Shown here in pieces: positions 1 to 64,000 of a stretch of DNA of 64,000 nucleotides; the first letter of the stretch is position 1; each line of letters opens with the position of its first letter. Source of the stretch: an uncultured Gallionella sp. Its GTDB lineage: Bacteria > Pseudomonadota > Gammaproteobacteria > Burkholderiales > Gallionellaceae. The notes below the pieces were generated by a model, which did not search any database, was not told the origin of the DNA, and saw nothing but the letters and a program-made list of their open reading frames with translations. The stretch is taken from contig CAYPIG010000001.1 in the NCBI GenBank assembly GCA_964410705.1, positions 25,362 to 89,361 of the forward strand, given 5' to 3'. Made by a program: the position numbers and the translations under genes.

Positions 1-107
1 ATGCCTGTTTTTTTGAAAAATAATTGCCAGATCGTTGCGTTATGTTAGCCTCAGGTATAAAAAGGAGCATGCGGGTTCTCCCGCAGCAGCTAAACGAGGA
101 AATCGGC

Positions 108-1553
108 ATGTCTGAAATATCCGAAGAAACACTTGATCCAGAGGACTGGCCGCAATTTAGGCGCCAGGGACATCGCATGCTCGACGATATGTTCGATTAT
201 CTTGAGTCCTTGCGTTCCAGGCCGGTCTGGCAGCCTATCCCGCAGGAGGTTCGCGAGGTGTTCAATGCACCCATGCCTGAAGGCTCAAGTGAGCTTTCCT
301 GTGCCCACGAAGTGTTTATGCAGGATGTGCTGCCCTATTCTATCGGCAATGCGCATCCCGGTTTTATGGGCTGGGTTCATGGCGGGGGCGCGCCGGTCGG
401 CATGCTGGCGGATATGCTCGCCGCCGGGCTGAATGCGAATCTGGGCGGCCGTGAGCAAATTCCGGTCGAGGTCGAGCGTCAGTTGGTGCGCTGGGTGCGC
501 GAGCTTTTTTTGTTTCCGGAAACGGCCAGCGGACTGTTCGTCACGGGAACCTCCATGGCCAATCTGATCGGTGTGCTGGTCGCCCGCACTGCCATGCTGG
601 GGCAGGTTGTCCGTGAGCAGGGCGTTTCCCGCGGTCTTATCGCCTACACTTCCGTCAGTGCGCATGTCAGCATCGCGCAGGCGCTGGATATGGCCGGGAT
701 AGGTACGCTGGCGCTGCGAAAAATCCCTTTGAATGCCAAGTTTCAGATGGATACGGCTGAACTTGAGCGATTCATTGCGCGGGATAAGGCCGCCGGTTTG
801 ACGCCTTTTATGATCGCCGCGACGGCGGGTACGGTGGACGTCGGTGCGATCGATCCGCTCATGAGCATTGCCGACATCGCAGAACGCGAAGGGATATGGT
901 TTCACGTGGATGGAGCTTATGGGGCGCTGGGTATGCTGGCTTGCGATATCGCTCCCAAGTTGAGGGGTATAGAGCGCGCCGATTCGCTCGCATTTGATTT
1001 TCACAAGTGGGGGCAGGTGCCTTATGATGCCGGTTTCGTGCTGGTGCGGGACGGGCAGTTACATCACGACACCTTCGCGTCTCCTGCAGCCTATTTGCAG
1101 CGGGAAGTGCGAGGCATGGCGGCCGGTTCGCCCTGGCCTTGCGATTTCGGCCCTGATTTGTCGAGAGGATTTCGAGCGCTCAAGACCTGGTTTACCTTGC
1201 AGGTGTATGGTTCGGAAAAACTGGGCAGGGTCATATCGAAAACCTGTCAGCTCGCCCAGTATCTGCGCGGGCTCGTTGAAGCCCAGCCCGTGCTGGAGTT
1301 GTTGGCGCCGGTCGCCTTGAATATCGTCTGTTTTCGCCATCGCGGCAGCGATGCGTTGAATGCGCAGCTGGTGGTGGCGCTGCAGGAATCGGGCATTGCT
1401 GCGCCTTCTTCCACGACTATAGGCGGCAGGCTGGCGATACGTGCGGCGATCGTCAATCACCGCACTCAGCGTTGCGACATCGACGCGCTGATCGGGGCGA
1501 CGCTGGCTTTTGGTCGCGAACTTGCGCAAGCTGAAGGGGAAAAAGATGAATGA
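108..1553 (+). CDS. Group II PLP-dependent amino-acid decarboxylase (aromatic-L-amino-acid/glutamate decarboxylase family)
   Basis: Motifs HPGFMGW, GLFVTGTSMAN, ATAGTVDVGAID, WFHVDGAYG, DSLAFDFHKW (PLP lysine). ATG108 chosen because GAGGA lies ~7 nt upstream. Confidence 0.9.
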   Translation: MSEISEETLDPEDWPQFRRQGHRMLDDMFDYLESLRSRPVWQPIPQEVREVFNAPMPEGSSELSCAHEVFMQDVLPYSIGNAHPGFMGWVHGGGAPVGMLADMLAAGLNANLGGREQIPVEVERQLVRWVRELFLFPETASGLFVTGTSMANLIGVLVARTAMLGQVVREQGVSRGLIAYTSVSAHVSIAQALDMAGIGTLALRKIPLNAKFQMDTAELERFIARDKAAGLTPFMIAATAGTVDVGAIDPLMSIADIAEREGIWFHVDGAYGALGMLACDIAPKLRGIERADSLAFDFHKWGQVPYDAGFVLVRDGQLHHDTFASPAAYLQREVRGMAAGSPWPCDFGPDLSRGFRALKTWFTLQVYGSEKLGRVISKTCQLAQYLRGLVEAQPVLELLAPVALNIVCFRHRGSDALNAQLVVALQESGIAAPSSTTIGGRLAIRAAIVNHRTQRCDIDALIGATLAFGRELAQAEGEKDE

Positions 1554-2757
1554 AAAGCCGCCTCTGATAGGATTGGCACATTTGATGCGCATGGCAGTTT
1601 CTGGGGTGGATCTGGCACCCTTGGGCACCGAATTAATCCGGCGAGCCGGTGAGGATCCTCGCACGGCGGATGCCAACGCGCTGATGGATTTGTCCACCGT
1701 CTTGCAATTGCGCGGCGACCGAGAGCTGGGGCTGGAGATACAGTCGCAGGCGCTGGCAATACAGCAGTGCTATTGCCCGCCGATGATGAGAGGTCAGTCA
1801 GTCAGCCCCAGCTTGCGTTTACTGGCGATCATGGGCCCGGGCGATCTGATGTCCAATTCGCCGATAGAGTTTCTGCTCGAAGATGCCGATGTGGCACTCA
1901 ATATCGTGTATGTGACGTCCCGGCTGGATTTGCCCGCCGTGCTGCCCGATCACGATGTGCTCTTTGTCGCAGTTGCCGAGTCCGAGCCGAATATCCCGCT
2001 GCTGGAGAAGATACAGGCTGCGGTTGCCGACTGGCCTCATCCGGTGTTAAATCGTCCGGAGCGCATCGCGATGCTGTCGCGCGACGGCAACTGCGCGCGC
2101 TTAAAGTCGGTAGCTGGCCTCGATATGCCTGTGACGGTCAGGCTTAGCCGTCATCAGATGCAACAAATCTGCACCAGAGAATTGACGATGAGTTCGGTGC
2201 TGGGCGATGGCGATTTTCCGGTTATCGTCCGTCCGGTCGACTCTCATGCCGGACAGGGGCTGGAAAAACTCGACGATGTGACGGCGATTGAAGACTATCT
2301 GAGCCGGATGGCTGAGCTTGAATTTTACGTGTCGCGTTTTGTCGATTACCGCTCTTCTGACGGCCAGTACCGGAAATACCGCATCGTGCTGATCGAGGGG
2401 CGAGCCTATATCTGTCACATGGGGATATCGTCCCACTGGATGATCCACTACCTCAATGCGGGGATGGCCGAGAGCGCCGAAAAGCGGGCCGAGGAGGCGC
2501 GCTTCATGGCGGATTTCGACACGGATTTTGCCTTGCGTCATGCCGGGGCGCTGCATCAGATCGGCGAGCGACTGGGGCTCGATTATGTGGGGATAGACTG
2601 TGCGCAATCGGCCGATGGAAGTCTGCTGATATTCGAAGTGGACAGCTGCATGATCGTTCATGCGGTCGATCCGGAAGATGTTTTTCCCTATAAACAGCCC
2701 CAGATGCGCAAGGTTTTTGCGGCGTTTCGTCAGATGTTGCTCAATGCGGCCCGTTAA
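1546..2757 (+). CDS. ATP-grasp fold protein (RimK/glutathione-synthase-like ligase) with helical N-terminus; substrate unknown
   Basis: FPVIVRPVDSHAGQG, FVDYRSSDGQYRKYRIV, YVGIDC...IFEVD resemble ATP-grasp motifs. ATG1546 overlaps the stop of the upstream gene. Confidence 0.7.
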   Translation: MNEKPPLIGLAHLMRMAVSGVDLAPLGTELIRRAGEDPRTADANALMDLSTVLQLRGDRELGLEIQSQALAIQQCYCPPMMRGQSVSPSLRLLAIMGPGDLMSNSPIEFLLEDADVALNIVYVTSRLDLPAVLPDHDVLFVAVAESEPNIPLLEKIQAAVADWPHPVLNRPERIAMLSRDGNCARLKSVAGLDMPVTVRLSRHQMQQICTRELTMSSVLGDGDFPVIVRPVDSHAGQGLEKLDDVTAIEDYLSRMAELEFYVSRFVDYRSSDGQYRKYRIVLIEGRAYICHMGISSHWMIHYLNAGMAESAEKRAEEARFMADFDTDFALRHAGALHQIGERLGLDYVGIDCAQSADGSLLIFEVDSCMIVHAVDPEDVFPYKQPQMRKVFAAFRQMLLNAAR

Positions 2758-4039
2758 CGCCGATGCGCCCAGGGCGTTGAGCGAGGCCGAAGCGCTGCTG
2801 ATCTGTGGCGGGGACGATCGAATTTCACTCGACCCGCTCAGCGGTCTGAACCGTTACGGTTGCAGGCCGTACCCCGATCCCGGTTTGCGATCCTTTGCCT
2901 CATCCACGGCATCGACGATATCACAGGAAGGATACGCTGCGGTGCAACGTCTGTATGATCGCATGCAGCGTGAGGACGGGCTAGAGTTCTGTCAGCGTGA
3001 AATGCAGCGCATACGTTGCGAGTTGCTGGCATTAAACCGGATTGAGGATCTGCATGTCGAATTGCTGTTTTGTGCATCCGGTACCGATGCGCATGCGCTG
3101 GCGGCAGGCAGGGTGGCGAATGATAAATCGCCTTTGCAGGTGATCATGGTAGAGGAAGGGGAGACTGGCAGCGGCGTGAGATCCGTGTTGCCGCAGCCCT
3201 GTACGGCGGTTCGATTGCGTGAAGCCAACGGCGATGCCCGCTGCGCCGAGGAGATAGATGTTCAGATGACAGCCTGTGTGGAACAGGCGGTAAATGCCGG
3301 GCGTCATGTGCTGCTGATCATGGCGGATCAATCCAAAACCGGTCTGATTGCGCCGTCCTTTGAGTGTGTAAAACAGTTGCGGAGTCGTTATCCGGATAGG
3401 CTCGATGTGCTGGTCGACGCCTGCCAGTTTCGCATCAAACCGGCTACCTTGCGAGCCTACCTTCAGTTGGGATGTCAGGTTGCGCTGACGGGCTCGAAAT
3501 TTTTTGCAGGACCTTCTTTTTCAGGTGCCTTGCTGTTGCCTGAGAAGCCCTCGGTTAAGCCTATCGACGAGGCCAATGCCGGGCTGTTGTTGCGGTGGGA
3601 GGCGGCTATGGTCGAGTTGCGCAGATTCCACGCCGTGCCGGAGGAGGAAATTGCCCGCCTCATGGCTTCGTTTGGTCAGTCGATAAGTTGTCGTTTGATG
3701 AATGATGCCAGCCTCGAAATGCTATCGGTGCCGCCGCTGGTGCGCTCTGTCGCTGGGTGGGATGCCATACAGAGCATATACCCGTTTTTGATTCGCGGCC
3801 GTCACGGATTGCTCGACCGCCCCGCGATGCATGCGCTTTATCGTGCCCTGCGTTGTCAGTTCGGCCAGCCGGTTGCCTGTGGCGTGCGTGAGGGGCGCGA
3901 GGTAAGCGCCATGCGTCTGTGCCTGAGTGCTAAGCAGGTGAGCGATGCGTTTTCGCAAGGCTCGGTCGATGGGGTGGTGGGCGAGGCGATGGCGGCGCTC
4001 GATGAGGCGATTTTTCTTGCTCAGTCGGGGGATTCGTAA
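2744..4039 (+). CDS. Uncharacterised fold-type-I PLP-dependent enzyme
   Basis: SGTDA, VLVDACQ (PLP Asp) and TGSKFFAGP (candidate PLP Lys). ATG2744 overlaps the end of the ATP-grasp gene. Confidence 0.6.
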   Translation: MRPVNADAPRALSEAEALLICGGDDRISLDPLSGLNRYGCRPYPDPGLRSFASSTASTISQEGYAAVQRLYDRMQREDGLEFCQREMQRIRCELLALNRIEDLHVELLFCASGTDAHALAAGRVANDKSPLQVIMVEEGETGSGVRSVLPQPCTAVRLREANGDARCAEEIDVQMTACVEQAVNAGRHVLLIMADQSKTGLIAPSFECVKQLRSRYPDRLDVLVDACQFRIKPATLRAYLQLGCQVALTGSKFFAGPSFSGALLLPEKPSVKPIDEANAGLLLRWEAAMVELRRFHAVPEEEIARLMASFGQSISCRLMNDASLEMLSVPPLVRSVAGWDAIQSIYPFLIRGRHGLLDRPAMHALYRALRCQFGQPVACGVREGREVSAMRLCLSAKQVSDAFSQGSVDGVVGEAMAALDEAIFLAQSGDS

Positions 4040-5709
4040 AAGCAGATCTGATTGCGCCCGGCTACTTTTGCCTGATACATCGCGGTATCCGCATGTTTCA
4101 GGATGTCGTCCTGCTCGTGGTCGCAAAACAGCGAGATGCCGATGCTCGCCGTGCAGCAATGTTCGATCTGAGTGCCATCCTCGATGTCAAGCTGATAGGG
4201 GGTGGACAGGGCGTCGCGGATTTTCTCGGCGACCAGATTGGCTAGTCGAGCCGATTCGGTCTTGTCTGAGTCAAGTTCGGTGAGTATCGCCACAAATTCA
4301 TCGCCGCCAAAGCGCGCTACCGTGTCGGTTTCTCGCGCGCACAGCTTCAGCCGTCGGGCAGCCTCCGTCAGCAGCATGTCGCCCGCTTTGTGGCCGTGGG
4401 TGTCGTTGACCGGCTTGAAATTATCCAGATCCAGAAATAACACGGCACCGTAGTTGCGGCTGCGCCGGTTGGTCGCGATTGCATGACTCAGCCTGTCGAT
4501 GAACAGTCGGCGGTTGGGCAGCTGGGTCAGGGTGTCATAAAAGGCCATTTTGTAGACCTGCTCTTCCATCTGTTTGCGCTCGGTGATGTCCCGCACGATT
4601 CCCAGTGCATGCCAGCTGTTTTGCAGCATGAATGCGGAGATGGAAAGCGCGATGGGAAATTCGTTGCCGCTTTTGTGCAGTGCAGTGATATCAAAAGTCT
4701 TGCCTATCAGCTCTCCCACGCCGTAGCGGCGGAATCGCTCAAAGCCCTTGTGAGCCGCCTTTCGATAACGCTCTGGTGTCAAAAGGTCGTGCAGATTTCG
4801 TCCCACAGCCTCGTTGGCGGTGTGGCCGAATATTTTTTCTGCGGCCGGATTCCAGTACATCACTTTCTCATGGTTGTCGATAATCACGATGCCGTCTTTG
4901 GCATTGGTGCTGATGAGCCGGAATTTTTCCTCGCTCTCTTCTAGCGACCTGCTTCTGCTTTCCAGTTCGGCGGTGCGCTGCAGTACGGTCGCTTCGAGCT
5001 GATCATGGTGCTGTTGCAGTTTTGCGGTTGCATCCTGAAGTTTGCCTATGATGTGTCTGACGTGTTTTGCGAACGGGTGAAAGATCAACGCCGCTTCCAG
5101 AATCAGCAGTATCAGGGTGATCAGCCAGAACAGGGTTTCGGCATTTTGTAGTTGCCGGATGGATGTCTCGCCTTCGATTTGATACTGGCGAACCATGTTG
5201 TCCAGCGATTTTAGCAGCGTGGTCGATGCCGTTCTGGTGATGTATTGCAAAGTTGCGTTATTGTTAGTGAGCGTCTCGTCGTCAAGGCTGGAAAGTGTAT
5301 GCACGGCATTGATATAACTTTGAACCTGACCGTCTAGCGGTTCTTCCCCGCCGAAATACAGTGCATGTACGCTAGCCGGCATGTTGGCGGGCAGCCCCAT
5401 GGTTTCGTCGCCGTGGGTCAGGCTTCGGTGCGAGCGCTCCATGAGTTGCAAGGATTCGAGCAGTTTGCTGCGGATTGCTGCGCGCTCTTTGGCAGGAGAG
5501 TTTGCCAGCAGGTTGGAGAACAGGGCGGTGCGTTGGCTGAGTATGCGCTGACGCCCGCTGATGTTGACGACGGCTGCGGTGCTCTGTTGTTCGGAAATCA
5601 CGAGATGCAGGCTGAGCCAGGCCGCCGTTGAAAGCGAGGCGACCAGCAGCAGGGCGATGGCATATCGCCATGTCAGTGAGCGTGCTACGTTGAGGTCGCT
5701 ATCGGTCAT
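4021..5709 (-). CDS. Membrane diguanylate cyclase: NarX/PilJ-like periplasmic sensor, PAS, GGDEF
   Basis: Two hydrophobic segments flank VNISGRQRILSQR (NarX P-box/PilJ-like). PAS signature NPAAEKIFG. RETD I-site and ARFGGDEF. Confidence 0.88.
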   Translation of the reverse strand: MTDSDLNVARSLTWRYAIALLLVASLSTAAWLSLHLVISEQQSTAAVVNISGRQRILSQRTALFSNLLANSPAKERAAIRSKLLESLQLMERSHRSLTHGDETMGLPANMPASVHALYFGGEEPLDGQVQSYINAVHTLSSLDDETLTNNNATLQYITRTASTTLLKSLDNMVRQYQIEGETSIRQLQNAETLFWLITLILLILEAALIFHPFAKHVRHIIGKLQDATAKLQQHHDQLEATVLQRTAELESRSRSLEESEEKFRLISTNAKDGIVIIDNHEKVMYWNPAAEKIFGHTANEAVGRNLHDLLTPERYRKAAHKGFERFRRYGVGELIGKTFDITALHKSGNEFPIALSISAFMLQNSWHALGIVRDITERKQMEEQVYKMAFYDTLTQLPNRRLFIDRLSHAIATNRRSRNYGAVLFLDLDNFKPVNDTHGHKAGDMLLTEAARRLKLCARETDTVARFGGDEFVAILTELDSDKTESARLANLVAEKIRDALSTPYQLDIEDGTQIEHCCTASIGISLFCDHEQDDILKHADTAMYQAKVAGRNQICFYESPD

Positions 5710-5713
5710 GGGA

Positions 5714-6388
5714 TTATGGACTTATCCGAACGATGCCCTCCTCGGTGGCGATGCCGCTGATGACGCGCCCCGATGAAGTTCTGATCTGCACGCTTTCGCC
5801 TTCTCCGGCATTGTTGAGTGCTACGCCTGAGCTGCTGAGGGTAAATCCGCTTCCCTGGATGGTGAGTTTGACGGATTGCCCCTGTTTGACGCTGTAGGGT
5901 GCGCGCAGCATGTCTTCGCGCAGTATGAGTCCTGCGGCGATGCTGTAACGCAGCACTTTGCCGACCACCAGGCGCGGATCGGTGATGCCGGAATTTTGCG
6001 TCAATTCCATGTTGAGTCTTGAGATATCCTCTTCGTGCAGTACCTGGCCCATGGTCAATGCACGGGCGCTGACCAGCAGTTCTCTTGTTACTTTGATCTG
6101 GACGGGGATAAACAGGCTCCAGCCGTTCGATTCCAGGCAGCGCACGCCGACGGAGACGCGGCCCATCAGCTGGCTGCCGCCCGGCAGAAAAGCTTCAAGC
6201 TTGCTACAGGGACGAACGGCGATGCGTTTGTCGATTTCATCGACCGTAATGGCAACTTTCCCTGGCAGGTCGGCGGTTTGCTGTTGAACGAAATGGGCGG
6301 CGAGCGATCTTAGTGTGGCGTGATCCTGAGTGGCGGCCGTGCAAACGGCAGTCCAGAGCAGAAGAACGATCAGCGTGAGTGTTTTCAT
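5714..6388 (-). CDS. flgA: Flagellar P-ring formation chaperone FlgA
   Basis: Signal peptide, SAF domain, C-terminal ALNNAGEGESVQIR motif; divergent from flgB. Confidence 0.92.
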   Translation of the reverse strand: MKTLTLIVLLLWTAVCTAATQDHATLRSLAAHFVQQQTADLPGKVAITVDEIDKRIAVRPCSKLEAFLPGGSQLMGRVSVGVRCLESNGWSLFIPVQIKVTRELLVSARALTMGQVLHEEDISRLNMELTQNSGITDPRLVVGKVLRYSIAAGLILREDMLRAPYSVKQGQSVKLTIQGSGFTLSSSGVALNNAGEGESVQIRTSSGRVISGIATEEGIVRISP

Positions 6389-6537
6389 GTGTGTATTGTG
6401 CGTGTGCGCAAGCGTTATGGGAAGTGCTCGATAGCGCGGAATTGAAGGGGAAATCTCTCGTTAATCGACAGATGGCTGTTTTATCTCCGGAATTAGTATG
6501 CGACTCATGAAAGTTGTAACCTGCGAATGGAGCTCTT

Positions 6538-6942
6538 ATGATCAGTAAACTCGATGAGGCGCTGCGCTTTAATCAGACCGCTTTGAGTCTGCGAGGTGCG
6601 CGTCAGGAATTGCTTGCATCCAATATCGCCAATGCAGATACCCCGGGTTATAAGGCCAGAGATTTTAGTTTTGCCAACGCGTTGCAAAATGCAGTGGCTG
6701 GAACCACAGTTAAGTTGCCCATGGTGACCAGTTCGCCCATGCATCTTGAAGGCAATGCGGGTAACACCGTGGGCGGAGTGCAGGTGCAGTATCGCAGGCC
6801 GGATCAGCCTAGCGCGGATGGCAATACCGTGAACATGGACGTAGAGCGCGCTCAGTTTGCGGATAATGCGCTGCGCTACGAAGCGAGCGTAAAATTTACC
6901 AGCGACCAATTGAAAGACATGCTGACTGCGCTGCAGGGTTAA
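6538..6942 (+). CDS. flgB: Flagellar basal-body rod protein FlgB
   Basis: LASNIANADTPGYKARD and DGNTVNMD motifs. Confidence 0.97.
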   Translation: MISKLDEALRFNQTALSLRGARQELLASNIANADTPGYKARDFSFANALQNAVAGTTVKLPMVTSSPMHLEGNAGNTVGGVQVQYRRPDQPSADGNTVNMDVERAQFADNALRYEASVKFTSDQLKDMLTALQG

Positions 6943-6957
6943 CTATGGGAGAGTATC

Positions 6958-7362
6958 ATGTCTCTGTTTAATATTTTTAATGTAGCAGGTTCCGGTATGG
7001 CGGCTCAGTCGCAGCGGCTGAACGTGGTCGCCAGCAATCTGGCGAACGCCGACAGCACTACCGGGGCGGATGGCAAGCCTTATCGGGCCAAACAGGTGGT
7101 GTTTTCCGCAACCCCCATGGGCAGCGAGGACATCAAAGGGGTCAAGGTGGTCAGGGTGGCGGAGGATACTTCGCCGATGAAGATCGTTTACGATCCTAAA
7201 CACCCGATGGCAGACGCCAAGGGTTATGTTTCCATGCCGAATGTGAACGTGGTGGACGAGATGGTGAATATGATCTCGGCATCTCGCGCCTATCAGAATA
7301 ACGTGGACGTGCTCAATACGTCCAAGACGCTGTTGTTGAAGACGCTGACTATCGGCCAATGA
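6958..7362 (+). CDS. flgC: Flagellar basal-body rod protein FlgC
   Basis: [39 protein letters not shown]. Confidence 0.97.
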
Positions 7363-7434
7363 GTCGGCGGTAAAGTGGGGTACATCATGCCTCGACTGCT
7401 AACTACTCTTTCAAGTATTTAAAAAGGAACTATC

Positions 7435-8118
7435 ATGGTTACTTCTGCGACGAATGCAACAAATGCCGGTGCGGTGTTTTCTGCCTTAAACGGAACCCCT
7501 GCCACGGCGGCTGCGTCAGCTTCTTCGGCCGCGGCCTCTCAGGATCGCTTCATGAAACTGCTGGTCACCCAGTTGAAGAATCAGGATCCGCTCAACCCGA
7601 TGGACAATGCGCAGATGACTTCACAGATGGCGCAGATCAGCACGGTGAGCGGTATCGACAAACTGAACGCCACACTGCAGGCGCTGAGCGCGAGCATGAC
7701 GCCCAATCAGACGATACAGGCTGCGGCCATGATAGGCCACGGGGTGTTGGTGCCGGGCAGCGGTGTGGATTTGTCCGGCGGTGTGGGTTTTGGCGGATTT
7801 AATCTGCCGCAGGCGGTCGACAGTGCCAAAGTGTCGGTCTATGATCAGGCCGGTGCGCTGGTTCGCAATATCGATCTGGGTGCTCAGCCTGCGGGCATTA
7901 CCAAGTGGCAGTGGGATGGCAAGGACAGTGCGGGCGCGGCGGTAGCGGACGGGAAATACACCTTCACGGTCAACGCAACTCAGGCGGGTAGCGTTGTCGC
8001 AGCGGCGGGTTTACAGTACGGCATGGTGAACAGTGTGGATCAGACTGCGCAGGGCGTGACGCTCAGTGTCGGGCGGATGCAGAATGTTGCCTTGAGTCAG
8101 GTTCAGCAAATTCTTTAA
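7435..8118 (+). CDS. flgD: Flagellar hook-capping protein FlgD
   Basis: FMKLLVTQLKNQDPLNPMDN and WDGKD; AAGGA SD. Confidence 0.97.
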   Translation: MVTSATNATNAGAVFSALNGTPATAAASASSAAASQDRFMKLLVTQLKNQDPLNPMDNAQMTSQMAQISTVSGIDKLNATLQALSASMTPNQTIQAAAMIGHGVLVPGSGVDLSGGVGFGGFNLPQAVDSAKVSVYDQAGALVRNIDLGAQPAGITKWQWDGKDSAGAAVADGKYTFTVNATQAGSVVAAAGLQYGMVNSVDQTAQGVTLSVGRMQNVALSQVQQIL

Positions 8119-8133
8119 GTTCGGGAGAAGATC

Positions 8134-9840
8134 ATGGGTTTTCAACAGGGTTTGAGCGGTCTGAATGCATCAGCCAAGCATCTGGATGCGATAGGTAACA
8201 ACGTTGCCAATGCCGGGACGGTGGGTTTCAAACAATCGCAGGCACAGTTCGCCGACCTGTTTGCGGCGTCTTTGTCCGGTTCCGGCGTGGCGCAGATCGG
8301 TACTGGTGTCAAAGTGGCAGGCATCGCGCAATTGTTTACCCAGGGCAATATTACCAACACCAACAACCCGCTGGATACGGCGGTCAGCGGCAAGGGCTTT
8401 TTCAGGCTGACCGATGCCGCAGGCGCGGTGCTGTACAGCCGAAATGGCCAGTTTCAGCTGGATAAGAACGGTTTTCTCGTCAATAATCAGGGTCATACCG
8501 TGACCGGTTATCTGCCTAATGCGGCCGGGGTGATCGCGGCCACCGCACCGGTGCCGCTGCAGATCAATCCGGCCGATTTGCCTCCCAAGATGAGCTCGCT
8601 GGCGACCGTTGGTGCTAACCTCGATTCGCGCTCACTGGTGCCGACTACGGCGGCATTCAATCCTGCCGATCCGACCTCGTATAATAATTCGACTTCGTTA
8701 TCCATTTACGACAGTCTGGGCGGTTCTCATGTGGGAACCATGTATTTTCAGCGAGTGCCGGTGACCCCTACCGTGTCTGCCGCCATCGTTCCCCCTGCGG
8801 CCACCACGGTGACCGTTGCCGCATCGGCCGGTATGTCAGTCGGAAATACCATCACCTTGCCCGGAGCCGGTGCGGCGGGGCCTGCAACGACAGCAACTCT
8901 GGCTACGGCGATCGGTGCGACGACGGCAACACTGGGTTCGGTGGTGGGTATCGCGGTCGGCTCGAACATCACGCTGGCCGGTAATGCGCCAGCGACCATC
9001 ACCGCGATCACGGGTAATGTAGTGACCTTCGCACCTGCAACGACGGTTGCGACTGCCGCTGGTTCTGCGGTGACGACTACCGCTCCGCTGGTTGCGACCA
9101 TCACCGGGATTGCCGGTAATGTGTTGACCTTTACCCCGGCAACTACAACGGCAACGCTGGCCAATGCAACGGTTGCCTCCAATGCCCCCTCTCCCAGCTG
9201 GAATACCTATCTGGCAGTGGACGGGGTGCCGGTTCCGGCTCCCGTGCCGCCGGCGGGGATTACGCCGCTGACCACGCTGACTTTTGATGCGCTGGGTAAG
9301 CTCGTTTCCACAACGCCCGCTACGGTGCCGGTAGGCACGGTGCTCTCTTCGCCGCTGTTCCCTTTGTCGACCACCGTATCCACGGCTCAGACGCTCACCT
9401 TCAACTTCGGCTCGCCTACAGCTGGAACCACTCAGTACGGCGGCAATTTCGGGGTCAATACGCTGACGCAGGATGGCTATACTTCAGGGCGACTGAATTC
9501 GACCAGTACCAGCCCTGACGGGACGATACTCGGGCGTTATTCGAACGGTCAGTCGCGTGCGATGGGGCAGATACTGCTGACCAATTTTACCAATCCGCAG
9601 GGGTTGCAGCCGGTAGGAAACAACGAATGGGTGGAAACAGCGACCTCGGGTGGTCCTCTGGTCGGCACGCCCGGTACGAGTCAGCTGGGTCTGCTGCAGG
9701 CTTCGGCCACCGAGGATTCAAACGTGGATCTGACGGCTGAGCTTGTCAATATGATCACCGCACAGCGCACTTATCAGGCCAATGCGCAGACCATCAAGAC
9801 TCAGGATCAGCTGCTGCAAACCATCGTGAGTCTGAGATAA
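8134..9840 (+). CDS. flgE: Flagellar hook protein FlgE with a long Thr/Ala/Val-rich insertion
   Basis: GLSGLNA..GNNVANAGTVGFK, YSRNGQF, SNVDLTAELVNMITAQRTYQAN. Confidence 0.96.
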   Translation: MGFQQGLSGLNASAKHLDAIGNNVANAGTVGFKQSQAQFADLFAASLSGSGVAQIGTGVKVAGIAQLFTQGNITNTNNPLDTAVSGKGFFRLTDAAGAVLYSRNGQFQLDKNGFLVNNQGHTVTGYLPNAAGVIAATAPVPLQINPADLPPKMSSLATVGANLDSRSLVPTTAAFNPADPTSYNNSTSLSIYDSLGGSHVGTMYFQRVPVTPTVSAAIVPPAATTVTVAASAGMSVGNTITLPGAGAAGPATTATLATAIGATTATLGSVVGIAVGSNITLAGNAPATITAITGNVVTFAPATTVATAAGSAVTTTAPLVATITGIAGNVLTFTPATTTATLANATVASNAPSPSWNTYLAVDGVPVPAPVPPAGITPLTTLTFDALGKLVSTTPATVPVGTVLSSPLFPLSTTVSTAQTLTFNFGSPTAGTTQYGGNFGVNTLTQDGYTSGRLNSTSTSPDGTILGRYSNGQSRAMGQILLTNFTNPQGLQPVGNNEWVETATSGGPLVGTPGTSQLGLLQASATEDSNVDLTAELVNMITAQRTYQANAQTIKTQDQLLQTIVSLR

Positions 9841-9922
9841 CGTGATGCAAAGGTAGGTCGGGATTCATCTCGATGGGGTGTGAATTTGTATCGGGTTAAT
9901 ACCCGATCTACAGGGGGGTGCA

Positions 9923-10666
9923 ATGGACAAGCTGATATACACCGCGATGACCGGGGCGTCACATGTGCTGCAGCAGCAGGCTTCGGTGTCTGAGAATCTG
10001 GCCAATACCAGCACGCCCGGTTTTCGCTCGACGCTCAACACTTTTCGTGCCGTACCGCTGGTCGGGGAGGGTTTGCCTACCCGCACCTTTGTGGTGGATT
10101 CGACCGCTGGATTTGATTTAACCCCGGCGGCCTTTCAGCCGACCGGTCGCTCGCTCGACGTGGCTGTCAACGGAACGGGGTGGCTGGCCGTTCAGGGGCC
10201 GGACGGCAAGGATGCCTATACCCGTAACGGCAGCTTTCAGATCAGTTCAAGCGGCGTGCTGCAAACGCGCAGCGGTTTGAATGTGCTGGGAGAGTCGGGC
10301 CCGATTACGATTCCTCCGGGCACGCAGATCACTTTTGCCAAGGACGGAACGATTTCTACGGTTCCGGAAGGATCGCAGGTAACTTCGGTGGTGGTGGTGG
10401 GTAAGTTGAAACTGGTCAATCCGCCCCCGGCGCAACTGGAACGCAGCGGGGATGGCATGTTCCGCATGAAGGACGGTTCGACCGCTCCCTCGGATGCCAA
10501 GGTTGAGGTGGCACCCGGTACCCTGGAAGGCAGCAATGTTAGCGCGGTTGAAATGATGGTGAACATGATATCGCTGGCCAGAAAATTCGACATGCAGATG
10601 AAGATGCTGCAAACGGCGGACAATGATGCCAAACAGGCCAGTTCGATTATGAATATTGCAGGGTAG
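9923..10666 (+). CDS. flgF: Flagellar rod protein FlgF
   Basis: ENLANTSTPGFR, TGRSLDVA, AYTRNGSF, LEGSNVSAV. Confidence 0.96.
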   Translation: MDKLIYTAMTGASHVLQQQASVSENLANTSTPGFRSTLNTFRAVPLVGEGLPTRTFVVDSTAGFDLTPAAFQPTGRSLDVAVNGTGWLAVQGPDGKDAYTRNGSFQISSSGVLQTRSGLNVLGESGPITIPPGTQITFAKDGTISTVPEGSQVTSVVVVGKLKLVNPPPAQLERSGDGMFRMKDGSTAPSDAKVEVAPGTLEGSNVSAVEMMVNMISLARKFDMQMKMLQTADNDAKQASSIMNIAG

Positions 10667-10741
10667 GAACTGGCTGGTAGCCGGTAGCGGATTCAGAAGC
10701 AACCAGCTACACGCTGACTGACAATGATTAAGGAGTAAAAA

Positions 10742-11524
10742 ATGATACGTTCTTTGTGGATTTCCAAAACAGGTCTGGATGCGCAGCAAACCCAGATGGA
10801 TACCATCGCCAACAATCTGGCCAATGTCAGCACCAACGGATTCAAGCGCTCCCGTGCGGTGTTTGAAGACTTGCTCTATCAGACCATACGCCAGCCGGGT
10901 GCGCAATCCTCGCAGCAAACCCAGATTCCTTCCGGTCTGCAGATCGGTACCGGCGTGCGTCCGGTGGCGGCTGAACGTGTGCATACTCAGGGCAACTTGC
11001 AGCTGACCGGCAACCAGCTGGATGTGGCGATCAACGGCAGCGGATTTTTTCAGGTGCTGATGCCGGACGGATCGACCGCCTATACCCGTGATGGCTCTTT
11101 TCAGCGCGATGCGCAAGGTCAGCTGGTTACCGCCAGCGGTTTTCCGATACAGCCGGCGATTACCCTGCCTGCCAATGCCGTGACGGTAACCATAGCTCGG
11201 GATGGGGTCGTTTCGGTTACTCAGCCGAATGTGGCCGCACCCGTTCAGGTCGGCGCGCTGCAACTGACGACCTTCATCAATCCGGCCGGCCTGATGAGTC
11301 AGGGTGAGAACCTGTTTCAGGAAACCGCATCTTCAGGAACGCCCAGCACCAATGTGCCGGGAACCAACGGCAGCGGCATACTGAACCAGAGCTACGTGGA
11401 AACCTCCAATGTCAACGTGGTCGAAGAGATGGTGAACATGATACAGACGCAGCGCGCCTATGAAATCAACTCCAAATCCATCACCACTTCGGATCAGATG
11501 TTGCAAAAATTATCGCAGATGTAA
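10742..11524 (+). CDS. flgG: Flagellar distal rod protein FlgG
   Basis: [35 protein letters not shown]. Confidence 0.97.
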
Positions 11525-11526
11525 TC

Positions 11527-12210
11527 ATGAAGTTCATTAGTCTATTGCTGTCGGGTTTGCTGCTGGCAGCTTGCAGCGCAAATACGCCGCCTACCCGCAT
11601 CCAGCAGCCGATGACGGCCAGACCGGTCTCTCAGGTGGTGGTGGCGCCTGCGGATGGAGCAATTTACCATGCGGGTATCAATGAGCGTCCGTTGTTTGAG
11701 GACAGGCGCGCGCGCAATGTGGGCGATATACTGACCATCAACATCGTAGAGAGCACCTCAGGAACTCGCAAAGCCAGCGATGGATCGTCCAGTGCGAATT
11801 CGATTACCGCCGCAACGCCTACTGCGACGGTGGGCCCGCTTGCCAAGCTGCTCCTGAAGGCCTTCAACGTTTCCAGCAGCAGCAGCAACAAGACCAGTAC
11901 CACCGGTTCGGGAGCGGCGAGCGAAACTTTGACCGGTACGATAGCGGTGACGGTGATAGAAGTGCTGGCGAACGGCAATCTGTTGGTGAGCGGAGAAAAA
12001 CAGGTGGCCTTGAATTCCAGCGATGAATTCATCCGTTTTTCCGGCGTAGTCAATCCGATACAGATTTCCAACTTGAATGTGGTGCAGTCGAATCAGGTTG
12101 CTGATGCGCATATCGAATATAAAAATGCCGGCGCGATGAATTCGTTCATGAACGATACACAGTCGATGGGATTTTTGGGGCGGTTCTTCATGTCGGTGCT
12201 GCCGTTCTAG
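11527..12210 (+). CDS. flgH: Flagellar L-ring lipoprotein FlgH
   Basis: Lipobox LAAC, LFEDRRARNVGDILT, NGNLLVSGEKQV. Confidence 0.96.
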   Translation: MKFISLLLSGLLLAACSANTPPTRIQQPMTARPVSQVVVAPADGAIYHAGINERPLFEDRRARNVGDILTINIVESTSGTRKASDGSSSANSITAATPTATVGPLAKLLLKAFNVSSSSSNKTSTTGSGAASETLTGTIAVTVIEVLANGNLLVSGEKQVALNSSDEFIRFSGVVNPIQISNLNVVQSNQVADAHIEYKNAGAMNSFMNDTQSMGFLGRFFMSVLPF

Positions 12211-12268
12211 GAACGGAATGCAGGGATGCGCTGAGGCGCTATTCCCAGAATCCTGAATGGGTTAAATT

Positions 12269-13357
12269 ATGAAAAAAATGATTGCAGTGCTGATGTTGCT
12301 GTTGCCGCTTGCGGCCTATGCCGATCGCATCAAGGATGTGGCGAGCATACAGGGCGTGCGTAACAACCAGTTGTCAGGTTACGGACTGGTGTTCGGTCTG
12401 GACGGCACGGGCGATCAGACCACGCAAACGCCCTTCACGGTGCAAAGCATCATCACCATGCTCTCGCAGATGGGGGTGAATGTGCCGCAGGGCACCAGTT
12501 TGCAGCTCAAAAATGTCGCGGCCGTGATGGTGACGGCAACCTTGCCTCCTTTTTCAAAACCCGGTCAGACTATCGATGTGACGGCTTCCTCCATCGGTAA
12601 CGCCAAGAGCTTGCGCGGCGGAACTTTGCTGATGACGCCCCTGAAAGGTGCGGACGGGCAGGTGTATGCGATGGCCCAGGGCAATGTGCTGGTCAGCGGG
12701 GTGGGCGCTTCGTCCGGAGGGGCTTCGGTGCAGGTCAATCACCTGAATGTAGGTCGAGTACCTGGCGGGGCGACTGTGGAGCGCGCGGTACCGACGGTGC
12801 TGGGGCAGGGCGAGTACATTCATCTTGAGTTGCGCAGCGATGATTTTACCACCGCCTTACGCGTGGTCGATGCGATCAATTCCCAGATTGCGCCGGATAT
12901 TGCGGTAGCACAGAACAGCCGCGAGATCGAAGTGAGAGCGCCCGAGGGAAACAAGCTGGTGTCCTTCATTTCTCGCATCGAGAATCTGGAAATCAATCAG
13001 GCGCAAGGAATGGCGAAAGTCATCATCAATGCGCGTACCGGTTCGGTGGTGATGAATCAGGCGGTGACGCTGGATGCCTGTGCGGTGGCTCACGGCAATC
13101 TGACGGTGGTGATCAATACCGACGAGAGTGTGAGTCAGCCCAATGCGCGCTCAGCAGGCAGAACAGTCACCACCGAAAAAACCACGATAGATGTCAAAGC
13201 GGACAAGGGCGGGCTGGTGGAATTGCCGCGCGGCGTGTCGCTCAGCGAGGTAGTCAAGGCGCTCAATTCGATAGGCGCGACCCCTCAGGATCTGCTGGCG
13301 ATATTGCAAGCGATGAAATCATCCGGCGCATTGCACGCCGAACTGGAGGTGATCTAA
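12269..13357 (+). CDS. flgI: Flagellar P-ring protein FlgI
   Basis: RIKDVASIQGVRNNQLSGYGLVFGLDGTGD, GTLLMTPL. Confidence 0.97.
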   Translation: MKKMIAVLMLLLPLAAYADRIKDVASIQGVRNNQLSGYGLVFGLDGTGDQTTQTPFTVQSIITMLSQMGVNVPQGTSLQLKNVAAVMVTATLPPFSKPGQTIDVTASSIGNAKSLRGGTLLMTPLKGADGQVYAMAQGNVLVSGVGASSGGASVQVNHLNVGRVPGGATVERAVPTVLGQGEYIHLELRSDDFTTALRVVDAINSQIAPDIAVAQNSREIEVRAPEGNKLVSFISRIENLEINQAQGMAKVIINARTGSVVMNQAVTLDACAVAHGNLTVVINTDESVSQPNARSAGRTVTTEKTTIDVKADKGGLVELPRGVSLSEVVKALNSIGATPQDLLAILQAMKSSGALHAELEVI

Positions 13358-14209
13358 ATGGTGTTTTCAACCAACGCATCGTCAAATCTGGCGATCGATA
13401 CCCAGTCTCTGGCGCAATTGCGCGCTCAGGCCAAGAGTTCGCCTGATCAGGCACTCAAAGTGGCGGCTCAGCAGTTTGAAGCCGTGTTTATGAACATGAT
13501 GTTAAAAAGCATGCGCGAAGCCACGCCGCAGGATGGCATGATGGACAGCGATCAGACTCGCATGTTCACCAGCATGCTGGACAGTCAGTTGTCGCAGAAT
13601 ATGTCGGGCAAAGGTATAGGCTTAGCCGATATGCTGGTCAAACAGCTGAGCCGCAACAACGCACAATCGCCCGTTATGGGCGCTCAAAATCCAGTGCTCA
13701 ATATCGAGTCGCGGGTGTCGAATCCGGCCGCCGTGCCGTCCGCATACAACGCCACCACTCAGCAGGACTTCGTCAATAAAATGCTGCCCTCCGCCTTAAA
13801 GGCAAGTCAGGCGTCCGGCGTGCCGCCCCAGTTGATATTGGGTCAAGCCGCACTGGAGAGCGGCTGGGGCAAGCGTGAAATTTTGATGGCTGACGGAAGC
13901 CGCAGTTTTAATCTGTTTGGCATCAAGGCCAATGCAGCCTGGACTGGCAAGGTGGCTGAAGTGCTCACCACCGAATACAAGAACGGGGTGGCGACTAAAC
14001 AGGTCGAAAGATTTCGCGCTTATTCCTCGTACACCGAAGCCTTCAACGACTACGCCGCTATGTTGAGCAGCAACCCGCGTTATGCGACGGTGATGCAGCA
14101 AACCGACAACTCCGGTATGGCGCAGGCATTGCAAAAATCGGGATATGCCACAGATCCTAAATATGCCGAAAAACTGGTGAGCGTCATCAAACAGATGAAT
14201 CTGGGATAA
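13358..14209 (+). CDS. flgJ: Flagellar rod cap/peptidoglycan hydrolase FlgJ
   Basis: Rod-binding FEAVFMNMMLKSMR and GH73-like AALESGWG, NLFGIKA, GYATDPKYA. Confidence 0.96.
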   Translation: MVFSTNASSNLAIDTQSLAQLRAQAKSSPDQALKVAAQQFEAVFMNMMLKSMREATPQDGMMDSDQTRMFTSMLDSQLSQNMSGKGIGLADMLVKQLSRNNAQSPVMGAQNPVLNIESRVSNPAAVPSAYNATTQQDFVNKMLPSALKASQASGVPPQLILGQAALESGWGKREILMADGSRSFNLFGIKANAAWTGKVAEVLTTEYKNGVATKQVERFRAYSSYTEAFNDYAAMLSSNPRYATVMQQTDNSGMAQALQKSGYATDPKYAEKLVSVIKQMNLG

Positions 14210-14215
14210 TCGCGC

Positions 14216-14242
14216 TAAAGAAATTGCAGATGATGCCGATAA
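14216..14242 (+). promoter_or_regulatory. sigma28 (FliA) promoter upstream of flgK
   Basis: TAAA-N15-GCCGATAA, an exact match to the consensus, 39 nt before the flgK ATG. Confidence 0.9.
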
Positions 14243-14281
14243 TCTGATCGTAGGGGTCTGAAGTCAGATAAGGGGAACATC

Positions 14282-17050
14282 ATGGGAAGCAATATATACA
14301 GTGCGTCGCTCAGCGGCATGAATGCGGCGCAGTTCGGGATGACTACGACGCAGCACAATATAGCCAATGCCGCTACTCCCGGATATACCCGTCAGTCGTT
14401 GATGGTCAGTTCGCTTCCCGCGCAGGCTGCCGGTGTGGGTTTTGTCGGGCAGGGGGTCAGCGTTGCGGGGGTGGTCAGGAGTTACGATCAGTTTCTGACC
14501 GGGCAGGTGCGTCAGGTTCAGACTCAGGCCAGCTATCTGTCGACTTATCTGGCGTCCATGACGCAGGTCGATAATCTGGTATCTAATACTACCTCCGGCG
14601 TCTCAAGTTCGGTGCAAAACCTGTTCAATGCGATGAACGGGCTGGCTAACAGCCCGGAATCGATCCCTGCCCGTCAGACCGTGCTGGGCACCGCACAGGC
14701 GACGATCAACAGCTTTCAGACCATGGATCAGAGCCTGAGCGATATCGCCAATAATCTGACCGGGCAGATTAGCGGCTCAGTGCAGACGGTCAACACTTAC
14801 GCGACTCAGATTGCTGCGTTGAATGTTTCCATCAAGGGCGCCATTGCAGCCTCGCAGGGGCAGCAGCCCAATGATTTGCAAGATCAGCGCGACCAGTTGG
14901 TAAATTTGCTCAATAAAGAGATCAAGGTCTCGGTTCAGCAGCAGTCAGACGGCTCTATGAGTGTGTTTGTCGGCAACGGTCAGGCTCTGGTAGTGGGCGA
15001 TCAGGCGATGGCGCTGCAGGTGGTCCAGAACCCCGCTGATCCATCCAAGGTGGATGTCGCATACCGGAACTGGGCTGGCAATTTAGTCACCTTGCAGCAA
15101 AACAGTCTGCAGGGCGGTAATCTGGGCGCCTACCTGAACTTCAGGGATACCAATCTTGAACCTGCCAGGAATGCGCTGGGCCGTGTGGCGCTGGGGATGG
15201 CAGCCAATCTCAATTTGCAGAACCAGTTAGGCCAGGATCTCAACGGCGCACCGGGAGGCGCGCTATTTGCCGCGGCCGCGCCCCGCATCAGCATCGGTGC
15301 CAATAACACCGGCACGGCGACGATGACCGGCACGATTTCCAATGTTTCGGCCCTGACCACCAGTGACTATACCCTCAAGTACGACGGTGCCAACTATACG
15401 GTGACGCGTATGGCCGATAACGTCGTGACGAGCCTGGGACCTACGCTGCCAGGATCCGGGGTGGACGGTTTTTCCGTCACGCTGAGTGCGGGCACCATAC
15501 AGCCCGGTGATATTTTCCTGATCCGGCCGACTGCGAATGCCGCGCGAGACCTTTCGTTGCTGACCACGGATCCTGCCAAGATCGCAACGGCATTGCCGTT
15601 CAAGAGTGTAGGCGCGATCAAGGCGACCAATGCGGCCAATATCACCACGGTGGCATCGGGTGCGATCACTTCGTCCGCGGTTACCGTTGCGGGCACCACC
15701 GCTACTACTGCCGCCTTTACCGTGGATGGCAAGACGCTTTTGAACAGCACGGTCGCGGCGGGCGCAGCTGGCCCTCTGACCACCGCTGCGGGCCTTGATG
15801 CGGCGTGGCCGGCTTTTGCTGCGGCTAATCCCGGATATACCCTGACTGGGACCTTCGCGCTGGGCACCGCGCAGATTACCAAGTCCGGCGGCGCGGCGAT
15901 CATACTGGCTGAGACGATCACTCCGGGAGCCGGTGCGACTACGACGCCTCTGGCGGCCGCAGGTGCGGGCTTTATGGGTACTACACCCGGTAGTCTGGTC
16001 AGCAAGGTGGCAGGCGTTACCGTGGCAACACCCGCCAATGCGAATCTGACCAATCCGGTTGCCATTACCTTTACCAGTCCGACTACTTACACCGTGACAG
16101 GAGCCGTTCCCGCCGTGGCGGGCGTGCAGACATACACGGCTCCGAACATCAGTTACAACGGCTGGACCATGCAGCTCAGTGCGGCACCAGCCGCGGGAGA
16201 TGTTTTTAACGTTGCACCCAACAGCGGAACGGCCAAGGTCAGTACCGGAGCGTACAATCTCAATGCGGTGAGTCTCAATTTCACCAGCCCGACGGCCTAT
16301 AACGTGGTGGAGATGAGAGGAAATCCGCCCGCTCCGGTGATGCTGGGGACGGGCCTGATTCCTCCCGCAGTGGGCGGCAGCAGCACGGTGAGTTACAACG
16401 GCTGGACCGCACAGATCACCGGAACCCCGGCTGCAGGGGATGTGTTCAATGTCAGCAAGAGCAGCAATGCGGGAACGATGCTGGTAGCTCCGAGCGTTAA
16501 AAATACCGGTCTGGGTGCCATCAGCGGCGGCGCTTTTGCGGTCGCGCCTTTTGCGATCACCTTCAACAATCCACCGACTTCGTATACTGTCTCGGGTGCG
16601 ACCCCCGCAGTGGCGGGCTCCATCCCTTACGTTGCGGGTCAGGACATCAGCTACAACGGCTGGACGATGCAGGTGACGGGCAAGCCGGGTGCGGGCGATG
16701 TCTTCAATGTCGGCGCCAATACCACTGCGAGCGGAGACAATCGAAATGCCTTGCTGATGGCTGCACAGCAGAGCCAGAATACTCTGGCCAACGGGACGAC
16801 TAGTTTTGAAGGCGCTTTTGCCCAGTTGGTGGGATCGATAGGCGCAAAAGCGCAGGAGCTGACGATCACCAGCAAGGCTCAGGATGCGATGCTGGTGCAG
16901 ACGACGGCAGCACAACAGTCGGTAGCAGGCGTAAATCTGGACGAAGAGGCGGCGAATCTATTGCGCTACCAGAGAGCTTATCAGGCGGCGGCAAAGGCGA
17001 TGCAGATCGCCAATACCATGTTCGACTCTTTGTTGTCATTAGGAAGGTAG
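14282..17050 (+). CDS. flgK: Hook-associated protein 1 FlgK, unusually long (922 aa)
   Basis: HNIANAATPGYTRQ, LQDQRDQL, GVNLDEEAANLLRYQRAYQAAAK. Confidence 0.96.
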   Translation: MGSNIYSASLSGMNAAQFGMTTTQHNIANAATPGYTRQSLMVSSLPAQAAGVGFVGQGVSVAGVVRSYDQFLTGQVRQVQTQASYLSTYLASMTQVDNLVSNTTSGVSSSVQNLFNAMNGLANSPESIPARQTVLGTAQATINSFQTMDQSLSDIANNLTGQISGSVQTVNTYATQIAALNVSIKGAIAASQGQQPNDLQDQRDQLVNLLNKEIKVSVQQQSDGSMSVFVGNGQALVVGDQAMALQVVQNPADPSKVDVAYRNWAGNLVTLQQNSLQGGNLGAYLNFRDTNLEPARNALGRVALGMAANLNLQNQLGQDLNGAPGGALFAAAAPRISIGANNTGTATMTGTISNVSALTTSDYTLKYDGANYTVTRMADNVVTSLGPTLPGSGVDGFSVTLSAGTIQPGDIFLIRPTANAARDLSLLTTDPAKIATALPFKSVGAIKATNAANITTVASGAITSSAVTVAGTTATTAAFTVDGKTLLNSTVAAGAAGPLTTAAGLDAAWPAFAAANPGYTLTGTFALGTAQITKSGGAAIILAETITPGAGATTTPLAAAGAGFMGTTPGSLVSKVAGVTVATPANANLTNPVAITFTSPTTYTVTGAVPAVAGVQTYTAPNISYNGWTMQLSAAPAAGDVFNVAPNSGTAKVSTGAYNLNAVSLNFTSPTAYNVVEMRGNPPAPVMLGTGLIPPAVGGSSTVSYNGWTAQITGTPAAGDVFNVSKSSNAGTMLVAPSVKNTGLGAISGGAFAVAPFAITFNNPPTSYTVSGATPAVAGSIPYVAGQDISYNGWTMQVTGKPGAGDVFNVGANTTASGDNRNALLMAAQQSQNTLANGTTSFEGAFAQLVGSIGAKAQELTITSKAQDAMLVQTTAAQQSVAGVNLDEEAANLLRYQRAYQAAAKAMQIANTMFDSLLSLGR

Positions 17051-17057
17051 GTGTGTG

Positions 17058-18254
17058 ATGCGTATCAGTTCCAGTACCATATTTGACAGCAACGTGGCAG
17101 CTTTAGGGCAACAGCAGGCGCGGCTGGTGCAAACCCAGCAGCAGATTGCCAGCGGCAAGCGTTTGCAGACCGCAGGGGTCGATCCGGTTGCGGCAACTCA
17201 GGCGCTGATCACCTCGCAGGCCGATGCGATGCAGACTCAGCAGGCTGCCAACCGGATTTCTGCGCGTGATCCGATATCGCTTGCCGAGAGCACACTGATG
17301 AGTGTGACGACGCTGTTGCAGGATGCCAAGACGGCGACGGTATATGCCGGTAACGGCACGCTCAATGCAAGCGACAGGGCTACGATAGCGACCGAACTGA
17401 ACGGCAGGCTGCAGGAGTTGATCGGTCTGGCGAACAGCACGGATGCCTCCGGTAAATACATGTTTTCCGGATTCCAATCCACGACGCCGCCTTTTGTTGC
17501 GACCCCTGCCGGAGTGAGCTATTTCGGCGATGACGGGCAACGTGCCATGCAGGTGAGTGCTGGGCGGCAGATTCCGACCAGCGACAGCGGTGCGGATGTG
17601 TTTATGCGCATCAAGAATGGCAATGGCACTTTTGTTGCGCAGGCCACCGCAACGAACACCGGCGCCGGGGTGATCAGTGCCGGTTCGGTTGTCAGTCCCG
17701 CCCAACTGACCGGCAACAATTACAGTATCAGTTTTTCAGGTGCTGGAGCGGGTACGACTTACACGGTGACCAATACCACAACGGGATTGCCGGTCGGAGG
17801 CGCGCAGCCCTATGTCAGCGGTCAGGCAATTGCCTTTGACGGCATGCAGATGCGCATCGACGGTGCCCCTGCAGCCGGTGACAGTTTTACGGTGACGCCC
17901 AGCACCAATGTCAGCGTGTTCAAGACCCTGTCGGATCTGATTACGACCCTGCAAAGTCCGGTTGTGGGCAGCAATCTGAGCAACGGCCTGAATGTGGGCA
18001 TGCAAAACCTAGACAATGCGCTGAGCAACGTGCTCAATACCCGGGCGACTCTGGGCTTGAGGCTCAATGAAATCGATGCATTGCAGGTGACCGGTGAAAA
18101 CATGAGTCTGCAGCTGAAACAGACTCTGTCCAATTTACAGGATACCAATGTCACTCAGGCGATCAGCGATCTGACCCAGCAACAGACGACCTTGCAGGCG
18201 GCGCAAAAGACCTTCACCCAGGTCGCCAACTTGTCTATGTTCAGCTATATGTAA
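17058..18254 (+). CDS. flgL: Hook-associated protein 3 FlgL
   Basis: MRISSSTIF, QQIASGKR, GKYMFSG, ATLGLRLNEID. Alternative GTG start at 17055. Confidence 0.95.
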   Translation: MRISSSTIFDSNVAALGQQQARLVQTQQQIASGKRLQTAGVDPVAATQALITSQADAMQTQQAANRISARDPISLAESTLMSVTTLLQDAKTATVYAGNGTLNASDRATIATELNGRLQELIGLANSTDASGKYMFSGFQSTTPPFVATPAGVSYFGDDGQRAMQVSAGRQIPTSDSGADVFMRIKNGNGTFVAQATATNTGAGVISAGSVVSPAQLTGNNYSISFSGAGAGTTYTVTNTTTGLPVGGAQPYVSGQAIAFDGMQMRIDGAPAAGDSFTVTPSTNVSVFKTLSDLITTLQSPVVGSNLSNGLNVGMQNLDNALSNVLNTRATLGLRLNEIDALQVTGENMSLQLKQTLSNLQDTNVTQAISDLTQQQTTLQAAQKTFTQVANLSMFSYM

Positions 18255-18255
18255 T

Positions 18256-18293
18256 TACAGCGGTCGCAACATGTGCTGCGACCGCTGTATTTT
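18256..18293 (+). terminator. Intrinsic terminator after flgL
   Basis: 13-bp stem TACAGCGGTCGCA/TGCGACCGCTGTA, 8-nt loop, followed by TTTT. Confidence 0.85.
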
Positions 18294-18325
18294 GGGTTAA
18301 ACTTCGCTCTTTGATTGCAGCCTGA

Positions 18326-19069
18326 GTGAACATGATCCGAGAAGAACCCGCATTTAAAATCAAAACCGGCAGCGTGTCCGTGCTGCAGTTGCATGTGCTC
18401 TCCAACGACCTGAACCAGTTGAAGCAGGAGCTTGATCAGCGGCTCGCTCAGAGTCCTGATTTTTTCTACAGCACGCCTATCGTTCTGGAACTCTCGGCAA
18501 TCGCCGATTCCGGCCTCAGCCTTAACTTCACCGACCTTGCGCTGTTCATGCGCGAGCGGGGCATGTGTGTCGCCGGGGTGGTGGGCGGCTCAGAGGTTCA
18601 GCGAGATGAGGCCATACAGGCGGGATTCGGAATTTTTTCCGAATCGCTGCAAAAGCATCAAAAGGAGGAAATACGCGAACAACTGCAAGTGCAACCCGAG
18701 TTGTTCGAGGCGGAGCCAGCCCCTGTAATCGAACGCCACACTCTGGTGATAGACAAACCCGTCAGAACCGGTCAGCGCATATACGCTGAAGGCGCGAATC
18801 TGGTGGTGCTGGCCATCGTCAATGCGGGTGCAGAACTGATTGCGGACGGAGACATCCATGTGTACGCGCCGATGCGTGGCAAGGCCATTGCGGGTGCAAG
18901 GGGTAATGAAAAATCTCATATTTTTGTCAACAGCATGGAAGCGGAATTGCTGTCGATAGCAGGCTGTTTCAAGGTGTTTGAAGAAGGGATACCGGAGGAG
19001 GTGCGCGGAAAACCCGCCAGAGTGCATCTGGATGGCTCTCGTCTGGTGATAGAACCGCTCAATTACTGA
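18326..19069 (+). CDS. minC: Septum site-determining protein MinC
   Basis: PVRTGQRIYA, VNAGAELIADGDIHVYAPMRGKAIAG. Start is GTG18326 or ATG18332. Confidence 0.95.
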   Translation: MNMIREEPAFKIKTGSVSVLQLHVLSNDLNQLKQELDQRLAQSPDFFYSTPIVLELSAIADSGLSLNFTDLALFMRERGMCVAGVVGGSEVQRDEAIQAGFGIFSESLQKHQKEEIREQLQVQPELFEAEPAPVIERHTLVIDKPVRTGQRIYAEGANLVVLAIVNAGAELIADGDIHVYAPMRGKAIAGARGNEKSHIFVNSMEAELLSIAGCFKVFEEGIPEEVRGKPARVHLDGSRLVIEPLNY

Positions 19070-19138
19070 CGGTAAATTTTAGATATTGGCGCTTTACGGT
19101 TAAAATGCGCTACTCATACAACTGCTCAGGAATTAATC

Positions 19139-19948
19139 GTGGCTAAAGTTATTGTTGTTACTTCAGGAAAAGGCGGCGTAGGAAAGACGACGACCAGTGC
19201 CAGTTTTTCGAGCGGCCTGGCATTGCGGGGCAATCGCACCGTGGTAATCGATTTCGATGTGGGTTTGAGGAATCTCGATCTGATCATGGGCTGCGAGCGG
19301 CGCGTCGTTTACGACATCATCAATGTCATCAATGGCGAGGTCTCTCTCAAGCAGGCCCTGATCAAAGACAAAAACTGCGACAACCTCTATATCCTTCCCG
19401 CATCCCAGACGCGCGACAAGGATGCGCTCAATCTGGAAGGCGTGGAACGCATCTTGGAAGAGCTCAAGCAGACTTTCGATTTTATCGTCTGCGACTCCCC
19501 GGCCGGTATCGAGTCGGGTGCTTTTACCGCCATGTACTTTGCCGATGAGGCGCTGATTGTCACCAACCCTGAAGTCTCTTCGGTGCGCGATTCGGATCGT
19601 ATTTTGGGCATACTCTCTGCCAAATCCAAGCGCGCCGTCGAGGGTCGCGAGCCGGTCAGGGAACATTTGCTGGTCACTCGCTATGATCCAAAAAGGGTCA
19701 ATACGGGCGCGATGTTGTCGGTTGTCGACATACAGGAAATATTGCGCATCCCGCTCTTGGGGGTGATTCCCGAGTCTGAGTCGGTGCTGCAGGCATCCAA
19801 TTCGGGAACCCCTGCGATACATCTGGAGAAGAGCGATGTGGCCGATGCCTACCGTGACGTGGTAGGGCGCTTCATGGGCGAAGAACTGCCCATGCGTTTT
19901 TTGACTGAGAAGGCTGGGTTCTTCAAACGACTGCTGGGAGGCCACTAA
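19139..19948 (+). CDS. minD: Septum site-determining ATPase MinD
   Basis: [32 protein letters not shown]-terminal GFFKRLLG amphipathic helix. Confidence 0.98.
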
Positions 19949-19949
19949 A

Positions 19950-20231
19950 ATGTCCATGATCGCCGGTTTGATTGATTATCTGCGCGGAAACGAGAAAAAA
20001 TCCGCCGTCGTTGCCAAGGAGAGGTTGCAGATCATCCTGGCGCATGAGCGAGCAGGACGCGGTACCGCGACCCCCGATTATCTGCCTGCTCTGCAGGAAG
20101 AGTTGATGGCGGTGATCGCGAAGTATATCCACGTTGACCGGGAATCATTCAAGGTTCAGCTGGAAAAGCACGATCAGTACGATGTACTCGAATTGAATAT
20201 CACTTTGCCGGACAAGATGACCGGCAGATGA
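19950..20231 (+). CDS. minE: Cell division topological specificity factor MinE
   Basis: [25 protein letters not shown]. Confidence 0.97.
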
Positions 20232-20295
20232 AAGCGGCCCGCAACGGCCAGAGGATGTTTTCATCAGGCTGTCGTTGCGAGCTCAATCCAGTTTT

Positions 20296-21072
20296 CTATG
20301 TGATTTTGAGCAGTTTGAGTGCGGTTTCCAGCCCCTCGGTGGTGAGCCTGTCCAGTATCGGGCCGAAATAGGGCATGGTAAAGCTCAGCACGAAAAAGCC
20401 CACCGACAAGGTGATCGGAAAGCCGATGGCAAACAGATTGAGTTGCTGCGCCGCCCGGGTCAGGATGCCCAGCGCGATATTGGCAATCAGCAGCGCGGCG
20501 AGCAGCGGCAGGGATATTTGCAGTGCATAGGCGAAGATGCTCGCGCCCCATTGCGCAGCCGCCAGAAAGCTTTTGGCGGGCAGCATTTGCCCCACGGGCA
20601 GGGTGTGAAAACTCTCCGCCACGGCGGAGAGCAGGATCAGGTGGCCGTTCATGGACAGAAAGATCAGCGAGGCGATGATGCCCAGCCATTGAGCGATGAC
20701 GGGCGAATAGCTCGAATTCTGCGGATCATAGAAGCTGGCAAAACCCAGACCCATCTGCAGTCCGGCAAATTCGCCGGCCATTTCCACTGCGGTAAAAACC
20801 ATGCGTATGATGAAGCCTATCATCGTGCCTATGATGATCTGCTGAACCAGGATCAGCAGTCCTTGCGGAGAGCCTATCTGCACATCGGGCATGGGATCCA
20901 GAGTGGGAGCGATGACGATGGATAGCAGGATTGCCAGCCCTATCTTGATGCGCCTGGGGAGCTGTTTGTTGCCCAGGATGGGGGAACTGGTGATCATCGC
21001 CAGCACACGGGCCAGTGGGAACATCAAGGTGGCGAGCCACAGATCCAGTTGAGCGCTGGTAATGTTAATCAC
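20296..21072 (-). CDS. fliR: Flagellar export protein FliR
   Basis: Polytopic membrane protein, GLQMGLGFASFYDP, QLNLFAIGFP. GTG start at 21072 inferred. Confidence 0.95.
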   Translation of the reverse strand: MINITSAQLDLWLATLMFPLARVLAMITSSPILGNKQLPRRIKIGLAILLSIVIAPTLDPMPDVQIGSPQGLLILVQQIIIGTMIGFIIRMVFTAVEMAGEFAGLQMGLGFASFYDPQNSSYSPVIAQWLGIIASLIFLSMNGHLILLSAVAESFHTLPVGQMLPAKSFLAAAQWGASIFAYALQISLPLLAALLIANIALGILTRAAQQLNLFAIGFPITLSVGFFVLSFTMPYFGPILDRLTTEGLETALKLLKIT

Positions 21073-21117
21073 AAGCTGGTCCTGAGCGCGGACTCTCGAA
21101 TCCTGCAATGCGCCCCA

Positions 21118-21387
21118 TCATCCCACCATCCAGGGGATGTTGCCATACAGGCGGTGGATGAAATCCACCATCATGGTGATCATCCAGGGACCTGCGATGA
21201 CCAGTACCAGAAAAATTCCCACCAGCTTTGGTATGAACGACAGGGTTTGTTCATTGATCTGGGTGGCAGCCTGAAAAATACTCACCACCAGACCGATCAG
21301 CAAGGCGCTGAGCAACAGGGGGGCGGACAGCAGCAGGGTCATCTCTATGGCCTGTTGTCCCAGCGTCATGACGGATTCGGGAGTCAT
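21118..21387 (-). CDS. fliQ: Flagellar export protein FliQ
   Basis: FQAATQINEQTLSFIPK. Confidence 0.97.
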   Translation of the reverse strand: MTPESVMTLGQQAIEMTLLLSAPLLLSALLIGLVVSIFQAATQINEQTLSFIPKLVGIFLVLVIAGPWMITMMVDFIHRLYGNIPWMVG

Positions 21388-21393
21388 CTTCGT

Positions 21394-22134
21394 TCAGGTG
21401 TAAAAGCTCTGTGCCAGCGAGCCGATCAAAAGATTCCAGCCGTCGGCCAGCACGAACAGCATGATCTTGAAGGGCAGTGAGATGATGGAAGGGGAGAGCA
21501 TCATCATACCCATGGACATCAGCACGCTGGCGACCACCATGTCTATGATCAGAAACGGGATGTAGATCACAAAGCCAATCTGGAAGGCGGTCTTAAGTTC
21601 GCTGGTCACATAGGCAGGTACCAGCAGGCGCAGCGGAACCTCTTCCGGGCTTTGCAACTCGTCGCTGTTGGAGATCTTGACGAACAGGGCCAGATCAGTC
21701 TGGCGGGTCTGACGCAGCATGAAGGCTTTGAGCGGCACCACGCCTTTTTCAACGGCCTGTTGCAAGTCGAGTTTGCTTTCGCTGTAGGGCTGGTAGGCTT
21801 CGGTGTAGATTTTATCGAACACCGGAGACATGACAAAGAAAGTCAGGAACAGGGAAAGGCCGATCAGCACCTGATTGGGAGGAGAGGCGGGTGTTCCCAG
21901 CGCCGAGCGCAACATGCTAAGCACGATGATGATGCGGGTAAATCCTGTCATCATCAGCAGTATGGCCGGCAAAAAACTCAGCGAGGTGAGTATCAGCAGA
22001 GTCTGCAGGCTAAGGCTGTAGCTCTGACCGCCGCCAGCCGCTGCCTTGCTGGTGATGGCGGGGACGGCGATCTCTGCCCATGCGCCGCAGGACAGAAACA
22101 GCAGGGCGATGGCAAGCAACAGGCTACGACGCAT
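21394..22134 (-). CDS. fliP: Flagellar export protein FliP
   Basis: [41 protein letters not shown]. Confidence 0.97.
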
Positions 22135-22546
22135 CGGAACTTCCTGTGCGGGGCTTATACAGGGTCGCCAGCAGGCTGGAAAACTTCTGGTCGGTTGCTG
22201 CGGCAGGCTGCCAGTCTTCTATCTTCTCCAGCGTATGCAGGGTGCGTATCTGGCCGGGGCCGACGCCTACCACCAGCCAGGTTTCGTTTATCTCTATCAG
22301 CACGATCCGCTCGCGCTGACCGATCGCAACGCTGCTGATGACTTTGAGCAGGCCGTCGGATTGCTGACCGGTGATATTCATCCGCTTTAACAGCCAGGCG
22401 ATAAAAATGATGACGGCCAGCACCAGCAGCAGGCTGAAGGTCACCTGCAGCAGGCTGCCGGTACTCGCTACCGTCACCTCAGGTCTTGCGGATTCGGCAG
22501 CTGCGGCGCTCAAGGGGGCGCTGAAAATAAATGCGAGCAGCTTCAT
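22124..22546 (-). CDS. fliO: Flagellar protein FliO/FliZ
   Basis: Single TM segment then [11 protein letters not shown]...LVVGV; lies between fliN and fliP. Confidence 0.9.
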
Positions 22547-22983
22547 CAGCGGTTAATGCGGCGCAGACGTTCGGAGGGCGTGGTGATGTCGGTCAGCCTG
22601 ATGCCGAGCTTGTCGTTGACGACCACGACTTCGCCCTGAGCGATCAGAAATCCGTTGATCATCACATCCAGAGGTTCTCCGGCCATCGCGGAGAGTTCGA
22701 CCACCGAGCCTTGCGCCAGCTGCAGCAGGTTCTTGATCGGCATCTTGGTGCGGCCCAGCTCCACGGTCAGCTGCACCGGTATGTCCAGTATCATGTCCAG
22801 ATCGTTAGGCGTGCTGCCTGCGCTGCCCGCGCCAAACTTTTCAAATACATGGGGCTTAGGGGGCGGCGCTGTCTGTTCGGCCATGGCGGCAGCCCAGTCA
22901 TCGGTGCCGGAAGCCTCCGCGCTGGCCTGCTCTGACATGGCTGCTCCCCAGTCATCGGCAGTGATGGCGGTTTCGTCAGACAT
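22546..22983 (-). CDS. fliN: Flagellar motor switch protein FliN
   Basis: ILDIPVQLTVELGRT, GEVVVVNDKLGIR. ATG22983 follows a GAAGGAG SD. Confidence 0.96.
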   Translation of the reverse strand: MSDETAITADDWGAAMSEQASAEASGTDDWAAAMAEQTAPPPKPHVFEKFGAGSAGSTPNDLDMILDIPVQLTVELGRTKMPIKNLLQLAQGSVVELSAMAGEPLDVMINGFLIAQGEVVVVNDKLGIRLTDITTPSERLRRINR

Positions 22984-23965
22984 GATCTTCTCCTTCATTG
23001 GTATGCAGCAATTTTACAATTTTAAGCGCGTATTGATTGTTGAATACGCCGTATTTACATTCCATCACCGGTATTCCGTCCACCGATGCGGAGACATTTT
23101 CCTCGACTTCGATCGGGATGACATCGCCCACCCGCATTTTTAGCACCCGGTCCAGCGTGATTCTTGCGCCGCCCAGCGTGGCAATCAGTTCAATTTCCGC
23201 GCATTGAACCTGGCGGGACAACAGTTGCAGCCAGCGCGAGTCTACCGCCAGATGCTCTCCTTGTATGTTGTTGAACAGCAGATCCTTCACCGGTTCCAGA
23301 GTCGAATAGGGCAGGCAGATATGGAAGGCCCCGCCGTTACCGCCCAGTTCGATATCGAAGGTGGTGACGATCACCACCTCATTGGGGGTGGCGATGTTGG
23401 CAAATTGAGGGTTCATTTCCGAACGCACGAACTCGAACTCGAGCGGATGTACGGTTTCCCATGCCTTGGTGTAGGTTTCGAACACCACGGCCAGCATCTT
23501 CTGGATGATGCGCTGTTCGGTCTGCGTGAATTCACGCCCCTCGACTCGGGTGTGGAAACGCCCGTCGCCGCCGAACATGTTGTCCACCACTAAAAATACC
23601 AGATTGGGGTCGAAAATAAACAGCCCGTTGCCGCGCAGGGGCTTGGCGCCGATGATGTTGAGGTTGGTCGGGACGGCCAGATTGCGCACGAATTCGCCGA
23701 ATTTCAGCACACGCACCGGTCCTACCGATATTTCCGGGGTGCGCCGTATGAAATTGAACAAACCGATGCGGAACAGGCGGGCAAAACGTTCGTTGATGAT
23801 CTCCATGGTGGGCATACGCCCACGCACGATGCGTTCCTGAGACGCCAGATTGTAGGGGCGCACCTCACCGGCTGAAGCTTCGACGTGCTCTGCAACATCA
23901 TCGGCTTCTCCGTTCACTCCCTTGAGCAGGGAGTCAACTTCATCCTGTGAGAGAAATTCGCTCAT
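22976..23965 (-). CDS. fliM: Flagellar motor switch protein FliM
   Basis: LSQDEVDSLL, RGRMPTMEIINERFAR, SEMNPQF. Confidence 0.97.
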   Translation of the reverse strand: MSEFLSQDEVDSLLKGVNGEADDVAEHVEASAGEVRPYNLASQERIVRGRMPTMEIINERFARLFRIGLFNFIRRTPEISVGPVRVLKFGEFVRNLAVPTNLNIIGAKPLRGNGLFIFDPNLVFLVVDNMFGGDGRFHTRVEGREFTQTEQRIIQKMLAVVFETYTKAWETVHPLEFEFVRSEMNPQFANIATPNEVVIVTTFDIELGGNGGAFHICLPYSTLEPVKDLLFNNIQGEHLAVDSRWLQLLSRQVQCAEIELIATLGGARITLDRVLKMRVGDVIPIEVEENVSASVDGIPVMECKYGVFNNQYALKIVKLLHTNEGEDHV

Positions 23966-24582
23966 TACTGTATGATGAACGAGGTGAACAGCACTTCGGC
24001 GACACCTTTCTTGGCCGGTTTTACAGCCTCTTCATCGTGGGCCGGGGTCTCACTTTCTGTCGTTTTTGCGCGTATGGCCGGTGCGCTCTTGCGCAGGCCG
24101 AGCACGAATTCAACCTGGGTCTTGATGTCGCTCGCCAGCTTTTCCTTGCCTTCTATGGAGGTCAGTTCGGAACGGTATTTGCTCTGCAGCAGCATGTTGA
24201 TCTTGTGCTGAATTTCAGGCGTTCTTTCCTTCACTTTTTCTTCGAGCTCAGGTTTGACCAGTTTGATGGATACCGCGACCTGAATGACGCTCTCGGAGCC
24301 ATCGTTCATCAGATTGCCGGTGAAGGTGCCCAGTTCGACAAACTTGGGAGGAAGCTTGTGTTTGGCATCTACCTCATCTTCGTCTTCCGCATCCGCTTCT
24401 TCGGCTGCCGCAGCGTGGTCAGCCTTGGGCGGGTGTTCCTTTTTCATCATGAAGAAAGCAGCGGCTCCCCCGCCTGCCAGCAGCACAACCAATGCGATAA
24501 TGATGATGAGCATTTTTTTGCTCTTGGGGGGCGGCAAGTCTCCGGCTGCGGGGGCTGCGGCGGGTTTGGCGGGTTTCGACAT
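23965..24582 (-). CDS. fliL: Flagellar basal-body protein FliL
   Basis: N-terminal TM anchor, FTGNL, LTSIEGKEKL, VLFTSFIIQ. Confidence 0.94.
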   Translation of the reverse strand: MSKPAKPAAAPAAGDLPPPKSKKMLIIIIALVVLLAGGGAAAFFMMKKEHPPKADHAAAAEEADAEDEDEVDAKHKLPPKFVELGTFTGNLMNDGSESVIQVAVSIKLVKPELEEKVKERTPEIQHKINMLLQSKYRSELTSIEGKEKLASDIKTQVEFVLGLRKSAPAIRAKTTESETPAHDEEAVKPAKKGVAEVLFTSFIIQ

Positions 24583-24678
24583 CTCTCGATTCCTTGTGGA
24601 TGGTTATGAAAAATTGGCGCGGCGAATGATGACACAAATTGTGCAGTTTTCCACGGCAAAGTTGAATCAAATTTTAGT

Positions 24679-25740
24679 TTATGCGAAGGTGTCCACCATG
24701 CCGTTGTGACTGCGCTCTGCGATGCGGGCGAGTGGCGCAGCTTCCGTAGTCAGGACGGGCTCGGCCGATTCACTCCGCTTGCGCGGACTGGTAAATTCCG
24801 AGCGATCCCTGGGGGGCTGATCGTTTACGGTCGCATTGCCCAGCATGATGCCGTTTTCAGCCATGCTTTCGCGCAGTCTGGGCATGGCGTTTTCAATGGC
24901 TTCCCGAACGGCGCTGTGCGGCGAGGAAAACTGTGCGGTGGCCTGATTGTCGCTGATGGTGAGCACCACGCTCATGGGGCCCAAATCGGGCGGGTTCAGA
25001 TGCAGTTCGGCAACCTGACTCTGCTGTGTGCTCATCCAGCTGATCTTCTGCGCAAATTCGGCAGGCCATGCGTGGCTGCTCAGCGGTGCGGCGATGTGAT
25101 TCTGGGTATTTGCCGTGACGATAACGGGCTGCGGCGCAATATTCACCTGAGTAGGTGCGGGGGTTTCCGGCAGTTTGAAAACTTCGGCTTTGGTTTCCGT
25201 CTTGCCGGGATTGACCGTCAGTGTGTTGCCCACGGGCAGGGCTTCGTTTTTGGGAGCGGCAAGCGTTCTGAGGTCCTGGCTAGTGGGCGCGGTTGCCGAC
25301 GAGGCGATGCCGGAGGTCGATGGCGCGGCATTCTGAGGCGCGACATTGGTTGACTGAGGCGTGACTGCAGTTGCCTGGGGCGCGACAGCAGTAGTCTGAG
25401 GCGCGATACCGGTCATCATAGGCTCCGCTGTCGGCTGGGTCGCGGGTGTTGCGGCATCTGGCGGTACCGTCGTATCTGCGCTCGTCTTGCCGATGCTTGG
25501 CGTTGTCACAGATAAGCCCAGCATGGCCGCAAGTGCCAGAGAGGCCGCATCCGGTGCGGGTGGCTGATCTTCAGCTGCCTGACTGACTGGAACACGATGA
25601 GCGGGGGTTTTGTCCTTTACCGAATTCTCGCTCATTTTTTTCGACAGGATATTGCCGAACTCGGCGGGTGTCTGGCCGGATTCGGTTTTCTGATTGGCAC
25701 CCTGTTGCGGATTGACGACATTGAGTACGGGATTGATCAC
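24679..25740 (-). CDS. fliK: Hook-length control protein FliK
   Basis: Pro/Thr/Ala-rich N-terminus, AELHLNPPDLG, AIENAMPRLRE. GTG start with GGAG SD. Confidence 0.93.
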   Translation of the reverse strand: MINPVLNVVNPQQGANQKTESGQTPAEFGNILSKKMSENSVKDKTPAHRVPVSQAAEDQPPAPDAASLALAAMLGLSVTTPSIGKTSADTTVPPDAATPATQPTAEPMMTGIAPQTTAVAPQATAVTPQSTNVAPQNAAPSTSGIASSATAPTSQDLRTLAAPKNEALPVGNTLTVNPGKTETKAEVFKLPETPAPTQVNIAPQPVIVTANTQNHIAAPLSSHAWPAEFAQKISWMSTQQSQVAELHLNPPDLGPMSVVLTISDNQATAQFSSPHSAVREAIENAMPRLRESMAENGIMLGNATVNDQPPRDRSEFTSPRKRSESAEPVLTTEAAPLARIAERSHNGMVDTFA

Positions 25741-25749
25741 GATAATCTC

Positions 25750-26205
25750 CTATTTTTCCGGATTGAGCATCTTGTAAGCGGCAGCTCTCCCGGTGTGTTC
25801 GTCCATGGCCTTTTGTTCCTGCTTGGCTGCTATTTTTTCCTGCTGTTCTGCATGGCGCTGCTGCAAGGTGTCGAACGATTTGAGCTTGCGCTGTGTGCCG
25901 GTATATTCGCTGCGTCCCTTCTGGGTCGATATTTTACTCTGTTCCAGCGCCTTGATCTGCTGGGCAATGGCAGCATCCAGCTTGTAAATAAAGGCCTGAA
26001 AGTTCCGCAGTTCCGCAGGCGTCATGCCTTCCTGGCTGGCTTTTTGCATGCGCGCCTGATAATCACGACGGTATTCAAGCAGCATGTCGAGCTGCGCCTG
26101 AGTATCGTGCTCCTGACGGTTTAGCTCCCCAAGTTTACGCGTGGCCGATTCGTTGCGTATCTGCGCCAGATTCAACAAGGGTTGCAATGCAAAGGGCTTG
26201 GACAT
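25750..26205 (-). CDS. fliJ: Flagellar export protein FliJ
   Basis: LLEYRRDY, FQAFIYKLDAAI, EQKAMDE; lies between fliI and fliK. Confidence 0.94.
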   Translation of the reverse strand: MSKPFALQPLLNLAQIRNESATRKLGELNRQEHDTQAQLDMLLEYRRDYQARMQKASQEGMTPAELRNFQAFIYKLDAAIAQQIKALEQSKISTQKGRSEYTGTQRKLKSFDTLQQRHAEQQEKIAAKQEQKAMDEHTGRAAAYKMLNPEK

Positions 26206-26210
26206 GTTCT

Positions 26211-27539
26211 TTAGTGTATGGTTTCAAACAGTGCCGCCAGCTGGGCGATGCTGTCGTTATAGTTTTCGCACTGTAGCATGCCTTGCTTCAAAAATTGCTC
26301 CATGCGCGGATAGATTCTGATGGCTTCGTCCAGCAACGGGTCGCTGCCGTTGATGTAGGCGCCTACACTGATCAAATCCCGGTTCCGCTGGTAGTGAGCG
26401 TACAGCTGTTTGAAGCGTTGCACCAGTTTTAAATGTTCGGGAGTGGCAAGTCTGGACATCACCCGGCTGATGGACGCCTCGATGTCGATGGCGGGATAGT
26501 GTCCCTGTTCGACCAGCCTGCGCGACAGCACGATGTGACCGTCCAGAATCGCGCGTGCACTGTCGGCTATCGGATCCTGTTGATCGTCGCCTTCGGTGAG
26601 TACCGTATAAAATGCGGTGATCGAACCGCCGCCTTCATGTCCGTTTCCTGCCCGTTCGACCAGCTGGGGAAGTTTGGCAAAAACAGACGGAGGATAACCT
26701 TTGGTTGCCGGGGGCTCTCCTACCGCCAGCGCTATCTCACGCTGTGCCATCGCGTAACGGGTCAGGGAATCCATGATCAACAACACATTTTTGCCCTGGT
26801 CGCGGAAATATTCGGCGATGGTGGTTGCATAGGCGGTGCCCTGCAGGCGCATCAGCGGCGAGGTGTCGGCGGGGGTGGCAACCACCACGGATCTGGCCAG
26901 GCCCTCAGGCCCCAGAATGTCATTGATGAACTCTTTGACTTCACGTCCACGTTCGCCTATCAGACCCACCACGGTGATGTCGGCGCTGGTATAGCGCGCC
27001 ATCATCCCCAGCAGCACGCTCTTACCCACGCCACTGCCGGCAAACAGTCCCATGCGTTGCCCTCTTCCGACCGAGAGCAGGCTGTTGATGGCGCGCACCC
27101 CGACATCGAGCGGGGTTTCGATGGAGGCGCGCTCCAGCGGGTTGAACGGGCGGCTCTGCAACGGCGCCGAAGCCGTTTCGTTCAGGGGCCCGAGCTGGTC
27201 CAGAGGTTTTCCTGCACCATCGAGCACGCGACCTAGCAGCATGTTGCCGACCGGCAGGTGTTTGGCGTGATCCGATTTGCGGCGGCGTGACGGTTTGCGT
27301 TTTTCCGCAAGGGTCATGGTGTGTGCAGGTTCAACCGGCCTGACGCGGGCGCCGGGGACCAAGCCATATACATCGTTTTCGGGCATCAGAAACAGTTTTT
27401 CTCCGGAAAATCCGACAACTTCCGCTTCAATCGTGCTGTTTGTCAGGCGGATTTCACAGGTGCTTCCCACCGGCATCTGTAAGCCGACCGCTTCCATGAT
27501 CAGCCCGGTCACCTTGGTCAGATGCCCACTCGGCGGCAT
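26211..27539 (-). CDS. fliI: Flagellum-specific ATPase FliI; conserved N-terminus continues upstream of this ATG (see finding)
   Basis: Walker [34 protein letters not shown]. Confidence 0.96.
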
Positions 27540-27618
27540 CGGGTTGCATTCGGCGACATAGGCGCGTCCTTCCGACAGAAAAGCCTGCCAGCGCAGACTG
27601 TGTTCACCGGGCTTTAAA

Positions 27619-27627
27619 GGGGGGGGG
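27619..27627. repeat. G9 homopolymer (C9 on the coding strand) in the fliI 5' region
   Basis: ...TTTAAA GGGGGGGGG CGT..., counted directly as 9 G. Confidence 0.95.
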
Positions 27628-27678
27628 CGTGATCCGGGGCGCCCGGATCGATGATCTCGGTCTGATCTATCCTGAGTG

Positions 27679-28347
27679 TCAGCTCATCATCCACGATTTA
27701 TCACGTCCTATGGATTCGATGATGTTCTGCCATCTGGCTGCATTGGTCGCATCGATATTGCTGTGTGCCGTTTCCAGACGGCATCCGCCCGCTTCGATTT
27801 TGGCATCGGTGAAGATTTTCCATCCGGCATGGGCGAGCTCTTCCCCCATCTGCTTGCGCACCAGTTCGGCGTCCTGCGGGTTCAGGATCAAATGCGCATT
27901 CTGATTGAAGTGCGGCAGACTGGATATTGCGGATCTGACGATTTTTACGATGACTTCGGGTCTGGTATGCAGTGTCTCGCTGATCATTTTACGCGCGATC
28001 TCCAGCGACAGGTCGAGCAACGATTGCGCCAACTGTTCGTCTATCTGAGTCAGTGCGATCTGCAAGTTGCCCATCAGAGTTTCTATGCGGGAGGTCTCTG
28101 ACTGGGACTGCATCAGTCCTGCCGAAAATCCAGCCTGATAGCCTGCCGCATAGCCTTCTTCGCGCGCCAGCTTTTGAGCATCCGCTAATTCGGCTGCGAC
28201 AGTGGCCGCGCTCATCGCAGCGGTGACCGAGGGTGCGAACACGGGGGGAGGCGGTGCCTTGACCTGTGCTCTGACTGGCGTGGCATCGAAAGAGGGCAAC
28301 TCCCAGCGTTCGAATGCCGTCATCTGTTCTCTGGGATCATTGGCCAT
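27679..28347 (-). CDS. fliH: Flagellar assembly protein FliH
   Basis: [18 protein letters not shown] repeats, GGCRLET. Confidence 0.94.
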
Positions 28348-28355
28348 GGCTAATA

Positions 28356-29351
28356 TCAGACGTAGGCATCTTCATCTCCCTTGCCGCCCAGCGCGATCTG
28401 CCCTTCATCGGACAGCCGCTTGACGACCTTGAGTATTTCTTTCTGGTTGGACTCGACTTCGCTGAGTTTGACGGGGCCTTTGGATTCCAGATCTTCGCGC
28501 ATCATTTCGGCGGCACGGGACGACATGTTCTTGAATATCTTCTCGCGCAACTCTTCGCTTGCCCCCTTGAGTGCGACGATCAGCGCCTCGGATTGAACTT
28601 CGCGCAGAATCAGCTGGATGCCTCTGTCGTCCACGTCCAGTATGTTTTCGAACACAAACATCTTGTCTTCGATTTTTTGCGCCAGATCCGGATCGAAACT
28701 GCGCACCTTGTCCATCATCTCGGCTTCCAGTGTGCCGCCCATGAAGTTGAGTATCTCGGCGGCGGTAGAGACGCCGCCCTTGAGGGTCTTCTTGCCGGTT
28801 CCGCCGCCGCTCATCAGCTTGCTCAGCACGTCGTTGAGTTCGCGCAAGGCTAAAGGCTGCACACCGTCCAGCGTGGAGATGCGCAGCAGTACGTCGTTGC
28901 GGGTGCGTTCGGTGAGCATCTTCATGATGGAGGCGGCCTGATCCGGCTCCAGATGCACCAGTATGGTCGCTATGATCTGCGGGTGTTCGTTTCCTATCAT
29001 CTCCGCCACCGCGCCAGGATCCATCCATTTTAGGCTTTCGATGCCGCTGGTGTCGCTGCTGTGCATGATGCGGTCTAGCAGGCCGGCTGCCTTGTCGTCG
29101 CCCAGCGCCTTGGTCAGCATGTTGCGGATGTAGTCGTTCGAATCCATGCCTATGGTGGTTTTTTCGGCGGCAGCGACCAAAAAATCGTGAAAAACCTGGG
29201 AGATCTGATCGCGGTTGAGGTTGCTTAGCGAAACCATCGCCGTGCTGATTTTTTGCACTTCCTTGGGGCCCAGATATTTGAGCACCTCGGCGGCCTCGTT
29301 TTCTCCCAGGGTCATCAGGAAAATTGCGCTGTTTTGTATGCCGTCACTCAT
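28356..29351 (-). CDS. fliG: Flagellar motor switch protein FliG
   Basis: EHPQIIATIL, MFVFENI, VALKGAS, NMSSRAA. Confidence 0.98.
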   Translation of the reverse strand: MSDGIQNSAIFLMTLGENEAAEVLKYLGPKEVQKISTAMVSLSNLNRDQISQVFHDFLVAAAEKTTIGMDSNDYIRNMLTKALGDDKAAGLLDRIMHSSDTSGIESLKWMDPGAVAEMIGNEHPQIIATILVHLEPDQAASIMKMLTERTRNDVLLRISTLDGVQPLALRELNDVLSKLMSGGGTGKKTLKGGVSTAAEILNFMGGTLEAEMMDKVRSFDPDLAQKIEDKMFVFENILDVDDRGIQLILREVQSEALIVALKGASEELREKIFKNMSSRAAEMMREDLESKGPVKLSEVESNQKEILKVVKRLSDEGQIALGGKGDEDAYV

Positions 29352-31032
29352 TGCCGTTCACCCAGTCCCTGATTACGCTGGCCACAATTTTTGGATCCTG
29401 CATGGCGATCTGCCTTGCGATCTGAAGATTCTTCTCGTAGGGTTCAACCGGCGGCGTGTAAACTCCGCCTTCCTCTTCGGCGGTTGCCGCGCCTTCTGCA
29501 CCTTCGACTCCGCCTTCCTCTTCGCCGAGCGGATGGCCTTCCTCGTCCAGTTCTTCTTCGGCTTCGGGCTCCTCTGGCTTGACCGGTTCGAGCGGCTTGA
29601 AGGCCGGGCGGATGACCTTGAACACCACGATCAGCATGACAACGGCGATGATCAGATACTTGGCGATCAGTTTCGCCAGCTCTATGATCTCAGGCTGTTT
29701 CCACCAGGGTATCTCGGGGACGGCTTCCTTGTCGTCGCTGAAAGCGGCATTTTGCACGCTCACGTTGTCGCCGCGGCTCTGATCGAACCCCACCGCATTT
29801 TTGACCAGATTGTCGATCTGCGCCTTCTCTTCGTCTGAGAGGGGTTTAAAGCTGATTTTTCCTTTGGCATCGGTCACCTTGCGGTTGTTGACCAGTACGG
29901 CGACCGACAGGCGCTTGATCATGCCCACCGGCAGCACGGTATGGCTGATGGTGCGATCCACTTCGTAGTTGACGGTGTTCTCTTTGTGCAGATTGTCGAT
30001 CTTTGCCGTATTGGCAGGATCCGCTCCCGGCGGGGGGGAGACGATGGGAGCCGTTGCCGGAACCGGCGGCTGGTTGGACAGCGCGCCTGGCACCCCGCTT
30101 GCGGTAAGGCCTGAGCCGTTCAGGGTCTCAGAATTCTGCTGGCTGCGCACGGTGCTGTCCGCCGGATTCTGATTGGGCTTGTAGACTTCCGCCGTCTGTT
30201 CGGTGCGAGAGAAGTCGATGTTCGCGGTGACCTGCGTATGGACATTGTCCGCGCCCAGCAGCGGTTTGAGTATGGACTCGATGTGTTTGATGTAATCCTG
30301 TTCAATCTGCCTGACGTACTTGAGCTGATTGGCGTCCAGTCCCAGACCGTTGCCGTCCTGCAGGGCGCTTAGCAAACTGCCGTCCTGATCGACGATGGTG
30401 ACGTTCTTGGCGGACATGTCCGGCACGCTGCTTGAAATCAGATGCACGATCGCGCTGACTTGAGCTGCATCCAGCAGTCTGCCGCCGTGCAGGGTCAGGA
30501 TGACGGATGCGCTGGGTTTTTGCTGTTCCTTGATGAACACGCTGGGTTTGGGGATGGCCAGATGCACCCGGGCGCTGGCTACTGCGCCTATGCTCTGCAC
30601 CGAGCGCGCCAGTTCGCCTTCGAGTGCGCGCTGATAGTTGACCTGCTCGGCGAACTGGGTGATGCCGAATTTCTGGTTCTCCATCAGCTCGAAGCCTACC
30701 GTTCCGCCCTTGGGCAGCCCCTGGGTTGCGAGTTTCAGGCGCGCCTCATGTACCTGATGGGCCGGAATCATCAGGGCTCCGCCGCCTTCGGTGAACTTGT
30801 ACGGGATATTCTGCTGTTGCAGCGATTCGATGATGGCGCCGCCGTCCCGGTCCGACAGGTTGCTGTAGAGTATGCGGTATTCCTCTTCCTGTCCCCACAG
30901 CCAGGCGCTGGCGATCAGTGCGATCAGCGCTGCAACGCCTATCCCCAGCCCCATTTTCTGCTGGGCGCTGAGTTGCTCAAAGCGGCTGACGATGCCGTTT
31001 GCGGTGGGAGGGTGGTCTGTTTGTTCGGTCAT
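29344..31032 (-). CDS. fliF: MS-ring protein FliF
   Basis: GLPKGGTVGFEL, YQRALEGELARS, KPSASV, GFDQSRGD. Confidence 0.98.
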   Translation of the reverse strand: MTEQTDHPPTANGIVSRFEQLSAQQKMGLGIGVAALIALIASAWLWGQEEEYRILYSNLSDRDGGAIIESLQQQNIPYKFTEGGGALMIPAHQVHEARLKLATQGLPKGGTVGFELMENQKFGITQFAEQVNYQRALEGELARSVQSIGAVASARVHLAIPKPSVFIKEQQKPSASVILTLHGGRLLDAAQVSAIVHLISSSVPDMSAKNVTIVDQDGSLLSALQDGNGLGLDANQLKYVRQIEQDYIKHIESILKPLLGADNVHTQVTANIDFSRTEQTAEVYKPNQNPADSTVRSQQNSETLNGSGLTASGVPGALSNQPPVPATAPIVSPPPGADPANTAKIDNLHKENTVNYEVDRTISHTVLPVGMIKRLSVAVLVNNRKVTDAKGKISFKPLSDEEKAQIDNLVKNAVGFDQSRGDNVSVQNAAFSDDKEAVPEIPWWKQPEIIELAKLIAKYLIIAVVMLIVVFKVIRPAFKPLEPVKPEEPEAEEELDEEGHPLGEEEGGVEGAEGAATAEEEGGVYTPPVEPYEKNLQIARQIAMQDPKIVASVIRDWVNGNE

Positions 31033-31243
31033 GTTGAATGCGACGACACCAAATGGTGATCTTTATTATCTATGCGGAACGGGGTTTTTAAGTCAGGAAT
31101 AAAGGGAAAATCCCGCGCCTGTTTCTGTGATGTTACACGTGTTTGTTCAAGTATTGTGTGATCACTGAAAAACCGGCTTGTGACCGGTGGCGCGCAGCGG
31201 TCATTTTAGCTGTCTGCTGATGACTGTTTTGGGGAGTGCAAAG

Positions 31244-31567
31244 ATGAGCAATATATCGGCGGTGGATGGTTTGTTGGCGCAAATGCGCGTGGCGGCAGCG
31301 GCGGCGGGTCTGCGTGAACCTGCGCCTGCGGCGTCTTCCGGGAAAGTGGATTTCTCGGTGGTGCTGAAAAACGCCCTGGATGGCGTGGCACAGTCACACG
31401 AGAAATCCGAAACACTGCAAAAAGCCTTCGTGATGGGGGACGACAAGGTTTCCTTGAGCGACACCATGATCGCAATGCAAAAGGCCGGGATCAATTTTCA
31501 GGCCACCGTGCAGGTGCGCAACAAGGTTGTTCAGGCTTACAACGACATCATGAATATGCAGGTTTAG
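31244..31567 (+). CDS. fliE: Hook-basal body protein FliE
   Basis: MIAMQKAGINFQATVQVRNKVVQAYNDIMNMQV. ATG31244 follows GGGGAG. Confidence 0.96.
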   Translation: MSNISAVDGLLAQMRVAAAAAGLREPAPAASSGKVDFSVVLKNALDGVAQSHEKSETLQKAFVMGDDKVSLSDTMIAMQKAGINFQATVQVRNKVVQAYNDIMNMQV

Positions 31568-31668
31568 TGTGCCTGTATTGATGTGTCATGCCATTTCCCA
31601 CTGTGAACAATACGCGCGGCAGGGTTTGAGCGGATTCTTCCAGCCTTAGAGATTGCCGTTTCTAAAGC

Positions 31669-32010
31669 TCATACCTCTGCCTTTTCTGATGGCGCATTTC
31701 TCGCGATGACGACATGCTTTGCGGCGATTTCCTCCCGGAATTCCGCCGTGATGCTTGCCCAGTCGATTATTTGCACGATGATGGGCAGATTGCTTTGTGA
31801 AAACGCTTCGATGGCCTCGTGCAAACGGGTTTGTCTGCGCGTTAAATCATCCGGTTGGCGCGCCACCAGATCGAGATCGCTCGCCTCATAAAAATCGCCG
31901 TTCACTCGACTGCCATAAGCCCATATTTCCGCTTCGGGCAAATGAGCGCGCAAAACATCCTGCACCATCTTCAAATAGGCAGCTGGCAAATGCAGCGATT
32001 CAACCGTCAA
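31669..32010 (-). CDS. Minimal nucleotidyltransferase (MNT/MntA-type antitoxin)
   Basis: YGSRVNGDFYEASDLD fits GS-X10-DxD. TTG start at 32010 with GGAG SD overlaps the HEPN stop. Confidence 0.85.
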   Translation of the reverse strand: MTVESLHLPAAYLKMVQDVLRAHLPEAEIWAYGSRVNGDFYEASDLDLVARQPDDLTRRQTRLHEAIEAFSQSNLPIIVQIIDWASITAEFREEIAAKHVVIARNAPSEKAEV

Positions 32011-32446
32011 GATGTTCTCCCTGCCTGCCCAGTTTGCGTTCGAGCACATCGGCCAGCGTGCCAATATCTTGCAAAAAACCGGGTATCAGTGCCAAGGTTT
32101 CACTGGCAAATTGTTCGCCATAATCATGAGCGGTGTTATTGCGGTTGTCGCGATAGGCGAACCATCGTTCCACCTCTGCCAGCGTCATCAAGTCATGAAC
32201 CGCAGCGAGCCGCAGAATATCCTTAACCGGAGTCGATTCCAGTTTTTTTCCGCCGTGCCCATATACTTTCAGCGCCTTTTTCAGCAGCTTGAAAGCGGTT
32301 TCCTGCGTCAATTCATAGCTTTTTACGATGGCGTTGCGAAATACTTCCTGATCGATACTATCAGGCTCGGCTTTCATATAGAGCGCCAGCGAGGAATCGA
32401 GCGTCTGCATGCAGCGTCGCAAATGGTCGATGTTCAAATACAACAT
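32000..32446 (-). CDS. HEPN-domain protein (HI0074/nucleotidyltransferase substrate-binding family, HepT-like toxin)
   Basis: RNAIVKSYELT and RNNTAHDY (R-X4-H-X-Y); adjacent to an MNT gene. Confidence 0.85.
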   Translation of the reverse strand: MLYLNIDHLRRCMQTLDSSLALYMKAEPDSIDQEVFRNAIVKSYELTQETAFKLLKKALKVYGHGGKKLESTPVKDILRLAAVHDLMTLAEVERWFAYRDNRNNTAHDYGEQFASETLALIPGFLQDIGTLADVLERKLGRQGEHLDG

Positions 32447-32507
32447 GTCAATTTCCCCTCTGGTTATCTGCGTACACTGTTTTTCCGGGTTTATCAGCTG
32501 TTCAAAG

Positions 32508-33590
32508 CTAGCTTGCCATCTGTATAAACAGAGCGCTGCCCATCACAAAGGCAACGTCGATTCTATCCTGGTTGTCGGTCAGGAACTCGTCTCCCGCACG
32601 CTGAGGTCCGTCCCCGTACGGCCAGATATAGTCGTCAAAAATGATCCAACCACCTCCCACAACAAAGCTACCCCACGCCAAAATATCGGCTTTTACTGCT
32701 TCGTAGCTGTGATTACCGTCTATATGCAGGATCGCGATATGGCCGCAATACTCCGTAGTGCCAAAAGCTGCCGTAGTCGCACTGCGCTGATCTCGATACT
32801 GTTTTGCCCCCTCCACGGATGGCATGCGCAGATAGTTGATATGGTTGGCGTTATAGGGGAGTAAATTCATCTCAAATACGTTTAGCGCTTCTTCAGCATC
32901 GACCTGTGCCGATACGCGGTCGACCATCCCGCTGCTGTCCTGTTGAACCAGATTTGCATTCGACCAAGGATCCACGCACAACAGATTTCCGATCTGATAA
33001 CAGTGCGCGAGTCTTGCCAGTATGAAGGCGGATTTTCCCCACCAGCTTCCTATCTCTACGATGTCCCCTGCTGGGCTGCTGCGTGAAATTTCGCACAACA
33101 CGCAAAATTTTTCGTGATCGCACATGCCGGGGATGATCTCCGCATGTCGGAACAGGGCGGCCAGTTCAATTTCGGACATGGAAGGCTTAATTTCGCAGCT
33201 TGAAGCCAGTTGCAGTGGTTTTTCTATCAGTGAGCGGGCGTGTTTTCTGGCAGTCCGGTACCCGCCCAGTTCTATATTGACCGGCGAATCGTTGACTAAA
33301 GATACACCCGGTGAAATTTCTTGCAGAGTGCGGTTGAGGTGATCCCAAATGACGGGGTTGGGTGAGAAAATACCCGCTATTTCGAAATCCAAAATCGCTT
33401 GTTTAAGCGCGTCATTAAAATCTGGCTGTGTGACAAATGGCAGATGCAACCACTGCGGGTATTGCTCTTTTGAAACATCATAGTCGAGCGAGGAAGCACC
33501 GATGACGGGTTGATTTTCACGCAGACATTTTTGCAGGTACTCCAGAGAACGCGGCATGCCGCCGGGAAATATCAGTACAGATTTATTCAT
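32508..33590 (-). CDS. Class I SAM-dependent methyltransferase (Methyltransf_24-like) with an extra N-terminal domain
   Basis: IVEIGSWWGKS and LHIDGNHSYEAVKAD. Confidence 0.85.
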   Translation of the reverse strand: MNKSVLIFPGGMPRSLEYLQKCLRENQPVIGASSLDYDVSKEQYPQWLHLPFVTQPDFNDALKQAILDFEIAGIFSPNPVIWDHLNRTLQEISPGVSLVNDSPVNIELGGYRTARKHARSLIEKPLQLASSCEIKPSMSEIELAALFRHAEIIPGMCDHEKFCVLCEISRSSPAGDIVEIGSWWGKSAFILARLAHCYQIGNLLCVDPWSNANLVQQDSSGMVDRVSAQVDAEEALNVFEMNLLPYNANHINYLRMPSVEGAKQYRDQRSATTAAFGTTEYCGHIAILHIDGNHSYEAVKADILAWGSFVVGGGWIIFDDYIWPYGDGPQRAGDEFLTDNQDRIDVAFVMGSALFIQMAS

Positions 33591-33610
33591 AATGTCATGA
33601 CTCCAGAGAG

Positions 33611-34363
33611 TTATTCGCCGCGTTCACACATCAGAAATATGCTGGAGCACAGGTCAGGATACTGTTGGCCGAGTTTGTAGCAGCCATCCAGATACTCCCT
33701 GGAGATGATGTCTGTCTGCAGCAGACGATCCCATTGGAAATTGGCCAGTGCCTTGAAAAATATACCGGATCGGTGGATAACCTTCAGTCCGGCTGCTGTT
33801 GCATCACGCTCCAGTGTATCAAGCGTATAGGTGCAGCGATGGCCGTGCTCGGCTTCGGCAGGTGTGACGGCACAGTTGTGAGAAATCAGTCCCATTTTCA
33901 CCGCGATCTGGCGTGAGGGTGCATTGGCGTTGGGACATACCAGAAAGAATCTGCCATCATCGTTCAGCCACTCGTCGTTGATGCGTTTCAGTACCTGCAC
34001 AGGATCATTTAAATGCTCCAGCACATGCGTCAGCACGATGTTGTCATAGCGTTTTGGCAAGACAGCTTCTTCGAAGAGTGCATTGATGAATTGCACCTTA
34101 TCGCCCAGTTTGCTGCGCGCCTCGTTTATTGCGGCGTCAGAAGCCTCAATACAGGTGATGTCGGAAAAATAAGGCAGGAAGCGTTGAGTGAAATTTCCTT
34201 TGTAACTGCCGAGTTCAAGCATACTGCCATTTTTGAAAAACGGCTCGAACGAACGAATCATGTAGGGGTGCATTACATCGTAATCGAAGCCATAGGCATA
34301 CTTCTCGCTTGCGGCGTTGTCCGCATCGTTGATTTCCTGATTGTAGTTTCTTGGTGCCAACAT
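33611..34363 (-). CDS. Class I SAM-dependent methyltransferase
   Basis: MLELGSYKG, VLTHVLEH, CPNA. ATG34363 follows GGAG. Confidence 0.88.
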   Translation of the reverse strand: MLAPRNYNQEINDADNAASEKYAYGFDYDVMHPYMIRSFEPFFKNGSMLELGSYKGNFTQRFLPYFSDITCIEASDAAINEARSKLGDKVQFINALFEEAVLPKRYDNIVLTHVLEHLNDPVQVLKRINDEWLNDDGRFFLVCPNANAPSRQIAVKMGLISHNCAVTPAEAEHGHRCTYTLDTLERDATAAGLKVIHRSGIFFKALANFQWDRLLQTDIISREYLDGCYKLGQQYPDLCSSIFLMCERGE

Positions 34364-34380
34364 GTTTTTCTCCAGATTGT

Positions 34381-35334
34381 TTACGCTTCTAATACTGCCA
34401 AACCGAAGCCGTGACGTCCGAATTCGTTGCCGTTGTATAGTAAATATGCCTTGCCATCGCATTCAAATACATGCGGATAGCTCTGCATCTGCGAATCCCA
34501 ACCTTCGTCGGAAACATCTATACCCGCCAGACTATCATTGCGTATCCAGCTTTTTAGATCGGTAGAACTGGCGTAACCGATGCGATACGCTCGACTGCTG
34601 TCATGCCGGAAGCGATGTGCCTGACGATAGCAAAAATACATGTGATATACATTATTTATACAGATAACCGTTGGAAGTGCCTGGCATTCGTCTGAGTTTA
34701 ACCGATCGCTTATGATTTGCCTTCCGTCCCGTTGCCAGTTGATACCGTCCGGCGAGGTTGCGTGAGCTATCTTGTACACACGGTCAGGCGGTTCGGTCTC
34801 GATAAACTTCTGCCACTTGGTGCCGTAGATGTACCACATGTGATAAGTGTCGCCATAGCGCTGCACAAAGGCATCGGCCACCAGAAACGGTTCTTTCAGC
34901 GAAGCGGTCAGTAATGGCCCGGAGCCGTACCGCTTGAAAGTTTGTCCATCATCATGGCTGATGGCAAGACCAATGGAAGCATCTGCCGACACCGATACTT
35001 TACGATTCCATCCAGTGGTATAAGCCAGCACCCGGTCGTCATCCCTGAGCACGTTGATAGGGAAAATGCCGTGTTCATCGAAGCAGCCAAGCTCTCCCAG
35101 CGGTAGCACGGGCTGTGCGGATACCCCGAGCAGGTGCTTCATATCACGTGAGAAATCGGCGTAAGCGACGTGACTCAAATATTTTCCCAAGCTGTCGCGC
35201 TCGCGTGTAGAGAAATATACCCGCACGCGGTCTGCCAACACCAGAGTCTGCGGAGACTGAGCAAACTCCACACAGCGATTGGGTAGCGTATGCTCAGTCG
35301 GATCGAATATTTTACCCAACTTCTTCCACTTCAT
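34381..35334 (-). CDS. Predicted five-bladed beta-propeller glycosidase-like protein (GH43/GH130-like fold), function unknown
   Basis: WKKLGKIFDP, LGELGCFDEHG, SIGLAISHDDG, YKIAHATSPDGINW, RIGYASSTD, WDSQMQSYP, YNGNEFG. Confidence 0.65.
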   Translation of the reverse strand: MKWKKLGKIFDPTEHTLPNRCVEFAQSPQTLVLADRVRVYFSTRERDSLGKYLSHVAYADFSRDMKHLLGVSAQPVLPLGELGCFDEHGIFPINVLRDDDRVLAYTTGWNRKVSVSADASIGLAISHDDGQTFKRYGSGPLLTASLKEPFLVADAFVQRYGDTYHMWYIYGTKWQKFIETEPPDRVYKIAHATSPDGINWQRDGRQIISDRLNSDECQALPTVICINNVYHMYFCYRQAHRFRHDSSRAYRIGYASSTDLKSWIRNDSLAGIDVSDEGWDSQMQSYPHVFECDGKAYLLYNGNEFGRHGFGLAVLEA

Positions 35335-36305
35335 ACTTGCCCCCATGCATCCTCCGACTCCAACATCGCCAGACCAAACCCGGCTCGTCCCATACCATTG
35401 CCCTGATACAACATGTAAGTCGCACCTTCCAGCTCGAACAGATGCGGATAGTTGACCATTTCGGAGTCCCAGCCTGTTTCAGACAAATTGATGTCTGATA
35501 ATTCATCGTTGCGTTGCCAGTTCACCATGTCCGTCGATACGGCATAACCAATGCGGTAGCCACCCTCCCGCCCTTTGTAGTTGCGGATGTCGCGGTAGGA
35601 AAAGAACATGTGGTATTGGCCGTTATGGAATGTTACGTCCGGACAAGCCTGACATTCATGCTCACCCAGTTTATCCGAAATTAAATCCCGACCATGTTTG
35701 ACCCAGTCAATGCCGTTGTCCGAGGTGGCCATGCGTATCTTATACACTGGCTCCGGCTTGCCATCTGTTACACGCCATTCTTTGCCAGCCACGTACCATA
35801 ACTGCCAGCTTCCATTAAACCTGCGGATGCGTGGACTGCCGAGCAAAAAAGGTTCGTCAGGTGTGTAAGACAATACAGGCCCATCGCCCAACCGATGAAA
35901 AGTCTCGCCACTATCGCGACTGACCGCCAAGCCGATGGCGGCATTGAAAGGTACAGATTCACAGCGCGTCCAGCCTGCGTAATAGGCGCGAATCTCGCTG
36001 CCATCGCGAATCACCGATACGGGGTAAGTGCCGAATTCGTCAAAGGTGCCGTATTTCCCAAGCTCCAACACTGGCTGTTTGCACACCCTTAATATGTTAA
36101 GAAGATTGCTGCGATCAAGGTCAATGTAGGAGATGTAACTGAGATATTGCCCATCTGGGCCGGGTGCTGGGCGCGAACAAAAATACACCCGCACATGAGT
36201 ATCTGTGATCAGCACCGAGGGCGACTGGGCGAATTCGTGCATCCAGCTTGCGGCAGTCAAGTCCTTGGGATCGAACACCTTGCCTAATTTTTTCCATCTG
36301 AACAT
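35331..36305 (-). CDS. Paralogous beta-propeller glycosidase-like protein
   Basis: Same repeated blade motifs: WKKLGKVFDP, GTFDEFG, AIGLAVSRDSG, SDNGIDW, RIGYAVSTD, WDSEMVNYP. Confidence 0.65.
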   Translation of the reverse strand: MFRWKKLGKVFDPKDLTAASWMHEFAQSPSVLITDTHVRVYFCSRPAPGPDGQYLSYISYIDLDRSNLLNILRVCKQPVLELGKYGTFDEFGTYPVSVIRDGSEIRAYYAGWTRCESVPFNAAIGLAVSRDSGETFHRLGDGPVLSYTPDEPFLLGSPRIRRFNGSWQLWYVAGKEWRVTDGKPEPVYKIRMATSDNGIDWVKHGRDLISDKLGEHECQACPDVTFHNGQYHMFFSYRDIRNYKGREGGYRIGYAVSTDMVNWQRNDELSDINLSETGWDSEMVNYPHLFELEGATYMLYQGNGMGRAGFGLAMLESEDAWGQV

Positions 36306-36317
36306 GAAAGCCCCGTT

Positions 36318-36998
36318 CTAATTGTCTGCCAGCCGCCGTAAATTACGTGCACCCGTCTTGAGACCGCCATAGTAATAATCGTTGAAGCCAGCAGCGTCCA
36401 TCAGGTCAAACACCTTCTGCATGTTGTATTCGACGCGATGCAGAGAAAATTCACCGGCATCGTACACGGCAAACGCCGCACGTGGATCGCCATCTCTCGG
36501 CTGTCCCACCGAGCCTGGGTTACAATAAATCCTGTTGCCAAAGCGCTGTAAGGTTTGCAGATGGGTGTGCCCAGACACAAACACCCGCCCCAGCACCCGC
36601 TCAAAATACTCGGCACTGGGTTTAAGATATTCATCAATCGGATCAGCCCAGCCACCATGCACCAACCTTACCTCGCCAATTTCACGCTGCACAGGAAAGC
36701 TACGCAGCCAGTCCAGATTTCCAGGCTCAATGATGGTGCGCTGATAGGCTAAACAATCGTTTACGCTGCGCGAACGAGGGCAGAAACCTCCTCCTGCCAT
36801 ATACCAATCATGGTTGCCCATCACGCAGGGTATATTTCGCTCGCGAAGGGTGTGGCAACACTCATTGATCTGTGAGTAATAGCCCACCACATCACCCGCA
36901 CAGTAGATGCGATCCGCACCCAACCGATCAATTTCGACCAGCACTGCTTTGAGCGCCTCGTAATTTCCGTGAATATCAGAGATGAATGCTATCTTCAT
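36318..36998 (-). CDS. Metallophosphoesterase (calcineurin-like, YfcE/MJ0936 type)
   Basis: SDIHGN, GDVVGY, GNHD, VHG, GHTH, NPGSVGQPRDG. Confidence 0.92.
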   Translation of the reverse strand: MKIAFISDIHGNYEALKAVLVEIDRLGADRIYCAGDVVGYYSQINECCHTLRERNIPCVMGNHDWYMAGGGFCPRSRSVNDCLAYQRTIIEPGNLDWLRSFPVQREIGEVRLVHGGWADPIDEYLKPSAEYFERVLGRVFVSGHTHLQTLQRFGNRIYCNPGSVGQPRDGDPRAAFAVYDAGEFSLHRVEYNMQKVFDLMDAAGFNDYYYGGLKTGARNLRRLADN

Positions 36999-37953
36999 AA
37001 AATATATGTTCGTCGGTGTATCGAACCGCGCGCCCCCGCCTGATTTCAGGCTGAACTGGCGTTTGATGTCTCAGAAAATAGTCCACTGCCATGGCACTCT
37101 CGTTGTACCCAAAGGCAGCCCGTATGGAAGTCGAAGATGAAATTCGGGGGTTAATCTCCAGAAGTTTCACCTCCCCCTTACAGCGGCGAAACTGGAAATT
37201 AGTTGGCCCATAAGGGCGCAATAAATGACACAGCTCGTTTATCGTCTGAATAAACTCTGTTGTCTCGGACACTTCAGCTTTATCGGTGAAACCGTCACGT
37301 GACAATTTGCGCCGTAGCGTCATGCTGGCAAAAAAACCTCCGCGCCCATCGCAAAACGCCGAAGTAGTGAACTCCTCTTCATCGTTGCCGACGATGGGCT
37401 GCGCCATCAATACCGCGCCAATGTCAGTACAATGCTTGAGAAAAACTTCTTCCGACGTTACCCGTACAATGCCCTTGGAACCAAAGCCCCTGCGCGGTTT
37501 AAGCAGGAACGGCAGGCCGAACTTCTTAGCCAGCGAAGCAAAATCCTGGTTAAGCGAACTCTCGATAGCGCAATCCACCCCTGCTGTCACCAGCCGCTGA
37601 TAGAAACCCCACTTGTCCTTGCATAGGACAATCAGTTCCGGCACGTTGAGCAAGGGCAGCGCACCGGTGGCGTGTATCTGCGGAACATGCTCTACCCAGT
37701 GGTACATATCAATTTCTATGCCAGGGATCAACATGTCAATGCGGTGTTTTCGTAGCGTAGCTATTAGCCAATCGAGATACTCAGGCGCATTGGTAGCTGG
37801 GGCTTGCTCGAACACATCACAGAAAGCAGGTGCGACAGAATCGTCGTAAATTGATGTACCAACCAGAAAGCACGGTTGCCCTGCCTGCCGCAGTGATCGC
37901 AGTATGCCGTAGCCGACAATACCGCTGGCACCGGAAACTAGAACCCGCTTCAT
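36976..37953 (-). CDS. ATP-grasp protein (carbamoyl-phosphate-synthase-large-subunit-like)
   Basis: DKW, LLKPRRGFGSKG, AQPIV, GPTNFQ, LEINPRISS. Confidence 0.85.
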   Translation of the reverse strand: MKRVLVSGASGIVGYGILRSLRQAGQPCFLVGTSIYDDSVAPAFCDVFEQAPATNAPEYLDWLIATLRKHRIDMLIPGIEIDMYHWVEHVPQIHATGALPLLNVPELIVLCKDKWGFYQRLVTAGVDCAIESSLNQDFASLAKKFGLPFLLKPRRGFGSKGIVRVTSEEVFLKHCTDIGAVLMAQPIVGNDEEEFTTSAFCDGRGGFFASMTLRRKLSRDGFTDKAEVSETTEFIQTINELCHLLRPYGPTNFQFRRCKGEVKLLEINPRISSSTSIRAAFGYNESAMAVDYFLRHQTPVQPEIRRGRAVRYTDEHIFYEDSIHL

Positions 37954-38798
37954 GGCAAAGCCTTTCTGCGTGCCGCCTCGCGAGCCAGTCCCTGTAGTAG
38001 TGAAATCTGTGGGTAATAATTGATCAGCCGATACAGTGATTCATCTGCCTCAAAAACATTATCTGGAATGTCGGGTTTAGTCGCATCAAAGCGGACATCG
38101 CTTGCGCTAGCGAAGGCACTTACAGCAGCTGTCGCAATCTCGGAAAAGCGTACGTTAGATAGGCTTGCGCAATCGTAACGACCTTCGATACGCTGCTGCA
38201 CCACGCGTGCGATGATTTCAGCCACGTCTGCAACGTGGATGAAATTGCGCCTTGCATCATTCCTACCGTGGAGCACAATATCCCCGCCGCATTGCGCCTG
38301 ATCTAACAACGCATAAAGGAAAGGCTGGTGGCGGCGGAAGGATTCACCCTCACCATATAGTTGCGATGGGCGCAAAATTGCCAGCGGCAAACTGGCACTT
38401 CGGCAATACAACCGGGTAAGTTCTTCGGCATGGCGCTTGGACAAAGCGTAGCTGTTGTAAAACAACGATTCTTCACCCAGACCAGCAAAGATGCTGGAGA
38501 CTTGCACCAGTTGCTCTACTTTGGCAAGGGTACAGGCATGAGCCAACTTGAGGGCGCCCAGCACATTCACCTCTTCGGCGGCAAGAATTGCGTCAAAACT
38601 CTGCCCGCCAAAATGTGCAGCGAGATGGATGACAGCATCCACCCCGGCAGGCAGATCGAAACGCTCGGCAGGCCAAGATAAATCCAGCTCCACATCGCAG
38701 CCGCTTCGCCCCGCCGTCAGTACTTCGGCGAAAGATGCCAGCACCGGGCGCAGCACCTGCGCCAGTGATGAATGACCACCTACGAGCAATATTTTCAT
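37950..38798 (-). CDS. NAD-dependent epimerase/dehydratase (extended SDR)
   Basis: IHLAA, YALSK (YxxxK), LRPSQLYG, RNFIHVADVA. ATGA overlap with the upstream gene. Confidence 0.88.
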   Translation of the reverse strand: MKILLVGGHSSLAQVLRPVLASFAEVLTAGRSGCDVELDLSWPAERFDLPAGVDAVIHLAAHFGGQSFDAILAAEEVNVLGALKLAHACTLAKVEQLVQVSSIFAGLGEESLFYNSYALSKRHAEELTRLYCRSASLPLAILRPSQLYGEGESFRRHQPFLYALLDQAQCGGDIVLHGRNDARRNFIHVADVAEIIARVVQQRIEGRYDCASLSNVRFSEIATAAVSAFASASDVRFDATKPDIPDNVFEADESLYRLINYYPQISLLQGLAREAARRKALP

Positions 38799-39517
38799 CG
38801 GACGGAAATCTCGGCGAGCAGGCCGCAACTAAGCTCAGGGCGGTCAATGCCGACGATGCATAACGCATCAATGACCTTGCGATCCAGTTGCAACGAAACA
38901 ATTTGGCGGGTGGTAAACGGCTTAAGATAAATGCCTTCCAACCGGTCTACGCCGCAACCGACCCGCTCCACATCGGCGATCAGACTGTCCACGGTGTAAA
39001 AACGTTTGTGACCGAGCAACAGGTCGTTCTCAGACAAGGTGGTTACGTCGTCCAGAAAACCGGCTAGATACCCTAGTCTGCGGTTAAGTACCTCCGCATT
39101 CGGTACAGCTATGAACATTTTTCCGCCAGGAGCAAGAAAGTTGCGGAAGCGTTGCAAAATCAGCAGGGGATCATCCACGTGTTCGAGGATGAATCCCATG
39201 ACAATTAGGTCAAATTTTTCGTCAGTGCAAAAATTTTCAAAATAAGTTTCAACAATCTGTGCTTTGCATTCTGGATGTTTCTCTCGAAAATTGCGTACCA
39301 CGGCGGGAGAGCCTTCCAGCACCACGTGGTGTGCGAAATGGCGCGAAAAAATATCGGTGGTGTAACCATGACCCAGCCCCAACTCCAGCAGAGAACGTGC
39401 TTCCCCAGCGTGGTGCAACACTCGCTGCGGATACCAGTTCAGCAGAATCTCGTTGTCGAAGTCGTATAAGTTGTCACCCTGATAGGCGGCTACGTATTTA
39501 TCAAGCGTATTGCTCAT
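38795..39517 (-). CDS. Class I SAM-dependent methyltransferase, paralog of 33611-34363
   Basis: LLELGLGHG, GFILEHV, AVPNA. Confidence 0.88.
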   Translation of the reverse strand: MSNTLDKYVAAYQGDNLYDFDNEILLNWYPQRVLHHAGEARSLLELGLGHGYTTDIFSRHFAHHVVLEGSPAVVRNFREKHPECKAQIVETYFENFCTDEKFDLIVMGFILEHVDDPLLILQRFRNFLAPGGKMFIAVPNAEVLNRRLGYLAGFLDDVTTLSENDLLLGHKRFYTVDSLIADVERVGCGVDRLEGIYLKPFTTRQIVSLQLDRKVIDALCIVGIDRPELSCGLLAEISVR

Positions 39518-39541
39518 ACCAGCCTCCGTTTAGTTGGTGCA

Positions 39542-40243
39542 TCAGACCAGTTCATAGTCACCATTTACCTTCTCTATAATTTTCTCCGGCGCATTGAACA
39601 TCATCACGTCGATGATCGACAGCCAAGGCACAAACTCATTGGCGAACTGTGGATATTCGAACGGAATCGAACGGATAAATTTCAGTTCAATGCCATTTTC
39701 CAGGAATGTTCCCTTCGAATACAACTCCATGCCACCGATGGCGTTCAGATAAGTGCTGGCACCTGATGCCTTACATAAGGCGAGCACCTTATCCTGCCCT
39801 TTGAGTTCATGATCAATGGCAATTTCGGAAGAAATCAGTATGCGGGTTGTAATTTTCAGGTACTCGCATATTTTGACGATGGAGTTCAATATGTAGCGGA
39901 ACAGGTTTTCATCCTTAAACTGCACTATCTGTTCAATCAGCGGAAACACCTGTTTAAAATAAGGAGCTCGGTGGTATGCGCCTTTTAACTGATTCAGCAG
40001 CTTCTCGCGATTGTAATCTGCAGCAAGTACGCGCTCATACACGTCCAGGCAATCCGAATTGCTCTTTAACGGTAGCGAGAAAATTACATCTTTCCCGTTT
40101 TTCAATATGCGGTTGCGGTTGATCCAGCCCTTTTTGGTATATTTGACATTGTCGTAAATAATGAAAAGATCTACCGCTGCGATCAACTGAAAATAGCCGA
40201 TGTAGGGCAGAAAGTAGGGCTGCATGATGGCAACGGTTTTCAT
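39542..40243 (-). CDS. WbqC-like family protein
   Basis: AIMQPYFLPYIGYFQLI, WINRNRI, LSIIDVMMF. Confidence 0.92.
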   Translation of the reverse strand: MKTVAIMQPYFLPYIGYFQLIAAVDLFIIYDNVKYTKKGWINRNRILKNGKDVIFSLPLKSNSDCLDVYERVLAADYNREKLLNQLKGAYHRAPYFKQVFPLIEQIVQFKDENLFRYILNSIVKICEYLKITTRILISSEIAIDHELKGQDKVLALCKASGASTYLNAIGGMELYSKGTFLENGIELKFIRSIPFEYPQFANEFVPWLSIIDVMMFNAPEKIIEKVNGDYELV

Positions 40244-40273
40244 TTTATTGAGCTTGATTTCTGAACCTGCAGA

Positions 40274-40795
40274 TTATTGTTGCGAGGAGGTGGCGTACAG
40301 ACATTTTCCCAGTTCGATATTTGGCTGATCTGCACGCAGTTTTTTCTCCATCGCTGAGAGAATGTTACACATATCCTCAGCGGCTTCGCAGGCCAGGTTG
40401 ATCAGTGCGGCGTTTTTCTCGCAGTCATCAGGATAGTCATGAGCGAATTTGTTACGCGTATTGCGAATGTATTGCCATGCTTCTGCGTTCTGGAGATACC
40501 CTAATTTTTCTAATCGGTTGAGTTTATCCAGCATCGGACGCTCTTCGTATGGTTCTTGCAGAAACTGCAGTATAGCCGGGAAAAGCCTGCTACCCATCGC
40601 ATCCTGCAACTTTGTAAAACGCAGAATAAACTGATCGATAATCTGTACTTGTTCGTCATTCAGGTGCTCAAACCTGTCTCCCGTCATCGGTAAAAAGTGC
40701 GCAAGAGACCTTAATGCATGGCGCATGTGATACACGTTGCGCTCACATTCCCGCCATGCGTCTTTCAGTCGAAGTGCAGAAATCGTGTTATTCAT
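40274..40795 (-). CDS. HEPN-like protein (putative toxin)
   Basis: DQFILRFTKLQD and RNKFAHDY (R-X4-H-X-Y); coupled to the upstream MNT gene. Confidence 0.78.
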   Translation of the reverse strand: MNNTISALRLKDAWRECERNVYHMRHALRSLAHFLPMTGDRFEHLNDEQVQIIDQFILRFTKLQDAMGSRLFPAILQFLQEPYEERPMLDKLNRLEKLGYLQNAEAWQYIRNTRNKFAHDYPDDCEKNAALINLACEAAEDMCNILSAMEKKLRADQPNIELGKCLYATSSQQ

Positions 40796-41097
40796 AGCAA
40801 AATTCCGGTTCGTTTGGCAATGGAAAAAATGGGCGGGCGGCTTTTTCGCGATGGGTAATCCAGTAGTACGTCGATTTTTTGCTCGCCGATTTTTGCCTGG
40901 AGTTTTGTGACGAAAGAAATTTCGGCTCGCATTATTGATTCGATATCGGTTTGATTTGTTTCAATCAAAAGATCAATGTCGCCACCGTGCTTGCTGTCAT
41001 CCACTCTGGATCCAAACAGCCATACACCGACCACTGCACCAAAGGTTTCGGCGACAGTTGAACGAATGATTGTGCGTTGTTGATCGGTGAGTCGCAT
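40792..41097 (-). CDS. Minimal nucleotidyltransferase (MNT)
   Basis: LFGSRVDDSKHGGDIDL (GS-X9-DxD), QKIDV. Confidence 0.85.
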   Translation of the reverse strand: MRLTDQQRTIIRSTVAETFGAVVGVWLFGSRVDDSKHGGDIDLLIETNQTDIESIMRAEISFVTKLQAKIGEQKIDVLLDYPSRKSRPPIFSIAKRTGILL

Positions 41098-41137
41098 GAC
41101 TATCTTCGGATGGTTTACCTTTAAAATTGGCCGAAAA

Positions 41138-42244
41138 TCAGCAAGTGATCAACTCTACAATAAAATCAACCTGTTCATTGTTTAAATCCGGATAAATTGG
41201 CAGACATATTACCTCGCTGGCAGCTTTCCTTGCCTCGGGAAGATTATCGTGTGCCGCCGAAGGCATCCGGCGATACATCGGGAAATCGCTGATCAGAGGA
41301 TAAAAATAGCGCCGCGCATAGATACCGTTGTCGCGCAGTCTTTGATACAGGGTATCCCGGCTGACCGGGTAGTCCTGTCCGACCAGTATCGGAAAGTAGG
41401 CGTAGTTGGCCTTCTTCTGACCAGCCTCTGTCAGACACTGTATGCCCTTAACATCCGACAGACATTCCCGGTAGCGTGTGTCTATGGCTTTACGTTTTTG
41501 CAGGGCGGCATCGATCCCCTTGAGCTGCAACAGACCGAAGGCCGCGTTGATTTCGCTCATCTTGCCGTTGATGCCGGCTGCCACGACAGTCACCTCATCG
41601 ACAAAGCCGAAATTTTTCAGGTGATCGATATGCCGTTTGGTTTTTTCGTCAGGGCAGATGATCGCGCCGCCTTCGAAGGTGTTGAATACCTTGGTTGCGT
41701 GAAAACTGAGTATCGACAGATCGCCGTGGTTTAAGACGCTGCCGCGTGCATCCTGGACGCCGAAAGCATGCGCCGCATCATAGATGACCTTCAGGCCGTA
41801 GTTGTCGGCAATTTGTTGTATGCGCTGCACGTCGCAAGGGTGTCCGTAGCAGTGTACCGGCATAATTGCGGTGGTCTGCGGGGTGATGGCAGCCTCTATC
41901 TTTGCAGGGTCGAGGTTGAGCGTGACAGGATCGATGTCGACAAATACCGGCTTGATGCCGTTCCACAGCAAGGAATGCGCGGTTGCCACGAAGGAGTAAG
42001 GGGTCGTGATTACTTCCCCTGTGATGCGCAGCGCCTGCAACGCCGTTACCAAGGCGAGCGTGCCGTTGGTGAACAGCGCCAAATGTTTGACGCCCAGATA
42101 GTCGCACAAAGCCTGTTCCAGCTGTTCGTGGAACGGGCCGCTGTTGGTCAGCCATTTGTTTTTCCAGATCTGCTCCAGATAGGGGATGAATTCCTCAAGC
42201 GGCGGCAATAACGGTTGCGTGACGTAAATCGGAGAAGTTGTCAT
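41138..42244 (-). CDS. vioA: DegT/DnrJ/EryC1/StrS sugar aminotransferase, VioA-like (dTDP-4-amino-4,6-dideoxyglucose)
   Basis: IYVTQPLLPP, WLTNSGP, YDAAHAFG, SFHATKVFNTFEGG, RRYFYP. Family call is firm; the VioA assignment is by resemblance. Confidence 0.8.
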   Translation of the reverse strand: MTTSPIYVTQPLLPPLEEFIPYLEQIWKNKWLTNSGPFHEQLEQALCDYLGVKHLALFTNGTLALVTALQALRITGEVITTPYSFVATAHSLLWNGIKPVFVDIDPVTLNLDPAKIEAAITPQTTAIMPVHCYGHPCDVQRIQQIADNYGLKVIYDAAHAFGVQDARGSVLNHGDLSILSFHATKVFNTFEGGAIICPDEKTKRHIDHLKNFGFVDEVTVVAAGINGKMSEINAAFGLLQLKGIDAALQKRKAIDTRYRECLSDVKGIQCLTEAGQKKANYAYFPILVGQDYPVSRDTLYQRLRDNGIYARRYFYPLISDFPMYRRMPSAAHDNLPEARKAASEVICLPIYPDLNNEQVDFIVELITC

Positions 42245-45200
42245 TATTTAACCTCCTGACGGGTTATTTCTTCCCGGCTAACTTCGAAAGAAGCCGGAGG
42301 CCGTCCCTCGCACCAGTTTTTCCACATGATGCGCAGTGCTTGTTCCACGCCTTTGGCGATAAGCTCCGGTTGTCCCATGGCAGAGGCATTGAAGCGGTCT
42401 CGCAGTGTGTTTCGGATATTGGACAGTGCCTGAAGATTGGTCGCGAGGGACACTCCTTTTTGCACAAACTCGTCTGCATCGTAAGCTATAAAATCATCCA
42501 GTCCGACATGTCCCATGATGCAAGCTCCCGGGCGTCCTGCGGCGGTTTTTCCCGCCAGGGTCAGGGTGGGGATGCCCATCCAGAGTGCGTGCAGGGTGGT
42601 GGTGCCGCCGTTGTAGGGGAAGGTGTCGAGACAGACGTCGACTTGATGGTGCAGGGCCATGTATTGCCCCATGTCGATGCGTCCGTAAAAGCTCAGGCGG
42701 TTTTGCGCAATTCCTTCCTCTGCAAACCATTTCAACGGGGTCTCAAAATGCTCTATTCCCCCCAGTATCATGTGCGAATCGGGCGATGCGCGCAGTATCT
42801 TAGCCCAGAGGGCGATGACGGCGCGGCTGATTTTATTTAGCCGGTTGAAACTGCCGAAGGTGATGTAGCCATTGGTGTGGGCGGGCAGTGCATTGACTTC
42901 AGGGGCGCCCTGATAGGGCAGAAAAGGTGCGCTGCCCGGCATGCGGACAAGCTTTTCGGTGAACTGGTCGTCAAACTGTCCCTCAGGAATAAAAAAACGG
43001 TCGGCCAGATAGTAATCCATGGCGGCAAGGCCGGTGGTGCCGGGGTAACCCATCCAGCTGGCTTGTATCGGGGCCGGTTTGCGCGCGAAGGTCAGCAGCC
43101 GATTTTTGTCGGTGTGGCCTGAAAGATCGATCAGGATGTCGATACCATCCTCGCGGATTTTTTTTGCCAGCGCCTCGTCAGACAGCCTGAAGACCGGATG
43201 CCAGTGTGCGAAATAACCTTGGAGGCGCAGGCTGACCAGCATATTTGCAAAATGGCTAGCATGAGCCTGAGTGCTTTTCCCGGCCTGTATATTGGAGGGT
43301 GTTTGGGCATTTACCGCGTGATTTGCATAAGCATGAAGCGTCAAACCCGTTGTGGCTGAAAGGCTCTTTAGCAGCGGTTCTATAAAGGTAGCGATGGAAT
43401 GACTGCACAGATCGCCTGAAACGATGCCGATTTGCAGGCGGCGTTCCGGATTTTTTGAGTTGGTGTGCGTCCTCCAGTATTTGCGTAGCGGCATTTCAAA
43501 TTGTGCGGCGAATTTCAGGTGCTCCTTAAACAATGCATCTGGCTCAATGTCGCTGTGGGCGAGACAAAACAGCATGTTGGTATGTGAGGTGTAGTAGTTT
43601 GGATTGAGTTTTAAAGCCTGGCGGAAGGAGGCCGTGGCTTCGATGAGTTGCGACTTGGACTGGAGCGCGAGTCCAAGGTTGTTGTGAGCTTCGGCAAAGT
43701 CCTGTTGAAGATTCAGGGTGCTGAGGTAACAGGCTATGGCCTGATCTGCGTTACCCATAGACATGAAAGCAATTCCCAGATTGTTTTGTGCTTTCACGTA
43801 TTCCGGATTGAGGCGTAACGCACGCTGATAACAGTCCCGTGCCTCCTCAAAGCGTTCGAGGTGTTGCAAGGTGACCCCCAGATTGTTATAACCTTCGGCA
43901 TAATCCGGACGGATTTTCAAAGCCCGCCGGTAACAGTCTTCTGCTTCCTCCAGTCGGCCCATGTCTTTGAGTGTATTGCCCAGATCGTTGTGTATCTCCG
44001 CATTCTTGGGTGCGATCTGCAGCGCTCTTCTGAAGCTGGCCTCTGCTTCTTCAAGTCTTGCTGCATGCTGCAGGGTTAGTCCGAGATTGCTGTGGGCCTG
44101 CATGTCATTTGGCATGAATTTTGCCGCCTGTTGCATGGGGAAAATCGCTTCTTCATCCTGTCCTATTTTTTTAAGGATGGCACCTAGCAACATCCAGCCA
44201 AAACCAAAGTACGGAAAATTGTTCGACATTGAGCGAGCGATACTAAGTGCTTCTGCATATTTCCCGGCCGAGTATTGCTGTACCAGGTTATCTATATCCC
44301 GGGAGCGGGGTTTTTTTCCGACCGGTTCGAGGGGTTTCTTGCTGGTTTTCTTTTTGTGAACACCGTTTGCCTCAGACGATAAATCAGTGGGTTTGGATTC
44401 CATGATCAGTCGATTATTTAACTGTTCGACTTCCTCCCCCTGCAAACCTTGTTGCCGAGCCAGTTCCAGAATTTGCCCTGCTTCTTCTATTTTTCTGCAC
44501 ACTATCAGTGCATCTATATAGCTTAGCCAGTACTGGCCGCGTGCAGGATCGGCATCCAGTGCTCTTAGCAGATAAGGTAATGCCGCTTCTGCCGATTCAT
44601 TTTGCAACGTAAGTATGCCCATGTTGTGGTTTGCATCGGGCTCTTCCGGGTTGATCTGCAGTATGCTCTCATAAAGCTCTGTGGCTTTTTGCAGGCGGCC
44701 GGCCTGATGTTCGGCAACGGCCAGCTGCATCGCCTGCCTGATGGCTTTAGTCAATATTTCCGGAGATAAGGAGTCGGGAGCGTTTTTTTCCTCTATTTCG
44801 TCTGACTTTAGCGTCACTTCGAACGGTTTTGCGGGTAAGCCTGTGCACCAGTTTTTCCACATGATGCGCAGTGCTTGTTCCACGCCTTTGGCGATAAGCT
44901 CCGGTTGTCCCATGGCAGAGGCATTGAAGCGGTCTCGCAGTGTGTTTCGGATATTGGACAGTGCCTGAAGATTGGTCGCGAGGGACACTCCTTTTTGCAC
45001 AAACTCGTCTGCATCGTAAGCTATAAAATCATCCAGTCCGACATGTCCCATGATGCAAGCTCCCGGGCGTCCTGCGGCGGTTTTTCCCGCCAGGGTCAGG
45101 GTGGGGATGCCCATCCAGAGTGCGTGCAGGGTGGTGGTGCCGCCGTTGTAGGGGAAGGTGTCGAGACAGACGTCGACTTGATGGTGCAGGGCCATGTATT

Positions 45201-46515
45201 GCCCCATGTCGATGCGTCCGTAAAAGCTCAGGCGGTTTTGCGCAATTCCTTCCTCTGCAAACCATTTCAACGGGGTCTCAAAATGCTCTATTCCCCCCAG
45301 TATCATGTGCGAATCGGGCGATGCGCGCAGTATCTTAGCCCAGAGGGCGATGACGGCGCGGCTGATTTTATTTAGCCGGTTGAAACTGCCGAAGGTGATG
45401 TAGCCATTGGTGTGGGCGGGCAGTGCATTGACTTCAGGGGCGCCCTGATAGGGCAGAAAAGGTGCGCTGCCCGGCATGCGGACAAGCTTTTCGGTGAACT
45501 GGTCGTCAAACTGTCCCTCAGGAATAAAAAAACGGTCGGCCAGATAGTAATCCATGGCGGCAAGGCCGGTGGTGCCGGGGTAACCCATCCAGCTGGCTTG
45601 TATCGGGGCCGGTTTGCGCGCGAAGGTCAGCAGCCGATTTTTGTCGGTGTGGCCTGAAAGATCGATCAGGATGTCGATACCATCCTCGCGGATTTTTTTT
45701 GCCAGCGCCTCGTCTGGCAGTCCCGAGACGGGGGTCCAATGCACAAAATAGGTTTTTAGACGCTGGCTGACATTGTCGTCAACCGCGTGATTTGCATAGG
45801 CATGCAGCGACAGATCTGCGCGTTTGCTCAGGTGGGTCAGCAGCGGTTCGATAAACGAGGCAATGGCATGATGAAATAAATCGCCTGAAACGATTCCGAT
45901 CTGCAACGGGCGATCGAAAATTTTTGAATTTTGGTGAGTGGTCCAATGCGGACGTAATGGAGTTTCATGCTCTTTTGCGAAACGAAGATGCTCCGCAAAC
46001 AGGGTTTGTGCATCGATATCGCGGTTGTGGCTCAGGCAGAACAGCAAAGAGGTGTGGCCCACTACATCGGGTGCGATCCGAAGTCCTTTTCGGTAGCAGT
46101 TTACAGCTTCGTTAATATCTCCCGAATTTTGCAGCGCGTTCCCCAAATTGAAGTATGCTTTGGCAAAATTGGGATCAATCGAGATTGAACGGTTGAGATA
46201 TTCGATTCCCTGTTTGCTATTACCGCATTGATGCAGTGCGACACCCAGATTGTTGTTCGCCTCCGCATCATCCGGCAGTAATTCCGCGGCTCTTTGCAGT
46301 GCGTGGATGGCGTCTTTTCCTGAAGATTGCAGAAGCGCACCCAGCACTTTCCATGCAGTACCGGATGCAGGATATTCTTCGGTCAGCAGGCGTGCCTGAT
46401 GTTCAGCTTCAAGCTTCGCTCCTGAATTGTACCGTTCGACCAATGCGTTGATCTCCTCTGTAGAGGGGTCGATTGCCGTCGCGGCAGATCTGCCAGTGCA
46501 ATTTGCTTTGTTCAT
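42244..46515 (-). CDS. TPR-containing GT41 (OGT/SPINDLY-like) glycosyltransferase with two TPR-catalytic modules; candidate flagellin glycosyltransferase
   Basis: TPR arrays, and two copies of DILIDLSGHT..PAPIQASWMGYPGTTG..GSFNRLNK..DTFPYNGGTTT. Start moved to ATG46515 to avoid the ycgR overlap. Confidence 0.9.
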   Translation of the reverse strand: MNKANCTGRSAATAIDPSTEEINALVERYNSGAKLEAEHQARLLTEEYPASGTAWKVLGALLQSSGKDAIHALQRAAELLPDDAEANNNLGVALHQCGNSKQGIEYLNRSISIDPNFAKAYFNLGNALQNSGDINEAVNCYRKGLRIAPDVVGHTSLLFCLSHNRDIDAQTLFAEHLRFAKEHETPLRPHWTTHQNSKIFDRPLQIGIVSGDLFHHAIASFIEPLLTHLSKRADLSLHAYANHAVDDNVSQRLKTYFVHWTPVSGLPDEALAKKIREDGIDILIDLSGHTDKNRLLTFARKPAPIQASWMGYPGTTGLAAMDYYLADRFFIPEGQFDDQFTEKLVRMPGSAPFLPYQGAPEVNALPAHTNGYITFGSFNRLNKISRAVIALWAKILRASPDSHMILGGIEHFETPLKWFAEEGIAQNRLSFYGRIDMGQYMALHHQVDVCLDTFPYNGGTTTLHALWMGIPTLTLAGKTAAGRPGACIMGHVGLDDFIAYDADEFVQKGVSLATNLQALSNIRNTLRDRFNASAMGQPELIAKGVEQALRIMWKNWCTGLPAKPFEVTLKSDEIEEKNAPDSLSPEILTKAIRQAMQLAVAEHQAGRLQKATELYESILQINPEEPDANHNMGILTLQNESAEAALPYLLRALDADPARGQYWLSYIDALIVCRKIEEAGQILELARQQGLQGEEVEQLNNRLIMESKPTDLSSEANGVHKKKTSKKPLEPVGKKPRSRDIDNLVQQYSAGKYAEALSIARSMSNNFPYFGFGWMLLGAILKKIGQDEEAIFPMQQAAKFMPNDMQAHSNLGLTLQHAARLEEAEASFRRALQIAPKNAEIHNDLGNTLKDMGRLEEAEDCYRRALKIRPDYAEGYNNLGVTLQHLERFEEARDCYQRALRLNPEYVKAQNNLGIAFMSMGNADQAIACYLSTLNLQQDFAEAHNNLGLALQSKSQLIEATASFRQALKLNPNYYTSHTNMLFCLAHSDIEPDALFKEHLKFAAQFEMPLRKYWRTHTNSKNPERRLQIGIVSGDLCSHSIATFIEPLLKSLSATTGLTLHAYANHAVNAQTPSNIQAGKSTQAHASHFANMLVSLRLQGYFAHWHPVFRLSDEALAKKIREDGIDILIDLSGHTDKNRLLTFARKPAPIQASWMGYPGTTGLAAMDYYLADRFFIPEGQFDDQFTEKLVRMPGSAPFLPYQGAPEVNALPAHTNGYITFGSFNRLNKISRAVIALWAKILRASPDSHMILGGIEHFETPLKWFAEEGIAQNRLSFYGRIDMGQYMALHHQVDVCLDTFPYNGGTTTLHALWMGIPTLTLAGKTAAGRPGACIMGHVGLDDFIAYDADEFVQKGVSLATNLQALSNIRNTLRDRFNASAMGQPELIAKGVEQALRIMWKNWCEGRPPASFEVSREEITRQEVK
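42310..43179. repeat. 870-bp direct repeat, copy 1 (within the GT41 gene)
   Basis: Matches 44845-45714 at an offset of 2535 with no differences seen by eye; the ORF track shows duplicated shadow ORFs at the same offset. Confidence 0.92.
44845..45714. repeat. 870-bp direct repeat, copy 2
   Basis: As for copy 1; identity ends at the same points on both sides. Confidence 0.92.
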
Positions 46516-46562
46516 TTCGTCGCCGTGCAGATTATTGAAGTTTTCGTCGTCATAAGCGCGGC

Positions 46563-47318
46563 TCAGCTGCCGGTTTTGATGCGCTGCATGTCGGTGACAT
46601 AGCGTTGCAGCTGTATGACGGATTTTCCGTCCAGATTCTTGAATTCGCATCCGGCGCGTCGTACGGTCTGCCCCTGCTGGCCGGACAGCACGACCAGATT
46701 CTTGACCTCTATGGTGCCGGTAAATTCACCGCCGTTCAGCAGGTTGATCCTGCAGTTGCGGTAAGTGTGACCCGGTATCAGCACGGTATCCTGCTCGGTG
46801 CAGGTAAGTCCCACTCCTCCGCCGCTGATGTCCATGATGGTGACGTCATGGATATGGCGCTCTGCGGCTTCTTCGATCGGGATCACACAGTGCAGCGGGT
46901 TGGCAACCGGGGTGGTCAGCCTGAAGTATTCGCGCCTTTGCAGGCGGTGTATGCTTTGGGGTAGTTTCAGGAAGATGGCCGGTTTGCCAAGATAGCTGGC
47001 ACTCGTGGCGCGATCCGTCACGAACTGCACCTTGACCTGAGCGTGTGAACTGACGAAGTCCAGTTTATGGCTTTCAAGCACGCAGCGGTTTCGTTTTTCA
47101 TCGGCAGGCGACTCCAGCCAAAGACCGCTCGCATCCACGCCCAGCAGCCGGGTCAGGATGAAGGCATGCGGCTCATCAGAGTAATACAGCGCAATGCGCG
47201 ATTCGCTCTTGATGATGTGTCTTAGGACGAATTCGATTTCCAGCTGATTGGTGATGCGATAGGGATCATCCGCCTCAACGGAGAGGATTTCGATTTTTTG
47301 CGGGATATCATTTTCCAT
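46563..47318 (-). CDS. ycgR: Flagellar brake protein YcgR (c-di-GMP-binding PilZ domain)
   Basis: QRREYFR (RxxxR) and DISGGG (DxSxxG) following a YcgR-N-like domain. Confidence 0.92.
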   Translation of the reverse strand: MENDIPQKIEILSVEADDPYRITNQLEIEFVLRHIIKSESRIALYYSDEPHAFILTRLLGVDASGLWLESPADEKRNRCVLESHKLDFVSSHAQVKVQFVTDRATSASYLGKPAIFLKLPQSIHRLQRREYFRLTTPVANPLHCVIPIEEAAERHIHDVTIMDISGGGVGLTCTEQDTVLIPGHTYRNCRINLLNGGEFTGTIEVKNLVVLSGQQGQTVRRAGCEFKNLDGKSVIQLQRYVTDMQRIKTGS

Positions 47319-47358
47319 GTTGTCGCGACCGCTATGTCAGATCTGCATGGTAACAAAA

Positions 47359-47649
47359 TTACGGCATTCCAGTCGGTGGAAAAGCGGGGCTATCCTCGTG
47401 CTCCAGTCGATATAGCCAGGCCAGCAGTTCGGCAACCGCCATGTAAAGCTGAGGGGGGATCTGCTGATCGAGTTCCACCTGCATCAAGAGTCCCACCAGA
47501 TCGGCGGATTCATGCACGTAAACCCCGTTCTGTTTGGCGCGGTCTATGATGGCCTGGGCGATCAGGCCTCGCCCTTTGGCCACGACTTTAGGGGCGCCGC
47601 TGCTCTGACCGTAGGCTAGGGCGACAGCGGCCTGTTGTGGCTGCATCAT
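47359..47649 (-). CDS. Stand-alone FlhB C-terminal-like protein (EscU/YscU/HrcU/FlhX type)
   Basis: AVALAY...APKVVAKGRG, IPPQLYMAVAELLAW. Confidence 0.9.
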   Translation of the reverse strand: MMQPQQAAVALAYGQSSGAPKVVAKGRGLIAQAIIDRAKQNGVYVHESADLVGLLMQVELDQQIPPQLYMAVAELLAWLYRLEHEDSPAFPPTGMP

Positions 47650-48650
47650 GATTTTTGCACGATAGCGCCGCTGACTGCAATTCCCGACTCGGACAGCGTG
47701 GCGGCGAGCGCAGGCAGATGGCGGTTGAACAGCGCCACGGTCTTGGCGTCTGCGCCCTGAAGGTTTATTTTTAGACCTCCCTGGTCCAGCACCAGTCTGG
47801 CATGTACATCGCCTAACTTAGGCAGGGCCAGCTCCATTTCCGTGCTCCACTGACGTTCATCCTGCTGCCCGGACTTATGTTCAGGTTGTCCCTGGATTTC
47901 CCACTGCATCTGCTGTTCCGGCCATATCTGCCCTGACCAGGTGAGCTGGTGGGTCTCCAGCGTGTGCAGCTGCTGTTGCACCATGGGCACCAGTTCTTTT
48001 GCGATCGGTTGGCTGGCATCCGTCCGGGGAGCGTCGGTTCGCGGGGTATCGGTTGCAGCGGTATTTTTATCGATCGCCAGCTGGTTTTGCGGCTCGACTA
48101 ATAGCTGCGCGGTGCTGCGCTCGCCCCTTACCCATTGAGCCTGATGAGATTCGTAGAACAGCCCGCTATTACCCAGCGCGTCTTTGAGCGCCGCAGCCAG
48201 TTGCCCGGTTTCGGGAGTTGCACCTTCTGTCTGCCATACCGGATGGCCTGCGGTGGATTCGATGAGGGTACGGCCCAGCGGCAGTTCGGTCAGGTTGGCG
48301 AGCAGTCTTGAGGTCGAACTGATCTGCTCCTGAGTTGCGATCGGGTTGCTGGAGGCGAACAGGCTGAAGGTCATGCGCGGAGCGGTAGCCTCGACTTTTA
48401 GCGTGAGCACATTGCCGACTTTCACCTGAGCGGGTAATTGCATCTGCAGCGTCTGACCCGCGACCTGAACCTTGAATAACCCGGGGTTGACCAGTTCCTT
48501 GATGGTTGCCTGAACCAGCTGGCCGGGCTCGAGTTTGCCGACCGGCGTTGCCGCCTCCACCGTTTTTGCGGGCTGGTTGTCCGCTACAATCAGCGGCTTG
48601 GCTGTTTGAGCTCTCGCCTGCAGACTCGTGATCAGATTGGCCAGTTGCAT
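47646..48650 (-). CDS. Second FliK-like protein (hook-length-control C-terminal domain)
   Basis: LGNSGLFYESH, QQQLHTLE, WSGQIWPEQQMQWEI, ELALPKLGDVHARL. Confidence 0.8.
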   Translation of the reverse strand: MQLANLITSLQARAQTAKPLIVADNQPAKTVEAATPVGKLEPGQLVQATIKELVNPGLFKVQVAGQTLQMQLPAQVKVGNVLTLKVEATAPRMTFSLFASSNPIATQEQISSTSRLLANLTELPLGRTLIESTAGHPVWQTEGATPETGQLAAALKDALGNSGLFYESHQAQWVRGERSTAQLLVEPQNQLAIDKNTAATDTPRTDAPRTDASQPIAKELVPMVQQQLHTLETHQLTWSGQIWPEQQMQWEIQGQPEHKSGQQDERQWSTEMELALPKLGDVHARLVLDQGGLKINLQGADAKTVALFNRHLPALAATLSESGIAVSGAIVQKS

Positions 48651-48684
48651 GCTAGTTCAGGTGGAATGAACGTGGGAAATTGAA

Positions 48685-49695
48685 TCAGCGTGATGCGAAT
48701 ACATCATCGATGCCAGCGGCATCGATGGCAAGGTCGAACCAGGATTCGATTTCCGAGAGTGATGCCGTCGCGATTCGTGATGTGATTTCCGGTGAAATCG
48801 AACCAAAGCGCCGGGTCAGTAAACGCTGCAGGGCCAGCGTTTCACCTCGACGCTGACCTTGCTGTATGCCTGTTTGTATTCCGGTTTGTATGCCCTTTTG
48901 TATGCCCTTTTGTATGCCCTTTTGTATGCCCTGCGCCTCAAAATCCAGCGCCCATTCTTCGAGTCGGTCAGCCAGCATGACTTTAATCTCCTGTAAATCA
49001 TCCAATTCAGGCAGCACGATACGATATTCGGGCTTGCGCATCAAGGTGGCGCGTATCCAGATTGCAAACATGCGCCGTAAGTCCGGTCGGTCTACCAGCC
49101 AATCGTTCAGCAGACCGATCAGTTCGCTGATGCTGTCAGGGCTTGCCGGATGCTCTATGCGAAATACGGCTGCCACCAGATTTTTAGCCGACGCTAACTC
49201 GTGATCCGTATAGCTGTTCTCATCGATCAAGAGGTGCTTTAACCTGGGTTTGAACTGTTCGACCAGCCCGGGTGTCGGTGGAATCAGGTCACAGATGTCG
49301 GTTGCCGCAGTCCAGCGAGAACTGCCGTTGTAGAGCACTATGGGTAAAACCGGAGGAAGTCTGCCATCTGTCAGCACTTCGCCCTGCTTGACCAGATCCT
49401 GATAGAGTAAACCCACATATACCATCATGCGCAGCGCCATATATTTATCGACGCTGCTTTGAAATTCAATCAGCAGGTAGAGATAAACCCATTCACCTGC
49501 CACCTTTACCCGCCAAACCACATCGTCGGCACGGCTGCGCAAATCTTCGCTGATGTAGCTGCCGGAAACTTTTTCCAGTGTTGCGTAATCCAGGCTGTGC
49601 AGCCATTCGTCGGGTACGAAGCCCATGATCAGATCTCGTACCAGTTCGGGTCTGGAGAACAGAAATTTGTAACTGCTGTCGTGATCGTTTGACAT
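48685..49695 (-). mobile_element. Rpn family recombination-promoting nuclease/putative transposase
   Basis: HDSSYKFLFS, RADDVVW, YLLIEFQSSVD, MALRMMVY, PIVLYNG, G(I/R)Q(K/T/Q) repeats. Confidence 0.88.
48863..48932. repeat. Six 12-bp tandem units encoding GIQK-type repeats in Rpn
   Basis: TGTATGCCCTTT-like units at a 12-bp period. Confidence 0.9.
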
Positions 49696-49751
49696 AGAGC
49701 GGTTGATCTATCCCGAATTATCCTAAATCAGGCAGTTGAAGTGCTAAATTC

Positions 49752-49784
49752 CCGCTCGTATTTCGACAGGCTCAGCGCGGGCGG
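49752..49784. repeat. Isolated palindromic element (CCGCTCG..TTCGACAGGCTCAG..CGGGCGG), REP-like or terminator
   Basis: Outer stem CCGCTCG/CGGGCGG in the fliT-rpn intergenic region. Confidence 0.4.
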
Positions 49785-49839
49785 TATAAGTCAGCCATTT
49801 CTTGTGGAATCGCTGATTAAATCGTTACCGTAGGCGATA

Positions 49840-50130
49840 CTACATCGCCCCGTAGGCCTGATTGAGCCGCTGCTCCTGTTTGTTGCTCTGCAGGATAGAT
49901 TTCACATGGCTCATCCTCTCACCCGTTAGCTTGCGGATTTCTTCCTCATCGGCGAGTATTTTTTTCAGCAGCGCAATTTTGTGCCCGGATACTGCCTCGT
50001 TGTCGTCGCGTATTTTTTCGGCCATATTTCGGTACTGGATTTCCAGTTCGACCAGTTCATCCCATTCGTCACGTTTGGCCGCCGCAAGCATCCGGGCGGT
50101 CAGTTCCGCGAGCGCCTCGTAAGCGTTCAT
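49840..50130 (-). CDS. fliT: Flagellar chaperone FliT
   Basis: MLAAAKRDEWDELVELE, LKKILADEEEIR; follows fliS. Confidence 0.88.
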   Translation of the reverse strand: MNAYEALAELTARMLAAAKRDEWDELVELEIQYRNMAEKIRDDNEAVSGHKIALLKKILADEEEIRKLTGERMSHVKSILQSNKQEQRLNQAYGAM

Positions 50131-50134
50131 GAGG

Positions 50135-50578
50135 CTAGCCTCTGGCGTAGAGACGTCTGTCCGGTTGTTCCTGGGGAGGGGGAGGCGTGACAGCCTGCTG
50201 CCTGATGCTCTCCCATGCTCCCTTCAAATCCGACAGCAGGCGCGCGACCTCATCGAGTGCCTCCATGTCGTTGTTGAGGTTGGCAAACAACAGGCGTTGG
50301 CTCATGTAGTCGTACAGAGCCGCCAGATTGAGCGCCAGATCGCCGCCGACTTCCTTGTTTAGGCTGGCATTGAGGCCGCTGTCTATGATCAGAATGGCGT
50401 GCGAGATGGCTTTGCCTTTTGCCGGTATATCCTGACGCAGGATGCCGTTCTTCGCATTGGCAATCGCCAACAGTGCGCCCTGATACAGCATGGAAATCAG
50501 CTTGTGCGGGTCGGCAGCGCTGACGCCGGAATCGATGCCGACCCGGTTGTATGCGCTGATTGCGGCTGAAGTATTCAT
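50135..50578 (-). CDS. fliS: Flagellin chaperone FliS
   Basis: ADPHKLISMLYQGA, LAALYDYM, AWESI. Confidence 0.96.
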   Translation of the reverse strand: MNTSAAISAYNRVGIDSGVSAADPHKLISMLYQGALLAIANAKNGILRQDIPAKGKAISHAILIIDSGLNASLNKEVGGDLALNLAALYDYMSQRLLFANLNNDMEALDEVARLLSDLKGAWESIRQQAVTPPPPQEQPDRRLYARG

Positions 50579-50590
50579 ATTTTTCCCCTG

Positions 50591-52585
50591 TTAGCCCAGT
50601 TTCGACAGTTGCTGAGTCAAAAATGAACTGGTGGTATTCATGTGCTGTAACATCTTGTCCAGCGCGGTAAACTGCGAGCGATAGCGCGCTTCGGTGCCTA
50701 TCAGGCGTTGTTGCAGCACCGCGGTTCTGGCCGCCACGGCTTTGATCGAGTTGTTGATCTCTGTAGTGCTGGCGCTGAGCGACCCATCGTTAGCCAGTAC
50801 GGAAGTTGCAAAATTCTTCAGCGTATAGGCATAGCCCTGAGTGTAACTGATAGTTCCTCGCGTGCCCAGTGCTCCACCGTTGACCATCACGGATAAACCC
50901 TGTGAGTCGCCCGTTCCAGAAGTGAGCAACTGGCCGCTTCCTGTTGCACCCGCGCCGTTGATGGTGCCTGCGACATCTACCCCGGTCGTAGGTGTGGCTG
51001 TGCCGAAAATATTGGTCCGACCATTGCCACCTGTAACGATAACGCTGGAAGTTGCCCCGTAGCTGTTCGAAGTCACGCTGATCGCACCGCCGACCACGGA
51101 AGCCGAAACCGAGATCCCCGCGCCCGATAAAGCGGTCACGCTGTTGATCTTGGACTGAATTTCGCTGGCCAGTTCCTGAGCCGAGGTATAGGTCTTTGAA
51201 GTCAGGGTTATATTCGCATTCACGCCGTTGATGTTCATGTTCAGCGTGTCGTTTGTGCCGTCTATCGTCAGATTGGGTGCGGCCGTGCCGGTTTCATTGC
51301 CCTGAGTCGCCAGTTGCGTGACCGTCAGGGCGTAGTTGCCAGGTTTAGTGGCGGCGCTGGTCGAGTTGTAGGTCACAAGACTGTCGGAGGCGGTGCCTGT
51401 CGCGGCGAACAGCCCAGCGATGCCGCTATAGTTGTTCTGCATCGCGGTGGCGAGCTTTGCGCTGTCTACCGCCAGGGTGCCATCTTTCTGGAAAGACACG
51501 CCTATCTGTGTCAGGCTCGTCAACGATCCTGTGCCTGGTGTATTTAAAATGCTGCGCAGACTCGATTGCAAATTGCGCACGGTGGCATCCCCCTGCAAGA
51601 TGGCGCCTTTTTTGTTGGTCGCATCGTAGGAAGAAAGGTCTTTCAGGGTCTTGTTCAGTGAATTGAAGGAGGTCACGAAATCGTTGACCGATTTGGTGAC
51701 CGATGCAGTGTCCTGTGCCACGTTCAGTGTGATCGGAGTGGTGGTGACTTTGCTTAAAGACAGCGTAACTCCCGGGATGACATCAGATATGCTGTTGGAA
51801 TTCTTGGTAACCGAGATGCCGTTGACTTTCAGGCTGGCGCTGAGCGCGCTGACTGATTCGGTCAGATTCTGCCCTGCAGGCCCTGCCGTGGGGTCATTCG
51901 CCAGCAAGGCTGCAACGCTTGCATCCCCGGTGGCGGAAATCTTCATGCTGTTGGCCGCCCCCATGTTTGCAGAGCTTAAAACCAGACGGTAGGGGGTTGC
52001 GCTGCCATCGTTGATGATGCTGGCAGTCACGCCGATATTGGCGGCGTTGATCGCATCTCTCATGCCCTGCAAGCTGTTGTTGGTGCTGTCTATGGTGACG
52101 GTCTTGATGCCATTGCCACCCGAGACAAAGGTGGCGCCCGCCGCATATTTGCCGTTGGTCGCCGTGCCGGTGATGGTGCCGAAATCGAAGGACAGCGTGG
52201 TAGACGCGCCTGTGCCTATCGCGGTGGCAACGCCGGTCTGTCCTGCGGCAACCAGTTTTTGCGCCTGTGCCAGATTGCTAACTTCGATCGAGTAGCTGCC
52301 GGGTACGGCGCTGGTCAGCGCGCTGGCCGACAATATCGTGCCGTCAGAAGGGGTGGCAGTCACGGCCTGAAAGCTGCTGGCGCGGCTCAGATTAGAAACG
52401 CTGGTCTGAAAGCTCGCCATCGCGCCCTGTATGGTGCCAAAGGCGGTCAGCTTGGCCTGATAGCTGGCAGTCTTGGTCGCAAGTTTGGTGATCGGGATCT
52501 GTTCTGCCGTCATCAGCTGAGTGACCAGCGCGTTGACATCCAGTCCGCTGGTGCTCGTTGCCGAAGTTGCGCTCGTCGTTGCCAT
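50591..52585 (-). CDS. fliD: Filament cap protein FliD
   Basis: GLDVNALVTQLM, NLAQAQK, NSISDVIPGVT, YRSQFTALD. Confidence 0.96.
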   Translation of the reverse strand: MATTSATSATSTSGLDVNALVTQLMTAEQIPITKLATKTASYQAKLTAFGTIQGAMASFQTSVSNLSRASSFQAVTATPSDGTILSASALTSAVPGSYSIEVSNLAQAQKLVAAGQTGVATAIGTGASTTLSFDFGTITGTATNGKYAAGATFVSGGNGIKTVTIDSTNNSLQGMRDAINAANIGVTASIINDGSATPYRLVLSSANMGAANSMKISATGDASVAALLANDPTAGPAGQNLTESVSALSASLKVNGISVTKNSNSISDVIPGVTLSLSKVTTTPITLNVAQDTASVTKSVNDFVTSFNSLNKTLKDLSSYDATNKKGAILQGDATVRNLQSSLRSILNTPGTGSLTSLTQIGVSFQKDGTLAVDSAKLATAMQNNYSGIAGLFAATGTASDSLVTYNSTSAATKPGNYALTVTQLATQGNETGTAAPNLTIDGTNDTLNMNINGVNANITLTSKTYTSAQELASEIQSKINSVTALSGAGISVSASVVGGAISVTSNSYGATSSVIVTGGNGRTNIFGTATPTTGVDVAGTINGAGATGSGQLLTSGTGDSQGLSVMVNGGALGTRGTISYTQGYAYTLKNFATSVLANDGSLSASTTEINNSIKAVAARTAVLQQRLIGTEARYRSQFTALDKMLQHMNTTSSFLTQQLSKLG

Positions 52586-52595
52586 GATGATACTC

Positions 52596-53012
52596 CTACG
52601 CCTGCTGTTTGATCAGCATGCCTTGCGTGCTTGGTACCTGCGCTTTCGAAATCGATGCCTGCTGCAGCTGTTCCTGCATTAGTCCGATGGCTTTTGAAAT
52701 TGCCAGCATCTGTTCCGAGGGGAACTGGCCGATCACATCCCCCGTGACGGTGTCCATCAGTTTGACCACGGTCTGATGAGTGTCGCTGTCCACGCTGAAT
52801 GCAAGATTCTTGTTGGATACCTGCATCGCCTTGTTGGTGTTTTCCACCGCGTTCTTCAGCTGAACTTCTGTAGGCTTGGGATCAGTTCTGTTTTCGGCAG
52901 CCGGTTTGATTTCAGCCTTGCTCTCGGCGACAGGGGCGCTCGTCGTAGGCTCACTAACCGTTCTGAGCGGCTCATAGCTTGGTGCTGTACTATTGACGTT
53001 CTGGATAAACAT
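52596..53012 (-). CDS. flaG: Flagellar protein FlaG
   Basis: LAFSVD, TGDVIGQFPSEQML, GMLI. ATG53012 follows a purine-rich SD. Confidence 0.92.
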   Translation of the reverse strand: MFIQNVNSTAPSYEPLRTVSEPTTSAPVAESKAEIKPAAENRTDPKPTEVQLKNAVENTNKAMQVSNKNLAFSVDSDTHQTVVKLMDTVTGDVIGQFPSEQMLAISKAIGLMQEQLQQASISKAQVPSTQGMLIKQQA

Positions 53013-53127
53013 TTTTCTCTCCTTTCGTTCCAGAGAATCCGCCAGCATGGGCGCATTGCTCAGAGGGCTAAGGTCAACGGGCATGGCGGGTACTTGTAAT
53101 ACCTGCCATGCCCGCTGGTTAACCTCA

Positions 53128-53151
53128 GCCGGATTCTACAGAGAATCCGGC
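53128..53151 (-). terminator. Hairpin between fliC and flaG (terminator/attenuator-like, no clear U-tract)
   Basis: GCCGGATTCT-ACAG-AGAATCCGGC perfect 10-bp stem. Confidence 0.55.
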
Positions 53152-53173
53152 CAAGGTTGTTTGCTTTTAAGAC

Positions 53174-54622
53174 TTAACGCAACAGGGTCATGACCTGGTT
53201 AGGCAGCTGGTTCGCCTGTGCCAGCATCGCAGTACCGGCCTGCTGCAGGATTTGTGCACGGGACAGCGAAGCGGTCTCTGCGGCAAAGTCTGTATCCTGA
53301 ATCCGGCTGCGCGATGCAGTCAGGTTTTCAGTAGTGGTCTGCAGGCTGGATACCACCGATGAGAAACGGTTCTGGTAAGCACCGAGTGAAGCGCGTGATG
53401 AGTTTACCGTAGCCAGTGCTGCATCGATGGTGGACAGTGCGGAAGACGCACCTGCCGCCGTGGTCAGGTTCAGAGAAGAAAGCCCCGCACCTGCGGTTAC
53501 GGTGGCGGCAGTAGAACCCGCTGCCGCACCTATGATAGCTGCAGTCGCCTGTGTACCACCCAGCGTGATGCCGTTTGCGCTGGTAGAAGACAGGCTGATG
53601 GTACCGCCGGTAGTCGCTGCAGTCGCGCCAGTTGCGCCAGTTGTAGTGACGGCGATGTCGATGTTGCGGCCGTCTGCGGCTGTCAGGGTGTATCCGCCGC
53701 CGGTACCGGCTGCCAGGGTGGCAACTACGCCGGTTTGTGCGCTGACCGCATTGAAGGCGGCGGCAATTTCACTGGCCGAAGTCTGTGCCACAGCGGTTGT
53801 CGTTGCACCTGAAACGGTTACGCCGTTGACGGTCAGGCTGAATGCGCCTGCAACGGTGCCCGCTGTATTGGCCACGGTGGTCGCTCCAACCGATGCGGTC
53901 ACGCCGGACTGGCCGGAAATCGCATTGATCGCATTGGCTTTGGCAATCGCGCTGCCTGTTGCGCCGACTGTGGATACGCCGTCGGCAACGGATGCGCCTA
54001 CGTTAAAACCATTGATGGACAGACCGCCTGCGGTCAGTGCAACGGCGTTAGAGGTAATTGCGACACCTGCAACGGTTGTGCTGTAACCTGAAGCGGAACC
54101 CACGCCCAGCGAGCCGGCTTTCGCACTGGCAATGGAGGCGATGGTGATCTGGTCGTTTGCGGTTGCATTGGCACCAACCTGGAAGGTTTGTGCGCTGAAA
54201 GTGCCGTCGAGCAGTTTCACGCCGTTAAACTGAGAACTGGAAGCTACGCGGTCGATTTCAGTGACCAGAGACGCGGCTTCTGCGTTAAGTGCGGCGCGGT
54301 CGGATGCGCTGTTGGTCGCATTGGATGCCTGTACGGCCAGATCGCGGATACGCTGCAAGTTGGTGCTGATCTGGTTCAAATCGCCTTCGGCCGTCTGAGC
54401 CAGAGAGATACCATCGTTGGCGTTGCGTGCAGCCTGAGTCGAGCCTGAAATTTGAGAAGACATACGGCTGGAAATCGCCATCCCCGCTGCATCATCCTTT
54501 GCACTGTTGATGCGCAGGCCTGAGGACAGGCGCTGCAACGCGGTTTGCTGCGCAGCTTGCGAGGTGTTCAGATTGCGCTGTGCATTCAGGGAGGCTAAGT
54601 TGGTATTGATGAATGAGGGCAT
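53174..54622 (-). CDS. fliC: Flagellin
   Basis: INTNLASLNAQRNL, RLSSGLRINSAKDDAAG, SRIQDTDFAAETA, QAGTAMLAQAN. Confidence 0.98.
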   Translation of the reverse strand: MPSFINTNLASLNAQRNLNTSQAAQQTALQRLSSGLRINSAKDDAAGMAISSRMSSQISGSTQAARNANDGISLAQTAEGDLNQISTNLQRIRDLAVQASNATNSASDRAALNAEAASLVTEIDRVASSSQFNGVKLLDGTFSAQTFQVGANATANDQITIASIASAKAGSLGVGSASGYSTTVAGVAITSNAVALTAGGLSINGFNVGASVADGVSTVGATGSAIAKANAINAISGQSGVTASVGATTVANTAGTVAGAFSLTVNGVTVSGATTTAVAQTSASEIAAAFNAVSAQTGVVATLAAGTGGGYTLTAADGRNIDIAVTTTGATGATAATTGGTISLSSTSANGITLGGTQATAAIIGAAAGSTAATVTAGAGLSSLNLTTAAGASSALSTIDAALATVNSSRASLGAYQNRFSSVVSSLQTTTENLTASRSRIQDTDFAAETASLSRAQILQQAGTAMLAQANQLPNQVMTLLR

Positions 54623-54715
54623 TTTAATTCTCCTTAAGTAGTATCCGGGTTCGGCTATTGCCGTTTACTTTGGTTTGCCTCTTGCTGAAGGCTTAATTAA
54701 CCGCCGTTATTCCAG

Positions 54716-54742
54716 TTATCGGTGCGGGTTAAAAATACTTTA
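54716..54742 (-). promoter_or_regulatory. sigma28 (FliA) promoter of fliC
   Basis: Minus strand TAAA-N15-ACCGATAA (7/8 match to the -10 consensus). Confidence 0.88.
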
Positions 54743-54774
54743 GGGCTATTTTTAAAATTTGTTTGAGAAGACCT

Positions 54775-55124
54775 GTCATTGCTAGGCCCGTAAGAGTTGC
54801 GGCAATCCACCCAGTCATTGCGAGGCCCGACAGGGGCGCGGTAATCCACCCAGTCATTGCGATAACCAGCCACTTGGCAGCTTGCTGCCTTAGTGGATTG
54901 GCTAGTAGTTTCATCAGGCTCGCTAGAGCCGCGGCAATCCAGAAAGCCTTATATTGATCTGGATTGCTTCACCTCTATGGTGGTTCGCAAAGACAAAGGC
55001 CTTCATTTATCTGGATTGCTTCACCGCTAATAGCGGCTCGCAAAGACCAAGGCCTTCATTCAGCTGGATTGCTTTCCGCCACGGAACTTGAATCCTTGCG
55101 GCTAAAGGCCCGGCTCGCAAAGAC
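54775..55124. repeat. Palindromic repeat cluster 1: three forward units (54775, 54814, 54853) and three reverse units (54959, 55011, 55064)
   Basis: Consensus GTC(A/T)TTGCGA-stem-loop-GCAATCCA(G/C), about 36 nt. Confidence 0.92.
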
Positions 55125-55144
55125 GATGCAATCCGCTATGAAAC

Positions 55145-55516
55145 TCAGGCCAATTGAATGATCTGGTTAAGCCTCTCGCACACCTGGATAAAAAAGACAT
55201 CGTCCAGTCTGCGTAGCGGGTGAGAGGTTGCGCCGCGCAATCGCCAGTCAAACGATTTGGGCTGGTGGCACAGAACATAGCTGGTCTTTCCAGTCTTGCG
55301 TCCCGTTGCATTTCCAGCCGCGACAGCGAACGGATTGTCAGCATTGTATTCTGCGGTCGTCATGGGCAATCCGATGACCAGCGAGGTTTTATCATTAAAG
55401 GCGCGCGGGGAAAGCACCAGAAAGGGATGTACATCGCGCATTTCGCATCCGATCTGCGGATTGCAGTCAATCCAGATGACATCCTGTCGATCGGGTGCAC
55501 GGGCGGTTGTTACCAT
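55145..55516 (-). CDS. mazF: PemK/MazF-family toxin
   Basis: VIWIDCNPQIGCE..PFLVLSP..FNDKTSLVIGLPMTT, DQ-like CHQPKSFDW..R. Confidence 0.88.
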   Translation of the reverse strand: MVTTARAPDRQDVIWIDCNPQIGCEMRDVHPFLVLSPRAFNDKTSLVIGLPMTTAEYNADNPFAVAAGNATGRKTGKTSYVLCHQPKSFDWRLRGATSHPLRRLDDVFFIQVCERLNQIIQLA

Positions 55517-55764
55517 TTTTCAGCCCCCAGGCTTTCGGGAGTCTGCATCGCTTCGCCGCCGTGCCGTGCCGGATCAAAAGTCGCCAGACGTTGTTCCAGC
55601 GTTAATGGTATCTCCTGTACCGGCGCTATGGTGATCAGGCCTTCTTCAACCGAAATGCGCACGCGCTGATGTACGTGCAGATGGGCTTCCCGCGCGATGG
55701 CGGCAGGAAGACGAACGCCGAGATTGTTCCCCCATTGTTTGATGTCCAGCATCACTTCCGTCAT
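55510..55764 (-). CDS. mazE: AbrB/MazE-family antitoxin
   Basis: IKQWGNNLGVRLPAAIA, TLEQRL. ATG55764 follows GGAG; the gene overlaps mazF. Confidence 0.88.
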   Translation of the reverse strand: MTEVMLDIKQWGNNLGVRLPAAIAREAHLHVHQRVRISVEEGLITIAPVQEIPLTLEQRLATFDPARHGGEAMQTPESLGAEKW

Positions 55765-55793
55765 GTTCCTACTCCGGCAAATGTCTAAACGGG

Positions 55794-55822
55794 AGTATAA
55801 ACATCGATATCCTATAAAGCAA
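55794..55822 (-). promoter_or_regulatory. sigma70 promoter of mazEF
   Basis: TTGCTT-N17-TATACT on the minus strand. Confidence 0.7.
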
Positions 55823-55833
55823 TAAATAAAGGT

Positions 55834-55981
55834 GTCATTGCGATAACCAGCCACTAGGCAGCTTGCTGCCTTAGTGGATTGGCTAGTAGTTTCATCAGGC
55901 CCGACAGGGCTGTGGCAATCTGGCCCGTCATTTATCTGGATTGCTTCCCGTCACGGATCTTTGATCCTCGCGGCGAAAGAC
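55834..55981. repeat. Palindromic repeat cluster 2: forward unit with 54-bp insert plus a reverse variant unit
   Basis: GTCATTGCGA-insert-GGCCCGACAGGGCTGTGGCAATC ... CTGGATTGCTTCC...GAAAGAC. Confidence 0.9.
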
Positions 55982-55998
55982 CCTGCCATGCTGGGCGA

Positions 55999-56027
55999 TT
56001 GATAAGCATAACCCGTTGGTGTAGTAT
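55999..56027 (+). promoter_or_regulatory. Candidate sigma70 promoter for the DUF1640-like gene (near-leaderless)
   Basis: TTGATA-N17-TAGTAT, ending 9 nt before ATG56037. Confidence 0.5.
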
Positions 56028-56036
56028 TCTGGCACC

Positions 56037-56276
56037 ATGAGCACCATTACTTTCGACACACAAGAACTTGTTAGAGAACTGCGAACCTCCGGTCTACCCC
56101 AAGAACAGGCGGAGGCTGTGGTGCGTACCATCGTCAAGTCTCATGAAGGGCTGGCAACCAAGGCCGACATCGAACGCTTTGAGATAAAGGTCGACGCTCG
56201 CTTTGACAAGTTGAGCTGGATGATGGGCATACTCATTGCCCTGTCTGTCGCAAACTTCGCCAAGCAATATTTTTAA
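56037..56276 (+). CDS. Small DUF1640/CCDC90-like coiled-coil membrane protein
   Basis: FDTQELVRELRTSGLPQEQAEAVV, LATKADI, C-terminal TM helix. Confidence 0.78.
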   Translation: MSTITFDTQELVRELRTSGLPQEQAEAVVRTIVKSHEGLATKADIERFEIKVDARFDKLSWMMGILIALSVANFAKQYF

Positions 56277-56283
56277 GTTCCCG

Positions 56284-56449
56284 CTTTGATCCTCGCGGCT
56301 AAAGGCGTTGTCATTGCGAGGCTCGATAGGGCCGCGGCAATCCAGAAAGTCTTACATTCAGCTGGATTGCTTCACCGCTATAGCGGTTCGCAAAGACAAA
56401 GGCCTTCATTTATCTGGATTGCTTCACCGCAATAGCGGTTCGCAAAGAC
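56284..56449. repeat. Palindromic repeat cluster 3: partial variant, forward unit 56310, reverse units 56362 and 56414
   Basis: Same consensus as cluster 1. Confidence 0.92.
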
Positions 56450-56751
56450 GATGGAGTCGCGCCAACAATGCCGGGGTATAAGTCGTTCCAGTCCCGATTT
56501 ACAGACTCGATCAAATGCAGTTTTTTTGCCCGAGAACCGGCCTTAATCTGCTTTTCGCGCGCAATTGCGGCCTCCATCGTGTCTGACATTTCGAAGTAAA
56601 CCAGCATGTGTACGCCATAACGGCTGGTAAAACCCTGAATCTGGTCGCTCTTATGTTCCCATACCCGCTTGGTCAAATTTGAGGTTACGCCGACGTAAAG
56701 CGTTCCGTTGCGCCTGCTTGCCAGAATATAGACTGCCGGTTGCTTTTCCAT
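56410..56751 (-). CDS. Stand-alone GIY-YIG nuclease family protein
   Basis: AVYILAS...LYVGVTSNLTKRVWEH, LVYFE, AIAREKQIK. GAGGAG SD. Confidence 0.92.
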   Translation of the reverse strand: MEKQPAVYILASRRNGTLYVGVTSNLTKRVWEHKSDQIQGFTSRYGVHMLVYFEMSDTMEAAIAREKQIKAGSRAKKLHLIESVNRDWNDLYPGIVGATPSSLRTAIAVKQSR

Positions 56752-56789
56752 TTCAGTCTCCTCATCAAGGTACGCAAAAGATGCAACGC

Positions 56790-57020
56790 GTCATTGCGAT
56801 AACCAGCCACTTGGCAGCTTGCTGCCTTAGTGGATTGGCTAGTAGTTTCATCAGGCCCGACAGGGCCGCGGCAATCCAGAAAGTCTTATATTTATCTGGA
56901 TTGCTTCCCGCTACGGTTCTTCGATCCTCGCTGTCATTGCGAGGCTCGATAGAGCCGCGGCAATCCAGAAGGCCTTATATTCAGCTGGATTGCTTCACCG
57001 CTATGTCGGTTCGCAAAGAC
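56790..57020. repeat. Palindromic repeat cluster 4: forward unit with insert 56790, reverse variant 56896, forward 56933, reverse 56985
   Basis: Same consensus; the outer ends read CGTC. Confidence 0.92.
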
Positions 57021-57033
57021 GAGTGTTATTTGC

Positions 57034-58836
57034 CTATTTCGCGATGCAGACGCGGTTTTTGCCGGTGGTCTTGGCCTGATACATGGCCTTATCGGCGCGG
57101 GCGATGACTTCCTGTTGCGCCTCGTTTTCACCGAGCTGTGCAACCCCCGCGCTGAAGGTGACTAGCACGCGGTCGTTTTCGTGCAGGAAAAATTGCCGGG
57201 TGAGTTCGCGTTGCAGGCGCTCCACGGTAGCTGCCGCTTCTTCCAGCGCGACATCGGGCAAGATGATGATGAACTCTTCGCCGCCGTAGCGTGCCACCGA
57301 ATCGGAAGGGCGCAGCGCCTCCTTGATGACGTTGCACAGGTGAACCAGCGCCTTGTCGCCGACCTGATGCCCCATGGTATCGTTGAGACGTTTGAAGTTA
57401 TCGATATCGAGCAGGGCGACGCACAGCGGGTTGTGGCTGCGGTCGACGCGTTTTGCCTCGCGGTCGAAGGCCGCATCCAGACCCCGCCTGTTCAGCGCTC
57501 CGGTCAACTGGTCCTGGTGGACCATTTCGCTTACTTCGGACAGCTCCTTTTCCAGCGTGGAGATTCTGGCTTCGGCGATTTCAACCTGATGGCGGGATTC
57601 GAGCAGTTCCTGATGTGAGCGCTGCGCGCTGACCTGTATCACGCGGGTGTCCTGCATGATGTCTTCGAGCAGATGCCCCAGATCATTGAGATTGTTGGTG
57701 CTGGCGATCTTCTGGCTGTAGCCTTCGATTTTCTGGTGGTAGTCGCCTGTGCTCACCGTGATGGTGCCCAGCCGGTCGATGAAAGTCGTCATCAGGTTTT
57801 TGAGGGTCGATTTGGCATCGACCAGACTCTTCTTGAGCAGGCCCTGTTTGATGATTGCTTCGCGCAGGCTGCGTTCGGCATCGGCTATCACCAGTTTGTC
57901 CATCGGTTTGCTGATGATTTCATGCAGCGCATTGATTTGTCCGTGCAGCCATTCTTCGTCCTCGACCATCTCGCCGACATTCTCGACCAGCAGCCGCAGC
58001 AGTCGCACCAGTCCCTCCTGTACCTTGGATTTGTCGCCTGCATGCAGCTCGACCTTGATCCAGAATTGCCGCAGCTGGGAGCCTAGTTCTGCGATCTGTT
58101 CCTGGGTTTTGATCTGGCGCAGCTTTGCGCTGATCGCCTGCGCTTCAGCGGTTAACTCGGGCTGTCCGTTGATCGCGCTCTCCAGCGTCTTTGCCAGCAG
58201 GTCGGCCAGTTTTGCGAGCATTTCATCGTCGGCGGGAGCCGCCGCTTTGAGTGTTTCGGGCAGTTCGGCCTGATCAGAAGCCTTGGCAGGCTCCGAAACT
58301 TTTGCGGGTTCCGAAGCCTGGGCGGGCTCTGAGGCCTCGACCAGACTCTCCGTTGTGGTCGACTCGGACCAGGATTTGATCAGATTGCCGATTTTTTCAA
58401 ACAACACATCGGGGTTGGAGGAAAAACGCGCCAGCACGGTTTCCAGTCCCTCTTTCTTGCGCGAAGTGGTCAGACCCTTGTGAGGCAAGTCGATCTGGCG
58501 CAGCAGGTCGCGGATCAATGCAGACCAGGTCTGTTCAACGGCGCCCGCGACCGGGCGCTTGGGCAGCACCTTTTCGATTTCCTTGAAGCACTGCTCCCAC
58601 TTTTCATCGGACAGCATTTTTTTCAAAGCAAGCCCGGTGCCGGCGGTCTTGTCCGTCTGCAGCAGATGCTCCGCGATATTTTTCAATACTTTCTCGGCGC
58701 CGCTGATCGGAGCTGCCGGACTGCCGTTGATCTCGGTGTAGATTTTCGCGTAGTTGTCCGGCGTGGGCGGGAGCCTGCGCTGTGCCAGCATTTTCAGGGT
58801 TTCACGTGCGATTTCGGACGGATTCTGATTATTCAT
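57034..58836 (-). CDS. Cytoplasmic coiled-coil diguanylate cyclase
   Basis: DQLTGALNRR, DIDNFKRLNDTMGHQVGD, RPSD I-site, ARYGGEEF; no TM segments. Confidence 0.92.
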   Translation of the reverse strand: MNNQNPSEIARETLKMLAQRRLPPTPDNYAKIYTEINGSPAAPISGAEKVLKNIAEHLLQTDKTAGTGLALKKMLSDEKWEQCFKEIEKVLPKRPVAGAVEQTWSALIRDLLRQIDLPHKGLTTSRKKEGLETVLARFSSNPDVLFEKIGNLIKSWSESTTTESLVEASEPAQASEPAKVSEPAKASDQAELPETLKAAAPADDEMLAKLADLLAKTLESAINGQPELTAEAQAISAKLRQIKTQEQIAELGSQLRQFWIKVELHAGDKSKVQEGLVRLLRLLVENVGEMVEDEEWLHGQINALHEIISKPMDKLVIADAERSLREAIIKQGLLKKSLVDAKSTLKNLMTTFIDRLGTITVSTGDYHQKIEGYSQKIASTNNLNDLGHLLEDIMQDTRVIQVSAQRSHQELLESRHQVEIAEARISTLEKELSEVSEMVHQDQLTGALNRRGLDAAFDREAKRVDRSHNPLCVALLDIDNFKRLNDTMGHQVGDKALVHLCNVIKEALRPSDSVARYGGEEFIIILPDVALEEAAATVERLQRELTRQFFLHENDRVLVTFSAGVAQLGENEAQQEVIARADKAMYQAKTTGKNRVCIAK

Positions 58837-58868
58837 GGTTCTATCTTTAGAGTGAGTAGATTATCGGT

Positions 58869-59510
58869 TCAGCCCTGAACTTCGATCAGGTGATGGGTGA
58901 TGGCATAGTGTATCGCTTCCGCGTTGTTGGTAAAGCCCATTTTTGCCAGCATACGGCTGCGATAGACGCTGACGGTTTTGGGGCTGAGCGCCATGATCAC
59001 GGAGATGTCGTTCAGCGATTTTCCGGAAGCCATCAGGCAAAGGGTCTGATACTCGCGGTTGGAGAGCTTCTGATGCATCAGTTCCTGTGACTCGCCGATC
59101 AGATTGTTCAGCAGTTGTTCCGCCAGCACTTCGCTGATGTATTTTTTCCCGCTGATTACCTGGCGTATCGCCTTGATCAGCACGTCCGAGGCGCTTTGTT
59201 TGTTGATATAGCCCATAGCACCGGCTTTGAGCGCGCGCACCCCGTACTGTTCTTCCGGATACATGCTAAGCACGATGATCTTGAGCTCAGACTGCTCGGT
59301 CTTGAATTGCTTGAGCACGTCTATGCCGTGTTTGTCGGGCAGGTTGATATCCAGCAGCATCAGGTCGTAGTGTGCCTCGCGCAGCATGGACACCGCCTGA
59401 GTGCCGCTGGCCGCCTCACCGGTGATTTTCAGGTCAGGGCTGTCTTCGAGCAGCTGTTTCAAACCTTTACGGATTAAGGCGTGATCGTCAACGACGAGAA
59501 TATGGATCAT
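58869..59510 (-). CDS. NarL/FixJ-family response regulator (REC + LuxR HTH)
   Basis: VVDDH, LLDINLP (phospho-Asp), GYINK, LSNRE, SPKTVSVYRSR. Confidence 0.93.
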   Translation of the reverse strand: MIHILVVDDHALIRKGLKQLLEDSPDLKITGEAASGTQAVSMLREAHYDLMLLDINLPDKHGIDVLKQFKTEQSELKIIVLSMYPEEQYGVRALKAGAMGYINKQSASDVLIKAIRQVISGKKYISEVLAEQLLNNLIGESQELMHQKLSNREYQTLCLMASGKSLNDISVIMALSPKTVSVYRSRMLAKMGFTNNAEAIHYAITHHLIEVQG

Positions 59511-59667
59511 GGTGGTCAATTTGTCTGTGAGCGGCAGATTTTACTGCAAAATAATTTTTGCCAGTCATCTTAATTGCGGTTTTTGGCCATGCCAGCTACA
59601 TTACGCGTTTGCAGAGCGGTTCACTGTGCGCTGCATATCACGCAGGTTCTGGAGTTTTTTTATTGAA

Positions 59668-61362
59668 ATGAATGAGATGGACATGTTAGGCAAGTATCGC
59701 ATCATCGGCGAGCTGGGCCGGGGTGCGATGGGCGTGGTCTATGAGGCGTTCGACACGCTGATTGAACGCACGGTTGCCATCAAGACTATCCTCAAGTCTG
59801 CCGTGCACGGCAATGATGCGGAGGAGATATTCAGCCGGTTCCGCTCCGAGGCGCGTGCCGCAGGCCGCCTCACCCATCCCAAGATCATTTCCATCTACGA
59901 GTACGGCGAGAACGATGAGATGGCCTACATCGTGATGGAACTGGTGCGCGGCATGGAGCTGAGCGACTATTTCGACTGCGGCAAGAAGCTGTCGCTGGCC
60001 GAGGGTTTGCGCATCGTGATGCAGTTGCTCGATGCGCTCGACTATCTGCATGCGCACGGCATCGTGCACCGCGATATCAAGCCTGCCAATCTGATGATAA
60101 CGGAAGACGGCCAGCTCAAGATCGCCGATTTCGGCATCGCCAAGATCGATTCCTCCGGCCATACTCAGGTCGGCGTGGTGCTGGGCACCCCAACCTATAT
60201 GGCGCCGGAGCAGTTCATGGGGCATGAGGTGGATCAGCGGGCGGATCTGTATTCGGCCGGTGTCATCCTCTATCTGATGCTCACCGGCGAGCGTCCCTTC
60301 GTCGGCAGCGTCATCGCCATCATGCATCAGGCCGTACACCGCGATGCGACGCCCCCTTCTCGCATCAATTCCGATGTCACCCCCGAACTGGATGCCCTGG
60401 TGGCCCGCGCCATGGCCAAGCGTCCGGAAGACCGCTATCAGAGCGCCAAAAAGTTTTTGAAGGCGCTCAAGGCCGCAGCCCTGACGCTGCCTTCATCGGA
60501 TCATCCGGCCAGGGTCGGCTTTCGCGATGTGGCGGCCGAACCCGATGAGACGCTGGAATTGCCCCGGCGCAGTACGGGTAACTGGCGTGAGGCGGATATC
60601 GCCGCCTGGCAGAGCATTTCGGCCAGCCAGAAGCCGGAAGATTTCAGGAATTATCTGCTGGACTATCCCGAGGGCGGGTTTGCCGAGCTTGCGAAGATGC
60701 GCATAGAGGCGCTGGAAAAAGCGGCTGAGCGGGCAGCTCAGGAAGCGCTTCGTGCAAAGCAGGAGGAAAAGGCCAGGGAGGAGGCGGCGCAGGCGGCCGC
60801 GCTGGCCCGCCAGCGCGAAGAGGAGGCTGCCAAGGCGCAGCTGGCGCGAAAAATCGTCGAGCTTAGGCAGCAGGCGGAACAGGCGCGCGCTCAGGAAGCC
60901 ATCAGGCGCGAGAAAGAGGTCGAGGCTCAGTCTCAGCGGGCAAAAGAGCTGGAGCAGACCCTGTATGAACGCACCAGTAAGATCGCCGCCGTGGTCCAGG
61001 AAAGGGAGGAACGCAGCGATTCCGAACAGAGAATGAAGCGTGAGGCAAGGCGCCGCCTCGAAGAAGAGGTGTTGCGCAAGAAGCAGGGGAGGGCGCAGTT
61101 GGCTGCGGCCCGCGATGAACTGGAAAAGCTGGCTCAGGAAGAGGCGGCAGAAAAGCGGCGGCTGGCTGAGGCTGAACTGGCGGCGCGCGCAAAAGAAGCC
61201 GATGAGGCCTGGGAGCGGGCCAGAGTCGCCGAGCGCATCAGGGCCGAGGTAGAAGCAAAGGCGGCGCAGGAGAAGAAGAAAAACAGCTTCAAGCTGTTGA
61301 TGATAGGACTGTTTCTGATGCTGCTGCTGGCAGGTATCGTGTTCGGTCTGATGCCGCGCTGA
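59668..61362 (+). CDS. Hanks-type Ser/Thr protein kinase with long charged coiled-coil and C-terminal membrane anchor
   Basis: GRGAMGVVY, VAIK, HRDIKPAN, DFG, GTPTYMAPE. Start could be 59668, 59677 or 59683. Confidence 0.93.
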   Translation: MNEMDMLGKYRIIGELGRGAMGVVYEAFDTLIERTVAIKTILKSAVHGNDAEEIFSRFRSEARAAGRLTHPKIISIYEYGENDEMAYIVMELVRGMELSDYFDCGKKLSLAEGLRIVMQLLDALDYLHAHGIVHRDIKPANLMITEDGQLKIADFGIAKIDSSGHTQVGVVLGTPTYMAPEQFMGHEVDQRADLYSAGVILYLMLTGERPFVGSVIAIMHQAVHRDATPPSRINSDVTPELDALVARAMAKRPEDRYQSAKKFLKALKAAALTLPSSDHPARVGFRDVAAEPDETLELPRRSTGNWREADIAAWQSISASQKPEDFRNYLLDYPEGGFAELAKMRIEALEKAAERAAQEALRAKQEEKAREEAAQAAALARQREEEAAKAQLARKIVELRQQAEQARAQEAIRREKEVEAQSQRAKELEQTLYERTSKIAAVVQEREERSDSEQRMKREARRRLEEEVLRKKQGRAQLAAARDELEKLAQEEAAEKRRLAEAELAARAKEADEAWERARVAERIRAEVEAKAAQEKKKNSFKLLMIGLFLMLLLAGIVFGLMPR

Positions 61363-62280
61363 TCACGCCTCGAGGTGGATGGCAAACTCGATGATGTCGG
61401 CAGGGCTCTTGAGCGCGGGATGACCCAGGCTGATCGTGCCCGACTCCCTCAACACCATTTCTTCGCGGCGCAGCTGTATTTCGCTCTCGCCGTTGATGAT
61501 CACATAGGTGCCGTTGGAGCTTTGATCGATCAGCACGAACTTGTCGCGGCGCCGCTCTATTCTGGCGTGCATGCGCGAGGCGCTGCGGTTTTGCGTGACG
61601 ATGTCGGCTAATTCGTCCCGTCCTATCATCAGGCCGGGGTGTTTCGCATCGACGACGAATTTTTCATTCAGGTGGGATAGATGCAGGGTGGGTTCACTCG
61701 CCTGGCGGGAATAGGTGTTGCCGACCATCATGGTCAAGTCTTCGCTCTCCTGCCAGATGACTTCTCTCACCTCGATGTCGTCGGACTTTCCTTTTATATT
61801 CAGGCTGCTGAGGGTGCGGGTTCCGGTGCGCAATATGGGGGGGAGCATGGCGACCGTTGTTCCGGTGGTGATGATCTGCTGTGCGCGGGCGATCTGTGCC
61901 ATGCGGGACGCCACGTTGACGGTGTCGCCGAAGATGTCGTTCTGGCTTTCCAGTACCGGTCCGGAATGAAATCCGATGCGTATGGCGATCTGGCTGCCCT
62001 CTACAGGCGGTTTGGCGCTGATGACCATCTGCATCTCGCAGGCCGCCTGAGCCGCAGATACAGCGTCTGGAAAGACGGTCATGATCTCGTCGCCTATGGT
62101 TTTGATGACTTTGCCGCCGTGCGCGTGGGTCAGTTTGCGCAGGATGTCCAGGCAGCCGTTGATCGCATCATAAGCTCGCGCGTCTCCCAGTAGCTCATAC
62201 AGCCGCGTGCTGCCGCTCACATCTGCAAACAGTACTGCTTTGTCTTGTTGAGTCGTGTTGGGCACCGCAAAATTCCGCAA
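61363..62280 (-). CDS. Class III adenylate cyclase with C-terminal FHA domain
   Basis: FADVSGST, KTIGDE, RIGFHSG, DIFGDTVNVASRM; FHA motifs IGR, SRMH, SNGT. Start may be GTG62265. Confidence 0.9.
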   Translation of the reverse strand: MRNFAVPNTTQQDKAVLFADVSGSTRLYELLGDARAYDAINGCLDILRKLTHAHGGKVIKTIGDEIMTVFPDAVSAAQAACEMQMVISAKPPVEGSQIAIRIGFHSGPVLESQNDIFGDTVNVASRMAQIARAQQIITTGTTVAMLPPILRTGTRTLSSLNIKGKSDDIEVREVIWQESEDLTMMVGNTYSRQASEPTLHLSHLNEKFVVDAKHPGLMIGRDELADIVTQNRSASRMHARIERRRDKFVLIDQSSNGTYVIINGESEIQLRREEMVLRESGTISLGHPALKSPADIIEFAIHLEA

Positions 62281-62408
62281 GAATCAGAGTGCGCATTATA
62301 AGGGCAGTTGAGACGGGGGTGTTAATTTAAGCACTACCCCGAACGGGGAACTTGCGTCATAATTCCCGCAGATTCGCCCGGTTTCGGGCTCACGGTCCAT
62401 CCCTCAAA

Positions 62409-64000
62409 ATGACGACACTCTTCGATTTTCCGCAGCACATTTACATTTTTGCATCGATACTGGGGCTGTTGCTGCTGTCCTTCGTGATATTTTCGCTCAT
62501 CCCTTCCTTTGCGGTTTCGCGCAGGCTCTCGCAGGTGATACAGAAGCTCGCCTCGCTGGAAGGAAAACCTGACGAAAATCTGGCGCAAATTTTTGCGCAT
62601 GACGGCGTGATGGAACACCTGTGGCGCGAATATGCGGACTCGCTGCACCGGCAGGGGGAGGCGCGCTGGCGTTCCACGATGCCGGCGGGTGCGGTGTTCA
62701 GGCCCGATATCCTGGTCGATCTTCCTTTGCGCACCGATTTTTTCAAGCATCTGCCCGGCCTGTTTACCGGTGTTGGCATCATAGGCACTTTTTACGGGCT
62801 GCTGATCGGCCTTAAATCCTTCGTCATATCCGAAAACACCATCGTCGTGCGCGAGAGTCTGTCCCGTCTGCTGCACGGGGTATCCGAAGCCTTTCTGATT
62901 TCGGCCGCTGCGATTACGCTGGCGATGATCGTCACCTTCATCGAAAAACTGGTCGTTTCCCGGCTGAATGCCAAAGTCGAGCGCATGGTGCAGCTGCTCG
63001 ACGGACTGTTTGAGGGCGGCGCGGAGGAAGAGTATCTGGCGCGGCTGGTGCAGGCGTCCGAGCGTTCCGGGATATCCACCGATGAACTCAGAAAAATGCT
63101 GGCCGAACTGGGGGACAGGCAGATCTCCGCGACCAATGCGGCTTCCATCATGCTGGCTAACCGCATCACCTCCAGCATAGAGGAGGGGCTCAAGGCCCCG
63201 CTGCTCGAAATCGCCGAGTCGCTCAAGCGCGATGATACGCAGCTGATCACCGGGCTGGCGCCTTTGTTTGAGGAACTGGGCAGAGAGCTCAAAGCGCTCT
63301 TGAACCACCAGACGGAACAGATGAGCAGTTTGCAAAAACAGACGGCGGACGCGCTGCAGACGATGGTGCAGCGCATCGAAGTGATGGCGAGCGAATCTGC
63401 GGAAGCGGGGCGGCAGAGCAGGGAGCTGATGGCGGGCATGGTCAGATCGGGGGTGGACGCCGAACAGCGCCAGTCGCTGATGCAGGAAAAGCTGAGCGAA
63501 TTCATCAGCCAGATGCGCGATGCGGCAAGCCAGACTCAGGCCGATGCGCAGAGTCAGCTGCACGGGGCGCTGGACGAGCTGTCGTCCCGGCTGGGGGAAC
63601 TGATCGAGGGCCTGGGCGTTCAGGTCAACTCCGTGACCGATGTCAGCCGCCAGCATCAGCAGGACATGGAGGCGCAGAGCCTGAACATGATGACCCGGTT
63701 TGGCGGTCAGATCGACGCTTTGGTCGACGGGGTCGGGGAGGCGGTGGCAAAGATGCAGTCAGCGGTGCACGCCATGCACGACAGTACGGCAGGGGCGATG
63801 AGCGCGCTGGGCAACAGCGCGGATACCCTGTATCTGGCGAGTCAGAATTTTACCCGTGCCGGGGAACTGGTCGGCGAGACGATGAAAAAGTCCGAGGCGG
63901 TGGCGGGCGAGTTGCTTGCGGCGGCAGGCGTGGTCTCACAAGCTACCGATGGCTTGAGCTCGCTGTTTGGCGATTATCAGAGTTCCCGAGATGCCATGCT
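62409..64000 (+). CDS. zorA: ZorA-like MotA/TolQ/ExbB proton-channel protein with long helical tail (3'-truncated by the window; absent from the ORF track)
   Basis: Hand-translated open frame from ATG62409 to the window end: HLWREYADSLHRQ, LVDLPLRTDFFKHLPGLFTGVGIIGTFYGLLIGL, AFLISAAAI, EEEYLARLV. These closely resemble type I Zorya ZorA as I recall it. Confidence 0.85.
   Translation, partial: MTTLFDFPQHIYIFASILGLLLLSFVIFSLIPSFAVSRRLSQVIQKLASLEGKPDENLAQIFAHDGVMEHLWREYADSLHRQGEARWRSTMPAGAVFRPDILVDLPLRTDFFKHLPGLFTGVGIIGTFYGLLIGLKSFVISENTIVVRESLSRLLHGVSEAFLISAAAITLAMIVTFIEKLVVSRLNAKVERMVQLLDGLFEGGAEEEYLARLVQASERSGISTDELRKMLAELGDRQISATNAASIMLANRITSSIEEGLKAPLLEIAESLKRDDTQLITGLAPLFEELGRELKALLNHQTEQMSSLQKQTADALQTMVQRIEVMASESAEAGRQSRELMAGMVRSGVDAEQRQSLMQEKLSEFISQMRDAASQTQADAQSQLHGALDELSSRLGELIEGLGVQVNSVTDVSRQHQQDMEAQSLNMMTRFGGQIDALVDGVGEAVAKMQSAVHAMHDSTAGAMSALGNSADTLYLASQNFTRAGELVGETMKKSEAVAGELLAAAGVVSQATDGLSSLFGDYQSSRDAM

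Follow-up and report, generated by a model that had tools for sequence, protein, structure and literature searches.

A poly-C tract found at two lengths near the 5' end of the flagellar ATPase gene fliI of a Gallionella strain: a probable on/off polymorphism

The window analysed here is a 64-kb stretch of a Gallionella metagenome-assembled genome (MAG; 2.69 Mb in 116 contigs, roughly 92% complete), and on its minus strand fliF, fliG, fliH, fliI, fliJ, fliK and fliL follow one another in series. NCBIfam models recognised fliF, fliG, fliI and fliJ above their curated cut-offs, while the matches of fliH, fliK and fliL were significant but below them; that of fliH to NF004270, for example, had E = 3e-46 and 157.8 bits, the curated cut-off being 180. 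All six neighbours of fliI in this series (fliF, G, H, J, K and L) were checked and found to be intact. The fliI gene itself is present as two pieces in different reading frames, one on either side of a run of nine cytosines (Table 1).

Table 1. Coordinates, in the window, of fliI, its poly-C tract and the adjoining features
Feature	Position	Strand	Description
fliH	27679..28347	(-)	222 aa; final codons overlap the fliI start (GTGGATGATGAGCTGA)
fliI 5' piece (C9 allele)	27614..27694	(-)	GTG start, 26 codons, TAA; homologous to Gallionella FliI N-termini
Hairpin/palindrome	27631..27649	(-)	Perfect 8-bp, GC-rich, GATCCGGG CGC CCCGGATC; 3 nt upstream of the tract
Poly-C tract (G9 on the + strand)	27619..27627	(-)	Spells prolines in the hypervariable N-terminal linker; in frame as C10, out of frame as C9
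Codons of the FliH-binding N-terminal helix	27546..27602	(-)	19 residues; 5b0o alignment, PMC9114704, all relatives
fliI body	26211..27539	(-)	442-aa ORF headed by ATG27539, otherwise intact; Walker A GSGVGKS
fliJ	25750..26205	(-)	Intact, downstream in the same operon; TIGR02473, 92 bits against a cut-off of 50

The 3' end of fliH reads AAA TCG TGG ATG ATG AGC TGA at 27679. The frame opened by GTG27694, which overlaps this stop, runs for 26 codons, takes in the C9 tract as codons 22-25 and ends at a TAA (27616-27614) immediately 3' of the run. Relative to this leader the fliI body is in the -1 frame, which is open from a TGA TGA at 27689-27684 and contains no ATG, GTG or TTG between these stops and ATG27539. 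In the C9 allele the helix codons stand in the body frame and are severed from a start codon. By conceptual translation the addition of one C to the tract gives a 494-aa FliI, the outcomes for the different tract lengths being 494 aa for C10, 493 aa for C7, a 26-residue peptide for C9 and a 29-residue peptide for C8. An earlier note on this DNA had described the tract, the GTG27694 leader, the TAA and the body frame without a start, and had predicted that one extra C would fuse the two frames into a 494-aa protein; every one of these elements was found in its place, and the translation bears the fusion out. A Shine-Dalgarno sequence, AGGA, accompanies GTG27694 (-4.9 kcal/mol for pairing with the anti-Shine-Dalgarno), while ATG27539 has none (+0.1 kcal/mol).

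Both pieces resemble FliI. The 442-aa ORF of the body matches TIGR03496 (FliI_clade1) at 662.1 bits against a curated cut-off of 619.1, and Salmonella FliI in the FliH2-FliI complex (PDB 5b0o) with E = 1.8e-181. Further upstream in the body frame, a 16-residue segment aligns with the same structure starting at Salmonella FliI residue 7, ATG27539 itself corresponding to about residue 25, in keeping with the earlier note, which had aligned this part of the frame with the Salmonella N-terminal helix. As for the leader, the closest FliI proteins in the database start MADDLTLDPEATFIDTG, MADDLTLKIDQPSIQEPKIP and MDDDLTLQIDQSALLNP, and the homologous N-termini that support it are MADDLTLKIDQPSIQEPKIP, MDDDLTLQIDQSALLNP and MADDLDLPPRTEP. 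In 17/17 relatives from the same genus fliI is a single frame, with an ATG at the base homologous to GTG27694, set within AAATC-ATG-GCT-G, and these genes read on into a conserved H-S-L-R-W-Q-x-F-L-x-E-G-R-x-Y-V-x-x-C-N segment and then a 12-residue segment. Essentially all of the best 120 database homologues (464-527 aa) likewise read through in one frame from the same fliH-overlapping ATG. The annotations of close database homologues name Gallionella or Gallionellaceae, and the FliI ORF of the window falls in a 90%-identity cluster together with FliI of G. capsiferriformans ES-2. A comparison of orthologue N-termini, which had been named as a check on the frame break, thus found the fliH-overlapping start and an MDDEL-type N-terminus in all orthologues.

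Since the closest proteins and the relatives share such N-termini at the homologous start, the 26-residue leader is, judged by homology, a bona fide FliI N-terminus and no chance ORF, and both pieces flanking the break are FliI. Because leader and downstream frame each match FliI, the change of frame can be located between the end of the leader and GEHSLRW, exactly at the C run. The 442-aa 'FliI' recorded for the MAG is an annotation artefact of the broken gene.

What the C9 allele separates from its start codon is a segment of known importance. In Salmonella, FliI residues 2-21 form a helix that is bound by one FliH C-terminal domain, FliI needs FliH to reach the flagellar base, and deletion of residues 2-7 impairs hexamer formation and ATPase activity (PMC9114704). 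Helix and ATPase are not found in one reading frame in the window; they are so found in the C10 allele of a sibling sequencing run, SRR13723393, which is described below. It could be argued that translation begins internally, at ATG27539 or at an in-frame CTG, and yields a functional shorter FliI to which the upstream 26-codon ORF is irrelevant. Gene callers do choose the equivalent inner ATG in some relatives (P0071 and P0124), but the DNA of both is in frame from the upstream ATG. Besides being headed by an ATG devoid of a Shine-Dalgarno sequence, the shorter product would be without the helix equivalent to Salmonella residues 2-21, FliI being unable to localise without FliH (PMC9114704), and the helix codons are conserved across the genus, in all 17 relatives. 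Initiation at ATG27539, which had been put forward earlier as an alternative, is unlikely on these grounds, and we find the idea of a functional internal start hardly credible. P0071 (443 aa) and P0124 (441 aa) had also been considered as further cases of truncated FliI and were rejected as such, their DNA being in frame from the fliH-overlapping ATG; as far as their DNA indicates, the 441-443-aa FliI records in related genomes are starts mis-called by gene callers.

The tract lies in a part of the protein that tolerates change. Between the acidic MADDL-type start and the helix, the linker is proline-rich and hypervariable in the clade, ranging from absent to about 85 residues; in one relative it is built from short DNA repeats, and two C6 runs spell the region in a relative. 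Among the 17 relatives the long tract is not conserved, the longest C run there being 6, and the tract with its two-frame arrangement was seen in 0/17 genus relatives and in 0 of roughly 30 database homologues inspected by sequence. Set against these linkers, the tract of the window reads as an extreme run of CCC proline codons in an indel-tolerant region. As no relative conserves it, nothing indicates that selection has shaped it as a switch.

A G/C run of 9-10 nt is a classical hot spot of slipped-strand mispairing. The fliI tract is the only homopolymer of at least 9 nt within the 64-kb window, and the whole 2.69-Mb genome holds 10 G/C runs of at least 9 nt against approximately 35 expected from composition. 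Among these only the fliI run breaks a gene. Other long G/C tracts within genes of the MAG are all in frame, namely a C10 in leuS, a G9 in a class-I fumarase gene, a C10 in a Wzy_C gene, a G11 in a 520-aa kinase-like gene and, in a hybrid histidine kinase gene, a C9 at the 5' end, so that homopolymer frameshifts are not a general problem of the assembly. Both mutS and mutL are present in the genome. As a side observation, a genome with mutS, mutL and few long tracts is unlike those of classical contingency-locus organisms.

A second tract length was found in the sibling run. A Logan contig, SRR13723393_16605, reached by exact look-up of FliG, gave a 4,196-nt alignment with the window that has no mismatch and a single gap; the gap lies in the tract, which is C10 in this contig, and the fliI frame from the same GTG is open to the contig end. 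A Logan contig of run SRR13723397, the product of a separate k-mer assembly, carries C9 and is 100% identical to the window across 2,561 nt. Three other long tracts served as controls. In a histidine-kinase gene, the MAG and runs SRR13723393, -94 and -97 all show nine C's; the Wzy_C gene has ten both in the MAG and in SRR13723393, the two sequences being 100% identical over 2,301 nt; and the protein containing a G11 tract was recovered letter for letter from SRR13723397. Thus, among the 4 long tracts compared between data sets, length differs in fliI only, and the between-run comparison as a whole gave 0 mismatches in about 9 kb.

Further attempts to sample the locus returned little. Pattern scans of metagenome and genome contigs for the tract flanks, with any tract length between them, gave 0 hits. 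Neither the conceptual C10 protein (494 aa) nor the C7 one (493 aa) was found in the collection by exact look-up, which is explained by the fact that every Logan contig breaks inside fliI. Additional runs spanning the tract were sought by way of FliF and a FliH call of 214 aa; the strain is present in SRR13723396, whose contig ends in fliG.

The difference between C9 and C10 could be an error of sequencing or assembly, with a single true length throughout (C10 or C9) and a miscall of the homopolymer in one data set. Several platforms are prone to errors in homopolymers of 9-10 nt, the short Logan contigs (2.5-15 kb) suggest modest depth, C10 was seen in one contig of one assembly (SRR13723393_16605), and the MAG and the SRR13723397 contig may share source reads. 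Yet C9 was obtained from two different assemblers, and random homopolymer error is unlikely because none of the three control tracts (9-11 nt) changes in length between the MAG and any run contig covering it. Every other long tract in a coding sequence of the MAG is in frame, including that of the essential gene leuS, and the comparison between runs showed no mismatch in about 9 kb. We therefore regard an error as quite unlikely. The evidence for a real polymorphism in tract length is good though not conclusive. Of the explanations that the earlier note had offered for the broken frame, phase variation by tract length has thus gained support, as a sibling run of this strain carries the predicted extra-C allele, and sequencing error has become improbable, C9 recurring in two assemblies and three control tracts being concordant.

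If the two lengths are real, the C9 allele might still be a fixed pseudogene, a one-off loss of fliI in a non-motile lineage on its way to losing its flagella, with no reversible switch. The tract occurs in this strain only, mismatch repair is present, and Gallionella can live attached, with motility variable in culture (PMC3770913). On the other hand, neither the fliI body nor any of the six flagellar neighbours checked showed a further lesion, C9 and C10 stand on sequence that is otherwise identical over 4.2 kb, so that the change is very recent, and a G/C run of 9-10 nt is intrinsically prone to more +-1 changes. A second FliI or type III secretion ATPase that might compensate was sought in the genome, and only F1-ATPase subunits (31-33% identity) were found. 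With six intact neighbours and no second FliI, a recent or reversible event fits better than decay, and the intact neighbours together with the identical backgrounds indicate that the change is recent, reversible, or both. A fixed loss accordingly seems improbable to us. In practice it differs from a slippage polymorphism only in the rate of reversion.

A third possibility is recoding, in which full-length FliI would be made from the C9 allele by -1 ribosomal slippage on C_CCC_CCC or by slippage of RNA polymerase, perhaps with the help of the hairpin beside the tract. Folding supports the earlier description of a hairpin with an 8-bp stem just 5' of the run: GAUCCGGG-CGC-CCCGGAUC appears in both the minimum-energy and the centroid fold, with a dG of -12.8 kcal/mol. 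This stable hairpin, and the formal match of C_CCC_CCC within GCC CCC CCC to the zero-frame pattern X_XXY_YYZ, speak for recoding, as does the precedent of the Roseiflexus IS630 element, in which a 5'-adjacent hairpin drives slippage at T5C5, and of Shigella type III secretion genes, which slip transcriptionally (PMC5009743). In contrast, neither tract nor frameshift is conserved in any orthologue, and an ordinary in-frame allele exists. The stimulatory structure that programmed -1 frameshifting has 5-9 nt downstream of the slip site was not found, the 84 nt 3' of the run folding no better than shuffled sequences (z = +0.28). Nor were the features of hairpin-dependent transcriptional slippage of the Roseiflexus IS630 type present: the Roseiflexus hairpin is directly adjacent to its run and the fliI hairpin is 3 nt away, the productive change at fliI would be +1 or -2, and the one-nucleotide deletion of the Roseiflexus type would here produce C8 and a stop after 29 codons. 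Moreover, efficient slippage is documented for A/T runs (PMC5009743). The suggestion of -1 recoding made in the earlier note thus remains unsupported, with the site absent from all relatives, no downstream stimulator and an allele that is already in frame, and we consider recoding very unlikely; slippage of RNA polymerase on C9 would cause low-level leakiness at most.

The hairpin was dropped as a significant element in its own right. The 91-nt region around it has a folding z of -0.48, it is absent from the 17 relatives, and although only 0.019 such stems are expected within +-30 nt of a given site, the fliI stem was noticed post hoc; 3/32 genomic G/C runs of at least 8 nt have such a stem nearby.

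We are thus left with a natural, slipped-strand polymorphism in the length of the poly-C tract of this Gallionella fliI, with at least two lengths, C10 being on and C9 off, and with the window holding the off allele; this is probably the correct explanation. It shares several features with contingency loci. Such loci have an unbroken run of one nucleotide, about 8 or longer, inside or just upstream of the coding sequence, and the fliI tract, C9, is of this type; a change of its length toggles, by conceptual translation, between full-length and truncated products, and different lengths occur on otherwise identical sequence in the two data sets compared. C10 would be the working allele, translated from the fliH-overlapping GTG into a 494-aa protein in which an acidic, proline-rich linker leads into the FliH-binding helix and the ATPase. 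C9 most likely arose from it by the loss of one C through slipped-strand mispairing at replication. In C9, ribosomes would halt after 26 codons, and any product starting at ATG27539 would lack the helix by which FliI docks on FliH. Since the body is without a ribosome-binding site and such a product is without the docking helix, we infer from the role of FliI and of its helix (PMC9114704) that flagellar protein export, and hence flagellum assembly, is off or strongly reduced in C9 cells. 'Off' may well mean 'reduced', because Salmonella mutants without FliH and FliI reportedly keep some export, the FliH2FliI complex being called 'not essential' (PMC5789064). The gene could presumably be switched on again by the gain of one C or by the loss of two more.

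It is a further and separate claim that the tract is a working flagellar switch maintained by selection, with a population hedging between motile C10 cells that track gradients and non-flagellated C9 cells that stay attached, and with the palindrome raising slippage at replication or transcription so that the off state is leaky. This is a tentative proposal, and we consider it unlikely. Variable motility has been noted, and left unexplained, in cultures of Gallionellaceae (PMC3770913); were the switch selectively maintained, it would supply a genetic basis for that behaviour and would extend the biology of contingency loci to environmental iron-oxidisers. More immediately, the two states of the tract have been observed in natural samples, in sequence that is otherwise the same. 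Confirmation at the level of reads would show that slippage by a single base can toggle the motility of an iron-oxidiser that has to position itself in opposing gradients of O2 and Fe(II), and metagenome time series could then be used to track the allele ratio directly.

In Helicobacter and Campylobacter, the on/off switching of flagellar genes by homopolymers is textbook knowledge, and contingency loci are mainly regarded as a strategy of host adaptation; H. pylori is a host-adapted epsilonproteobacterium without MutS/MutL-type mismatch repair. To our knowledge such flagellar switches are hardly documented in free-living environmental bacteria, and our literature search found no report that combined fliI, a homopolymeric tract and a frameshift.

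Several known systems share traits with the fliI tract. In Listeria monocytogenes inlA, a poly(A) tract is likewise placed near the 5' end of the gene and its frameshift likewise gives a very short peptide; the off allele occurs in natural strains, and it reverts about 1000-fold above the point-mutation rate (PMC2831843). That tract, however, is poly(A) in a virulence gene, whereas the fliI tract is poly(C) and spells Pro-Pro-Pro in the hypervariable linker of a motility gene. The transcriptional slippage of Roseiflexus IS630 and of the Shigella type III secretion genes (PMC5009743) resembles the present case in having a GC-rich hairpin 5' of a C-containing run and in affecting a gene of the type III secretion family that needs a change of frame. 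It differs in that the Roseiflexus stem is adjacent to the run and the change is -1, while fliI has a 3-nt spacer, a productive change of +1 or -2, an unconserved site and an allele that is in frame in the DNA.

Nearest to fliI are the flagellar switches, together with 5' homopolymer inactivation in general. Homopolymer phase variation is on record for C. coli flhA and C. jejuni flgR/flgS, which, like fliI, undergo on/off frameshifts in flagellar genes, with the Campylobacter alleles mixed in populations (PMC3930126). For the most part the Campylobacter tracts consist of A/T, and they are found in regulators or the export gate, whereas that of fliI is poly-C, and Campylobacter has dozens of contingency loci, in contrast to the 10 long G/C runs of the Gallionella genome, three others of which were invariant between the runs compared. 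The nearest counterpart is the poly-C tract switch of H. pylori fliP (Josenhans et al. 2000, as cited in PMC3930126). As described in that citation, fliP too has a short coding poly-C run in a gene for flagellar type III export, in which a change of +-1 truncates the protein; there the change in length stops flagellum assembly and is reversible by slipped-strand mispairing, two properties that the Gallionella tract would share if our reading is right. Unlike fliP, which encodes a component of the membrane gate, fliI encodes a cytoplasmic ATPase, and unlike H. pylori, its host is a free-living, mismatch-repair-proficient, Fe-oxidising betaproteobacterium. On the best reading, therefore, the Gallionella tract is the same kind of device as that of H. 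pylori fliP, in a new gene, fliI, and in a new setting, a free-living Fe-oxidiser.

The FliI records of 441-443 aa, which begin at the inner Met (443 aa for P0071 and 441 aa for P0124), lack the FliH-binding helix through annotation only, because in the two related metagenome contigs the fliI frame is open already from an ATG overlapping fliH. The JGI calls for these contigs begin MPPTGHL and MPSSGRL, at the inner ATG equivalent to ATG27539 of the window.

Every Logan contig of the window's strain breaks in the conserved ATPase core of fliI, and thus no complete product of the in-frame C10 allele is on record. These breaks are probably due to an assembly graph tangled by several Gallionella strains that occur together.

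No homopolymer in the MAG's own genome (G000) is longer than a C13 tract that lies outside the window. This tract is intergenic, with a 206-aa gene on one side and on the other a small 110-aa gene which by eye looks like the toxin of a toxin-antitoxin pair, and is possibly a variable tract of the promoter-spacer type. Each of three further long in-frame tracts (C9, C10 and G11) has the same length in the MAG as in the Logan contigs covering it. With regard to mismatch repair, mutL is complete (contig C63) and mutS is split across two contig ends; the split looks like an assembly break and not a broken gene.

Coordinates of the features discussed (in the Location column, prefixes C3 to C116 denote contigs of G000, outside the window; L-numbers, loci; P-numbers, proteins)
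Feature	Location	Detail
FliI N-terminal extension	window 27603-27694	also loci L004-L007, L036; proteins P0001-P0020, P0122-P0134
FliI gene calls at inner ATG	L034 339-430; L035 254-405	JGI calls, two related metagenome contigs
Logan contig breaks in fliI	L033 end at window 27400; L037 contig end; L038 and L039 starts	
C13, intergenic	C3:46956-46968	
C9, in frame	C37:13904-13912	codons 6-8 of 664-aa hybrid histidine kinase
C10, in frame	C11:22359-22368	Wzy_C O-antigen-ligase-like gene
G11, in frame	C14:29047-29057	APH/AAA_33 kinase-like gene
mutS pieces	C64:14611-15825; C116:666-1910	profile positions 428-840; 1-415

In a sub-clade of Gallionella FliI, an N-terminal extension precedes the FliH-binding helix. 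Its first residues are acidic and conserved, M(A/V)(D/E)DL(T/E)L; after them comes a Pro-rich linker of 0 to ~85 residues, which in one relative (G006) is encoded by repeated DNA units resembling GATCCTGCATCCT. Salmonella FliI, in contrast, has no counterpart of this extension.

Follow-up and report, generated by a model that had tools for sequence, protein, structure and literature searches.

The block at 54775–57025 of the 64-kb window, as we call the whole stretch of DNA analysed, is very probably an accessory insertion that carries ssn, a gene for a single-domain GIY-YIG nuclease, together with arrays of its cognate hairpins, the enzyme having the role known from characterised Ssn systems. 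The original prediction had proposed that the GIY-YIG protein may be the repeat-associated enzyme. Repeat flanking, co-variation and repeat counts bear this out, and the link is real but already known: the Ssn system, with SsnA of N. meningitidis and its NTS/SRM repeats, has been known from Neisseria since 2025 (Chenal et al., Nat Commun 2025, PMC11893778). The main value of our analysis is correct filing, in that the Ssn–repeat link, rediscovered from sequence alone, is confirmed in a Gallionella-like genus distant from Neisseria. What the Ssn system is understood to be stays unchanged by the repeat subtype, the MITE route and the ssn pseudogenes reported below.

The insertion site is a spacer of ~70 nt or more that runs from the stop codon of a GGDEF diguanylate cyclase (DGC) gene (57034–58836, minus strand; PF00990, E 1e-44, and synteny) to the sigma-28-type promoter of fliC (53174–54622, minus strand), the left flanking gene. 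This promoter (54716–54744, minus strand) reads TAAAGTAT-N11-ACCGATAA on the minus strand and was called against the sigma-28 consensus. Empty sites of relatives, aligned by eye, show it to be conserved, and it forms the left edge of the site; the DGC stop codon forms the right edge. Six relatives have an empty site, with the fliC promoter directly after the DGC stop. In further relatives the site holds other toxin-antitoxin cargo, partly without repeats; G009, G049 and G008 have cargo and zero repeats there. Gene calls and synteny thus upheld the predicted position of the block between the fliC promoter and the DGC gene, and cargo at the site does differ among relatives, as had been anticipated.

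We counted 16 oriented hairpin units in 54775–57020, on both strands and in four clusters (about 15 palindromes in four clusters had been predicted), which split mazEF, a DUF1640-like gene and ssn; all units are intergenic, and the two unrelated cargo modules are placed between clusters. The unit design is GTC(A/T)TTGCGA, a variable stem-loop, then GCAATCCAG. Nine units are short (35–37 nt), three are long (90 nt), two are variant and two truncated. Leftmost are two short units on the plus strand (54775–54810, degenerate, and 54814–54849) and a long plus-strand unit (54853–54942) composed of GTCATTGCGA, a nested hairpin element of ~56 nt and GGCTCGCTAGAGCCGCGGCAATCCAG; a nested element of this size is found in each long unit. 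Three minus-strand units follow in direct order with conserved 16-nt spacers (54959–54994, 55011–55047 and a 61-nt variant, 55064–55124). Next comes an inverted doublet of a long unit (55834–55923, plus) and a 46-nt variant (55936–55981, minus). Cluster 3 (56277–56449) consists of a truncated variant (56277–56305, minus) and units at 56310–56345 (plus), 56362–56397 (minus) and 56414–56449 (minus). Cluster 4 (56790–57020) has a long unit (56790–56879, plus), a truncated variant (56896–56931, minus) and units at 56933–56968 (plus) and 56985–57020 (minus). Several units form inverted doublets with a conserved 16-nt spacer.

Each unit is predicted to fold with an outer TTGC/GCAA stem and an inner 5-bp stem. 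There are at least eight different inner-stem sequences, with pairing kept via compensatory changes, and a perfect inner stem of at least 5 bp is present in 47% of 45 genome-wide units versus 0.7% of shuffled interiors. GTCWTTGCGA and GCAATCCAG each occur 12 times in the window, always within the block. The claim that the repeat has no copy elsewhere in the 64 kb therefore stands for the window, but it does not extend to the genome, which has ~45 TTGCGA-type units, including regular tandem arrays of 43-nt period on contigs C26, C20 and C84, and in addition ~9 NTS-type units. The total of ~55 repeats differs from the hundreds of the described Ssn system.

Sequence comparison marks the local repeats as a variant (TTGCGA type) of the Ssn-related motif (SRM). 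The unit layout is GTC + (A/T)TTGC..GCAA(T) + CCAG, with 12 units having a complete GTCWTTGCGA head and 12 a complete GCAATCCAG tail. The GTC head, ATT..AAT outer stem and CCAG tail are shared with the Neisseria NTS, and the oriented hairpins of the Ssn system have a C(C/T)(A/G)G tail. Mutagenesis of the NTS showed that cleavage requires GTC directly 5' of the palindrome and that binding requires C directly 3' of it (PMC11893778); the local repeat keeps both positions, along with the hairpin palindrome and its fixed orientation. It differs in a GCGA..GC stem with a bulge and in having a second, inner stem-loop that varies freely. The published SRM motif, HGTCWYN(0-2)YYVSBRHN(0-5)WNVSBRGN(0-2)RNCYNB, matches 0 of the 16 local units, because their stem starts with GCGA, is longer and is bulged; elsewhere in the genome it matches only NTS-type copies (C14, C16, C22, C73, C97 and C2). 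Recognition of the TTGCGA-type variant by Ssn is accordingly an extrapolation. We replaced the motif with head and tail patterns; an over-loose repeat pattern gave mostly chance matches and was discarded.

The ssn gene (56410–56751, minus strand; PF01541, E 2e-14) is a 113-aa ORF with a conserved core of 96 aa (56464–56751). With its usual stop lost, the ORF continues for 17 codons into the neighbouring hairpin unit, and unit 56414–56449 is read as its C-terminal tail. Most homologs have a length of 96 aa and align to 85% of the ORF. The 17-aa repeat-encoded tail, a difference from the described Ssn proteins, might affect the activity predicted here. PF01541, at residues 6–77, is the sole Pfam match, with no additional DNA-binding domain, in keeping with the single-domain GIY-YIG architecture of ~95 aa of the Ssn system, whose members range over about 90–100 aa. 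As a proxy for meningococcal SsnA we used the 94-aa Neisseria gonorrhoeae ortholog (L060:1995–2276), which has Y6, Y17 and E64. Within 2 kb of it, the NTS hairpin pattern has 11 regex matches. BLASTP against this ortholog gave 59% identity over the full length with no gaps. The published working criterion for the family is an E value below 1e-10 in a comparison with N. meningitidis SsnA (PMC11893778); the E value here, against the gonococcal proxy, is 3e-41. Y8, Y19 and E66, which preserve the catalytic Tyr/Tyr/Glu spacing, align with Y6, Y17 and E64 of SsnA, the residues mutated in the published work (PMC11893778), and are invariant in a nine-member family alignment. This homology makes the protein a member of the Ssn family (Chenal et al. 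2025, PMC11893778), which in CDD corresponds to cd10448 (GIY-YIG_unchar_3), as distinct from UPF0213/YhbQ-like and other GIY-YIG families. A match to the UPF0213 structure 1zg2 was weak (E 0.003). The genome's second GIY-YIG gene, on contig C34, represents a separate family, its protein having 42% identity to Ssn over 77 residues in a pairwise alignment that used a hand-edited copy of the C34 protein.

Repeats accompany the nuclease well beyond this locus. Here, seven hairpin units lie within 300 nt of ssn, on both sides, and among relatives all nine Ssn-type homologs examined (60–78% identity) carry hairpins, compared with 0 of 7 loci examined for the other GIY-YIG family, as a check proposed with the original prediction had anticipated. 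Homologs of 70–78% identity (L002–L005) have TTGCGA-type units alongside; those of 60–67% identity (L006–L010) have GTCATTCC[C/G]..GGAATCCAG units, which match the Neisseria NTS consensus in L006, L007 and L010. Across many phyla, hairpins were found at 57 of 80 named homolog loci, usually one on either side of the gene. Repeats on both sides of the gene, and others scattered or clustered intergenically, are likewise features of the Neisseria system.

Nuclease and repeat subtype also co-vary. Nucleases with TTGCGA-type repeats form one clade, distinct from that of the described enzymes, with support of 94/88. Mapping repeat type on the tree required 2 changes versus 6.8 in shuffles, with 0 of 500 shuffles as low, so a second proposed check came out positive as well. 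The two-tier bulged hairpin thus is a repeat subtype, missed by the published SRM pattern, that is paired with a nuclease clade of its own. The published figure of 71% for the association is therefore probably too low, and matched enzyme–site pairs can be mined by clade.

Repeat abundance tracks ssn within the genus, the third such expectation. In same-genus genomes the median SRM-pattern count was 46 where ssn is present and 5.5 where it is absent (Mann–Whitney p = 0.0003), and a reversed-pattern control gave 0–1. Genomes that lack ssn can nonetheless hold repeats (30 in G002, 19 in G023), and in the two relatives richest in repeats ssn survives only as a pseudogene; maintenance of the repeats therefore does not need the enzyme. 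The gene is patchy in the genus, with pseudogenes in three genomes, and the Ssn protein tree mixes phyla. Patchy distribution is shared with the Neisseria system and suggests horizontal transfer.

We infer the enzymatic activity and biological role of Ssn in this organism from the characterised enzymes of Neisseria, N. elongata, N. wadsworthii and Wolbachia. Their family trait is site-specific cleavage of ssDNA a few nucleotides 5' of the repeat, sparing dsDNA and RNA (PMC11893778). By analogy, the 96-aa protein would bind the repeat only if it is single-stranded, folded as a hairpin and in one orientation, reading the GTC head together with the stem and the C that follows it, and would cleave this strand on the 5' side of the head, at a distance of a few nucleotides. 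It could in this way fragment repeat-bearing ssDNA, whether incoming by transformation or conjugation or exposed in replication or repair, and recombination at repeat-flanked loci would be reduced or reshaped. The genome encodes ComEC and DprA, which is weak evidence, since control genomes show both families to be common. The repeat-ssn-repeat unit may be a horizontally moving selfish module, and its repeats may build up in intergenic hotspots as mosaic arrays, comparable to the NIMEs (intergenic repeat mosaics) of Neisseria.

The dRS3-bounded NIMEs and the "minimal mobile element" sites resemble the block in their intergenic mosaic hairpin arrays with conserved spacers and in their small accessory genes, including toxin-antitoxin genes, which lie between conserved flanking genes and vary in content among relatives. 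The block differs in its host, a Gallionella-like betaproteobacterium from a rock metagenome, and in its repeat subtype.

How the repeats multiply is a separate matter. They could be spread by IS5-derived MITEs, with a DDE transposase acting in trans, and by slippage and unequal recombination. Ssn would then merely target them as a host or selfish restriction-like factor, and the local mosaic would be repeat recombination at a generic toxin-antitoxin hotspot. This account is compatible with the Ssn reading on enzyme action, differing only on repeat multiplication, and we regard it as possible but less likely than not. In G006 and G020, inverted hairpin doublets lie within elements of 130–170 bp that have IS5-like ends. 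MITE copies have GGAGATGCTGATT as their terminal repeat, with YTAR duplications that read TTAA at the G006 insertion and CTAG in L148; TTAG adjoins one end of L149. The sole repeat insertion that we could reconstruct cleanly, G006 versus G020, has 13-bp terminal inverted repeats and a 4-bp TTAA duplication. Counts of the terminus are 63 in G020 and 25 in G006, versus 0 for a reversed control, and there is an intact IS5-family element with matching termini and a CTAG duplication. In the genome studied here, relic termini adjoin solo repeats. The tandem arrays on C26, C84 and C20, the segmental duplicates of 112–127 nt inside the block, and the fact that repeats persist, and reach their highest numbers, in genomes with no ssn or only a pseudogene of it also agree with such spread. 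Against it, the block and this genome's arrays are without MITE termini and the assembly has no DDE_Tnp_1 match; moreover, the co-variation of clade and subtype and the layout of one repeat on each side across phyla argue that nuclease and repeats travel together and do not meet by chance. The IS5-type MITEs are thus a concrete, Ssn-independent route that accounts for some repeat spread in relatives, not for the local array.

Two further candidates came from the MITE termini. The idea that they bracket ssn was rejected, as ssn has a single terminus nearby in G006 and no terminus in G000. Pairs of termini 1.5–1.9 kb apart in G020 enclose ordinary genes and no transposase.

The cargo consists of mazF (55145–55516, minus; PF02452, E 4e-21) with mazE (55510–55770, minus; PF04014, E 1e-8), whose NCBIfam matches were below cut-off, and a gene for a 79-aa DUF1640/CCDC90-like protein (56037–56276, plus). 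The latter has a hydrophobic C-terminus and a weak, sub-threshold family match (PF07798, E 8.5e-7, 29.4 bits versus a cut-off of 33.5). The exact MazF protein has no record in public assemblies. Sigma-70-like sites do lie upstream of mazE and of the DUF1640-like gene, as predicted, but such matches are no commoner than in shuffles (3 observed versus 2.6 expected).

The original prediction had gone further, proposing that the nuclease may nick or spread the hairpins and capture or shuffle genes, which would make the fliC–DGC array integron-like and served by a transposase neither HUH nor DDE. We consider this very improbable, and equally so the specific version in which Ssn nicks at outward doublet heads start single-strand excision or template switching that moves ssn and cassettes into intergenic hotspots. 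Were it true, GIY-YIG gene mobilisation would be distinct from that by DDE, HUH, serine and tyrosine enzymes, and DGC–fliC would be one landing pad. Several features invite it. Compared with six relatives the block is an insertion, and in others the site has different cargo; cargo modules stop within ~10 nt of repeat units, as for the mazEF module common to relatives (blastn; ~690 bp, ~55134–55823), which does so on either side; and the truncated units at module borders (56277–56305 and 56896–56931) show repeated insertion or recombination inside repeats. The repeat-ssn-repeat layout is insertion-sequence-like, as the Ssn authors remark (PMC11893778). No RAYT or IS transposase had been expected, and indeed PF01797 (RAYT/Y1_Tnp) and DDE_Tnp_1 are unmatched in the assembly, which is 92% complete; relatives do have PF01797 genes. 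No recombinase was found among ORFs in 52000–60000.

However, G009, G049 and G008 have repeat-free cargo at the same hotspot, and the cargo–repeat association was negative elsewhere for both modules: mazEF orthologs in 11 relatives lie in unrelated contexts, none with a TTGCGA-type unit, and real repeat units were found at just 1 of 15 DUF1640-like loci in relatives. The one reconstructable repeat insertion is an IS5-type MITE, and in G006 only one side of ssn has a MITE terminus. Assembled contigs of four rock-metagenome runs show even depth over the block and no empty-site or circle junction, weak evidence from assemblies that break at repeats. Characterised Ssn enzymes only hydrolyse ssDNA, with no known strand-transfer or joining activity (PMC11893778). 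Cargo capture thus fared poorly, and the Ssn reading, in which the enzyme would cleave repeat-bearing ssDNA, is preferred.

The likeness to integron cassettes (attC, IntI) lies in small promoter-poor or self-promoted genes split by imperfect palindromes that fold as ssDNA, and in cargo rich in toxin-antitoxin modules. Unlike integrons, the block has no integrase among its ORFs and no attI or Pc promoter; integrons have one attC per cassette in a single orientation, whereas the local palindromes are clustered on both strands, and the local cargo's homologs elsewhere are not repeat-bounded.

REP/BIME and REPIN sequences with their RAYT (HUH Y1, related to IS200/IS605) are closer in form: short extragenic palindromes, often in inverted doublets, clustered around a single-copy gene whose nuclease product recognises hairpins of ssDNA. 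The local enzyme is instead a GIY-YIG hydrolase, for which covalent-intermediate chemistry is not expected, and the repeats are without a conserved 5' GTAG. A REP/BIME-like role at the level of RNA or transcription, with the hairpins serving as terminators, insulators or mRNA stabilisers and the nuclease incidental, is unlikely. Such a role would suit the intergenic placement of every unit, the folding of doublets as one strand (−23.8 kcal/mol, z = −5) and the −35-like hexamer that a repeat head supplies upstream of mazE. Single units, though, fold weakly (z = −1 to −2), no U-tract follows the units, terminator-like matches are not above chance, no Rfam family matches, and the Neisseria enzyme does not act on RNA (PMC11893778). 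A CUGAUGA-like stretch on the minus strand of the long units was considered as a structured RNA or ribozyme and rejected, an Rfam scan (E up to 10) returning only noise. The unpaired GTC head and CCAG tail are strictly kept in one orientation, which fits a protein recognition site and not a generic hairpin.

Sixteen oriented hairpin units were counted at 54775-57020 by reading 53500-58500 together with a repeat scan, close to the roughly 15 palindrome copies of the original prediction. The unit ends are constant (GTC[A/T]TTGCGA ... G[C/T/A][G/A]GCAATCCAG) and the centre is variable, while remaining self-complementary in every unit. Nine are short units of 35–37 nt, three are long units of 90 nt each that enclose a nested element of ~56 nt (54853-54942, 55834-55923 and 56790-56879), two are variants with another inner hairpin (55064-55124 and 55936-55981) and two are truncated (56277-56305 and 56896-56931). 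Both strands carry units; many are paired as inverted doublets or follow one another in direct orientation, with a conserved 16-nt spacer between them. Folded as ssDNA, each unit has two stems, TTGC/GCAA on the outside and one of 5 bp within, separated by a small internal loop. Among the 45 units of this TTGCGA type found genome-wide, at least eight different sequences keep the inner-stem pairing, and 47% have a perfect inner stem of at least 5 bp, compared with 0.7% of shuffled interiors.

Each end ten-mer occurs 12 times in the 64-kb window, always within the block, so the prediction of no copies elsewhere in these 64 kb was borne out. This confinement to one locus holds at the level of the window only; the rest of the window's own assembly (G000) has scattered copies and head-to-tail arrays in intergenic DNA, with a period of ~43 nt (35-nt unit plus 8-nt spacer), at C26:13490-14170 (~15 copies), C20:25260-25732 (~11 copies) and C84:745-950 (~5 copies). 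The arrays are superficially like CRISPR in layout, but their spacers are conserved and too short.

Profile matches agreed with the predicted gene content: between the repeat clusters lie mazF/mazE, a gene whose 79-aa product resembles DUF1640/CCDC90 weakly and below threshold, and the GIY-YIG gene, with fliC and the gene for a GGDEF protein (DGC) on the flanks. The promoters proposed for mazEF (sigma70) and for the DUF1640-like gene fared worse, as sigma-70-like matches did not exceed chance number. The -35-like hexamer (ATGACA) of the sole promoter-like match upstream of mazE (55809-55838, minus strand) is the head of the adjacent long repeat (TGTCAT).

The GIY-YIG protein had been proposed as the repeat-associated enzyme, and its family relationships support this. 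In N. meningitidis, the single-domain GIY-YIG protein SsnA (94 aa) binds the hairpin repeat NTS (CGTCATTCCCGCGMAVGCGGGAATCYRG) solely as ssDNA, in one orientation only, with its cut falling a few nucleotides upstream; the three bases that precede the palindrome on its 5' side are needed for cleavage, the C just 3' of it is the strongest determinant of binding, and of the homologs that were analysed from reference/representative bacterial genomes, 71% are flanked by related SRM hairpins (PMC11893778). At the N. gonorrhoeae homolog locus we found a 94-aa ORF with Y6, Y17 and E64, as published (PMC11893778), and NTS copies all around. Pairwise comparison of the window protein with this ORF gave 59% identity over the whole length (E 3e-41), and all members of the family alignment share the three catalytic residues. 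Only distant relationships were found to the UPF0213 structure 1zg2 and to the second GIY-YIG gene of the genome, on contig C34. The window repeat keeps the NTS frame GTC-ATT...AAT-CCAG, but its stem is longer and different. Since the published SRM regex matched none of the local units, we class the repeats as an SRM variant in structure and, on sequence grounds, place the protein in the Ssn family. The ssn ORF lacks its usual stop, so the reading frame runs on into a repeat for 17 codons.

Close homologs are indeed repeat-flanked. In 41 related genomes, all nine examined loci with an Ssn-type homolog of 60–78% identity had hairpins within a few hundred bases, compared with none of seven loci of the other GIY-YIG family, and hairpins are present at 57 of 80 named loci from many phyla, typically one per side of the gene. 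Nuclease and repeat also co-vary, as predicted: homologs of 70–78% identity go with TTGCGA-type units and those of 60–67% with NTS-type units; relative G014 has two ssn genes, one from each of these two nuclease clades. The TTGCGA-flanked nucleases form one clade in a maximum-likelihood tree (support 94/88), and repeat type was clustered on the nuclease tree far beyond shuffles. Abundance followed nuclease presence, though not strictly. Within the genus, the pattern GTCWTT-N12-36-SAATCCAG had a median of 46 copies in genomes with ssn vs 5.5 in those without (p = 0.0003; 0–1 for the reversed control pattern), but some ssn-less genomes retain 15–30 copies, and in the two richest genomes, G020 (136 copies) and G008 (103), the sole ssn copy is a stop-interrupted pseudogene (G020:C96:6851-7129; G008:C1:1186937-1187215). 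As anticipated, a profile search of the G000 assembly gave no match to Y1_Tnp (RAYT), nor to DDE_Tnp_1.

The best supported reading is that the ssn product would be a site-specific ssDNA endonuclease with the surrounding hairpins as its recognition sites, its enzymatic steps being taken from characterised homologs. By analogy with Neisseria, cutting of repeat-bearing single strands may change how ssDNA that enters the cell or becomes exposed recombines at loci with flanking repeats. The genome has ComEC and DprA genes, which point weakly to competence. The repeat-ssn-repeat module itself appears to be horizontally mobile, because its distribution in the genus is patchy and the nuclease tree mixes phyla. 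Earlier work has described the enzyme family, its link with repeats and the IS-like arrangement (PMC11893778); the small additions here are a repeat subtype that escapes the published motif and goes with a nuclease clade of its own, repeat doublets borne on MITEs, and the description of one hotspot.

It had further been proposed that the nuclease captures or shuffles cargo. The mazEF module is discrete (about 680 bp), and at least 11 relatives carry it in unrelated surroundings, with no TTGCGA-type repeat found in any of them; repeat flanks were likewise not found at the DUF1640-like homologs in relatives. Cassette mobilisation driven by the GIY-YIG protein is unsupported, and we consider it very improbable. 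One clean repeat insertion could be reconstructed, in relatives: the sequence around a Gp49-like gene is identical in G006 and G020 apart from 134 bp inserted in G006 (L101:1710-1850, compared with L103 of G020). The insert is an inverted hairpin doublet bounded by terminal inverted repeats of 13 bp (GGAGATGCTGATT), and it has a TTAA duplication. Of two further copies, one (L148) is flanked by a CTAG duplication and the other (L149) ends beside TTAG; the MITE and IS5 evidence as a whole comes from loci L101, L103, L148, L149 and L153. These are MITEs of 130–170 bp with 4-bp YTAR target duplications, their body being inverted doublets of Ssn-type hairpins; we counted 63 MITE termini in G020 and 25 in G006. 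An intact IS5-family element in G006, with a CTAG duplication, has ends that match the MITE termini. In relatives, then, the hairpins ride on IS5-type MITEs, a spread for which a DDE transposase is the simplest explanation. No MITE termini were found in the window's block, where 112–127-nt internal segmental duplicates and the truncated units suggest that repeat copies recombined with one another. Contigs assembled from four metagenome runs included no alternative junctions, but they are fragmented and break at the repeats, so this absence carries little weight.

The cargo between DGC and fliC does vary among relatives, as predicted. Of the 41 genomes available for the genus, 27 have a located DGC ortholog, and the downstream region was compared in 15 of those. 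Six have an empty site, where the DGC stop is followed by ~70–250 nt and then the conserved sigma-28 fliC promoter; in the window's genome the 2.25-kb block lies exactly between these two landmarks. Other intervals (L101, L103, L105, L107, L110) hold other modules, identified by eye from ORF translations without profile search: BrnT/BrnA-like and Gp49/HTH pairs with a repeat doublet in G006 (L101); an AAA ATPase, PIN/Phd-like, BrnTA-like and Gp49/HTH genes with one repeat in G020 (L103); and, without repeats, two CcdAB-like pairs in G009, a 356-aa protein in G049 and a 980-aa TPR-methyltransferase in G008. Throughout the genus, therefore, this interval is a hotspot where small accessory modules collect, toxin-antitoxin pairs being common among them, with repeats in only some fillings.

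The window's genome also has ~9 copies of the NTS-type hairpin (GTCATTCCCGCGnAnGCGGGAATCCAG, which is the Neisseria consensus), including C14:3159-3276, C16:2554, C22:671, C73:4989 and 7873, C97:1256 and C2:73609. The genome has no nuclease of the clade that goes with NTS-type repeats in relatives; these copies are either orphans or additional targets of the single resident enzyme. The nested ~56-nt element (GATAACCAGCCACTTGGCAGCTTGCTGCCTTAGTGGATTGGCTAGTAG...) lies at 54861-54916, 55842-55897 and 56798-56853 of the window and at C98:2360-2409. It had no Rfam match, shows compensatory stem changes, and is itself a dispersed repeat: a match was found in 21 relatives of the same genus, and in most of these, ssn-less genomes included, the nested-element part of the query alone matched, at 1 to more than 20 copies each. 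In one relative (L006) it lies inside an NTS-type unit and is oriented the other way.
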